Positions 1-64,000 of a DNA stretch of 64,000 nucleotides are shown in pieces. A model generated the notes under the pieces. The model was not told the DNA's origin, made no database searches, and was given only the letters and a program-made list of their open reading frames with translations. Position 1 is the first letter of the stretch, and each line of letters opens with the position of its first letter. A program made the translations under genes and the position numbers. The stretch is from Octopus vulgaris (Eukaryota): contig OX597816.1 of the NCBI GenBank assembly GCA_951406725.2, positions 76,384,001-76,448,000 of the forward strand, written 5' to 3'.

Positions 1-350
1 CACATCGGTATTTGCACGTATGCAACGCAGTATAGCTTGAAGATTCGGGACGTTCTCTTTCATGTTTCACAGTATCGCATAGATGTTACACTTCTACACA
101 CTTGCTTGTACAATGTTACAATGCAATAAAATCTCATCATGAAATGATTGTAGCGACTCCATGCAATCCATTTGTTTGCTTTCATTGATATTTTACTCCG
201 TGCTGAAGTTCTTTTGAACTTTGGACGCTCTTGAATTTGCCAAATACCAGTGGACTCCTGGATTGTTTACCTTTCAATTTGTGTGGTATCACATAACCAT
301 TAATGTGGTCTGTTTTAGTATGATACGCACCAATATATCAATCATCTTTA

Positions 351-566
<216 letters not shown>

Positions 567-722
567 ATTTGAATTGTATGTATTATATGTATATATATAT
601 ATATATATATAAATACATATGCATAAATAAATATATTTTCATATATGTACGTATATATAGGTATGTATATATAAGTATGTATATGTTCATATACATATAT
701 ATATGTATATAATATATTATAT

Positions 723-787
<65 letters not shown>

Positions 788-1018
788 CGTATATACATAT
801 ACATATATTACCCTCTCTCTCTTGTATATGTATATACAAGTTATATATAAGTCTCTTTTGAACTATTTTCTTATTGATTTTGATATTAAATTGTAATATG
901 AATTTATCTATCTACATATGTGTACGTATGCAAGAATACATGCTGGGGACTGTAAGTGTGGATGTGTTTCCGCGTGGATATGTATGTGCGTGTGGGTGGT
1001 GGTGTTGTGTGTGTGTGT

Positions 1019-1050
<32 letters not shown>

Positions 1051-1374
1051 CTGCTGTTACTTCCGTTTGGACGTTCGTGGCTCGAGCTCTACGCATTTCG
1101 AGATAAGGGTTTTGGTAAATTGCTATTTGCATTTCACGCTTGCCAAGCGTTTGTTTAATAGCGAACACTTTAATACATTCTTTTTCTCACAGTTTGTCTG
1201 TCTGTGTGTCGGTGTGTTGACAATGATAAGTTTGTAGATGACATGTTCTTCCTTCAAAAGTACTCGTACCTGAGGTTACAGTTTGGTATATGAATGTTTC
1301 CAATTTATGCGATTACATCTATCTATCTATCTATCTAGCCGTCTGCCTGTTTATCTATCTACCTAGCCATCTAT

Positions 1375-1445
<71 letters not shown>

Positions 1446-1867
1446 CCTAAATATATATATTCATACATACATACATGTATATATGTAATGTGTGTATATA
1501 TACATACATGTATATATGTAGTGTGTGTATATATACATACATGTATATATGAGTGTGTGTATGTACATCCGTATGCATACATACATACTTATTTACATGC
1601 ATAGATGTATATATGTATGTATACGGATGAAAATACACACACTCACACACACACTTACACATACCCATGCATGTATACAGACATCTGAAGAGAAAGTTGA
1701 CACCATTATTTTTGAAAGATTTATTTCTATAAACAAAATAATGTCATTTGATGCATTTGAATATTTAATCTAGTATTTAGTAGACATGTTTTGTGCATAA
1801 TATATTAGCATGTTTGCAGTATCAGGTAGCACCCGCTAGTGTCCACACAGGTAAAACGGAAGAATGA

Positions 1868-4320
1868 GTATGTATGTTCTCATCTATCTTTAATTATTTA
1901 AATTCTTCCTCTCGGGAAGGAGCGTGTTTCTAGGAAGGATAAAAATTTATCATCGTTGGAATGTAGATAATGAGAATAACTCACATTTCAAATTGGAGAA
2001 ATGTCTTGCATGGTTTTATCTCTAATGTGCAAGTTAGTAGATTACTTTTTCTGAAAATCCAAGCTTATCCAGAGTGTCAGTTAGGCATCTAGCTACAAAG
2101 CCAAGTGCACCAATTATTATTGGCATAATTCTAAATTTGTAATCTGGATAAACAAACAAGCGGTTTCGAGACAGTCGTCAATAGCTTTCCTCTTTCTGTT
2201 TATTTTTGGAAGAGATTAACATTAGCAGGAGAGCTGATCACGATGACAGTACGCACTTCTTCCTGTCTGTCCCAAGCAACAATATCGGGCCTCTTGACAG
2301 ATGTTTTTATGGGAATGTTCCAGCAGTATTCCTTGTGTTGATGTTTGTATATATATTCAATAGTTTTCAATGGCATTGTATGTTGTTTTTGCGACAACGT
2401 CGTCTAGCAAAGGGAAGTAATACCATGATGATATTTTTAGTAGCTGTTAATCACATGACATATTGTACATGTTCTGTTGCATCTTGGAACTCCAACGGTT
2501 TCATTGTCTTTTTTGTTTATTAGACATTTAGCTGCAACCTCCTGTTCTTGGATTGCAAATGCACAGCTTTCGAAGTGTGATGTTATGTAGTGGCCATGTG
2601 TTCAAGAGTGGCTTGGCTTTATGTCAATATTAATAAGTCTTTGGGAAACACACCCATGCATAATCTTTTTTTTTGTATTCTGATCGTTTCACAACAAGGT
2701 TTTCTTTGGGATATGTTACTCATGTTGATTTGGAGATGTATGAGAGATCATTAGGGAGTCAATGGCTCCCAAGGAGCTCGCTGACGGCACGTAGAATATT
2801 GCTCCCTTCACTTTTCAACATTTGGTTAGTATATCTATTTTTGATGTTGCTGTTTAGCAAGTACTATCTGAGAGAGACTATACGACATTCGAAGGCTGTC
2901 TGCACTAACCTCAATCCTCTACTTTCTTTATCTCCTCTTAGATAGAGCTAGCCCATATCACTATTCCTGTGAAGATTTCCAGTTTACATCAATATCTTGC
3001 GGGTTTTAACATTTATGGAGTGTATTTCTTCTAAAGGCCAGTCAAGTATCCCAAATGTTGGAATCAGCACTGGTACTGAAAATTCAATAGTGAGATGTTG
3101 TCTTGTACGAGGAAAGTTCTAACTGCCATACTTTTCTAAGTCTAGCATAATATTCTCGGGTCACTCTATCTTTATCCATAGTAACTTTTTATTGTGTTTT
3201 CATCCATGCTTAGGTAGTTGTAGCATTATTTGCGTGGGACAGGGAGATAATGAGACCATTGAGACATATGATGTGGTGACTGATTTTCCCCGTTCAACCA
3301 TCAAATACGAACATTTTCTTTTGGCCAAATTGCATTGCAATATCAGCTGAAAATGTCACTATTAATCCCTTTTTTTATTGTTAAAATTTTTAGCATAAAT
3401 CTTGGAGTCATCCACAAAAGATTATTGGCTCCATTAGTATCTCTAGCAGTTGCAGACCCGTGCATCTAGCCATTTGATTTTTGTAGTAGGAATGTATTTA
3501 ATGCAGCAAGAATGGATTTAATGCAGCGGAAATGGATTTAATGCCAAATTGAACAGAATTACAGGAAGACGTTCTCCTTCGAATATTCCCTTTTAAATAT
3601 TTGTAACATTCGAGACGATTGTTCCGCTCTCAGTTGTAAATGTAAGAACTGTTGCCAAGATCTTTGTGAGTCTCTCAATTGCAGCAATTAAGACAGAAGG
3701 TACTTTTGCCATATGGATTCACATCGGCACACATGAGAGGAAAATAGAGTCAAATGCCTTCCTGCAATGCAACCATACTGTTGTGAAGTTCTTACGATGT
3801 TTTTTTTCACTTCATACAGTACAGCTATGTTTATTAAAAGTTGTTTGGCACATCCTTACTCTCCCTTTTTCCCACCTGCCAGCCCATCAGTCACTGTTTT
3901 GTTGGACTTGCAATGATCCAGGAAGAATTGTTTGAGGCAGCTTCTACTCAGCTTGCACATAATATTTAGGCAAGCAATGGAGATATATTTTTAAGCACAC
4001 TCGGTTGATTTCAATCTTATGTACAAGTTTTATCTGTGCTATAGCAAGCCAATTTGGTATGGCAATCTGACCTTCCATTGTGCTTCTGAATAAACATAGT
4101 AGTTTGCGGTAAAGATGTCAGCCTTTTTTTACCAGTATCTAACTATTAGGTCCCTTCCAGTGCTTTTCCAGTCTGCTTTCGGGAATCTTTCGGGCATGTT
4201 TTACTGTTGATGTTGGAACGGTATTCATTCCTTAATGGATTCATCTACAGTGTGTTAAGGTTGAGATCTTTCTTTTCGTTCCAAATTTTCAACCAGAAGG
4301 ATTCAAGATCTTCATGAGAG
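1868..4320 (-). mobile_element. Decayed R4/Dong-clade non-LTR retrotransposon (RT + restriction-like endonuclease + 3'UTR)
   Basis: Minus-strand translation gives RT motifs GIFEGERLPVILFNLALNP (~3540-3590) and FVDDSKIYA (~3390-3420), the RLE motif KRPDIVAWDR..ISSPANVN (ORF 2200-2397) and YPDYKFRIMPIIIGALG (~2100-2150). The 3'UTR ends in ACATACATAC at ~1868-1877. Many stops and frameshifts. Confidence 0.85.
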
Positions 4321-4395
4321 ATGCTTTCTTAATGGAAATTTTTCCTTTTTCATCTCTCTGTATAATGTCGGTGGGCTGGAAGCAAACTCGTGATA

Positions 4396-4546
<151 letters not shown>

Positions 4547-5394
4547 TTGTGTCTGGAGTGAGTCATTTTATTTTTGGGCCTTATAATGTAACACACTCAC
4601 CCGTAAAACTTTCACTTATTTTTATTTTCCTAAAATTTTCGTTGCGTCTTAGAATCTTTTCAATAGTCTTGGCTCTGTCCGTTAGTTAAACTGAGTTCCG
4701 TTTTGTTTGTTTGTGCGCATGTGTTTGGGTCAGTGTGTATGTGTGTGTGCCTATGCATGCATCGACGTTGTATGTATGTGTGTATGTATGTATGCATGTA
4801 TGTATGTATGTATGTATGTATGTATGTATGTATCTATGTATGTATGTATGTGTGTGTATGTATACATGAGTGTGTATGCATATGTATATATGTATGTATG
4901 CGTGTGCATGTGTATATATATATTCTGCATATTCATGTGCCTGCATGTCTGTGTTAGTGTATTTTTATGTATGTGTGTGTGAGCGTGTGTTTGTATATGT
5001 ATGCACCACTGTCTCCTTGTGTGTACCATGTTTGTATGTATGGATGTGCATCTCTATATGTGTGGACACGCGTCACCTTATGTGTCCTTGTGTGGAGTAA
5101 AGTGCGTGTGTGTATATATATATATATATATATAGTCATGTGTTTCAGTCACCATTTGCGTATGTGTGCTTGTATGTTCATATAACCTATGTACCTATCC
5201 GTCTGTATGTTGATCTGTTTATTTTCATATCCATATGCTTACATACACGTGAATATACCCGCCACACACACACAAATACACACACACATGCACACATACA
5301 TACATACATCTATCTACATAACAACCCATTAACTATTCTACTCTACCTGTGTAAACTGTGGGTATGGAGGTATGATATCTACTATGTATATTTC

Positions 5395-6490
5395 CTATAT
5401 GGGAAATAATGAGGAGGAGTGGGCCCAACACTGTACCTTGTGGGATTGTATTCCTTCAAACACAATATGTTGGGTTCTGTTCGTCAGGAAACACTTTATC
5501 CATTGCAACAGCTTTCCACGGACTCCATTGCTGGACAGTTTCTTCAGCAGGATTTTGTGACCCACTCTGTCAAATGCCTTGCTGAAATCAAGGTAAATGA
5601 TGTTAGTTTGGGAGCCCTCTCCTAACGCTTTTAAGATGTCATCAAAATGGTACAGAAGCTGCGACAGACAGTCCCTGCCATCACGGAAAACATTCTGGTT
5701 GGGGTTCAACAGATTTTTTTCTTCGAGGAAGTGAGTTATTCGCGATCTCATCACCCTCTCAAATACTTTAATAATATGATAAGTGAGTGAAATCGGACGG
5801 TAGTTCACTGCAAGAGATTTGTTTCCCTTTTTGAAGACTGGAACCACAGACTGGGAAAGGAAATGATCAAGAATGTAACCTGCATCAAGTGAGTTTCTCC
5901 AGAGCTCCGCTAGATGGGGTGCAATTTGATGTCGACACATCTTCAGGACAGTGGCCGAGAACTTATAAGGACCTACTGCCGAGCTGTGTTTGATCTTATC
6001 TATTTCTGTTAGGATATCAAGAGCACCAAAGACAGAGCTGTATTGTATCTGCAGTATCTCACACATGGATATTGCGTCATCAACCAGAAGACCAATAGTG
6101 GAAACAGAGTCTTTATACTTTTTTGCAAATGAAAAGAACACGTTGGGATTGAGTTATATTTTCTCAATAGCCCAACTCTCCTCAGCTTCTCTTTGACTGT
6201 TAATGGTGGTCATCATGCTCTTTTGGAGGCCGTGTTTTTTCGATTCGAGGGATGCAATGCAGTCGAGTCGGTGCATTGCTGCTGGCAGTATTTAAGTTCG
6301 TTGATTTTCTTGTTCTTTTTATTTTTCTGATAATTGCTCTTCTATTTCTAGAGATTCTGCACTTAGATTTCTATACTGATCTTAATGGAGGATGTTTTGC
6401 GCATATGTTTGTTACAGTTTCTACAAATGTCTGCCATGATGTGTTTATGTTGGAGGGTGTGTATGCGTGGGTGAAGGCCCAATCAACTTG
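5395..6490 (-). mobile_element. CR1/Jockey-group LINE reverse transcriptase fragment
   Basis: ORF 5395-6141 contains VPVFKKGNKSLAVNYRPISLT, YLDFSKAFDRV and a frameshifted PQGTVLGPLL. Confidence 0.9.
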
Positions 6491-6499
6491 TGAAAGATC

Positions 6500-6583
6500 A
6501 TGGAATTTCAACATCAATAACAGCGTATTTTTGTATGTATGTATATATGTATGTATGTATGTATATATGTATGTAAGTATGTG

Positions 6584-6615
<32 letters not shown>

Positions 6616-7275
6616 TGTATGTATGTATGTATGTATGTATGTATGTATGTGCAGATTTATATGTTTTATGTATGTATTTTCATGCATACAGTTGTATATC
6701 TATATTAAATTAAAATGATAAACTTCTGGAAAGTTTTACAGATTTTTACAGTTCCAGTGATGTAGTGGATCTGTAGTTTTCGAATTAGCTTTCTCATTTC
6801 TGGCTTTGACAAACTTAATTCCTCAAGACTGGTATTTTGGCAGTGTGTTACCCCAATAAGTACATGTGTAAACCTGAATTTATAATTTGGATATAGTTAG
6901 TGCAGATTTCTCAATAGTTCAGCGTAGGTGTTTTCTTTTTCACTAACCTTCAGCTTTATGTTAACAACTGCTGGGCAGCTAATTTCCATAACTGCACAGT
7001 TTCTCTTCTCTATCCCAAGTCATTCTACATTGTTGTACTTACATCTTATTGAACTCTTCATTAGTACATTTCATCAGTATTCCTTTTTATTATGTGTGGC
7101 TATGGCTTCAACCATATTCTAGATTCTTATTTCATTGTCCTCGGGATTATCGTGCTGATGGATTTCATTATAGAGTATCCTAGCTACAACGTCATGCCTC
7201 ATCGGTAGATAATACTGTGATGACATTTTCGAACAACTGATTATGATGTAGGCGATATCTTCAGTGTGAACTCCA
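6500..7275 (-). mobile_element. 5'-truncated R4/Dong LINE 3' end (zinc-knuckle remnant, RLE, 3'UTR with internal (CATA)n)
   Basis: EDIAYIIISCSKMSSQYYLPMRHDVVARILYN, MEISCPAVVNIKLKVSEKENTYAELLRNL and TGTVKICKTFQKF. Bounded by a (TATG)n array at 7276-7554. Confidence 0.85.
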
Positions 7276-7473
7276 TGTATGTATGTATGTATGTATGTAT
7301 GTATGTATGTATGTATGTATGTATGTATGTATGTATGTATGTATGTATGTATGTATGTATGTATGTATGTACGTACGTATGTATGTATGTATGTATGTAT
7401 GTATGTATGTATGTATGTATGTATGTATGTATGTATGTACGTATGTATGTATGTATGTATGTATGCATGCATT

Positions 7474-7507
<34 letters not shown>

Positions 7508-7554
7508 TGTATGTATGTATGTATGTATTTATGTATGTATGTATGTATGTATGT
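7276..7554. repeat. (TATG)n microsatellite
   Basis: Direct tandem repeats. Confidence 0.97.
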
Positions 7555-7800
7555 AATTTGTTGCTCCGACGCAGTAGATTTCAAGATAGAAATTCTCTCT
7601 TAATATTTCAGTAGGTGAGAACGTTTAGAGATAGTGTAAAACTCTAACACGTTGTATAACTATAGATTAATGTTTCAGTAGAATATAATTAAAATACCAA
7701 CTTGATTCTGTAATTCTTAATTGATTTTGAATTCATCGTTATCCGTCTTTGGGTTTTCATCGAATTGCTTTGCTTGCCAAACTTTAACTCAGTTTATTAG

Positions 7801-7889
<89 letters not shown>

Positions 7890-8126
7890 ACACACAGACA
7901 GACACACACACAGATATATATGCGTGTGATGTGTGTGTGTGTATGTATATATGCCTCGAGTGGGTGGCTTTTATGCTAGCTGCTGCGGAGGGTTCTTCAT
8001 TGGGTCTTGAGCCCAACAATGACAATTCATTCATTGAGTACATAATAAAATTTTTTAAACTTGCACGATATTTTACAAACAGTTAACACTTTTCATCAAA
8101 ACAATGATGTTTGTCTATTTGGGACT

Positions 8127-8460
8127 TATTGCAAAGCTGCATGATAAACAACAATTTTGATCTTCTCATTCGGGGTCAGTACAAATAGCTTATTCCCATT
8201 CCCAACCCTTGAATAACCAGCATAGAGTTGGCCGTGAGAAAAGCAGGATTCCATCAAATGAAGCCCAGTTACTTTCAATGATTGTACTTGGGATCTATTG
8301 AACTATTTCCGCAACAACTGGTTGCCCATTGGCATCAATGCCGCCGATTTGCATTGAATTTTTTTCGAGCCAAGCATCGCATATTGCTCGACAGAAAATA
8401 CTCCAATCTATGATCGTAGTTCTAGTTTGTATCATATCCTTTTAAAACTTGTAGTACCAA
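8127..8460 (-). mobile_element. Helitron PIF1-helicase C-terminal fragment
   Basis: Minus strand reads QVQSLKVTGLHLMESCFSHGQLYAGYSRVG..VVY, matching the Helitron QGQSL..FSHGQLYV..SRV motif. Confidence 0.8.
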
Positions 8461-8699
8461 GTTCTTCCAGTTAAGTCATCGTCGGACTGTGATGTAGTGA
8501 AGTTAATCTTGGCTTTATATAATATCTATTCAGTTAAAAAACATTTCGTGGGTATATGGGTTTGACTGAAGTGGAACTTAGTTTGTAGGGTGGGTTTTGG
8601 GATAAAATTTTATGGATTAAATTTGTGTTATGTTATTGCTTAGAATTTATTATATATGCTGGTGTGAATATTTAGGTATGTCCCTTTTGAGACACCTAA

Positions 8700-9480
8700 T
8701 CAAAGGATTAAATCCAATAAAACCAATATTAAGTAAGACTGCTAACACAACCCATACCTACCTATCAAAATGGACAGCAGGTAGATGATTCTTTCTAGTG
8801 ACTAGAGGCAGTTGTTTTTGACCATGATGTATAAATCTATATATTTGTGATCCATTGCGAATTGGTACATAACTTTTGGGTTTTTATATTTAGACTAAAA
8901 TAATTGCAGGTCAAAATAAGTTATCTATGCTTTGTTACATGTCAGTCGAAGTGCTAGAGTTCAGTGATCAATCATCTACAAAGAGAAAGTTATGTATAGG
9001 AGTCATGTGTAAGATAGTTTCTGTTTGGTGATGTATGGTGATAGTGATATCGATCACCCATTGTATAACGGATGCGAACTTCAAGTATGTTATCGATGAA
9101 TACTTTAACGAGAACATCATACTAAATAGTTTTGGCACTAGAGCACAACCATATTTTATACGATTACTGACGGGAGAATCTCCGGACATCCGATTGTCAT
9201 CGACAACATCAGCCATCATGCCGTCATGAAACGTTCAGATAATGTTGGTCAGTTAGTCTGGGCAACCACAATTCGACATAATCTTCCAGAGACTCTGGTG
9301 ATTCATACTGCCGAATGCTTTGATCGAGTCAACAAAAGTTGTGTACTGGGCTGGGGTTGTGTTCGCAGAACTTCACAAATAGTTACCTGGAAATGTAACG
9401 TATGCAGTGCCATACCCTCAGAGAACAGGCCGTTTGTTTTTTCAGGATGTGGTTCATTAGGTCGGGTATTTACCTTAAAT
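8700..9480 (-). mobile_element. RTE-clade LINE RT fragment, heavily decayed
   Basis: HDGMMADVVDD..NRIKYGCALVPKLFSMMFS and FLFVDD resemble the RTE motifs HDGM..GVKQGCVLAPTLF and LFADD. Confidence 0.75.
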
Positions 9481-10061
9481 TATCTACGTCTTTGATAGTA
9501 CTTAATTTAAGTACTAATGATAATTCTAGATATGTGATTTCACTTCAGTGGCCTGAAGAGAAATTTCTCCAATTGGGACACAACCTAACAATATTTTGCA
9601 CGCTGCTTATGCCATTACATTTCATTTTGTTTCATTTGATTTCAACGTAATCCTCTACATATTTTGTATGTGTATGTATTGCTCCTGTCCTGACTTCCGT
9701 CTCCTTTATGACAATAAAACATCACGATCAATAGTATTATCATCGCCATCGTCGTCATCGTTATTATTATTATTCATAGTTTTATTAGCATTCTTGTTGT
9801 CGTCATTTTAGAAAAAAGGCATCTCAATACACGTAGTGGTAGAGAGAATGCTAGTCGGTTATTTCATCGATGCGAAATATGCAGGATTCGTGGTCAGGTT
9901 TATTACCACGTATAGATGTATGTATGTATGGATGCAGTTATCTATATTATGTACGTAAGTATGTATGTATGTATGTATGTATGTATGTATGTATGTATGT
10001 ATGTATGTATGTATGTATGTATGTATGTGTGTATGTATGTATGTGTGTATGTATGTATGTC

Positions 10062-10168
10062 ATTATTCAGTTTTATTTCAAGATTACTTGCCAAGAGAGG
10101 AAGAGTTGGTTCTAACCTAGATCCAAGGGTCCTTCATTGGAATTTCAGCATCAACAGCAGGGTATTTT

Positions 10169-10170
<2 letters not shown>
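10062..10170 (-). mobile_element. Isolated ~110-bp 3' terminus of the R4/Dong LINE embedded in (TATG)n
   Basis: Shares ggaatttcagcatcaacagcagggtattttt with 6501-6530. The minus strand ends ...gaaataaaactgaataatg followed by (ACAT)n. Confidence 0.75.
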
Positions 10171-10200
<30 letters not shown>

Positions 10201-10224
10201 TGTATGTATGTATGTATGTATGTT

Positions 10225-10815
10225 GGATGTAATCCACAGTCAGCTAAATTTGGAGAAACACTTAAATTTAGCGACAGCTGGAGTGATGGTTTGTTTACAT
10301 CATTTTTTTACACCCCTTCTGGCAGATTTAAACCCATTTTCAGTGTTTTGGGAGGATCGAGGACCATTTTTTCTTTTTTTACAAAAGATGCCTTTCGTCG
10401 CCGTGATGAGCTTTATGTATCCGATTGAAGAGTCATCTCGGGCTTTTTTATAGCACCGAAGTAAATCTTGGTTTAGTTTCTGTGTCCAAGTAAAATAAGA
10501 AGAGTACTTACGTCTTTTTCAATTACTTACCAGTGAAGTAGTTCTATTTTTATCTGTGCTGACGTTGTTAGTTTCATCTGTAATGGTATTAGTTTCTGCC
10601 ATAATCGTGTTAGTGAAATTCTACGTGGTGTAAATGTATATTTTAAAATCTGCTCGGGATAGAGATACGATGGCGAGTAAAATGTGTTTCTCTTATTGAC
10701 TATTGCACAAATATACCAGTTACCGATTTAGGATGAAGAAATCTAAAGGAAGCCGTTCTAAAGGACTTTTTAAACGGCCCTCTACACCTGTACGTCTGAT
10801 GTTGACGGTTCCATT
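10225..10815 (-). mobile_element. 5' end (UTR + ORF N-terminus) of an R4/Dong-like LINE between (TATG)n arrays
   Basis: ATG at 10602(-) gives MAETNT..*..FTWTQKLNQDLLRCYKKARDDSSIGYIK, resembling the WT..LN..L..CY..A...GY N-terminal motif of R4/Dong ORFs. Confidence 0.6.
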
Positions 10816-10850
10816 ATGTATGTATGTATGTATGTATGTATGTATGTATG

Positions 10851-10881
<31 letters not shown>

Positions 10882-11142
10882 GAATGTTTGATACTAATCA
10901 TATCTGTCAGGCATGTGAAAGAGAGCGTAATTCAGCAGGAGGATTTAACGACGTGCAAAGGTACATGAAGCCCAGTTACAACTACAGCCAGCTATTGCCG
11001 GTAAACGTTTTAGCTGCCAATTCTGTACAAGACATTGTAGATTTTTAGCTGGGATAAAAGTCACATTCGATGACAGCACCAATAACAGTTAAGTTTCTTG
11101 CAATGGCCATACTCGATAATGAGGGGGCAGCCATCATGTTTG

Positions 11143-11170
11143 TACGTATGCATGTATGTATGTATGTATG

Positions 11171-11204
<34 letters not shown>

Positions 11205-11350
11205 TGTATGTATGTATGTATGTATGTATGTATGTATGTATGTATGTATGTATGTATGTATGTATGTATGTATGTATGTATGTATGTATGTATGTATGTA
11301 TGTATGTATGTAGGTAGGTATGTAGGTAGGTAGGTATGTAGGTAGGTATG
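11143..11350. repeat. (TATG)n/(TAGG)n microsatellite
   Basis: Direct tandem repeats. Confidence 0.95.
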
Positions 11351-12030
11351 CATGCATGTATCTGTGGATGTACATACGTATGCATGCATGTATGTGTTAA
11401 ATTGCGAACGCAAGATTACTCACTCACACTCTCGATATATAACAATTAATCAAGAATGCGGATAATATATCTTAATCTTTAGACATTCGTGTTTTGATAT
11501 TGAAATAAACCTTTAATAATTTCATGAGATTACACAATGTTCACAGTCTCTGTTACGAGAAGACATCATGAGTAGGCTTGATGAATATGCTATGTTGCCT
11601 GGAGATTTCTGCCCCTATCATACACTATTCCACCTACTGACACGGCTCTTTATTAGTTTGATAAGTTTGTTTGTTACACTGCTATCTTGTTTCCAGTGAT
11701 TACTGTACAAATATTTACACAATTGATTGACCTTACAAGAAAGCTATTGAAACACAGATATATAGTATAGTAAGTTACGCGAACAACGATTTAAAAGCGG
11801 GATGAGGGTATTAAATTTATTCTCATCTCTTTCTTATTGATATAGTGATAAAATAACACCAAGAATATCAACAACAACAACAACAGCAACAATGATAATA
11901 ATAGTAATAGAATTTTCACAGAATAGTAATAATAATAACAGCAAGAACAACAACAATAATAATTATAATAATAGATATTTTTGTTTTATTGTCGTTTTTG
12001 ACATCATGATTATTATTACGTAGCTGTTGC

Positions 12031-12091
<61 letters not shown>

Positions 12092-12489
12092 GTTATTAAC
12101 CTTTTCTCCTTATCAGAGACACAAATATGTTGCCAATGATATGTATGCACAATAAAGCAGTATTAATGTTGCGGAAAAGTTTCTTTTAATTCCTTTTGAT
12201 GAATGGTTATTAAAGATATATAATGATGCATTAATAATTGATGGTGAAAAGAGAAACAGTAGAACAGTATTTTGAGGAATGTAGGAAACTTGAAGATGAA
12301 AAATATAACAAATAGAAAAGGAAAGTGATCAGTTGATAAAAAGGGAAAAAAGAAATCATAAAAAATTAATAACCAACAGTTGAAATGATATATTGGCATA
12401 TACGTTTACGCCTCCAACTACATGTTTGTGTGTATGCAGAAGCATGGTGTGTAAACTTGCATATGTATATGTGTTCATTTGATTCATTT

Positions 12490-12677
12490 GCTTTTTTCAG
12501 TCATTTGACTGCGGCCATGCCGGAGCACCGACTTTAGTCGAACAAATCGACCCCAGGACTTATTCTTTGTAAGCCTAATACTTATTCTATCGGTGTCTTT
12601 TGCCGATCCGCTAAGTTACGGGTACGTAAACACGCCAGCATCAGTTGTCAAGCGATGGTCGGGGGACAAGCACATAC

Positions 12678-12728
<51 letters not shown>

Positions 12729-12984
12729 AGATAAGGGCAGAAGAAAAATTCTAATGCCAGATATGCCGAAACAAAAATTTTTTTTAGAGATTTCTATCGG
12801 TTTGTTTCGAGACGCATAAATTTAATGGTTATCGACAATTTTTTGTTTCGGCGTATCTGGCATTAGAATTTTTCTTCTGCCCTTATCTTGTAAATTATGT
12901 ATAAATCTTACCTTTAAAGGCATTTTTTTTTATATGCTGGCCATTGATGAAATTTTTTTCCCGAAAAAAATTTTTTCCTATATC

Positions 12985-13032
<48 letters not shown>

Positions 13033-13187
13033 TACGGGCTTCTTTCAGTTTCCGTCTACCAAATCCACTCACAAGACTTTGGTCGACCCGAGGCTATAGT
13101 AGAAGACAGTTGCCCAAGGTGCCACGCAGTGGGACTGGACCGAGAACCATGAGGTTGGGAAGCAAGCTTCTTCCCACACAGTCAGGC

Positions 13188-13190
<3 letters not shown>
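12490..13190 (-). mobile_element. tRNA-derived SINE, family 1 (octopus-type, central CA/TA microsatellite), carrying a nested insertion
   Basis: Minus strand has tRNA-like A/B boxes and ccttgggcaa, with a conserved tail ...tgactgcggccatgc.ggagcaccg. Repeated many times in the window. Confidence 0.88.
12725..12990. mobile_element. Foldback remnant (PLE pseudo-LTR-like end with inverted copy) inserted in the SINE's (TA)n
   Basis: 12725-12778 is the reverse complement of ~12837-12892 (tacaagataagggcagaagaaaaattctaatgccagata...). Confidence 0.6.
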
Positions 13191-13234
<44 letters not shown>

Positions 13235-13236
<2 letters not shown>

Positions 13237-13289
13237 TACAAAGCGATCGTATCAAGTTACCGGAGTCATTCTTGTTGCTTATTTTGATT

Positions 13290-13371
<82 letters not shown>

Positions 13372-13442
13372 TACAAACGACCGTATCAAGTTACCGGAGT
13401 CATTCTTGTTGCTTATTTTGATTATATATATAAATATATAAT

Positions 13443-13501
<59 letters not shown>

Positions 13502-13550
13502 TACAAACGATCGTATCAAGTTACCGGAGTCATTCTTGTTGCTTATTTTG

Positions 13551-13647
<97 letters not shown>

Positions 13648-13694
13648 TACAAACGATCGTATCAAGTTACCGGAGTCATTCTTGTATTTTGATT
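13235..13694 (+). repeat. Composite tandem array: four ~54-bp units separated by (TA)n
   Basis: ggtacaaacgatcgtatcaagttaccggagtcattcttgttgcttattttgatt at 13235, 13370, 13500 and 13646. Confidence 0.95.
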
Positions 13695-13697
13695 ATA

Positions 13698-13747
<50 letters not shown>

Positions 13748-13933
13748 AGTAGTTGAATGAATTATCTTATTAAGGATAACCGATACCTGGGTAGCAAATT
13801 CACATCAGAAATAACACGGTTGAAGCTACGTCCCTAGGGCATAGACTACGTGTCTTCGTGCGGAAATTTGTATGTTTATTTTAAAATCATAAGTATATGA
13901 AAGAATGGAGTTGAACGACTAGTTAACAAATAT

Positions 13934-14028
13934 CCTTTATTCTCGACATATGTTTCGAAGGCTGCATATTCCTAATTCCGAAGGAATAAGGAGTACATTA
14001 TGCAGATTTCTCATCAGGAAAATCAAGG
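13934..14028 (-). ncRNA. Type-I hammerhead ribozyme (inverted pLTR copy)
   Basis: Reverse complement of 14956-15050, with TCATCAG at 14011-14017. Confidence 0.8.
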
Positions 14029-14059
14029 AACTTATGTCGACATCAAAATGCACAAAAAT

Positions 14060-14402
14060 CTCTTCTGGAACCGATGTCTACTTCTACATTGGCGCAACCT
14101 CTTCTAAATTAGCCCAAAGGATCTCCAACCATTATTCCACTTTCAGAGATAAGAGAAAGCAACACAGCACGGGGCTAAGCAAATTAGTCTGGCGTCTGAA
14201 GAACAATAACACTACGTACAAGCTCGAATGGTCCATTTTATCGGTGTCCTTCCCGTTTGATAAAGGCAGAAAATTTTGTGGCATCTGTAATTCCGAACTT
14301 TTTCATATTTTGTTCGACAAAGTCCCTTTAATAAATACAATCGTCGAAAGATCCTACAGGTGTTTACACTGGAAAAGACACACCTTTCACTCATATAAAT
14401 AG
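14060..14402 (+). pseudogene. Penelope-type GIY-YIG endonuclease fragment
   Basis: YIG motif, conserved R..H and CxxC..E. The first ~37 aa of the listed ORF derive from the inverted pLTR. Confidence 0.85.
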
Positions 14403-14955
14403 TGACTAATATAGATAACCCCTCGATTTCCCAAAACATTTTTGCTATATTTCACCCCAATAGTCAAAAAGATTTTCTTATATTCCCAATTACTACTATC
14501 CATTCTTGCGTTGCCTCTCACCTCGCCCGATTCTTTCTCCCTTTCGTTATCTACTTTCTTTTCTCTACAGTAAACATAATCGAACACACAGACACAGACC
14601 TCTCACCTCACAGCTGTCAGTTTTCTGACATCTACCCATCCACAAACACAATCACGCATTCAGACACACACATACACACATTAAGACAGTTATATACAGT
14701 CACACACACAGACACTCATTCATAAAAGAAATCATTTAAACCCACCATTCTTTTGACCTGCACTCTCTCACCTTACTATTCTTATGCCTCCCTCCTCCTA
14801 CTTCGTTTGAACCCTTGAACCTTTAGAACCTTCTAGATTCTTCTACATTCAGCCACTCTGACGTCACTTCTTATAAAGAGACACTCATTATCGCCATGGG
14901 CTCCTTGAGAGCGGTCAGCTAAAATTTTTTGTGCATTTTGATGTCGACATAAGTT

Positions 14956-15050
14956 CCTTGATTTTCCTGATGAGAAATCTGCATAATGTAATCCTTATTC
15001 CTTCGGAATTAGGAATATGCAGCCTTCGAAACATATGTCGAGAATAAAGG
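14956..15050 (+). ncRNA. Type-I hammerhead ribozyme in PLE pseudo-LTR
   Basis: Stem I ccttgattttc/gagaataaagg; CUGAUGA 14967-14973; long stem II (gaa/ttc, ctgcata/tatgcag, attcc/ggaat); GAAA 15028-15031; palindromic stem III ACAUAUGU; GUC site ending at 15039. Confidence 0.85.
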
Positions 15051-15097
15051 ATATTTGTTAACTAGTCGTTCAACTCAAATTCTTTCATATACTTATA

Positions 15098-15172
<75 letters not shown>

Positions 15173-15249
15173 TTATTAGTTATTATTTAATTGAACGCGA
15201 AGTCATTCAAATCAGGATTCGGACTGCTGTTCTCACTGGAATTAATTGA

Positions 15250-17020
15250 GGAAGATTTTGGGTCATATATCTCCTTAACATAAGAGTACAAACACTTGGC
15301 ATAATTTTTATCATAATTTCTTGTGCCCCTCTTGCTGTATGATTCCACTATTCCTGTTTAATTTTCCTCAGAGCAGTCTGCACTTGCCTTTTCAGCTTTC
15401 TGTAAGTTTCGTTTGAGTTGGGGTTCAAGGACTGAGAAAGATGTGTATTGCCTCAGTTTTGTTTTTCTAAAAGTAGATCATGAATTTCTGCTGATCTATC
15501 TGAGAACCAGTCACTGGATTTATGAGATTTAAATCCCACTGACGAACTTGCAGCCTGAAATACTTTTGTTTTGAAATCTTCCTATAGATTGTTTGGGTAA
15601 AGATTGATACTTTCTATAGCATTGTGGAATCTTTGCAAGTTGTTTGATAATTTAAAGTTTGCATCATTTAAATTTTGGGGCACCTTTGGAACAGATCGTT
15701 GACTTTTAGGCATTATCGAGAAATCTATTTTTCCACGCACGAGGTCAGTTCAGCTCTTTGCCCCTCTCATGACCCGAATGCTAGAAACGTCTTTCATATC
15801 ACGTTTCCTGATCAGAATATAATCCATGAGATGCCAGTGCTTAGATCTCGGGATCATCCAGCTGGTTTTATATTTATTCTTCTGCTTAAACAGAGTGCTG
15901 ATGGCAACCAGATTATTCTCAGTACAAAACGTCAAAAGAGCTATTCCATTTTCATTGCATTTTCCAATCTCATGTCAACCTAAAGTAGGCCATCAAATAT
16001 AGTTCTTTCCAAAGTTTGCATTGAAATCTTCCAATATGACAAGCTTCTCAGAAATTGGTACTTTCCTCAATAATCGTGCTAGATCATCATAAAACTGTCC
16101 TACAGTTTCATTGGAATGGGACATTGTTGGTGCATAAATACTGACAACAGTAAGAGACCTACCTTTTTTCAGTTTAATACGGCATGACATGATCCATTCA
16201 GATATACCACTTGGAAGCTCTGCAATGGAGGATACTTATGTATTGAGAGCAAACCCAACATCAGATTCTCTACGCTGACTAGTAGGCCTCTCCAAAAGAT
16301 AGTATATCCATAAATAGGTTCAGTTGCTTGACCCTCACCAGAGAGACGAGTTTCAAAGAGTGCAACTATATCAAGGGAATATTTCTTAAGCTCACATGCA
16401 ATAAGTGCAGTACACCTTTTTGGCCTCTTGTTGAAATTATCATCAAGAAGTATGCACACATTCCAACAACTGAAATTAAAAGGATGATTATTTTTACTTT
16501 TTCTTGAAGATTGTTTGACTATAGTGCCAGGATGACGACCGGATCCAGCCTGTGATACACCGGGACACCTGTCGAGCCAGACCTGTTCCCCTGACGTTTC
16601 CAAGCCTTTTTTGCTATTTACTGAATTTGTTTGAGACATTTTAGAGTAAGTTAAAAGTGCATTTTTAGGTTTCTACCAACCAACCAATTGAATGATTTTA
16701 CTAAGATTTGGAGCACAGGAAGTACCTGCAAAGATTAATAATTTTCAGTGGGTGTAGCTTGCATTGTACTACCCCAACCTATTGGCCCAATAAGACTTTC
16801 GTCGGTGTGACATGAACATTGACAAAACCAGGAACTTCCAAGGCCTCAGGTTATATTTCGGAAATTTCCTTCTCCTAGGTACATTGCCAACCAAGATTAA
16901 AGAGCTTCTACATGCCCATGAGGTAAGTTGTCCCATTTCAGACACCGAACAGACACTTAGACACGCTATAAGGTGCTCAAATATCACTCCGGTGACCGAC
17001 GCGGAGGAGCTCATTCCTAA
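15250..17020 (-). mobile_element. RTE-clade LINE 5' part (5'UTR + APE endonuclease), decayed
   Basis: CWNVCILLD..RCTALIACELKKYSLDIVALFETRL, VSIYAPTM...FYDDL, LEDFNA and TSWMIPRSKHWHLMDYIL. Confidence 0.88.
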
Positions 17021-17341
17021 AAGAAAAAAAAGAAAGGTACGATATGTAATTTTCAACTGTAAATAAGAATTATATATAAGTATAAAAAAGTAAAAGACAT
17101 ACAATAAATATAAATATATGTATACATAAAATTAAAAATACATATACATATATATATATATATATATACATATAAAAAAATTAAAAGTTACGATGTGTGA
17201 ATAAGAATTACATATAAATAATATTGTATAAAGACAAGTAAAAGATAGGCAATTATAAATATAAAATAATATATATATAAAGTGAAATTATACATATATG
17301 CACATATTTAAAAAAGAAAATGAGGATCTAAATATATTTAC

Positions 17342-17523
17342 AGACATTCTGTTGGATGGCCGTTGACTATTCAGGTCTTATTTTGCATCCCGCAGTTTGT
17401 CCAACAACACCCTCCTTACCAAGGAAGCCTGGTGGGGTTGCCAGTTTAGTCGCCGACGACCCGATCATGCGACTGGCTGTACTAGATTACATGTTACCAG
17501 TAGCACTAAAGAGCGACCTGACC
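17342..17523 (-). mobile_element. Probable LINE (RTE-like) 5'UTR fragment with candidate HDV-like fold
   Basis: GC-rich island beginning GGTCAGG next to a microsatellite, with partial HDV-like pairing (see findings). Confidence 0.4.
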
Positions 17524-17946
17524 CATATATATGCATACATACATGCGTACACATACACACATATATATGTGTGTGTGTATGTGTATGTCTCTATATACGC
17601 ACACATATATACGTATGTGTGCATATGTGCGTGTGCGTGCGTGCATTTATTGTTCAAACATTTGGTTCGGGGAACCAGCGTCAAAAACAACTGGAAAACA
17701 TTTCAAAGTATAATTTATCATCGCCGTACATTGCATTAAAGCGCAGCGTCATATGGTCGGAAGAATTGAAGAAAAACTTGAAGTGCAAAAGATGCAACGA
17801 CACAAAACAATCATACTTTTCTCCCTATGTTTTCTGCAAAGATTGATTTTCATCTCTATGGTGGAACTACTCAATCAAAGCGAAATTGTAGTTCGCGGAC
17901 ACAAAAAACAGCCGACGAAGTCGACTACGATGGATGTATATACGTC

Positions 17947-18021
<75 letters not shown>

Positions 18022-18079
18022 ATGTGTGTGTGCGTGTGTGTGTGTGTAAACGAATACAATTATTCATTTATGTATTTCT

Positions 18080-18437
18080 TTTACCAGTCTCAGTCATTAG
18101 AGTGCGGCCACGCTGGGGCACCGCCTTGAATATTTAGTCTAATCAATCGCCCCCCGTACTTATTTTTTAAACCCTGGAACATATTCTATCGGCCTATATT
18201 GCCATAAGCTAAGTTACGGGGACGTAAACCCACTCACACCGGTTGTCAAGTGGTGATGGTAGGGATAAACAGAAACACACATAGATATATATGCTTCTTC
18301 CAGTTTGCATCTATCAAATCCCCTCACAAGGGTTTGGTGGGCCCGAGGCTATAGTTGACACGCGCCTAAGGTGTCACGCAGTGCGTCTGTATCCAGAACC
18401 ATGTGGTTGGGAACAAGTTTATTACCACAAAGCCACT

Positions 18438-18440
<3 letters not shown>
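18080..18440 (-). mobile_element. tRNA-derived SINE, family 1 (diverged)
   Basis: Homologous to 12490-13190 and 53140-53547. Confidence 0.8.
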
Positions 18441-18475
<35 letters not shown>

Positions 18476-18598
18476 GTACATATCTATCTAGAGGTACGTA
18501 TGCATATATCAATAAACTCAAATGCACGCACGCAGACGCATGCACATACACAAATACACACACACACACATACACACACACGCACACACACACACACA

Positions 18599-18685
<87 letters not shown>

Positions 18686-19364
18686 TCGTCTTCCTGTACA
18701 CCAAACCTTAGTAAAGGCTGTAAGACCTATTTATAAATGTTCTAAAATCTTCACTGTCTTGCTTTTTTATCTCATTCTGAAAAGAAAATGTATATATATA
18801 TATATATATATACACTGTCAGTTCTTTTTATGTCTCATCAATCTTAACAGAGGAGATAGGAAAAACGTTATCTACTTTTTGAAAATCTAGTGTATATTTA
18901 TTTCCACGGTCGCAAGAGGTTTTCAGCACAAGGAGACGAAAAGAAGTTTGTTCCTTTCAAAAGGAGTAATTTATTATGAGCGTTGATGCATTAGGTAAGT
19001 TTTGTAACTTTTACAAATTTTTACGCTTTGACTACGTTAAAGAAAAAGAACCTAGCATGAAAGAAAATTCATTGTTAAATACGATCAATTTAACAAGAAC
19101 TACCGAATCGAATGGTATTGATTCATGTTGATATTCTGTTTGCATTGGTCTAGATCGATAAAATTGATCATGCACACCTATACACAGTACTGCCCGCGCG
19201 TACATTGCACGCACACATACATATATGGATGTATATAGAAATATACATGTGTCTGAGTGTGTGTATGTGTATATATATTTATATGTAATATCTATAGATG
19301 CACGTTATTCTTCTCACAAAATACTTTTACATGTATACATATTTGTCGGGAGATGGAGTGATAG

Positions 19365-19530
19365 AAATATTGGTTTCAAATTTTGGTAATTTCGCGGGAG
19401 GGGATAAGTCGATTACATCGGTCCCAGTGCTTAACTTCTACTTTTTATATCGACCCAGAAAGGATGAAAGGCAAAGTTGGCCTCGGCAGAATTTGAACTC
19501 AGAATATAAAGACAGCCAAAATGCCGCTGG
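19365..19530 (-). mobile_element. tRNA-derived SINE, family 2 fragment
   Basis: cgacccagaaaggatgaaaggcaaagttggcctcggcagaatttgaactcagaa is the reverse complement of the body at 49880-49930. Confidence 0.75.
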
Positions 19531-19554
19531 AGGCCTTCTGACAAATTATCTCTT

Positions 19555-20351
19555 ATTAGAAAGCGAAGCGACCCACGTTACACGACGAAAACAGTGAAGT
19601 ATGGGGGAAAGAGTCTGTTACTTTAGGGATACATAAAAATCGATGATTCAAGTTGATTAAAATTGACGCTAATAGTGTCAAATTCCTCCAGTTGCTGAAG
19701 GACAATTTCATACCAGACTCGGAGGAGGGTGAGATTTTTCAGCATGACGGAGCTCCATGCCACAGATCGCGTGCAACACAACAGAGTCTGGCTGATGAAG
19801 GTGCTAGCGTATTGAATGATTCGGCAGCTCAGAGCGCTGCCTTAAATATCATCGAGCAAATAAGTACAGAATTAAAGAGAAGAGTTCGTCAGAAGAATCC
19901 ACGCAATCTTGAAGAGATGTGTGAGCTCAGCCACAGAGATTGGCATCTCATACCTGTGAAGATGGCGAAGGATTTCCATGCATCTCTTCTCAGGCGCATT
20001 GAAGCAATTATTTAAGCTAAGGGAAGCCACATGGAATATCAACAATGTACAGTTACTTCTTGTAATGAACATTATGTAATAAATTTTCATTATAGATATT
20101 TTTCTGTTTTAGATCAGTATATTTTGATTGGTTTATGTGAGGTGGGCGAAAAACATTTTTTGTGGTCGTCTTGCATTTTCCCCTCTCATTTAGAATGCCT
20201 ACTGCAAAATATAATGATTACGTATGGAAATTACTCCAATAGGGCCAATGTTGCATCTGTAAAAAATTCAATGCGAAACAACCACTTATAATTTGGCAGT
20301 TATTAGAAATTTACAGTAGTTTAAAGTGGTCGAAGACTATACACGGCACTG
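19555..20351 (+). mobile_element. Tc1-family transposon 3' fragment (DD34E-type catalytic region and right end)
   Basis: ORF 19653-20015 reads IFQHDGAPCH...QSAALNIIEQISTELKRRV. The fragment ends ...CACTG|TA at 20347-20353. Confidence 0.8.
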
Positions 20352-20740
20352 TACACATCTTTACCGTTTGTTGCAATTTTAGTCTAGGGCCCTGCTGAAG
20401 TACTGCCTTTACGGATTTTGTAGATCCCATCACCTTAGTAATTATTTTAAGACTGATGTACATTCTGTGAGATAATTTTTGTCGAACCACTAATCATCCC
20501 AGACTAGTTGCTGGTTACGAAGAGGACATCAGCGAATCATAGCCATGTTGCGTTTATAAATGTTACTTGTCAACTGTAGATTATATAACCATTTATGTAT
20601 ACACCTCTGAAATACATACGTATGAAGGATGCTCATACGTGCGCATGTGTGAATAATCGTATCACTTACGTCAATCAATTTCCCAGTACGTATCTTTCTA
20701 TGCAGCTAGATATGTATGTTACGTGTTCGAATTAAGTGTG

Positions 20741-20774
<34 letters not shown>

Positions 20775-21184
20775 TGTATGTATGTATGTATGTATGTATG
20801 TATGTATGTATGTATGTATGTATGTATGTATGTAGGTGTGTGTCTGTGTGTGTGCGTGTGTCTGTCTGTCTGACTGTCTATGTATCTACCTATCTATCTA
20901 TTAACCTACCTATATGTGCGTCTGTGTTTGTTTATGTAATATACATACATACACACACACACACATATTACATGTGTGTGTGCGTGTGTGTCCACGCGCT
21001 CAAACGCGCATACATATTTATCCAGAACTTCGTTACTACCACTTAAATATATATTTTAGGAAGATGAACATGGTAACTGTGTGTTTGCACAACAGTAGAA
21101 ATCATTCATGCACCTCTGTATATATATGCATTTCTGTAAGTCTTTGTGTGTGCGCGTGTGTGTGTGTGTGTGCGCGCGCGTGGC

Positions 21185-21216
<32 letters not shown>

Positions 21217-21315
21217 GTGTGTGTGTGTCGTATACGTGTGTGTGTTCCTTTGTGTATGAGTGTGACAGGAAGTCTATGTACTAAATTGATTCTTTGCAGC
21301 GTTTCTTCTTCCTCA

Positions 21316-21379
<64 letters not shown>

Positions 21380-23152
21380 GCTAAAATTCTCTCTTGTTCA
21401 GTGCAGGGAATTATTCATTTTTTTCTTCTGATTACAGTTATCATGTGTAGAATGTATCTCATTAATATTTCACAGCAACTGTGTAGGCAGATAAGTTATC
21501 AACTTACTGTGTCACTCGACACAATGAGGACGCCTCTTGCAATATTTAGACATAATATGCTAGAGATAGCAACCTATTTTCTTTCAAATAACATTTCTAC
21601 GAAGTGTACGGTTACTCTGTTTTCATAAACAACAGAATGGTTACGGTAGGTTGTTCTCTGATATATCGGAACTGAAATTAGAATAAGGAACAAGATCATC
21701 AAGAGCAGCTAAAATAGTTTTTAAATTCCACCCTGCTTTGTTGAAAAAAAACGGACGCATTGAGTAAAATTTTGCTTTTAAGATAAATAATAGAGTGTTT
21801 AACATAATAGAAGTTTCTTGAAAAAAAGATCATATTTTAACAAATCTACCGTTCCTTTTACGCTTAAACATGAAAAGGAATGATCTTCAGGACCCCTGCT
21901 GGGACCTCCACATAAGTAATTCTGTTACATATTCCATTAGATCCAATATGGTAGATCCGCAGACGTTCTCAAAATTTGGATCTATGATGCGAAATTAAAA
22001 ATATAGAAATCTGAATAAGTCCCTGGCTAGTACTTCCGAACTGATACAATTTAAAATTATAAAATTTAAAGTTAAGGATATTATTCCTCTCTTATACAGT
22101 TTCCAATAGTAACATTATAGCTCGGGTATTAAAATGCAACGCTAATTTAACTTATAACATTCGCGAAAAGTTATCCAAATTCAATGAAGTTTTGTCACCG
22201 TATGTTGTAGATCGGCCTCTTTTTTTCTGGTAAAACAACTTCTCCCCAGATGGGCAAGATTTAATTATCAAGGATAGAGTGGTCCATATTTAACCACTCA
22301 TTGGTTAACGTTTCTTTCAGCACTATAATGGATACAATTTTTGACGATGTTGCATGGAGCCTTTTATCGAGTTGTTACTATACGGGTTATATTGGATTGA
22401 TATCTTGTCTTTGATCCACTTATTTCTGAAGTTTGATCACATGAGTTCTTTCCAAGCATATGTTTACATCGTCTTGAAAAACTTGATCTTCTCATGAATT
22501 TTCACATTAGAATGTATCTAATAAATTCCTTATAAACAGTTAAAATATCTGTGCGCTGCGATATATTTTCTTCTAAAAATTTATGACATTAATAGTTGCT
22601 CGTATTTATCTGTATGTCAACTATGACTGGGCAGCTCTGTGGTCCAGGTGCCATGACTCTCACATTCTATTTCAACCATATATCCATGACTATAATATAT
22701 TTTTCTTTCTATAAAAGTGTGTAAGTTTTAGATGTCCCTTAAAACAAAGCGAAAGTCTCTGCAAGGGCCTACATGGTGTTGATAACACTGTTCTTTAAGA
22801 AATCGTCTTCCAACTGGTCCATTGAACGACGACAAGGGTTTGAATAGCAGCCTTTTCTCGAAACGTAACTGCCTTCTTTGTATGTTTCAATGCATAGAAA
22901 AATGTGTTAGTCTAAACCTAAATGTTTTCAGTTCAATAGACAAATAAAAGCCCCATTTCATGTATGTGGGGCCGTTATAACCAGCGTTTGTCTAATTAAT
23001 CCTACGCTAACATGTACATGTACGCACGTATTCAAGTCCTTTGTATGTATTTATCTTTCTCTCCGTACATCTACACACACATACACATATACACATACAT
23101 ACATACATACATACATACATACATACATACATACATACATACATACATACAA

Positions 23153-24152
<1,000 letters not shown>

Positions 24153-24252
24153 TATATACTTCCATGCATGCAAACATATTTGCATCCATACATACGTACA
24201 TACATATATACGTATACACAAACATACATACGTACAAACAAACATACATACA

Positions 24253-24286
<34 letters not shown>

Positions 24287-24377
24287 CATACATACATATA
24301 TACATATACACAAACATACATACATACATACACCTTCACCCTTGTCCCTTGTGTCAGTATGAAGCAGTTCCGTCTAG

Positions 24378-24449
<72 letters not shown>

Positions 24450-24713
24450 TTGTATGTGTGTGTGTATGCATGTATGTATGTATGCATGTATGTATATATA
24501 TATATATTGATATTTGATATAGCCAATACATACAGCTCCACACTTGATACTTCAGTTGGTCTAACATATATATGTATTTGTATTTGTGTATAATATCTAT
24601 TAGGTTCGAATGAATTGCTTTGAAATTTTATGATGCGATAAACATTTCCAGCAAACTGATGTAATTATTTCTATAATTATTGCCAGTTAACTAGAGCAGA
24701 GTAGCTTTACATT

Positions 24714-24777
24714 ATTTTATGACCTGATGAGTCTACGCTGAAGATGAACATCAGTAAGTAGCGAAACTTCATAAAAT
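24714..24777 (+). ncRNA. Decayed hammerhead motif lacking stem III
   Basis: attttatga(c)-CUGAUGA-G...C-GAAAC-t-tcataaaat; stem I and stem II pairings are present. Confidence 0.5.
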
Positions 24778-27700
24778 TACTTATGGAGCTGCACATAAAA
24801 TATTGGTCAACTAATAATGTACTAAAATGATAATAAAATTCAACTATGAATTACTGAATATTTTTTCTGCTTAATATATATTGAAACATTACCTTAGACA
24901 CAGTTGCAATATTAAGCGTTTTACAACAACGTATTGCATGACAAACATCGCCTTGTCAACTAATTACATGCCAATCATTAATTCCTTCCAAATTATTATC
25001 AACCAGGGAATATTTCTTTGCTATTAGAAATGTTCCTGAAATTACAGCTCAGACTGAGAAAGAGAAAGACACTGAAACGAAAATGAATCTAGTTATACAA
25101 AACGACTTGATGGTCAGATGTTCATATGTAAAAAAAAACTGTTGAGCCATATTGTGATTGGACAGCGCTGGCGCAATGTTAAAAAACAACAATCATTGAA
25201 ATTATATACAAAATTAAATATTAACATCAGCTGATAGAACAGTTTAAGGTAATCTTTAATGTTAGGAGTCATAGGAAAACGTTTGTCTTAGACTTTTGTT
25301 TTAAGTTCATATCACAGAATTACATTTTGATTTAAGTTGATGTGTAATATTACGTGGTGGCCCGTTTATAAATGCAGTTTCTTTGCGTCTCATCATATAT
25401 ATTGTAATATTGATATATGCATATATTTAAAATACTTGTTTAGCGATTAGTTTTGTTGTGTGAAATGCGGTTTAATGCCTGATGGTATAATTACTTTTGA
25501 TTAAAATAAGTCAGGATGAATATCAATAAGAAAATGCAAAGGCAAATTCAAGTTGACCGCACTGAAACATTTATTACCGTGGCTAAATTGAAACAGCAAA
25601 CTGGTAGGACTTTAATAATTGTCAGTACATTACATAGATTTAAACCTTTATAGAATTTGAAGATGAAAGGTTAGAAAAACGTGAAGCATAGCATCAAAGA
25701 TTCTAGTGACAATTCTGTTCAAAACGTTGGAAAAATGCGAAACATAGCGTCAATGATTCTGGTTACAATTCTGTTCTTGCTGAAACTGCAAACTGAAAAC
25801 ACTGCTCTCATTGTCGAAGATCCCAAACTCGCTCATAGAAAACTCACCACCTTAAGGAATTAGCGAGAATAATCACTCCTAAATAGCTAATGTAGGAACG
25901 CTAGGCTTGTCCAACACGTTAAGAGATGGACAATCCAAATAAAACTAAATGGACTGGACCACCATGGGATAAACCAAAAATAGGTAGTAAAAGTAAAACA
26001 AAAACACAATGTGGATAGCTAAAGGTCAAGAGCGATCATTCTTCTACTACAACTTGCTAGACTATTATTTGTGATTTTGTTATTGACAACCTTCTTTCTT
26101 CAGTTGCATCAGAATCTCTATAACAGAGATACACCACCAACTATAAATTGCTATTGGGCATGCAAATTATCCCTTGTTACATATTCTCTCACATTTTCTG
26201 TACAAACAGAAATAGTTCTTTCGCAAACATATAACATAGACTGTGAACTCACTGGATTCTTTCTGACTAAACAGGCTGTCTGAAATTATAACTGAAGTTT
26301 TGACCAATCCATCTCTAATATATAGCTTATAGTTTTGGTAAATCAATGAGGCCACTTCAAAACTAAACCTTAATGTCTAAAGTTGAGCATATCTGCCCCT
26401 TTGTTTCTTTTTATTTGCCGTCATTTCACAAAGTTTTCCTGCGATAGTAAGAGAGGTATAAAGTGTTTCTTTAATAGATTTTTATTTCTAAAGTGTGAAA
26501 TTTGTACTTCTCGATACGACTCACGACACATTGTTGCTTGATTTATTTGCTATTCTGCAAGCATGTAATTTCTTTTCACAGTTCAGAGATCAATTTAAAA
26601 ACACCTAAAATCATTACCAAAATCCTTACTAAAAATATAAAATAAATCATAATAAATCAAGAAAAAAATTATCCTTTCATTAATAATTTTAATTAATTTA
26701 TATGATGCAAAAGGAAATCGAAACATGTATATAAAAATTTGACACAAACACAAAGCATAGCAGAAAAAATACTGTATAATATTTATGAAAAGTCAAATTT
26801 ATAAGATGAAATAGTCTTTTGGTGGTTTCTGACCTGAGGAAGTCTTTTCAAAAAATTATGTTAAGCCATGTGTGCTTCTTTTGCTACATTTTGACAAGTT
26901 ATGGAAATGTGATTTCAATTAATTACACCAATTGTGTGAAAAAATCTGATTCAATTCTAATTTTTGGTTTCCATCCTTCTTAGTATTAATTATTTGCTCT
27001 TGGATTATGAATGAACGGTATTTCATTTCACAATTTTTGTTTTGTAAAGCGCATATTTTTTTACATTTTTTTACATAACATTTATCCTTAAATATGGAAA
27101 ATAACAATAATTCGACAGTTTAAAAATATCTGTCAAGTATCATAGAATAACATCAATTTCTAATCTTAAAATAGATTTGCAAAATTCCTAACCTCTTCTT
27201 CTGAGAAAAATGTTCTAATTTTTGTTTCTACGAATTGTAAGATGATTTTGCCTTGAGATAATCAAAACATTTCTATGAAAATCAGATATTTACGTTTGGC
27301 TTCTCATTGAATTAGAAACCATTTTAAAGAAAATATTTTAAATTAACCTCTTCTTTATATGCACTAAAACCAAAATACTAAAAATAGTATTCATTTTTGA
27401 AACTGCTTTATTTAAATCTATAATTTAAAATATAATTCAATGAGAAATTTTAAAATACTCAATCATATAACATTAAATATATCACCAGAAAATCCAATTA
27501 ATTCTCTTTTATTAAACAAATAAAAATGTAAAATTTAAATGTTTTCAAATGTTTCAATAAATAAAATGTAAATATATATAAACATAAGTTATATGATAAA
27601 CATTGTTTATATAAAATGCTAATTGGTGCATATCACCAATTGGAGTAGAGAGATTCGGATGAATTATCTCCACTATCAATACTTTACCATTCGCATCATT

Positions 27701-29171
27701 ATCGTCGACGTGAAGATGATGAATGAATTTAAATAAGTATGCAAGTGATTAGATTATAGTTAACTATGCATAAGAAAATATAGTTGCATATCAAGAATTT
27801 TAGAATACATCCTAACATTATTTTTACCCACTCATCTCAATTCAAGTATAAACAGATGAACTACCAAATACTTCTGTCAAGCGTTCGGATACATTTTTGT
27901 GGAACATTGGGATTTTTATTCATAACAAAATGTTAAAGATACATGTTTTATATTTACTTCATCAACCCTGAGGTATAAGATGTCATTCAAAACGTCAAAA
28001 TAAAAAGAACGCTCTTTATGACCCGTATAGGTGTATTTGTACGTGTTTTATTTTCCCTGTTTTGTTCATTATTCTGTATTTGCAGTAGATGGATTATTTT
28101 TGATTAGAAAAAAACAAATTCTTAAATTCACGTGCCTCTTGCCTCCATATGAAATTGCAAGGAGACTTCGCTCTAATAACATTGAGGAGAATCAGGAAAA
28201 TATAAGCTTTCAAACAAAATGTTATAAAAAAGTATTATTCTAAAAATTTTGAGTAGCATAGAGTACATAAACAGGTAACATAACAAAACAAATAGTATAT
28301 GAGAAAAATATTAACATAACATGGTTAATAAATACTTTTAATGCCACACGCATTTTCCCAAACATAATGATGGCTCTGAGAAGAAATCTGTCATGCCACA
28401 TGTATTACCCTTAACGTAAAATGTTATGCTTGTATGCCTATCTTTAATTTTTAAAATGCAATTTCGTGATGTATCATCAATTGGTAAAGCAAAATTTGTT
28501 ATAGCTGTGCATTAAGTACGTTAAGTACATTTAAAAGAAATAGAAATTAAATTATACTTACAGCCGAGTGAAATTAAGTACATGAAGGCTTTGACAGTTT
28601 GATAAAATATAAGATAAATATTAACTTTTAGGAATTAATATCTTTTTTGAGTAATTATTCATCTAGTCACGTTGAATTCGTGTATTTGAATTATAAAAGT
28701 CGTTTTCGTTTTCCAGTAGAATAATATTCAAATCATTGAGAACAGTTATAGAAACTAGCAGTGAAAGCTACCAACAACTCTGAAAGAATTTGTGCGTCTC
28801 AACATGAATGAATTACTTTATAAAATATACAATGCCACTTGTTTGTCAATACAGTTTTATATTTTAAATCTTATCCAGGAAAATGATTTCTTGCATGAAT
28901 AAAAGTTCCTTGATATATATGGGGAAAATAGAACTGAAATAATCACCAAATAATTCACTCAGGGCGTAGGCTAAGTGAAAAAGTTTTAACAAAGAATCGA
29001 TACCAGATCGAAAATTTACCTTCCTAAAATTTGATTTCTGAATGATCTAAAAAAATGAATATTGATTTCTACTATTAAGAAGGAAAGAATAGCAAACTCT
29101 TGGTACACTTCAAGAAACCAAAACGTGTATCATAACAGAAAAGGAGTACGTTTGTTGTCAGTTACCTTTTA

Positions 29172-30438
29172 TTAGGTGGTTCCGAAAATAATGGCCGATT
29201 TCAGAAACAATTTTATTCTGGAAGAATTAACAATAGAAATACTTTGATTTAATCAAAGTATGAGTTGTGAACATCTCTGCACCTTTGCTATCGCTCAACG
29301 AGATTATTTATGCCTCGTTCATAAAAACGTATTGATTTTAATGCTAAGGAATCTTTGAAAGCTGATTCCACCTTTGGTTTGGACCTGAAAGTTTTATCAC
29401 TTAAAAACGTGTTTAAATGCTTTGAAAAATAGCAGTCAGTGGGTGAAAGATCAGGAGAATAGGGAGGATGTGGCAAAGTCTCGTATCCAAAGTCTGTGAG
29501 TTTGTGCAGCGTCTTTCTTGCAACATGTGGCTTTGCATTATCGTGGATCAGAATTGGGCCATACCGATTCACCAATGCAGATTTCATTTTCTGATAGTGA
29601 GAATGCATTTCAGCGAGTTGATTGCAGTAAACCTCTGCTATAATGCTATGGATGACTTCTAGTAGTGGACAGACCAATTGCAGACCAGCAGATAGCCACC
29701 ATAATCTTTTGCTGATGCAACTTTGGCCTTGGGAAATGTTTGGGAGACTCATCATAATCAAGTCGTTGACCTGATCGTTTACGGTTATCATAAATGATCC
29801 ACTTTTTGTCACACGTGACTATTCGGTCAAGAAAAGGATAATTGGTGTTTCGGAGAAAGAGTATCGTACATACTTCAAAACGCCGAACGTTTCGATTTTC
29901 ATTGAGCTCATGCTGTACCCATTTATCGAGATTTTCGCCTTATCTATCTTCTGCAGATTGCGTGAGACCGTTGCAACACTGATACCAAGTACCTGAGACA
30001 TTCCTCTGGCATTTTCACGTGGGATTTTTTACACCAATTACTTTCAGTTGTTCATTGTCACGACTGCATGACCGTCCTCTACCTTCTTCATTTTCAAGGC
30101 TCTCATCACCACTACGGAATTTCTGAAAACACCATCGTACTGTGCGATCACTTGTGGACTCTCTCCTCATGCTCCGTTGATATTGGTAGCAGTTTGGGAG
30201 GCATTGTACCCAACTTGAACTCATGCAAGAAAAGTTAACGAAGGTCCTTTTTTGGCATGTTCATAATTAAGGGGGCCAATGATTCAAGAATGTTTTCTGT
30301 CTGAAATAAGCAGAAAATTATTAAAGAGCATGTATCAATTATTAAGTATGTCGAAATTCACTTAAAATATAATACTATGATAAAATTGCGTTTCAAAACA
30401 CAACACTTAGAGCCACCATTATTTTCGGAACAACTTAA
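29172..30438 (-). mobile_element. Full-length decayed mariner (DD34D-type) transposon
   Basis: TIRs ttaggtggttccgaaaataatgg / ccattattttcggaacaacttaa with TA on both sides; motifs LIHDNAKPH, HPPYSPDLSPTDCYF and WCFQKFRSGDESLENEEGRGR. Confidence 0.93.
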
Positions 30439-30524
30439 TACTATAACATTCAGTAGGTGAACAACTCTTAACTATGGAAGATAAAAGAACTGCAGTTAAG
30501 TAATAAGTGATACACTGAGCAAAT

Positions 30525-30705
30525 AGTGATTCCAAATTTTTGCACAGGGCCAATAATTTCGGGGGTAGGGTGCAAGTTGATTGTATCGAAGCAATAATTT
30601 TATGTGTCCTGGGAGGATGAATGACCAAATCAACCTCGGCGGAATTTGAACTCAGAACGTAAAGTTGCTAAGCATTTTCCCCGGTGCAGTAACGATGCTG
30701 CCACG
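30525..30705 (-). mobile_element. tRNA-derived SINE, family 2 fragment
   Basis: aacctcggcggaatttgaactcagaacgtaaag...ctaagcattttcccc. Confidence 0.7.
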
Positions 30706-31294
30706 TATTGTTAGGCGTTTATATCCTCTTGAACTGAGCCAACAAGAGTTAAGCGTTCGACTTTGAGCAAACCATAATACCAATAATGGAATTCAAATCA
30801 TCAAATATTTGTCCGGTAGTTTCAAATACTATCAACATAGCTAATTTCGACTCCTAATAATGATAATGACAGAAGCAAATATCTAGAGCAAACACTTGGG
30901 ACGGAATTTAATCAGTAACATAAATTGTTTATATATCATATCCGGTTGGGAACGAATTATCAATAAGAGTTTTATTACAGTTTGGATACAACAGAAAATA
31001 ATTGAATGTTGATTTCTCGTATAATTTGGTTTGTGCAGCAAAATTAAAACATCCAGCGTTTAAAATGAAGTGAAGCATCATGAAAATAGTTCGGGTCACG
31101 CATATGTAACTGTATGCCTGAGAATCGTTCAAAATTGCTGAGTCGTAATTGGATGACCATAGTTCATTATCCCTTAATGCCGTTTAAATGACAATATTTA
31201 CTTTTGTGTTCCTGGCATGAATTCCAGCTGGAATTCCTAATATCAAATGCCCAAGTTCAATTATTTGTGAATCAACTAAACATATATATATATA

Positions 31295-32315
31295 CTAGCA
31301 TTAATGACCCATCGTTGCCGGGTCATAGTACTAGTGCATGTATATATGTGTATATATATGTGTACATATTACATGTACATCTATATATACATCTACACAT
31401 AAAATACAAAATACAAAGTTATATCTTGATATCGCTAGTGATAACAATACTCAAAATATATAACAGACTGGAATTGTTAGCCCGTCTCTTGTAATTTCGA
31501 TCAATTGTATCTTGTCCTCCCTCTTGTATAGAAGTGTGGCTACAATCCAGCCTACCTCTACTTCTGGGGGGGGAGCATTTCTAATTTTTTTCCAGGACGG
31601 CCTACGTCCCAGATATAAAGGTAAAAATAAAATGTTTCCACTTTACAAGTTCGAGTCGAGTACTCCCTTGCACGCTCCGTTGACTCGAAACTTGCTTCTA
31701 TTGTTGCGAATTTACCGCCTCTGGTTACATATCTTTCATAGACGCACCAAGACACTTTTCGAAGGTGCTTTCCTCCATGTGTTCAAATCTTCTTTTTTCT
31801 CTACATTGTATACTTTATAGACAATAGTCTTTTCTTTAATTTAATTTTTTTATTATCCATCTGGACTATTCCATTTCTGCACGCTAATTTTATTTTTAAT
31901 TTATTCCCATTCATGTGAAACCACTTATTCAAGTTCAAGTCATTGATGCAATTTTATACCAATTGCTATTTTTACTTTTGTTATGTTACGATTATATTAT
32001 ACTTTAGTTTGATTTCAATTATTACTTACTACATATAATTCAATTGTTATTATTATGTTTATTGTTAAAGTGAAAGCATAAAATAGAGAAATGTTTTTTT
32101 TAACTTTTAACACGTAATACTGAAATAGTGGAGAAGATATGATATTGCTATGGGCTCGCTCTAGGCAAGAAGTTAAACATTTTTTGCCCATGAAACTTCA
32201 TGGACCCTAAGTAAGGCATGTGTAAAATTTGAATGGAATTGGTTGTATAGTTCTCAAGTTTTAGGGAAACACACAGAGCGACAAACACACATTCTCAGTT
32301 TTATATATATAAAGA
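31295..32315 (-). mobile_element. Non-autonomous Helitron
   Basis: Minus strand starts TCtttatatatataaaactgag and ends with a subterminal hairpin (tgacccggcaacgatgggtca) followed by CTAG|T. Confidence 0.75.
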
Positions 32316-32380
32316 TATATATATATATACATATTCATATATATATACGCACACACACACACACATATATATATATATAA

Positions 32381-32514
<134 letters not shown>

Positions 32515-32520
32515 ATAAAA

Positions 32521-33655
32521 CCAGCAGAGAAACCAGGCCTTGCTCGTGATTAAAATAGCATAGTTTGTTTTTATTGCTTTACTTGTTTCGGTATTATCAC
32601 CCGATTTCATTCGGGTCTAATCGGGCCACATTTTAAAGATGAGGAATTAAAAAAAGCAAAAAAAAAAACGAAAATTTATTAAAATTTGGTAATGAAAAAA
32701 CGCATGCCAAATGTTTAAACAGTAATTGAGAAGCAATTGGAGAAACCTCGCGGATGCAGATGTGAAGGGCAAAGAATGACGGGAAATGCTGGTAAAAAAA
32801 AAGAAACACCAATCAGGTATCTGAACAAAACTGAGATACTATAATACGACTGCACTTACAATGTTTTGGAAACAATATGTAGTCACACACAACCTAATTT
32901 TGCGGAATCAGTGTCGCAGCGGGAACCCATGGGTTGGGGGTTTGACTGGCAGAGGTAGTCAGGTTGCAGAGGTGGCCAGCGACGTGAAGAAGGTGGATGC
33001 AGTTGGGCTAAAGAAATGATAAACTGGCAATGACTCTAGCGACATGAAGACGGTGGATGCAGTTGGGCTAAAAATTTGAGAAAGTTACAAAGACTCCAGC
33101 GACGGGAGAGTTATAGCGGTAGGTTCAAAAGTGTTATTGCAGGGCTTCTTTGTAGACAATGTTCCTGGTGTTGTCCGGATTACCACAAATGAATAGATTG
33201 TGCAGACTGCCGACACAGGAGCATCCGACGTAAAGTTGACTATGGGTAAATAGCTACTATGTCATATTTAGGGCAACTACTTGTAACGACTTTCCCTGTG
33301 CCTTGCAAAGCATAACTTTTACGGGAAAATGCCGTCGCGTAAATTCAAATGGCGCAGCAGAGGGACTAAGGCTCATGGGGGTTAATAACTTTGTCATGCC
33401 AGACAGTCCGCTCAGAATGGTTGTCGTCAGAATTAAGGTCCAAATTTTCTTGATGATCAGACACGTACCGTCGCATAGTTCTGGTGGTTCCACGTTTCTC
33501 AGCAGCATAACTGAAACACCAACCTTCAGTCTAAGGTCATGAGGTAGAAATCAAAGAGGTAGCTGGCTGCTGAGGAATTCAATAGGTATGCAAATTTTCA
33601 GCTCAATCCGACCACATTTGCTAATACTTTTGCCTGCACAACTGCACGTGAGACA
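32521..33655 (-). mobile_element. Helitron remnant with PIF1 helicase fragment
   Basis: ORF 33257-33508 reads MLLRNVEPPELCDGTCLII...FEFTRRHFPVK..KAQGKSL. Degenerate 3' end at ~32521; 60-bp tandem repeat at ~32977-33105. Confidence 0.82.
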
Positions 33656-33669
33656 AATATATATTAGAA

Positions 33670-33905
33670 TAGCAGAGGTACCCGGCCTTGCTCGGGATTA
33701 AAAAATAAATTATTATTTTACTTGTTTCAGTATTATAACGCGATTTCATTCGGGTCTATGCGGGCCACATTTTAAAAGATGAGGAATTTTATCCTAGCGG
33801 CCAACCTTCAGTCTAAGGTCAATTGAACAAACTCAAAGTTGCCATGCAAACTCGCCAGCACTTTTAACATAGGTATGTATATTTTCAGCTCAATCTGACC
33901 ACATA
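33670..33905 (-). mobile_element. Internally deleted copy of the same Helitron
   Basis: Joins the 3' end of 32521-32650 to sequence matching 33520-33620. Confidence 0.7.
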
Positions 33906-33962
33906 TGCACATATTATATATATACATACGCATTAAATATATATATAAGTACATATATATGC

Positions 33963-33996
<34 letters not shown>

Positions 33997-34063
33997 CGAA
34001 TTATATATACATATATATAGACATTATATATCTATACACACATATGTATATAAATATAGATAT

Positions 34064-34801
34064 AATCAAAAATAAGGGTGAAAAATTGGATATTAATTTA
34101 ATAATACCATCAATTTAACACCAAGTGGCTTAGCGTATAAAAACCAGGGATACAATAAAAATTTATACACAAATATAAGAGAGTGACCACTATGGTCGAC
34201 TCCTTGGAAACAAATTTTTTAGTGGCTAATACCATAGCGGATCTATTTTTAACGCAAGAGTGGACCATATAGTGGTCACTCTCTTATATTTGTGTATAAA
34301 CTTTTATTGTATCCCTGGTTTTTATGTCCCAAGCCACTTGATGTTAAATTGATGGTATTATTAAATTAATATCCAATTTTTCACCCTTATTTTTGATTTT
34401 AATTATGCTGCAGTAAATCTTTTATGCAGTATTTGTTTCCGGAAGACTTAGCGCACTTTAGCGAGGGAATTTGAATCATAACTGCGAGTATAATCGATTA
34501 AACCATACGTGTGTTTGATGTTATGTTAAAATTCAGTGTGCGGTTTAATAAATTGTATTCAAAACAAATTCTGCTGATGACTTATGGATGTTGTGTAAGT
34601 AAAATTACATAATACATTAATAGCGAAACAATTGTCCAGAGTTAATCTATATTTTTGTTATTTTTCATTTGCCCTGCTCGTTTACGTTGAATGTTGTGCT
34701 GATTCTCCTTGGAAACAATTTTTTTAGTGGCTAATACCATAGCGGATCTATTTTTAGCGCAAGAGTCACCATATAGTGGTCACTCTCTTATATTTGTGTA
34801 A
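34064..34801 (+). mobile_element. ORF-less PLE pLTR/retrozyme-like element: ~505-nt monomer (1.2 copies) plus inverted 5' segment
   Basis: 34064-34197 is inverted against 34262-34398; 34200-34292 is directly repeated at 34705-34801; contains a hammerhead; TA-rich flanks. Confidence 0.8.
34567..34643 (+). ncRNA. Type-I hammerhead ribozyme
   Basis: Stem I aattctg/cagagtt; CUGAUGA 34574-34580; GAAA 34625-34628; palindromic ACAAUUGU; GUC site. The base of stem II is imperfect. Confidence 0.75.
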
Positions 34802-34884
34802 ATATAGATATATACACTTTATAAAAATATATACACATTACATATATAAATTATCTATACATATACATTATATATAAACACACA

Positions 34885-35000
34885 TTGATGATTGTGCGGT
34901 GGTGGTGGGCGATAATAATTCACCGTTCTCAAAGACCTGTGGCGGTGATATCTAAACTTTTGCAGCTGTCAACGCCTTTTCTCTATAGATACAGACATAC

Positions 35001-35039
<39 letters not shown>

Positions 35040-35365
35040 AGGAAAGAGTGACAGAGAGGGAAAGAGAGTGGAAGCTGTCAAATGTCGTTATAGAGAGAAT
35101 GTGGAACGAAGGGAGGAAAGAAAGAGATCGAGTGAGACAGAGTAATAACCGAAAGAGAGAAACGACAAACACATGTCCTAGTAACTACAGCTTTTGAGAT
35201 GGAGATTTCTAACCTAGTCCAGTCGCACCCTTGCCTCATTTTACATGTTCCTATAAATTGTCGCCGCAATCCGAGCACGCCTACTGTCATTGAACCCTGC
35301 ATAACCACTAAATGAGACACGCAAACATACAACTTTCGGCCATTTCACTTTTATGTAGAGAGATA
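34885..35365 (-). mobile_element. Probable non-autonomous Helitron 5' portion
   Basis: Minus strand starts TCtctctacataaaagtgaa...gttgtatgtttg, like the other Helitron 5' ends in the window. Confidence 0.45.
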
Positions 35366-35656
35366 AATGTAAGCAAATTATAATGATAATAATAAATATA
35401 TACAGTACAGTACTATTTCTGCTTCACGGATTTTCACCTGTCAAGGGGGTGGGGGAAGTTGGAATATTCGCGATAGTTGAGTGATTACTGTATATATATA
35501 TTATGGTACTAGAAAGTACCAGCTTTTCTAGAAAAAAAGGAATCAGATGAACTCCGAAGCCATAGAAAGCTCAGGGAAAACAAGAATGGTGAAAGCGGGT
35601 GGTGAATAAAAATTATAGCTCCTCAGTTTGCGAAGGCCGCAAAAGGAATGGCAGAT

Positions 35657-35714
35657 AACTTAATATCGATTTCGGACTCGGTCCTAAAAAAAAATATCCG
35701 TCTTCAATTAAGTT
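35657..35714 (-). ncRNA. Hammerhead variant (U at position 3)
   Basis: aacttaa-UUGAAGA-cgga...tcc-GAAA-UCGA-UA-ttaagtt. Confidence 0.6.
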
Positions 35715-36026
35715 TGCTGGAAAAAAGGACAAATTTAGAAACATTCAGCTCAACCATGCTTACGTATTCATGTGAAGTCCCAACGCACATTCAGAAAGGA
35801 ACTAAGTGAATAATTTATAAATATATAAGGATATTATTATTAACAATAAATAATAATATTAGTGGCAATGAACCATACAAGCAAGTTTAAAAACATTGAT
35901 GATATCCTTATATTTTTATAAATTATTCACTAAGTTCGTTTGTGAATGTGCCTCGGGATGTCACACGAACACGCAAGTATGGTTGAGGTGAATGTTTTTT
36001 TTTTTAATTTGGCTTTCTTTTCAGCA

Positions 36027-36085
36027 AACTTAAGTGAAGAGGGGTGAGCGTCCTTTAGGGCGGAGCCGGAAATCGATATTAAGTT
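36027..36085 (+). ncRNA. Hammerhead variant (G at position 3)
   Basis: aacttaa-GUGAAGA-ggggtgag-cgtcc-ttta-gggcg-gagccg-GAAA-UCGA-UA-ttaagtt. Confidence 0.6.
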
Positions 36086-36566
36086 ATCTGCCATTCCTTT
36101 TGCGGCCTTTGCAAAGGTAGGAGGTATAATGTTTTATTCACCGCCCACTTTCACCGTGCTTGTCTTCAGTGAGCTTTCTATTTCTTAGGAATTCATTTGA
36201 TACCTATTTATAGCAAAACTGGTACTTTCTAGTACCATAATGTTTTAAACTTGCCTGTACGGCTCATGCTTTGGATTGCCACTATTATTAATTATTATCA
36301 ATAATAAAATCCTTACGTGTGTGTATATATGTGCGTGCTTGTGTGTGTCTATGCGTGTGTGTATATACATATATAAATAAAAAAACATATAACAAATGCA
36401 CCAACAAACGGATCGAGAACGAACAAACAAGAAATGAATACAAAAGTGGACATACAAACATAAATAAATGTGATTCAAGACAAGGCCATTAGTGGACGGG
36501 CGAAGGACGAAGACGAAATAAATAGTTTACGGCCTTAGAGCCATTCAGAGACGATTGTTTGGATGG

Positions 36567-36650
<84 letters not shown>

Positions 36651-38269
36651 GTATGTGTATGTATGTATGTATGTATGTATGTACATATATACACAAAGAA
36701 GGAAGTATCGACACAGAGAGAAGAGGAGTCAGAAATTGAGAGAGTAATGAACATGCAGATCGAGACAGTTAGTTTCTGTATCTAGGGATTGTAAGAGTTA
36801 CGTGATGTATAATACGCGAAACCAGTTTTATGTGATACATGTGTAATGTATCTCTGTTCCTTGATACTATTTATTAAGTAGCCCGTTGCAAATTCTATAA
36901 ATTTCTCTCAAATTAGCTTCAGGAACAGTTTCAAGAAGGAAATATCTTGCCCTTTCCACGTTTAATTCTATATGAAGAGGCTTATTGCCCTTCCATATTC
37001 TGTTCAGTGAACACCATTTCATACATTGAAAATCGCTACAAATAATTACCATCACGATTTCAGATGATCTCTTAAGATTTCTCACCATTTATATCATTGT
37101 ACAAAGCTCTTTGTTGTAAACATTAGCTTTGCTCTTTGGATCGAGGGAATATTTCAATCTTATTGCTTTTCTTTCTTCCTTACTATATTGGTGTAGTTAT
37201 GAGTATAAGATGGTACTGCTGCTGTTATCGCTGCACGTTAAAACCGCCTATATTAAAATCAACACAATTCAACTAATTGGAAACCATTGACTTCTCTACA
37301 TGCTTTAAGCGTATAACTCATCGGTAATGCGCTTTAATTTGTATTCCCCTTTTATCATTAATTCAACGCCAGCTTCTTCTCTGAACATTTAATCCCACCG
37401 CATCACCATTACCTATCAACTGTATTCAGGTGTGAAATTTTTCTTTTAGTGCTTTCAAATCTCACACACTCCGAACAAAAGACATCGTCCACTTTTTCTT
37501 CTCCAGAAATTCACTCCTCTAAAATCACCCCCAACAGTTATTCTGCAGACAATGATTAATACATATTCAAAATGTACCTCAAACGCGTCCGTCTCATTGT
37601 TATGTTAAAGTTTTCAAAGTTCACTGGAATTATCACTCTCCCGAACTAATGGTTTAAAAGAATACCTTTGCACTTTCCTTAAACGACTGTGTCTCTATTA
37701 TTTTTCAAATGATCTACTGATGTTTTAGTTTACTGAAACTAAATGCTTTGCAGAAGTTAATTTCATTTCTGTATTTTCTGAGTTATACTGACTACAGTAT
37801 AATTATTAGAAATTCAGTTACTGAGTATTATTGGAAAAATAAACCGGTATCTTATTATGGCTAGTAATGTTCTAGTTTGATCCGTATTCAAAACAACTTC
37901 GTGAACTGGTCTTAAATATTTATGTTCCTTTATGGTAAACTTCTCCTTAGATAATGATAAATTGCAGTTAACGACGGCACTGAAATATGATGTTTTATGG
38001 ACTATTGCTTTCTTGAAAGTGAATCTTTCTAAAGTGTTGGGAGAGATGCTGCTTTCCGTAGCAGGAATATTATGGTCACTGTTTAATTGTATTGCATGAA
38101 ATCGGTTCATTTCCCTGTGTAGTTTTGTAAATTTTAGGTTTCTGTCAGATTACAAGTAAACTCATTTAATTACGATTCTACTACCACTGGGTTATCTGAC
38201 TGGAAACTTTTTACATAAAATATATATAATTTATTTTCCCTATTCTTAGGAAAAGGTTAAATATTTTTC

Positions 38270-38585
38270 AGTATACGACCCCTGACAGTTTAAGATGTGA
38301 GAGACAATTTATAATGGATCGAGCTGAAGCAAACGGCTGCTGGAACAAACTTGGTTAACCTGTTCTAATCTTGCGCTCGCGATACGAAGCATAATTGGAA
38401 GCTTCAGTGAAGAACTCTTTCGCCTCGAATGACAAAACCTGGTATCAGCGTGGGATCAAAGAACTATTGGAAAGGTGTCTTCAGAGAGTGCAATACGGTG
38501 GCCTCTACTTAGAATGCTCTGCTGTTTTCGTTGTAACTTGATGAATAAAGCAAACAAGTTACCAAAATATTGCAACGAAATATAT
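38270..38585 (+). mobile_element. Mariner transposase C-terminal remnant
   Basis: Reads FASNDKTWYQRGIKELLER...GLYLE, resembling the mariner C-terminal FF.S....FY.RGI..L.ER motif. Confidence 0.55.
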
Positions 38586-38859
38586 TATACATATAAAACA
38601 AAAAATTACACGTAAGTGTGTGAGTGGCATTTTTTATTCTTTTATTCTTTTCATCAATAGAGAGCGACCATGCTGCAACACCACCTTATTTTTATTTTTG
38701 CTTATTTCCATTTTTTCAACTTTTGTTGGAGTCTTATGGTATGGCGAAAGTGGTCTGTATTTGAGATTGTGAAAGCTGACTGCAACGTTTTATAGTTCTC
38801 TAATCGATGTTATTTTATTTTACTATTAAAAATCTTCTGTAACACTTCACTTTCTTCTA

Positions 38860-39840
38860 CGTGTTTGGAGACCAAAGCTGGGCCCAGTAATCTTGTCAAC
38901 TGAAAAGTAAAGTTCTTGTGTTATGAAAGTTCCCAGGATCTAGTGGTTAAATTTGTGATGAACCCTCCAAAAAAGGGGCAGGAAGTAACATGATTACTCC
39001 TAATCCCCTTATTTTATTTGAGATTTCCATCTTTGTGTTTTTTGGTGTCAAATAATGTGTGTGTGTGTGTCAATTCTGTAATAAAGAACCTGATATTTCG
39101 ATGCGTTCGATTTCGCATTATTTTCCTCTCTCGATCAAGAAATGATATTTTGCTCATTCTAGAGTGTGACAGCAACTTCTGCAGTTTGGATAGAAATTGA
39201 TACTTCTGTCCATGCAGCATAACTCGTTAAACTTGCTGAGAGTATCTGAGCTTATACGTGAAAGAGAGATGATAAATAATAGGGACCTTAGAAGCGGTCC
39301 TTGAAGCACACCACTTATTACAATTGACTTGACAGTAAGGAGAGTGTTTGCAGCAACAGCTTTATTCCTAGCCTGTAAAAAGCCAAGAATTTTATACTCT
39401 GAATTTTCTCTGATACCAAGGTTCCTTAGCCTATAACCGATAATTCCATGATAATTCTTGTCAAAGGCCTTCGCAAAATCAAGGTATATGCAATCAGTGT
39501 CCATTCCCTTTAGAATATTATTAATGTTTGTATTAAGTCGCTGTTGTATTTGTGTCAGTCAACTTTGCCCGGTCCGAAATGCATGCTGTAGAACATAAAG
39601 CATTCGCTTTCCTCCAGGTGTTTGATTATTTTTTACTACAATGTTTTTTTACAATTTTTATGTGTGTGAATAAGTAAGACATGTCTATAAATTTTAACAC
39701 CAACTATGCTGCCCCTTTTGTGTGTACGTGTTATTGTTGCTCCTTCCAGTAATTCTGGAAATATGCCGGACTCTAACGACTTTTCGAATAGCAGTTTTAA
39801 TGGTTTGGTCAGACTGTGTTTACACGGTGTGTACAACCTA
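38860..39840 (-). mobile_element. CR1-group LINE RT fragment, decayed
   Basis: CIYLDFAKAFDK, SGVLQGPLLRSLLFII and PLKLLFEKSLESGIFP. Confidence 0.8.
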
Positions 39841-40199
39841 TCATTAATTCATCACGTTTATAAACAATGTGGATATTGTTAGCTAATATTATCTCCGATC
39901 TATCTTTCTCTAGTACATAACCAGCACGGACGTCTATCTCTACGTCTTGCAGCATGGACCATTTCAATTCATATCTAATTTTATCGTCTAAATTATGGAT
40001 TTATAGCTCATGAAATAACTCAGATGAGGAATGATTTTGAGCAGCAATAATCGTATAACTCTCTTGAGAAAATTCCCCATACAAACAGCTGCTTTAAAAC
40101 AAATTACCGGGCTAGGAATGACATCATCGAACATTAAGAAATGTTGATCTCCGCGTCGTTACGCTCCGGCAGCTACAGATACCAAACGTGTTAATCATA

Positions 40200-41224
40200 T
40201 CTATCTATATATATAAAACTCTAGTTGTGTGAGTGTCTGTCCCCTTCGATTTAGATTCCTAACTCCTCCCACATTTTGCGGTGCAGTTTAACCAAATTCG
40301 GGTATCTTATAGTCGTGATTCATATCGAGCCCGTCTGACTATTAGCGCGCGTCAACGATGAGTCTACGATTTTAAAAATAATTTAACGTCATTTTTTATT
40401 CCATTTTAATGCATAAAATGCATCGTGTGTCGATGGCGGCGGAGTTGGCGTCCACGCTCACAGCTGCACCTGTTTGCTTCTCCCCCTTCCCTCCCTCGTG
40501 AAGCTGTGGGGAAGGGAGTGTAAAGAAATCAACGTCGTAATGCGTTGTGAAGGAAACCAGCGTTCTTTTAGAACAACGACTTCATGGCTTGAAGACACCA
40601 AAACAAAAATGGCTAAGAAAGCCCGAATTTATAAGGGAAGTAACTCTCTAAAAATGCTTATATAGTTATTTCCCTTACAAATCCGAGCAACGCCGGGCGA
40701 TACTGCTAGTATATATATAAAACTGTAGTTGTGTGAGTGTCTGACTCCTACGATTTAGATTCCTAACTCCTCCCACATTTTGCGGTGCAGTTTAACCAAA
40801 TTCGGGTATCTTATAGTCGTGATTAATATCGAGCCCGTCTGGCTATTAGCGCGCGTCTACGATGAGTCTACGATTTAAAAAATAATTTAACATCATTTTT
40901 TATTCCATTTTAATGCATAATTTTTCGTGTGTCGATGGCGGCGGAGTTGGTGTCCACGCTCAAACACCTGCACCTGTGTTTGCTTCTCCCCCTTCTTCCC
41001 TCCCTCGTGAAGCTGTGGGGAAGGGAGTTTAAGGAAATCAACGTCGTAATGCGTTGTCAAGGAGACCAGCGTTCTTTTAGAACAACGACTTCATGGCTTG
41101 AAGACACCAAAACAGAAATGGCTAAGAAAGCCCGAATTGGCATCTATAAAGGAAGTAACTCTCTAAAAATGCTTATATAATTATTTCCCTTACAAACCCG
41201 AGCAACGCCGGGCGATACTGCTAG
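40200..41224 (+). mobile_element. Head-to-tail dimer of a ~510-bp non-autonomous Helitron
   Basis: Units 40200-40709 and 40710-41224. 5' TCtatatatataaaact; each unit ends with the hairpin ccgagcaacgccgg then atactgCTAG|T. Confidence 0.9.
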
Positions 41225-41589
41225 TCATACATATATTTTAACTAACGCTACTTCGTGCACCTCTTCAAAATCAATTCAAGCTTTAAGAAAAGTAACTCAC
41301 ATGCACAAATATACTGCTTACTGTGTTTCTTACTGGTCTATGAATTAAAAAATTGATTCCTGTAATTGATGAAGTGTCCGATGACTTCATCCATAACATA
41401 GCGATGCGTTTTTGTAAATATATTTAAGAGGAATATTTTTCCCGCGTGAGTTTCCACCGCAAATGTTTGTCACGCAAATCTCAATACACGAACCTGTTAA
41501 ATATAACTGTTCATACCTATATTTCAATCAACGCTACTTCGTCAGCTTCTAGTTATACATACATACATACATACATACATACATACATA

Positions 41590-42874
41590 CAGGTTGGGGC
41601 AGAGAAGACGGACGTTTTTGAAAAATTTACAAAATCATAATTTTAGCTGCAAACAAATTTTATTGATATCAATGTGTCTGTATTGAATTAGCATTTGTCA
41701 AAATTAAGTGTGGAAAACAACATCCATCAGGTATCCGTTTTCATTGATGCATTTCTGAAGGCATTCTTGGAAGCATTGCTCTGTTGATTTGGGTGACTTC
41801 GACGCGAATAGCTTCCTTCAAATCGTCCAATGTACGGGGTTTATGCGCATACACACGTGCCTTGAAGTTTCCCCACAAGAAATTATCACACTTGGATAAA
41901 TCAGGGGACCGAGTGGGAAAGAAAAGTCAGTAAACCTGTAAACGAAGAGAGGGCGAAGAACTCCATTGATGCTCTCGCTGTGTGGGCCGACGCCCCATCA
42001 TGCTGTAACCACACACGTCGAATAGGCATACATTTTCGTCGTAATTCAGGCACAAAGTTATTTATCATTTCGATGTAACGTTCGGAGTTCTCAGCAACAG
42101 CATCTCCATTACTGTCTTAAGAAAAGTAAGGACCAATCACTGCAGCTTTTCCAGCAGAACTCCACGCAGTCACTTTTGGGATGTGCAGTGGTCTTTCGTG
42201 CAGTTCTTTTGAATTTTCAAGATCCCAGTAACGACAGTTCTGTTGATGTCATTAAGATGAAAATGAGCTTCATCACAAATTAACAAAATGAGGTTGTCAT
42301 TTGCCTCAAAAATTGCTTCCATCTCACGTGCGAAGTTAAGCCGTTGTGCATAGTCTCATGGTTTTAACTGTTGCCCAGTAACCAACTTGTACCGGTGGAA
42401 ATGCAGGTCTTCATGCAAAATACGCCCTACCGATCGATTACCGATGCCAAGTTCAGTGGAATGCTTCCTAGGAGAGCGATTCGGACTCCGTATCAAAGCT
42501 TGTCTTACACGTTCCACATTTTCCGGGGCCTCTATCGTTGGTAGCGCCCCTACCAGCCTCCTATTCATTAAAGTACATCGTAAACGATGCGCATTCACCC
42601 AAAGTAAGATTGTGCTTCGAGTGGGAACGGCCTGATTTCGGTGAATGTTGAAGTAGCGCCGAAACTTACTCTGAACTGCTGTGACAGTTTCGCTATTCTC
42701 CACGTAACTGTCGTAGGCAAACACGGGATGCTCTGTCGTCCACAGCGCCTTGGCTTCACCTGAAAAGAAAAAGAATACTAAGACACCACGGACCGAATGG
42801 TACCTGTCGAACATATGTCCCTCCCGCTGGGGCTGAGCCATTTCAAAAACATCTCTCCTCTATGCCCTACCCTG
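41590..42874 (-). mobile_element. Full-length decayed IS630/Tc1/mariner transposon (rosa/DD41D-like)
   Basis: TIRs TA|caggttggggcagagaagacggacgtttttgaaa and tttcaaaaacatctctcctctatgccctaccctg|TA; HTH ORF 42356-42841; VWLQHDGASAHT and RSPDLSKCDNFLWG. Confidence 0.88.
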
Positions 42875-44149
42875 TACATGATGGGTGATGACTGTCCACT
42901 CGTAACGAGGAAGATCATCATTGATCATTTCCCATGAAAAATGTCAGCAATACACGTGCATGAGGTTATTGTACCTGCAGTCAGCTTCAAGTGGCGATGT
43001 CTCCCATATCAGAAAAACCAAGTTCTCCCAAATTTTGATGATATTTGTGGGTGTTTCCGGTGACGTTGATCAAGCCGTCCCTTATCTTTGAATACACATT
43101 TAGGGCTCAGTTCAGACGGTTATATGAAACTACCTGAGATTGTGGTCAGTCTCTGGTTGGAGGCGGGGGTGCTGGAAGGTCATATGTGTGACTGCAGGAT
43201 TCAGTTTTTTGCCATACCCCGGAAAGAGGCGGAAGTGGTTGTCGGGGTATTTCTACGACTTCACCTGCCCCAATTTCCAGCCTCCTAATTACTCCCATTA
43301 CGCAGAACAGCCTGAATATTTAAATATATATATGAACTTACACATACGTGTGTGAGATAGTGTACGAATGCGTATGTATGCATGTATTTACCTATGTATT
43401 TCTAACTCTGACTGTTGCCGACTCATACTCATGCATATTCTTCTGATACTTGTCATGACATCCTCAGTCTCTGGTATTAAAATACAATGACATTGTTCTT
43501 AGTCAAAACAATCGTAGACCAGTCATTAAGTTTTGCGTGATCCTAAACTCTTAAATCTTTTATCAAAGAAATCCAAAATTTCGCTGTGCAGGAGCAAACA
43601 CTGTGGAGCAGTCAAAGAAAATTCGAGCTCAGTAGCTTCTTTTAGATTGATCTTCTGCATCCGAGTCTTACTTATGATCCACATTTCCCTGCTATATAAT
43701 TAAAATATTCATATATAAATAAATTAATTATATTCCATAGTTTTTCTATCAGAGTTCAACAATATTTCCATTCAAATATAAATTCGTATATGGGGAAAAC
43801 ATTTTCTCACGTGATATTTGTTAAAAGTACGCCAAATTATTATGGATATTAAGATTTCTCCAGAGGAAATCATGTTTTATAAATAAAAATAGTAATATTA
43901 TGTATGCTGTTCAAATTTTTTAGGAAATTTGCCAATTGTTAGAACAGTCGCCAACAGGATTCACGTGAAAATACAAATTATCTGATCATATTCAGATACA
44001 CACACATGTATAAATAATCGGGTGTATGTATGTGCATGTGTACACGTACATGTGTGTCTGTGTATGTGTAAGCATAGAGTTATGAATCTTTGTTTCTATA
44101 TAAGTGGCTGCATTTTAGAAACGTTATTTTACTAATACAGTAGATTTTA

Positions 44150-44151
<2 letters not shown>

Positions 44152-44209
<58 letters not shown>

Positions 44210-44223
44210 GTAATAACAATAAT
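44152..44223. repeat. (AAT)n microsatellite
   Basis: Direct tandem repeats. Confidence 0.95.
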
Positions 44224-44289
44224 GTTATGGGGAAAATGTGGGTGTTGATGTCAAGAAAAAGAATATATTGGGAGTGACAAAAGAAAAGA

Positions 44290-46800
44290 TCCGTTGTGGA
44301 AAAGAAGAATACAGGCGGGGTTAGAAATCGTTGCAGGTGACTTAACTGAAGAGCGTGTCTGCACATTAGGAGCCACGGTGTACCTAATTCGCCACTCGGA
44401 GGATGCTAGTAACAGATGACCGCTTGACCACTGGAACGCGTTCCTTCTACAAGAATTTAAATAAGAGACGCTCCAGCTTGGTCAACCGGGCAAGACACGA
44501 AGGTCAGGCGATAAATAACTGAGGCGATGTAAGCATTCACTACATCTGCCCGACCTTTCAAGGACAGCTTCTACATAGCCCATTTCTGGGTAAGTCTGGC
44601 CGCCCTGTTCTCCTCGTCTCAGTTTTTATCAACCAGACCCCGACCGATTTAACAGGTTCGTCGGTCCAGGGTCCGACGACCCCGTCCGATGGCATCGTCC
44701 TGCCTCTCCAGGAGCCCAACCGCAAACCCACCGATTTGTTGGTGTTGACTTTAGCCTATGAAACCGACTAATATTCCTTTAGGATGATGCCGATAGTCTC
44801 ACTTTCGGAGGTGTTCGACACCATGACAGTGACCTCGTCTGCGATTTCCAACACTGCCGTTCCTTGTCCCAGTTCGAATGGGATGCCTCTTAGCTGTTCC
44901 AAATTCTGCAACAGTGGCTAGCCTTCCAATACGTACAAAAGAGGCGAAATCGGGCATTCCTGACGGACCCAGCATGCGATGTCAAACGGCTCTGATAGCC
45001 GATCATATACTTTGACCACTGAACAGCAACCCAGCCTCTACACGGGTTGGAAACCGCCTGCCTTCAGGATGGCTTTCAAGTAGCGATGGCCTCAACCCTA
45101 TCGAACGCTTTTGATTGATCCAACGTGATCAGAGCACCTACGGAGCCAGCTTTGGTCCCAACCCTCTCGATGCTGTATTGCATAAGGTGGAAGTTGCGCT
45201 CCTCCGACCAGGCTACCGACAAGCATCAGTCTTGTCGCTAACAACTTGGCTAAAATCTTGTTAAGCAGAGTTATGGGCCGAAAATTCTCTATTACGTCAC
45301 CATTGTCAGTGTCCTTCCGTAGCAGTGTCACCACACCTCTGCTAACTGCACAAGGAATTCCCCTGTTGTATTATCAGTTGCAGTAAACGCCTGCCAAGGG
45401 GTCTCCAACCAAATCTGGCATGAATGCATAGAGTTCATAGAGCGGACAATAAAAACCGGGCGATCTGCGACTTGCGCAATCGCTCACCGCCTTCCAAATT
45501 TTAGCGGCTGTTATTGGCCTTTCACGTAACCTCGCGTTAGCTGCCGAGAGCTACGACAAGCCGTGCAAGTACGATCTAAAGTTCAGTACCGTTGTCGACC
45601 CATCGCCCTCTCCAAACAGGTGTGCGAAGTGCTGCTGAAAAGCCTCACACATCTACTTGAAGCTGCGTAGCATGTATCCATCCCGACACGTCAAAGACCC
45701 GATCGTGGTTTTGTTTCAACGTGGCGTCTCCACCGTTCAAGCTCATCGGAAAGCTTTAATTCCTTCCTGTTTGAGCGCAGAAGCCTTAGCTCTGACAACG
45801 CAATCTTCGTGTTTCGCTTCGAAGAAATGGTCAAGGGTCATTCTCGTCGCTAACACATCGGTCTCAAAGCTCTTTTTAATCACCTAATTTGTAATTAGTT
45901 CATTCTCTAATCTATTCCTATGTACTGCTAACTCTTTGCTAAACGCTAATGTTTCTGTTCTAATCGCCCTCCTCATGGCGGCCCACCACCGGTTGTTGAC
46001 GATTGCCCCCGTCAACTGCCGCTTAACTAGTTCACTAATCCGGACCCTGTAGTCTTTGCGTGCCGTAAGGACGCGTTTATCTTCCAGTAAACGGGTCTCT
46101 GTCTGCAGACCCTAACTAGACTGTACAGATCACAAGCATGTGGTCTGTGTAGCCGAGTAATTTAAATTGTGGAAAACCTACACTATCCTTATCCTTTGAC
46201 CTAATTAATACTCTATCTACATACAATCTGGATCACCCATTCTGGTTGCTCCATGCCCACACGGGCACATCAGAGAAATCTAGTTGATACCAATCAGACA
46301 ATTGGAAGTCTCTGATTAGGTTTACGAGGCTTTTGCATCCCCTCCTTCTGTATACTAGTCCCATACATTCCTTTCGTGCGTCCAAAATCCCATTCCAGTC
46401 CCCTACAACTACTAAACTGCAAGAGTTTCCCAGTAACGTTTCTTGACACCTGAAGAATTATGACCTCCCAACCCCTTTCGGAGCATAGATGATCACCAAT
46501 CTAAGGGCGTTATCTTCGCTACCATACATATTTTAGACCATTCAGACGATTGCCTTTTTTCGAGATCTAAGTATTTTCAGAATAGCACTGCTACCGCGCC
46601 GCCCGCTTCCGACAGACCACATGATAAGAATATCTCATAGTCATCGAAAATGGCTGCTATTGCTTGTGCATTAGAAATCCTTGTCCCGCTAATTGCAGCC
46701 ACATCTAAATCGATCGACTTGAGGTCGTTTAACAAGTGACCTTGCTTCCAAACTGACCCAGGCCATGATCATTCACACGGCTCACCCTGAAAATGACCGT
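44290..46800 (-). mobile_element. L1/Tx1-clade LINE ORF2 (APE + RT), decayed
   Basis: GC-richer island. NDLKSIDLDVAAISGT and VGDWNGILD (APE); VTLLRKD...NFRPITLLNKILAK and VRQECPISPLLYVL (RT). Confidence 0.85.
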
Positions 46801-48100
46801 GTTTATCAGAAAAACAAAATGGAAGACATTTAGTAAAGAAAAAAGGTCTCATAAGATTCAAACGGTTCCTGAGCGGATATCTCCATCCAAATTCCAGAGA
46901 AACCACTTACACTCGGGTATATCTGTAAACAATAACTCTTTATGCGAATGGGCCATAGTTCTCTAAGGATGTCTATAACATGAAACGATATTCGATGTCT
47001 TTTCCAGATAATGTTTTTAAGTTAGGTATGGCCTGGGTAAATTCTAACCGAAATTTATCTAAGTATTCCATTGCAATCTTAATGTTTGTCAATACTAAAA
47101 CGATGCACCAAAACCTCGACTTGTTTTCTTATACTACATTTTGCATTTGCTTATTTAAAAAGAAAACATACAAGAATCCCACTTATATAATAGAATGACA
47201 TATTTGGATAGGGCAGTCGTAAAAACATTACATCTGAAAAAATCAGAGACGGTGCTTAAGGCTTGAAGGCACTTAATCAAATGTCTCCTGTATCAAGCTT
47301 AATCTCGGAGTAAACAAATTGGGAGCGTCGAAGTGTTCTTTCAATCCGACTGAAATAGCAAATAGATTTCCCCCAAATTACAGTCCAAACTACTGAAAGC
47401 AAATATAAGCACGTTGAATAATTCTGTTGTAAATACACTATGGCAGAAAGTAAAATAAAAAAAGATAAAATAATCACGGCTGTGACACATATCTGTATAT
47501 GTTTTCTAGAGTAGAAGTGACCAAGCGTTGAGATATTTTCCTACAGTAAATCACTGTGAAGTAAGACATTTATTACCTATTCTACTGATGTTCGAAAACA
47601 ACACGAAGAATTGATCAATGAATTGTTTTTAGAGCAGGGTATATTATCATTCCTAGGATACCAATACTCTATTTCTTAGACATGATATCAATACTATGAT
47701 AGCACTTTCATTGGAATGTTTTCTCTTTGAATATATGCAAATGTGTGCGTATGCAATGACAGATATCTCTTCAACTATTCCGTGAAATTAATGTAATCAT
47801 GACTTAAATAAACATTTAGTAATTAGTTTTAAATATATTATCGTAACATAATGTCTTTAGGAAGTACACAGTTCAGAATGGAGAGGCTTTCTTGATAGAT
47901 TTAAAGGAATACATGACATGAAGTAGGTTAAAGATGGCTAGATGTGCGAGAGTAAAGATTAATTAATCGAAACATGGGCAAAGATATTTATAAGCTCTGT
48001 AGAAGATAATTAGTGAATTTGTCCATTTAGACACACTACTTGTTAATATATGTAGCGTCTTTAAATAGACCAAATTCACCCGCGTGCACACACATGTATA

Positions 48101-48134
<34 letters not shown>

Positions 48135-48202
48135 TACATATGTGAAGAACATGTTTGACTTAATAACATCTGTGTGTAAATAACTACACTATGTGTGTGT
48201 AT

Positions 48203-48245
<43 letters not shown>

Positions 48246-48246
<1 letters not shown>

Positions 48247-48445
48247 CAATAATAAAAAAAGTGTAAAATTAATTAATTAATTAATAATTAATAATTTTAC
48301 CAAGTAGTTCGGTACGTTAAAAAAAATCATTATCGGTAAACTTATATAAAAATTCTATAATTATAATTAGGATTCAGCAAAAATTTGCTTCACCACATAC
48401 CGAAATTTAGAAATAGCAGTTAAAACGAATTATTTCACTACCACG
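48246..48445 (-). mobile_element. PLE pseudo-LTR 3' end abutting (TA)n
   Basis: Matches 62855-62935 directly and 63125-63220 in reverse complement. Confidence 0.7.
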
Positions 48446-49259
48446 CAGTGTGAATGTGTGTGTGTGTGTTTGTGTTGTTCCTGTTTTCTTTACCTGCCTA
48501 TCTATTTGCGGACAAAGATTTGATCAAATGGTTAAGAAATTTGTTTTCATGTCATGGGATCCTCGATTTCATCCCACTTTATGGTGTCTTGGCAAGCGTC
48601 GTACCACGACTTTATTTAATACTCAACCCTACTGACTGCAATGGAATGGACAAAATCCCGCCAGCTGCATCGTATTGGGTCAGACTAATGTTGGTGATCA
48701 GAATTACGTTCATGGTACACGTGCCTGTGAAGTACTCAACAAATTCTACCTTAATTTAACATAGAAGTAACATTGGTTGAATAATCGATTTTGATCGTCA
48801 AGTCAATGGAGGAATCATTAATCACTGAATTATTGATATATCAATCTCTAGTGATGCAAAAGCTGTTGACATATTCAGAATTGCTTTCTGATAAAATAAT
48901 AGTTCTTTTATTTAGGCACAGTGCTACGCATATGTACAGTATGACAATAGCTGTGTTATAGGCTTGACGTTTACCGTAGTGTAATATCATAGACGTAAAA
49001 CAATTGCGGAACATATTAAGATCATCATCAGCTTGAGCGAAAGATATTTTCACCTTCAAATACTATTTATAAATCTGTGTTATAATAAAGATCGTCTGAT
49101 TTCTAGTGTATGCTAAGCATAATTATTCGGCTACGTTGTGAAGATGTAATGAGGCAGTAAGTTTCATCTAATCGTTTTCCCAAACTAGTGTCGTATTAAA
49201 TTTACAATCTCAAAACTCACCAATGCATACACACGCACGTATGTATGTATTATGTATGT

Positions 49260-49345
49260 ATTTCTTGCCAATAAAGAGCCGGTTTCTAACTTAGATTCGA
49301 GATTCCTTCATTGGAATTCCAACATCAACAGGGTATTTTTTGCAG
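49260..49345 (-). mobile_element. R4/Dong 3'-terminal fragment in short TATG repeats
   Basis: tttcttgccaataaagagccggtttctaacttagat...ccttcattggaattccaacatcaacagggtattttt matches 10084-10169. Confidence 0.75.
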
Positions 49346-49815
49346 GTATGTATATATAAATATGTATGTATGAACTAAAAATATAGCTAAAAGTATAGGG
49401 GAAAAATTATATAATCAGGCTACACTGTTGCACACCTAGCATCGTCGCGTAGCACACTAGTGTGCCGTGACATAGCGGTTACAGAGCACTGGTCTATTGA
49501 ATTGTTGATATACATTCTCAACACTACTATTTTCTTCCTATTTCTGTATATATGTGACCACTTCTAACCTGATTTATATTCGATTTGATGGTGAAGTCTA
49601 ACAGGATCGAAACATGCCGGCTCCTTTTACTGGTTGGTTGTAAATTCACATTCATTTCTAGCTTCTTTTCCAACCTACTTTGTGACTCCACTACCATATA
49701 CGCGCACATACACGCAAACAGAACATTGACGCATGCGTATACGCATGCATTCATTCATGGACTTAATTTTGAATTAATGGATGCTATTTTTTTAAAACTA
49801 TAAACAATATAATTA

Positions 49816-50022
49816 AGGCGGCGAGGTGGCAAAATTGTTTGCATGCTGAGCAAAATCCTTAGCAGCATATCATCTATCGTTTTGTTCAATTTCTGCCGAG
49901 GTCAGTTTTGCTTTTCATCCTTTCGGGGTCGTTAAAATAAGTACCAGTTTAACACTGGGGTAGGTCTAATCGACTCACCCCTCCCTTGAAATTACTATAC
50001 TTGTACCAACATTTGAAATCAA
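49816..50022 (+). mobile_element. tRNA-derived SINE, family 2
   Basis: aggcggcgaggtggcaaaattgtt...gttcaatttctgccgaggtc...tttcatcctttcggggtcg...aagtaccagt. Confidence 0.78.
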
Positions 50023-53000
50023 TATAAACAATAGTAGATGTAGCTTGCAGAATCAGAAGATTGCTTCAGGTTAATTGTTTCTTCCTTGGCCTTAGAAATC
50101 TATATAAACAGCATTAACCTTACAAGAACTCGAACCTTGCATACCGAACCACAACGAATATGTGTTTTTGTCCTTTTTTTCGCAGTAGATTCAAATGTTA
50201 GTAAATTCTTCTCGATATTTTGAGCCTACGCTGCTCCTCATCCGACTGTGTTGGTAATTCGTTAAATAATCATATTGATATCATATGAAAAAATCGGGCT
50301 TTCACTTGGTCGACGTCTGGAATCAAGATGTGATAAAATGTTATGTTACAAAATAGCAGAGGTATTCTGATTCAAGGCGCCCTAGGTAACTGCTAAATTA
50401 CTAAAGAAACAATGAAAGGCACAACATAATTATGTTGTTTAACCCGAAATTAGCTCTGTTCGACCGGATAATTGGCCAGAGGCATCCAGGCTGTGATTAT
50501 CCTGACATTTTATCTGCTTTTCATAGGAAGCCCAGTGATCCGGAGGGAGAATCGATGTTTCGTGAAAATTTGCATTCTAAAACTAATGGCTTCGTCGCAT
50601 TACGGTGTTTTCAAACAATAAATATCGGCAAAACGAAAGGATTGTCTATTTTATGTTTGATATTGCTCTTAATCGCATTGTTCTCATGTTCATGGAACAG
50701 TAAATAAATATTTTCATTATCATTTCGGTGATTTTTTTTTCTTTAAACATAAATCGAAATATGCAGTTTATTAATTTGCTGTATCGCATTTGATTAATAA
50801 TCTTAATTCGATTATGTACGATTTATTGCTATGGATTATGCAATTTAATTCCCTTGAATCACTCAAAGGAAACTTTTTAAATATCGACTGCACATGTTTC
50901 AACACATATATTTGAATCAAATTTCATCTGTTTCCAACACTCTACAGCTAATTTATTATTACGTCATTATATTCTTTTTATTTACCACTTTGCAATAAAT
51001 GAGTATCTCACAATACTGGGTAATATTGTTCTACCACAATGTTAATATCGTAGCATGTTACAATCTTCACACCAACTATTTGAATTTCTTGCTATCACTT
51101 TCAGTTCAACTTTGACATCATCTACCCTTTTTTTTATTATATTAATGTTTTTCATAAAAGTATGATTGCAATATCCATTAAGCTCTTTACTAATTACTTG
51201 CGCCCCAGCAATTTAGGCGGTAAAATAGTATGCAATTATAAAAATGCGGTAATCTCTTTACAGTTAGCAATTATATTCCGATAAGACAAGTTTGCAACAT
51301 GGTTTCAATTGCAACATGGTTTCAATTCCATCTTAATTAGATCACAAATACTTATGGTAATCGAACGAACATGTTATAAATCAATTTTACTTTTTAATTT
51401 CGAAAATGAGAGTCATGCGTAATCTTCGATGTTTTATGGATTGTGAGAGAATTAAGTCAAAGTCATATCCGTAGGAGATGCATTCTGTCAATTTTTAGAT
51501 TAGAAAAATAAAAGGCTTATCTATCCTAGACATGTTTACTGTAAAGCTGCCCAGAGTTCAAGAAACCAAAAAAAAATAAAAAAATAAAAAATTCTTGACA
51601 ATTTGATAAGTGCTACCGTGTCCTCTTCACGCTTTACTTTTTCCTTATCCTTTAGTGAAGAGGACCAGGCTACGCATATGACGCTTGCGCACTCTTGGGA
51701 ACCAAAGAAACTCTATTGTAATACATGTCTATCTTAGACAGCTGTAAGTTAACATCAAGAAGAGAAACATGTATGGGAAGTGAAATAGTCGTGAGAACTA
51801 GGTAATTCGGTCTTAATCTTTGCCATACAATATAACTGAGTGATATTGATAATATTCAAATTACATATTCGCCAAATATTTATCCTATGCTTATAATCTA
51901 GATCACGTCACGGAGCAAAATATATTATATTGCATGCTTTCACAACATATTATTGCATTAGAAAAATGACTTGTCGCTAATATCTAATCGCATTCTAGAA
52001 GTAAAAATTATTCTTAGCCCTGACAAATTGTTATATATAATTGTTGTATGGTGGGGTGGGGGGGCATAATCTGTGTGTGTGTGTGTGTTTGAGTGTGGTA
52101 AGGAGCGTGTTTGTACATGTATATATGTGTGCACACACATATATGTGTGTTGGTTTTTACATGTGTGTGCGCGGATGCCAAGTAGCGTGCGTGTTTGTAT
52201 GTTAGGGAGCACTGCGTAATATATGACAATGTGCGTGTGTTTATGTGAATGTGTGTGAGGATGAAACTACCAGGTTAGTAGCAATAGCGTTTAGCAGTAG
52301 ATGGACATGGATTCCAAAAGCTAGGGGTTATCTGTGTGAGTGCATGTGTGTCTGAGTGCTGCTGTGCGTGTACCTGTGTGTCCCTATGTATAGGCGTATG
52401 TGTCTGTGAGTGCGCACACACCGCACTTACACACGTATAGACAACACACACAGGCATATATACAAACGCTTACCTACTCAAAAAGCCCGCCACACCACAC
52501 GCACATGCAGGTCCACACACACACACACATGCAACGACTCACACATTCACATACAAACATATACGAACATACACAACCACTCACAGAAGCGAATTAAGCA
52601 CACATACATGCACACATGAGTATAAACTCGTGCACTCACACATATGAGCATCTTCCCAGTTCTATCTCCACCCCCGTCTATTCCACCCCACATAAAGAAT
52701 TACATCAATACTTCTTTATGGGAGGACAAGCAATCAGCAGAAGATCTAAGACCGAACAGACCTTGAACAAAAGGCAGAAAACTTACAGAGGTCACGGATA
52801 GCTAATGCAAAGAGAAACAAACACGCAAATACGCACATGTACACGCACGCACAGCCACACATATCCACACATACATACACACTGCCACACACACACGCAT
52901 ACACGCGCGCGCGCAAACAAACAAATGTAATGTCTCAGCCAGTGCACTTAAAGTGCACTGAATGAAACATTACATTTTCCTCTACGATTCTCTTCTCTTT

Positions 53001-53030
53001 GAGACTTGATAATTAAAATGTCGTAAATGA

Positions 53031-53091
<61 letters not shown>

Positions 53092-53108
53092 ATACATACA
53101 TACATACA

Positions 53109-53139
<31 letters not shown>

Positions 53140-53547
53140 TTCTCTTTTACTTGTTTCAGTTATTTTAGTGTGGCCATGCCGGAGCACCGCCTTTAGTCGA
53201 GAAAATCTACCCCAGGACTTCTTCTTTGTAAACCTAGTACTTATTGTATCTGTCTCTTTTGCCGAACCGCTAAATTTCTAGGTTGTAAACACACCAGCAT
53301 CGTTTGCCAAGCGATGTTGGGTGGACAAACACAGACACACAAGCATATACACACGCATACATATATATACACATACATACGACGGACTTCTTTCAGTTTC
53401 CGTCTACCAAATCCACTGAAAAGGGTTTGGTCGGCCCGAGGCTATAGTAGAAGACACTTGCCCAAGGTGTCACACAGTGGGACTGAACCCGGAACCATGC
53501 GGTTGATAAGCAAGCTACTTACCACACAGCCACTCTTACGCCTACCC
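53140..53547 (-). mobile_element. tRNA-derived SINE, family 1 (near complete)
   Basis: Minus-strand head gagtggctgtgtggtaagtagcttgc...ggttccgggttcagtccc; ccttgggcaagtg. Confidence 0.9.
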
Positions 53548-53576
53548 CATACATACCCTCACATATATACATATGT

Positions 53577-53609
<33 letters not shown>

Positions 53610-54175
53610 CATCTATACATACATCTATACATACATTTATACATGTGTGTGTGCGTGAATGTGTTCAGATATCTTCAAACACAATTTTATCCTCAAAATA
53701 GCATTATAATCATTTTGATTTCACTCGGCAGAAGGCCAGCATTATAGAGACGTGCGTACATACCAATCGATTTTACCATTTGCACTTATTCGCTGGAACA
53801 CAACTCATTGACCCTGCACAAATGAAATGCCAAGCCGAATTCGGGACAAATTGAACAGTTAAATAGTGTAATAACAATCTAAATACTGCAAAAGCCTCCA
53901 TTGTGTCTCTATTTGTTTTAAACGGCCTAATCACGATTACTTAAAACTGACATGAACATGGTTAGCGAAATAAAGGAACTTGTGATATGAAGATAGCAGA
54001 TAAAATCTCATATTACCTACTCTAAAATCGTTTAGACTCTGCAAGAATATATCCACTTCATGAATGACGTTGCCTCATTTATGATTCTAAAGTGTTTAAC
54101 AGAAGCGACTCATGTAAAAATTATACGTTCCTCAACAGCTTTCGTCAGGATACGTGTCCCTCTTTTATTACTCTT

Positions 54176-54189
54176 TATCTATCTATATA

Positions 54190-54244
<55 letters not shown>

Positions 54245-54361
54245 GCCTGCCTGCCTGTCTGCCTGTCTATCTGTCTGTCTACTCGTCTGTTTGTCTGTCT
54301 GTCTGCCTGCCTCTCTGTCTGCATGCCTCTCTATCTGTCTGTCTGTCTATCTATCTATCTG

Positions 54362-54440
<79 letters not shown>

Positions 54441-54455
54441 GTTTATCTATCTAGC
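54176..54455. repeat. (TCTG)n/(TCTA)n compound microsatellite
   Basis: Direct tandem repeats. Confidence 0.95.
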
Positions 54456-54788
54456 TAACTATCTATCTTGCTCGGGCGAGGTAATTCTTCGTCTTTACGA
54501 AATATATCTATATGCAGTGAATTAGTCATCTACTGTGTTCAAGTGTGCATCTTGGTAATGCATTCTACTCTGTTTCAAATTGACCGGATACAAATATGTG
54601 TACACATCGGGTGCTGGTCTGCAATACTACTTACAAAACAAAACTCACTTCATGAATCAATGAAGAGATTATTTAGTATTAAACTCATTCAGGACGACAA
54701 GAGTTGGCTTAACCTCCAATGTCTATCTTTGGCGAAAAATATATTTAAATACTGTAGAATTCAAATATAAATAATAAATAAAATAAAT

Positions 54789-55035
54789 GCGCCCTTTTAA
54801 AGCCTAGCCAGGCTCACGGGCCCAATTTGCCGGTTTCAATGGCGTATGTGTTCCCCAGCTGGACGGGACGCCAGTCCATCGCAGCGTTACTCATTTTTGT
54901 CAGCTGAATGGACTGGAGCAACGTGAAATGAAGTGTTTTGCCCAAGAACACAACGCGTCGCATAGTCCAGGAATCGAAACGTCAATATTACGATCATGAT
55001 GCTGACACCCTAACCACTAAGCTACGCGCCTCCAC
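54789..55035 (-). mobile_element. tRNA-derived SINE, family 3
   Basis: Minus-strand head gtggaggcgcgtagcttagtggttagggtg...tttcgattcctgg (A/B boxes), then ttgggcaaaacacttcatttcac. Confidence 0.8.
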
Positions 55036-55903
55036 GTAGAAATCAAATATCAAAATAATATAATTCGTAAACGATTAGATGATACGATTGCTAGTACAAT
55101 CAATTTAGAGAATAAAGGTTTCTAGTTTGATCCAGTGCAATGTGCCAGGAATAAGACTTCTGATGATGACCGAAGAACAAACCGATCGGAATGAAGTGTT
55201 CATGAAGATCAAAAAATAAATACTTCATCAGCAAAGACAAAAATTGTAATCGTATTTTAAGTTAACATTCTACAGTTTGCCGAATACTGACACTGCATGC
55301 TTCTTCAACCAGTTATTGGAACATCAGTTGTAATCTCTCATTCATTCACACACATATAGACTTATATAATACTTAATCATGGATTTCATAAAGGTTTACT
55401 TTTGTCTAAAGCGAAAGTACAACAGAAAGTATATTTAGAACTGAATTGACCATAAATTATATTCGACATTATTAAGGACACGTAAATAATATCATTTGCG
55501 CCACAAATTGCCAACCTGATGAACAATCGCATTTTCTATCAGATGTTTAACTCCATCAAAGGGCAATATTTCTAATTTCTGCTTTAAATTGGCACAGAAC
55601 TAACTTTATAAAACATCTTACAAGTAAATTTTAAATTGAATTATATGAAACAGTGAATACATTTCCGCATACGGGAGAAAGCATTCATGTGAATATGATA
55701 AAACGGAGTGATAATTTCATTTCTATTACTATACAGATTACATCGATGTTCACATTGTGTTTGAATAGAGAATATATACTTAGAATTTAACTTATTCTAG
55801 ATGCTGCAGTTGTTTCATTGCATTGATGTGTTTTCTTATAGTTTTCTGTTCATTAAATTTTAGATACAGGTAATGGGTACAATATGTAAATAGTTCAGTA
55901 TAT

Positions 55904-55904
<1 letters not shown>

Positions 55905-55980
<76 letters not shown>
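55905..55980. repeat. (CTA)n microsatellite
   Basis: Direct tandem repeats. Confidence 0.95.
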
Positions 55981-55982
<2 letters not shown>

Positions 55983-56086
55983 ATATATTTCAAGAATGCA
56001 ACGAAATAATATATAAGTATATATATTATTCATACGTACATATCTACGAATGTATGTGCTTGTATATATGTACATGCTTGCATATG

Positions 56087-56141
<55 letters not shown>

Positions 56142-56173
56142 CACACGCACACACATACATATATATCTATGAA

Positions 56174-56238
<65 letters not shown>

Positions 56239-56358
56239 GCATATATATATCGCAAACGACATATGAAATCTTGATATGGAAGATATCCAATATTATCTGG
56301 TACATGCATGATACTTTGCTACTAGTCGTCTTGATTGTCAGCTTGGCCAAATTCCACA

Positions 56359-56411
<53 letters not shown>

Positions 56412-57974
56412 ATAAATACATAATATACATACATATATATACATATACATACATATATATATACATATATATCTCTATAAATACATATATATATATATAT
56501 ATACATAATACATAAAAACACACACATATATATAGACACACACTTGCCCACATATCGGTGTGTTTCTCTCTTTCTGTTTATCATATATACATACATTCAT
56601 ACATCCATTTATATATATATTCACAATTGCACACTATAGCTTTGGTGTACATGCAACTATAAACACATACACGTAGATGAACTATCAAAATCATCCAAAT
56701 ATATTTGATTTATTACACTGGCAAACATATCAAATGAATGATAAAGATTTTCTTATTCATCAAACCTTGCCGCATTATCTTGATTCTCATTTTACTAATA
56801 TGTATATTGATCAATATATCTGCATATTCATCGATCTGTTTATCTATCTAACTAAATATTCCTGTATCAGCTATCTATGTATGTAGATTTCTGTCCATCC
56901 AAAACGCTTTCCTCTTTACTTCGCTGTCAGTTTCAGTATTTGTCACTCCTATTCTATACATATAGATAAATATGTAAATATATATTCGTGCATACTCACA
57001 CATATTTATATAATACATATATGAGTGTATGTGTATGTGTATGTGTGTGTGTTTTCTGCGAGCGTGTGTGATTTCACATCCGTCTCTCTATTTCAATAAA
57101 AATATTTTTCTTCCTTTCATCTCCCTTTCAGCTATTCGCTTTTATACGCGTGTGTGTGCGTGTATATGTGTGTGAGTGTGTGTGTGTATGTTGTGTGTTC
57201 GCGTGTGTGTGGATATAAGCAAACACACACATATAGGTATATTTATGTATTTTTTTTTATTTAGTAAATGTGTGTATCCCTCTTTTTAAGCACAATGTTG
57301 CTTTCAGACAAATAGGAATTAATATAAGAAATATATGACACACGATATACCTAAGTTGAAAGATATGCAAGATTGGCATATAATCCTGAAGTTATTCTCG
57401 AGGGTGACAAGGATATGTGATTCCATGTCTATGCAAGAATGTAGTTTCACACACGCTTGCACGCCCGCAAAACACGTATGCATATAGATGTTTATGTGTG
57501 TTTGTTTACGTATATATGTATGCATGCATGCTTATACAAACGTTTTTAATTACGAAAGTGAGTTACAAGTAATGCAAATATAAATTGCATTATTTCCTGA
57601 CTCATTTCCTATATATACAAAACTTCGTTACTGAATATAGAATCTAATAAATGAAGAGTAGTATATATTGTAAATGGTGGAGATCAGTATATGTTGTAAT
57701 TGTTTAGCTTTTCAAATTGTGCTTGGGAATGATGAATTAGTCTTGCATATATATGTAAGTTAGATATGGGTTCAATCGAATTAATTATAGTTAAGTTGGA
57801 TTGAATAATCTTTAAAGAGATAATTAAACAGATGAAGAAGATTGTTGACATCGTTGCATAAACTATAAGAAGGCCAATAAGATCAGGTATCGACCCAAGG
57901 TTTGTTCAGTGATTGAGTGTATGCTCGTGTAAGGAGAATTTGATGTGGATAATGTCCTATGCATAATTCTATCT

Positions 57975-58150
57975 ACTAGGCCAGCAATGTCGGGAAGGGA
58001 TAAGACGATTATATCGATCCTAGTGTTCAAATGGTACTTATTTAATTGACTCCGAAAGGAGGAAATTCACAGTTGACCTCGGTGGAATGTGAACTCAAAA
58101 CGTAAAGACAGACAAAATGCCGTTACGCATTGCCCGGCGTGTTAACGATT
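57975..58150 (-). mobile_element. tRNA-derived SINE, family 2
   Basis: Reverse complement of the body at 49816-50022. Confidence 0.72.
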
Positions 58151-58304
58151 CACGTATACAACAAAGAATGTTCTAACGTTAATGATAAGTAATATTATCT
58201 TAAAATCTATCAAGGGAATTCATACATTTGAAGAAAGTTATGTAGGAGTATAAAAGCAGTTTCAAAATAGAATTTCTTTGAAGGATGGTTATAAATTGAA
58301 AACA

Positions 58305-58463
58305 GTTACTCTTTTACTCTTTTATTTGTTTCAGTCATTTGACTGTGGCCATGCTGGAGCACCGCCTTTTGTCGAGCAAATCAACCCCGTGTCTTATTCT
58401 TTGTAAGCCTAGTACCTATTCTATCGGTCTCTTTTGCCGAACCGCTAAGTTACATATATACAT

Positions 58464-58513
<50 letters not shown>

Positions 58514-58678
58514 ACAACGGGCTTCTTTCAGTTTCCATCTACCAAATTTACTCACAAGGCTTTGGTCGGCCCGATGCTATAGTAGAAGATACTTGCCCTA
58601 GGTGCCACGCAATGGGACTGAACCTGGAACCATGTGGTTGGTAAGCAAGCTACTAACTACACACCTACTCCTACGCCT
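58305..58678 (-). mobile_element. tRNA-derived SINE, family 1
   Basis: Clear homology to 53140-53547. Confidence 0.9.
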
Positions 58679-59481
58679 CTAATTGTTTGTTTTAAAATAT
58701 TTCTCGCGTTCTATATTAAAAATATTTTATTTAAATAAGGTAAATTATCCGTGATAAATATAATGTTTGTAGAAATTAATATCTCTACTAACAAACATAT
58801 TAATTCTATTTCAGAGAAATTAAATTATCTAAGATTGAATCGTAGGAAATTAAATATTTAAATTAGTACAAATTATGTTTATCTTAACCAATATATTAGG
58901 AATGTAAGTACTTAGCTAATTAAATGAAAGTAGTACTCTCGAAAGACGTTTACGCTTGAAAATCATTGTTATTATCGAAACGAGCAATAATTACGATTCC
59001 AATAGCTAAGCAGTGGCATATAGATAGAGATAGATAAAAGAAATGTACTATTTCATTATGCTCTTACATATCAAGCAAAATTTTAAAATTGACTAATATA
59101 TAATCATACACAGGCACACACACACATACACACACAGAGGCACGCACACGCACATATGTTAAATCCCATTGTGGTAAGTCATCACAGAACCAGTTTTAAC
59201 ACTTGCTCACAAATTAAGTTACTTGATAGAAAGTAAAATTTTAAAACACACGAACACACACACAGACACACACACACATTAAAAAGCACACACAAACACA
59301 TATAGATACACACTATTTACTTCCTGATATTGTGGGTGTATGCATGTTTGTATACATATGCATATTGGTATGTATGTGTGTTTTTATATGTATGTATGTA
59401 TCTATTCATCTATCTACTTATCTTATAATGTTCGCTTCTATGTCAAATTCTACCATAAGCAATTTAACATTAAACTGCAGA

Positions 59482-59628
59482 ATAGCTCAATACATTGCAT
59501 CCCAGTCACATGGTTCCGGGTTCAGTATCACTGCATGGCGCCTTGGACAAGTGCTTTCTACTATGGCCTCGGGCCGACAAAAGCCTTGAGAGTGGTTTCC
59601 GTAGACGTAAACTGAAAGCAGTCCGTCG
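59482..59628 (+). mobile_element. tRNA-derived SINE, family 1 head
   Basis: cacatggttccgggttcagt...ccttggacaagtg...gaaagcagtccgtcgta. Confidence 0.8.
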
Positions 59629-59909
59629 TAGTAGATGAAACCATAGCGATTGAAGAAGGGTTTTTTTCTTTGTGTTAATTGTCCTGTACTCCATTTTTTG
59701 TTGTTTTTAAAAAAATGTTCAGTTCCTTTGGTTTGTGTCTATGTTTTCGTTTCTCTTTGTGTTCGACGTCTCTTTGGTGTCCTGTACTCATATATGCGTG
59801 TATATGTACATGTAGAGGTAGGTACGTACATATATGTTTATATATATGCATATGTTTTATTTCATTTATTAATATATATATATATAAAGAGAGAGAAAGA
59901 GAGAGAAAG

Positions 59910-59940
<31 letters not shown>

Positions 59941-60035
59941 GAGAGAGTGAGAGAGAGATTCAGATGAATATGGTACTTAAGTTGAGGCACCAGAATTTAG
60001 TACGGTATTATCCACACCATTTCAAAATAAGGCGA

Positions 60036-60160
60036 TTAAAATCAAAATAAGCAACAAGGGTATCCAGAGGTAATGCAGTACGATCGTTTCAAGCTACTCC
60101 ATTTTATTGAAAGATTCAATCATTACATCAATTTAAATGTAGAGCAAACCTCAGCTGCAT
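60036..60160 (-). ncRNA. Hammerhead motif (A9 altered) plus pLTR-like 3' end
   Basis: atgcag-CUGAGGU...GAAA-CGAUCG-UA-ctgcat (60073-60160), then cttgttgcttattttgatt. Confidence 0.7.
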
Positions 60161-60775
60161 AAAGACATATAATGTAATTAAATTAAAACAGATGGACACA
60201 TTAGTATAATTTTACCTAAAATCTCCAAGAAGGTAAGAAGCTAGACAAAAAACATGCCGTCTTCACTTCAGCTTAGAAGCTACTCTATCTGTATTTAATT
60301 GACTAAAGTCAAACTGGTAAACATTTTGTGAAAGCTGAAAGTGCACACATATCGTACAAAGATTGAAATTACTGACACGTACAGAAAGAAACTCATATTT
60401 CTTTAGAGAAACATAGTTGTTCGAAAGAAGATAATGTCCTAATAAAATATTCGGGAGTCGAGGAATATGCAATTTTTTGCTGACGTCCTTTTCTTCCCCA
60501 AAATGATGAGTTTGTGAATACAATCAAAACCACAATATTATTTCATTTTCATAGTAAATTTCAAGTATTTTGTTCCAGAAATCATTTATTTTTCAAAAGC
60601 AAATAACTTGTGAAAGAAGCAAACTATCAACAAGATGTATCGGAGTAAACTATTTATCATGTGTGAGTCAGGGAGGGAATTTCAATGTCATGAATCCAAT
60701 TAACTGTCAAATTTCTCAAATCACTTCATAAACAAAGACAACCAAAACAATGTGATAAATACGTCCCCTCCACCT

Positions 60776-60867
<92 letters not shown>

Positions 60868-60869
<2 letters not shown>

Positions 60870-61100
60870 ACGATAGATCGTTAGCCACAACACACACTTG
60901 TTTTTTCTGTGTCCCTTTCTGTAGAAGAGCGTGGGCTCGAAACGTAAGAGACTTTTCTATTCCTGAGCGTTATACTAATACATCTGTTTGTTTTGTACAC
61001 CACCTGTCTTCGTATTTTGTTCTTTTCGTATATATATATATATATATGTTTCTGAAACATATGTACCGCTAAATCCTTTGCATCCTGTTTTTCTTTTGAT
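60868..61100 (+). mobile_element. Two short PLE pLTR-like fragments between (TA)n tracts, with hammerhead remnants
   Basis: CUGUAGAA-gagc-gtgg-gctc-GAAA-CG-UA at 60919-60946; GAAA-CAUAUG-UA at 61054-61065, with the fragment ending cttttgat. Confidence 0.55.
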
Positions 61101-61122
61101 AAATATACCCTATCACCTACAC

Positions 61123-61172
<50 letters not shown>

Positions 61173-61175
61173 TAT

Positions 61176-61264
<89 letters not shown>

Positions 61265-61516
61265 TACATATACATACACGCGTGTACGCGTGCGTACGCA
61301 CACACAGTTTCCCTACTTCACTCAGGATGTGATAGAAGACATTTATCCAAGGTGCAGTGCAGTGGTATCGAACTCCGAAGGAATTAACTTTAATCATACG
61401 GCCATGTCCCAGGACATCGTAAACTTATAGTAAATGATTTGTAAATAATGTTCCAGGCTACGAGGCAGTGAGAATTATCATATCTCACATAATAGTATAC
61501 TTAATATATATTAACA

Positions 61517-61852
61517 CTAGCAGTATATCCCGGCGTTGTTCGAGTTTGTTTTGAAAAGTAGAAATTTTGCATTATGTACCTTGTTATTCTCTTTAAGTGA
61601 ACATTTTTCTGGTTGAAATACACCGAAAAATGGCGACTCAGCCGTCAAGAAATCGTAAAAAATAGGGATTTTGAGAGAAAAAAAAGCACCTTTTTTATGT
61701 AAATAATTTTTAGTCTTAACACGGTCCGATTTGAATTTTTTTTCTTCTACGGAATGAAGAGCAAGCCTTCTTCTATCATACTCTCAATTTTGGCCAACTT
61801 GTGCCGCAGGGTCTCGGAGGAGATAGTGTTAGTTGAAGGCTATCAAACCTGC

Positions 61853-61902
<50 letters not shown>

Positions 61903-61927
61903 GACAACTTCAGTTTTATATATAAAA
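61517..61927 (-). mobile_element. Non-autonomous Helitron sharing termini with the 40.2-41.2 kb dimer
   Basis: Minus strand reads tatatataaaactgaagttgtctg...cgaacaacgccgggatatactgCTAG|T. Confidence 0.8.
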
Positions 61928-62748
61928 ATTATTATTATTATTATTGAAAGCAATGAATTGGAATAATCGTTAGAGTGTATTACCATAACCCTTTAAGCAC
62001 TAAGTTCAAGTCTCGATTGATTTCATTGATCCTTCGTAGTTCGATACATGTATGTAATAAGATTTCTCTTTCCAAAATGCGATTCAAGTGGCATTGCATA
62101 GCCATGACTAAAGAAGTCACGTGCTCGGAGTCACACGCAGTCGGATAGAACCTGGAATGGTGCGTTCACAAAACGACCTTCTTAGCCATACATTGGTATG
62201 TTATATGATTTATCTTCACACATTAATATGATATATGATATATCTATACAATAAATGAAACGTATCATTCAAAATTGCAATGTGTCAGGTAATTATTATG
62301 TTTAAATTCCCTTTAGTGCTATAAAACACGATTGGCAACATCACTCATATCTCAGCAATAAAAGCTTTTATTTATTTCCTTGTTTAGGAGATTTTTAGCA
62401 ATCTAGATTATATAATATTAAAACAAAATAATTGGATAGATTTATTAATGGAAAATCGAATATACAAAAAAAAAGACATAAATATATCTTTAAATGTTGA
62501 AGACAATAATGTTTAATATATTCTTGTACTGTAACATTTGATGTCACTCTTTTATTACTTATATGGAAAGAAAAGATTGGTAAAAGTACAGAATAGGAAG
62601 ACAGAGACTTGGGCGATAGGGAAAATCAATGATATATTGACAGATATAAAGATAAATATGTATTTCGTTGTCTGCTACAGTTTTTGTTGTTAAAATTGTA
62701 TTGATCAATTGGGCATCAAATTGTATTATGAAATAATACAAATTCATG

Positions 62749-63222
<474 letters not shown>

Positions 63223-63246
63223 TATCTATCTATCTATCTATCTATC

Positions 63247-63309
<63 letters not shown>

Positions 63310-63312
<3 letters not shown>

Positions 63313-63412
63313 AGTATTATAATTCGATTTCATTCGGGTCTATAATTTTCAGGTCAATCCGACCACATTTGCTGACACTTTTGCCAGCACAACTGCTTGT
63401 GAAACAACGTCC
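63310..63412 (-). mobile_element. Small remnant of the 32.5-33.9 kb Helitron family
   Basis: cgatttcattcgggtcta and ttttcaggtcaatccgaccacatttgct are shared with 32580-32600 and 33595-33650. Confidence 0.6.
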
Positions 63413-63756
63413 GCCCTTTTCACATGTATATATAGTAGATACACACACACACACACACACACACACATATGTGTGTGTGTGTGTATGTGTGTGTGTTTTT
63501 TCTGTCCTACTGTTGATTTATCCATGCGGCACTCCGTACAACCCGTTGTTTACTTTCTTAAAAAAAGATATCCCTCAAACATTATGTACGACTCTCACCC
63601 TCATTTCCTCGCTTTTCTCCCTTGTTCCTTCTTTCCTTCTCTCTGTCTCTCTCTATTTCCACTCCCCCTCGTTCCTCACTTCCTCTGATTTCATTTTCCC
63701 TCTCGAGTATTCCTTAATCCCTTTCCCCTCCCTCTTATTCTTCATTCCCTTTGTTT

Positions 63757-63879
63757 TCCCCAGGACTTATTCTTTGTCAGCCTAATGATTATTCTATCGG
63801 TGTCTTTTGCCGAACCGCTAAGTTATGGGGACATAAACACACTAGCAACGGTTGTCAAGCGATGTTGAGGGGACCACAG

Positions 63880-63943
<64 letters not shown>

Positions 63944-64000
63944 GACGGGCTTCTTTTAGTTTCCATCTATCAGATCCACTCATAAGGATTTGGTCGACCC
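63757..64000 (-). mobile_element. tRNA-derived SINE, family 1 (cut by window end)
   Basis: ccccaggacttattctttgt...gccgaaccgctaagtt...acgacgggcttctt. Confidence 0.85.

What the first reader, a model, noticed from the sequence alone, without database searches (positions are those of the whole stretch)
13235..13694. Array of four near-identical 54-bp units alternating with (TA)n; each unit is the 3' half of a hammerhead plus a pLTR-like terminus
Seen: the unit ggtacAAACGATCGTAtcaagttacc...cttgttgcttattttgatt recurs four times with ~75-90-bp TA spacers. It aligns by eye to the minus strand of 60040-60090 (gAAACGATCGTActgcattacc...cttgttgcttattttgatt), where the complete hammerhead is still visible. 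Each unit therefore runs from the ribozyme's GAAA/stem III to the element's 3' end. The fragment at 61048-61100 is truncated at almost the same point. Established: PLE reverse transcriptases are the closest relatives of telomerase RT. Inference: the array may record repeated, telomerase-like re-priming on the RNA 3' end with arrest at the ribozyme fold. Plain TA-mediated tandem duplication is the alternative.
Basis: partly seen in the sequence, partly recalled or inferred. Interest (0 to 1): 0.72.

Follow-up and report, generated by a model that had tools for sequence, protein, structure and literature searches.

The report
Locally duplicated retroelement stub in microsatellite
Four near-identical 54-base stubs, each the broken tail of a common ribozyme-bearing repeat, sit between TA runs; they most likely come from ordinary local DNA duplication of one old insertion, not from telomerase-like re-copying, so the feature is probably ordinary.

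Summary
The array is in the sequence: four units (55, 54, 54, 49 bp) with TA spacers of 80, 76 and 92 bp. The unit is the 3' end of a high-copy hammerhead-bearing repeat: 1,345 contig placements in five public runs, with 3' ends mostly running into TA. None of the 1,345 covers the array's first four bases. The family reads ...GTAC-G-AAAC, so all four units share one 5' boundary and lack catalytic G12. They also share a G that is A in 99.8% of depth in the one run that reported it. Each spacer roughly equals the two outer TA flanks added together (41+50). This best fits one truncated insertion later duplicated through its TA arms (0.72). Telomerase-like re-priming is not excluded (0.07) but needs near-equal TA tracts made anew three times. 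The 'complete' hammerhead at 60 kb is degenerate. The shared truncation point with 61048 is weak evidence (toy P 0.04-0.19). I could not test the array in raw reads or look for other arrays genome-wide.

The parts
13194..13234 (.). Left (TA)n arm, 41 bp, uninterrupted
13235..13289 (+). Unit 1 (55 bp): 5 nt of stem II 3' strand, damaged GAAA, palindromic helix III, GUA cut triplet, stem I 3' strand, element 3' end; one extra G
   Evidence: family context
13290..13369 (.). TA spacer 1, 80 bp, one interruption
13370..13423 (+). Unit 2 (54 bp), one T>C in the helix III palindrome
13424..13499 (.). TA spacer 2, 76 bp, three interruptions
13500..13553 (+). Unit 3 (54 bp), equal to the array majority; the reference laid on public runs
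13554..13645 (.). TA spacer 3, 92 bp, uninterrupted
13646..13694 (+). Unit 4 (49 bp), 5-bp deletion near the 3' end
13695..13744 (.). Right (TA)n arm, about 50 bp, one interruption
60040..60157 (-). Diverged relative of the unit's family with a degenerate type I hammerhead; runs on past the unit's 3' end
61048..61125 (+). TA-flanked 3' stub of another hammerhead subfamily, starting 6 nt before GAAA; single copy
13746..15103 (+). Neighbour, not part of the array: 5'-truncated Penelope-like element of a different family, with a GIY-YIG remnant (14058-14402), a hammerhead at 14967-15039 and an inverted 177-bp copy of its end (13883-14058, 97.7%)
   Evidence: (PF01541 E 0.0013, below the curated cutoff)

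Best explanation
The array is four copies of the 3' stub of a high-copy hammerhead-bearing repeat, most likely made by local DNA-level tandem duplication of one truncated insertion through its flanking TA tracts. Step 1 (family and TA-abutting ends shown; enzyme inferred): a Penelope-type reverse transcriptase/endonuclease primed in a (TA)n tract and copied only about 54 nt of the RNA's 3' end. Step 2 (shared changes shown; timing inferred): this copy lost G12 of GAAA and gained an A>G in stem I. Step 3 (inferred): a nascent strand ending in the right TA arm re-annealed to the left arm, by slippage, template switch or unequal exchange, duplicating arm-unit-arm and giving a spacer about as long as both arms together. 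Step 4 (inferred): misalignment between repeats raised the number to four, and each copy then gathered its own changes. The array would have no ribozyme activity, because CUGANGA, the stem I 5' strand and G12 are absent.
For: Four cores between five TA arms, with no partial unit at either end. Identical 5' boundary in 4 of 4 units, while depth at 13500-13503 is 0 in all five contig runs (1,345 placements). Family loose ends before 13505 end in GTAGTACG in 161 contigs. G at 13520 is in 4 of 4 units but A in 91,357 of 91,549 summed depth in X5 and in 4 of 4 raw reads in X20. All 40 longest listed contig pieces differ from the unit by 3-7 letters. Spacers 80/76/92 against flanks 41+50; only 1 of 22 other TA tracts in the window is 76-93 bp. 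A non-PLE 33-bp unit is triplicated between TA runs at 1463-1562. Known mechanism: microhomology-mediated tandem duplication and its expansion (PMC13167724, abstract and section 10 read); microsatellite-bounded duplications in sea urchin (PMC3091723, passages read).
Against: No 1x or 2x allele was seen and the locus was not found in reads. The runs may not include the assembled individual or even its species (best word share 0.60 for the neighbouring stretch), so 'private' means absent from these runs. One search printed no substitution table, so the 13520 figure rests on X5 and four reads of X20. One mutant RNA copied four times would also give shared changes. TA lengths mutate fast, so the 41+50 match may be chance. 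In yeast, expansion beyond 2x is rare (131 of 9,149 loci; PMC13167724). The 33-bp control is itself microsatellite-like.
Confidence: 0.72

Rival explanations
1. Assembly artefact: a single TA-flanked stub was looped or over-expanded during assembly.
For: No run showed the array junction. Long TA tracts are hard to assemble (general knowledge). The source reads were not available.
Against: Three of four units carry their own change, including a 5-bp deletion, and the spacer interruptions differ. Elsewhere 16 of 22 TA tracts (794 bases) are uninterrupted, up to 103 bp, so the consensus in TA is clean. Unit divergence (3 events in 216 bp, 1.4%) is like that of the neighbour's inverted repeat (4 in 177).
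Confidence: 0.1
2. Telomerase-like re-priming: during one insertion the PLE enzyme copied the last 54 nt of one RNA four times, stalling in stem II each time, with (TA)n added between rounds.
For: PLE RTs share their nearest ancestor with telomerase RT (PMC8557442). Endonuclease-deficient PLEs get telomeric repeats added to their truncated 5' ends (PMC3846280, passage). The units form a near-star pattern. A second fragment starts one base away relative to GAAA.
Against: It needs 76-92 bp of TA made three times with no known template or enzyme, and a base-exact stop four times. The boundary is absent from 1,345 family placements. The in vitro PLE study, in the two of four parts read, reports internal initiation and AT-rich cutting but no repeat addition (PMC11167929). 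The site is internal and TA is not a telomeric repeat (animal TTAGG/TTAGGG, recalled).
Confidence: 0.07
3. Rolling-circle copy: a small circle (DNA, or a read-through RNA) made of one stub plus one TA tract was copied about four times and integrated through its TA.
For: Similar spacer lengths and near-equal ages of the units. More-than-unit copying of circular RNA has been proposed for PLEs (PMC4209133, discussion).
Against: The unit cannot self-cleave, so a ribozyme-made circle is not available. Both end units are whole. A DNA circle is hard to tell from the best explanation, and no circle was seen.
Confidence: 0.07
4. Four independent insertions of a short master element, or of stubs truncated at a hot spot, into the same TA tract.
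For: This TA neighbourhood has taken several unrelated inserts, and the family ends in TA.
Against: A master with this 5' end should be common, yet 0 of 1,345 placements show it. Four independent copies would not all carry the rare G at 13520.
Confidence: 0.02

Closest known systems
Microhomology-mediated tandem duplication and its expansion to tandem repeats (PMC13167724; abstract, opening and section 10 read)
   Same: A single-copy core between homologous arms is duplicated and expanded, leaving n cores and n+1 arms.
   Different: The arms here are 41-92-bp (TA)n tracts rather than a few bases, the core is a retroelement stub, and no lower-copy allele was observed.
Microsatellite-bounded tandem duplications, Sp185/333 cluster of sea urchin (PMC3091723; passages read)
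   Same: Duplicated segments whose edges are microsatellites.
   Different: Those are 4.5-kb gene-bearing segments bounded by GA/GAT repeats; this is a 130-146-bp period with TA.
Endonuclease-bearing Penelope-like elements with minimal type I hammerheads (PMC4209133, parts 1-2 of 4; PMC8557442, passages; PMC11167929, parts 1-2 of 4)
   Same: C11.1-GAAA, palindromic helix III, cut triplet about 35 nt from the 3' end, strong 5' truncation, (TA)n targets, a relative that runs on past the end like the optional tail.
   Different: PLE partial tandems join copies directly, not through microsatellite spacers. The units lack the 5' half of the ribozyme and G12. No RT or endonuclease ORF is linked to this subfamily in the data held.
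Telomere-associated endonuclease-deficient PLEs (Athena, Coprina; PMC3846280 and PMC5537684, passages)
   Different: Those lie at chromosome ends with telomeric repeats; here the site is internal, the repeat is TA and the four 5' ends are identical.
Metazoan non-LTR retrozymes (PMC7229834; passages read)
   Same: Short tandem repeats carrying type I hammerhead sequence.
   Different: Retrozyme monomers are 150-450 bp, each with a whole ribozyme; these units hold a damaged half and over half of the period is TA. The parent family could still be a retrozyme rather than an autonomous PLE.

Membership tests
PLE-type minimal hammerhead end (parent family) | C11.1-GAAA, palindromic helix III and NUH cut triplet | tested here: met
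   Family reads ...GTAC-G-AAAC-GATC-GTA (loose ends in 161 contigs; 60-kb relative). The array copies themselves lack G12.
PLE-type minimal hammerhead end (parent family) | CUGANGA core with paired stems I and II | tested here: inconclusive
   Only 30 nt upstream of GAAA were visible for the unit's subfamily. The 60-kb relative has 6-bp stem I and CUGA but U at 9 and 11.1.
PLE-type minimal hammerhead end (parent family) | 3' end abutting a (TA)n target, with 5' truncation | tested here: met
   Most displayed 3' loose-end rows begin with TA/AT repeats; the units are 5'-truncated relative to the family.
Autonomous endonuclease-bearing PLE | RT plus GIY-YIG ORF flanked by this repeat as pLTR | not testable with these tools
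   No genome held. The window's only clear GIY-YIG remnant belongs to a different end family.
Hammerhead ribozyme (the array units) | Both catalytic boxes (CUGANGA and GAAA) and three stems | tested here: not met
   No CUGANGA, no stem I 5' strand and no G12 in 4 of 4 units.
Non-LTR retrozyme array | 150-450-bp tandem monomers, each with an intact type I hammerhead | tested here: not met
   Period 130-146 bp, mostly TA, no intact ribozyme.
Telomeric endonuclease-deficient PLE chain | Chromosome-end location with telomeric repeats at the junctions | tested here: not met
   At least 13 kb and 50 kb of other sequence on the two sides; spacers are TA.
Homology-arm tandem duplication | n identical-boundary cores between n+1 homologous arms | tested here: met
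   Four cores, five TA arms.
Homology-arm tandem duplication | Copies share a state rare among dispersed family members | tested here: met
   Junction in 0 of 1,345 placements; G at 13520 in 0.2% of X5 depth. The runs may be other individuals or species.
Homology-arm tandem duplication | Lower-copy (1x, 2x) alleles in the population | not testable with these tools
   The three raw-read runs gave 4, 0 and 0 reads on the unit; contigs do not bridge the TA tracts.

The most novel reading that the evidence does not exclude
A Penelope-type reverse transcriptase copies the same RNA 3' end repeatedly in vivo, stalling 5-6 nt into hammerhead stem II and extending (TA)n between rounds, leaving a telomerase-like [stub-(TA)n]k footprint at internal sites. 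A milder version, that 5' truncations pile up just upstream of GAAA across families, is more likely (about 0.25) but less striking (about 0.4).
Probability: 0.07. Interest if true: 0.75.

Novelty: new member of a known kind. Interest (0 to 1): 0.17.

Why it matters
As local duplication it is a small, clean example of a minisatellite being born from a retroelement stub because the element's TA target gives every insertion two homologous arms. That predicts copy-number polymorphism at such sites and warns that repeat counts in TA-rich genomes can overstate insertion numbers. If re-priming were true instead, it would be a genomic record of repeat-addition behaviour in telomerase's closest relatives, which bears on how telomerase arose; the present evidence makes that unlikely.

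Tried and rejected
Whole-genome search: no genome is held, so other arrays and a truncation map could not be sought. Rfam at E<=1: the 150 rows shown of 182 were low-complexity miRNA/snoRNA-type matches, none a hammerhead; 32 rows were not shown. Raw reads X20-X22 (1,934 million letters each): 4, 0 and 0 reads, no test; the four reads were one diverged variant. No joints were reported in any run, but contigs cannot bridge 76-92-bp TA, so this is no test. An X5 loose-end consensus ending ...TATACAAAC (7 contigs, agreement 0.72) resembles the array junction; 0 of 126 TA runs in the window are followed by those letters, but it is 5-6 letters at the far end of a pooled consensus and lacks the GG, so I left it unresolved. 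A family upstream motif found no further copy in the window. A gapped unit pattern found nothing in metagenome or viral contigs. Rejected: HHR-cleaved RNA as the template, since the 5' boundary lies 16 nt upstream of the cut site; a rewired (permuted) hammerhead, since the unit has no CUGANGA on either strand; the array as part of the neighbouring PLE, since their ends do not align. Paper searches for a PLE re-priming array and for Neptune/TA targeting terms returned 0 papers; searches listed none that, by title or abstract start, describes such an array. The library lacks most subscription papers and I read no supplements.

Full report
Observation. The window is AT-rich and full of microsatellites; earlier scan notes call the genome octopus, which I did not test. 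The array is present: units at 13235-13289, 13370-13423, 13500-13553 and 13646-13694, spacers of 80, 76 and 92 bp, and outer TA flanks of 41 and about 50 bp. Unit 3 equals the majority; unit 1 has an extra G, unit 2 a T>C and unit 4 a 5-bp deletion. The likeness to minus-strand 60089-60040 exceeds chance (39 of 52 columns; score 60 against at most 50 in 60 shuffles). That copy's ribozyme is degenerate: stem I, CUGA, GAAA, palindromic helix III and GUA survive, but A9 and C11.1 do not. A relaxed scan that found four other hammerheads in the window missed it.

What the unit is. No genome is held, so I found public runs with the neighbouring stretch and laid unit 3 on eight of the 24 listed. Five contig runs from four coded organisms gave 224, 229, 93, 557 and 242 placements, 1,345 in all. 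Three raw-read runs gave 4, 0 and 0 reads, which is no test. In all five contig runs the main loose end before 13505 is the same family sequence, ending GTAGTACG (30+32+14+54+31 = 161 contigs, agreement 0.73-0.95), and most displayed 3' loose ends start with TA repeats. The unit is therefore the 3' end of an abundant repeat with C11.1-GAAA, a palindromic helix III and a GUA cut triplet, the features described for minimal hammerheads of Penelope-like elements (PMC4209133, parts 1-2 of 4 read). (TA)n is a reported PLE target (PMC8557442, passages). Whether the parent is an autonomous PLE end or a non-coding retrozyme could not be tested. The adjacent GIY-YIG remnant with its own hammerhead and inverted end (13746-15103) is a different family.

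What the four copies share. First, one 5' boundary, 5 nt into the stem II 3' strand. Depth at 13500-13503 is zero in all eight runs, so no placement shows GTAC directly before AAAC. Second, loss of G12. Third, G at 13520, where 91,357 of 91,549 summed depth in X5 and 4 of 4 reads in X20 have A; one search printed no substitution table, so this rests on those two runs. All 40 longest listed contig pieces differ from the unit by 3-7 letters. The four units thus descend from one template that is unusual in its family. Limits: 22 loose-end rows were not shown, a minority of TA-junction contigs could hide inside the pooled row at 13505, human-like records are dropped silently, and these runs may not be the assembled individual or species (best share 0.60).

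Mechanism. One template copied four times allows two readings: one DNA copy duplicated in place, or one RNA copied repeatedly. Three things favour DNA. (a) Geometry: four whole cores between five homologous arms is the product expected of homology-arm tandem duplication and expansion (PMC13167724, abstract, opening and section 10; microsatellite-bounded duplications in PMC3091723, passages). (b) Spacer length: all three spacers are about twice the outer flanks and close to their sum (41+50), while only 1 of 22 other TA tracts in the window is 76-93 bp (median 46.5). Duplicating arm-unit-arm once and then copying that spacer explains this; making TA anew does not. TA lengths drift, so this is suggestive only. 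(c) Economy: re-priming needs a base-exact stop four times and an unknown source of TA. The in vitro PLE study shows AT-rich cutting and internal initiation, with ribozyme cleavage dispensable, and in the two of four parts read reports no repeat addition (PMC11167929). The known analogue, endonuclease-deficient PLEs capped with telomeric repeats, works at chromosome ends (PMC3846280 and PMC5537684, passages). A weaker inference: the missing G sits in a CpG that reads TG in the 60-kb copy, so the array's CA may be the opposite-strand decay. Unit 1 would then keep the family length and units 2-4 share a lost A, implying stepwise growth. A plain G deletion plus a G insertion in unit 1 fits as well. 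A non-PLE 33-bp unit triplicated between TA runs at 1463-1562 shows that such duplication occurs here without a retroelement, though that unit is microsatellite-like.

Artefact. Not excluded, since the source reads were not available. Against it, three units and two spacers carry their own changes, whereas 16 of 22 other TA tracts (794 bases) are perfect, and the units' divergence (1.4%) resembles that of the neighbour's inverted repeat.

Arrest at the fold. Among seven GAAA-bearing fragments in the window, picked by motif scan and by eye, the nearest upstream TA lies 5, 6, 71, 168, 631, 687 and 1283 nt away. Under toy log-uniform length nulls, a pair within 1 nt has P 0.07-0.19 and two of seven within 10 nt has P 0.04-0.12, and fragments cut 3' of GAAA are not recognised at all. 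None of the displayed 5' loose-end rows in contigs is a TA run. A majority pile-up at this point is not supported for this family; a minority one remains open. The boundary lies 16 nt upstream of the cut site, so self-cleaved RNA was not the template.

Novelty. Searches for a PLE re-priming array and for Neptune/TA terms returned no papers, and searches listed none describing such an array by title or abstract start; PMC7229834 was read as passages; no supplements were read.

Verdict. Real in the assembly, correctly identified as a hammerhead-element stub, and most likely an ordinary TA-arm duplication (0.72). Artefact 0.10, re-priming 0.07, rolling circle 0.07, independent insertions 0.02. 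New member of a known kind; interest 0.17.

Noticed in passing
window 13746-15103: 5'-truncated Penelope-like element: GIY-YIG remnant with CxxC and CxH..H motifs, hammerhead at 14967-15039 (fold z -2.73) and an inverted 177-bp copy of its end that runs about 137 bp further than the direct copy before meeting TA.
   Followed up: partly
window 34574-34636 (+) and 62959-63030 (+): Two further type I hammerheads with palindromic helix III, in unrelated sequence families.
   Followed up: partly
window 60868-61028 (+): 161-bp TA-flanked stub with a very short hammerhead-like core reading CTGTAGA...GAAACGTA, directly beside the 61048 stub; with 60750-60777 this makes three element ends stacked around one TA region.
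   Followed up: no
window 12727-12893: Fold-back insert between TA tracts with arms of about 50 bp, seen by eye; MITE-like or an inverted PLE-type end.
   Followed up: no
window 13032-13193 (-): 162-bp SINE-like repeat between TA tracts, with similar copies near 23940, 53410, 58470 and 59500-59630; the tRNA-like head is recalled, not tested.
   Followed up: no
window 1463-1562: 33-bp unit triplicated between short TA runs; used as a control for generic TA-bounded duplication.
   Followed up: partly
window 5395-6153 (-), 16169-16672 (-), 19647-20015 (+), 29288-29818 (-), 39154-39558 (-), 42356-42859 (-): ORF remnants that look by eye like LINE RT or endonuclease and Tc1/mariner transposases; not searched.
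   Followed up: no
Read laying' loose ends: The family's 3' end varies over a few bases (13549-13553) before TA, and the 60-kb relative continues past it, as expected of alternative start points of reverse transcription.
   Followed up: no
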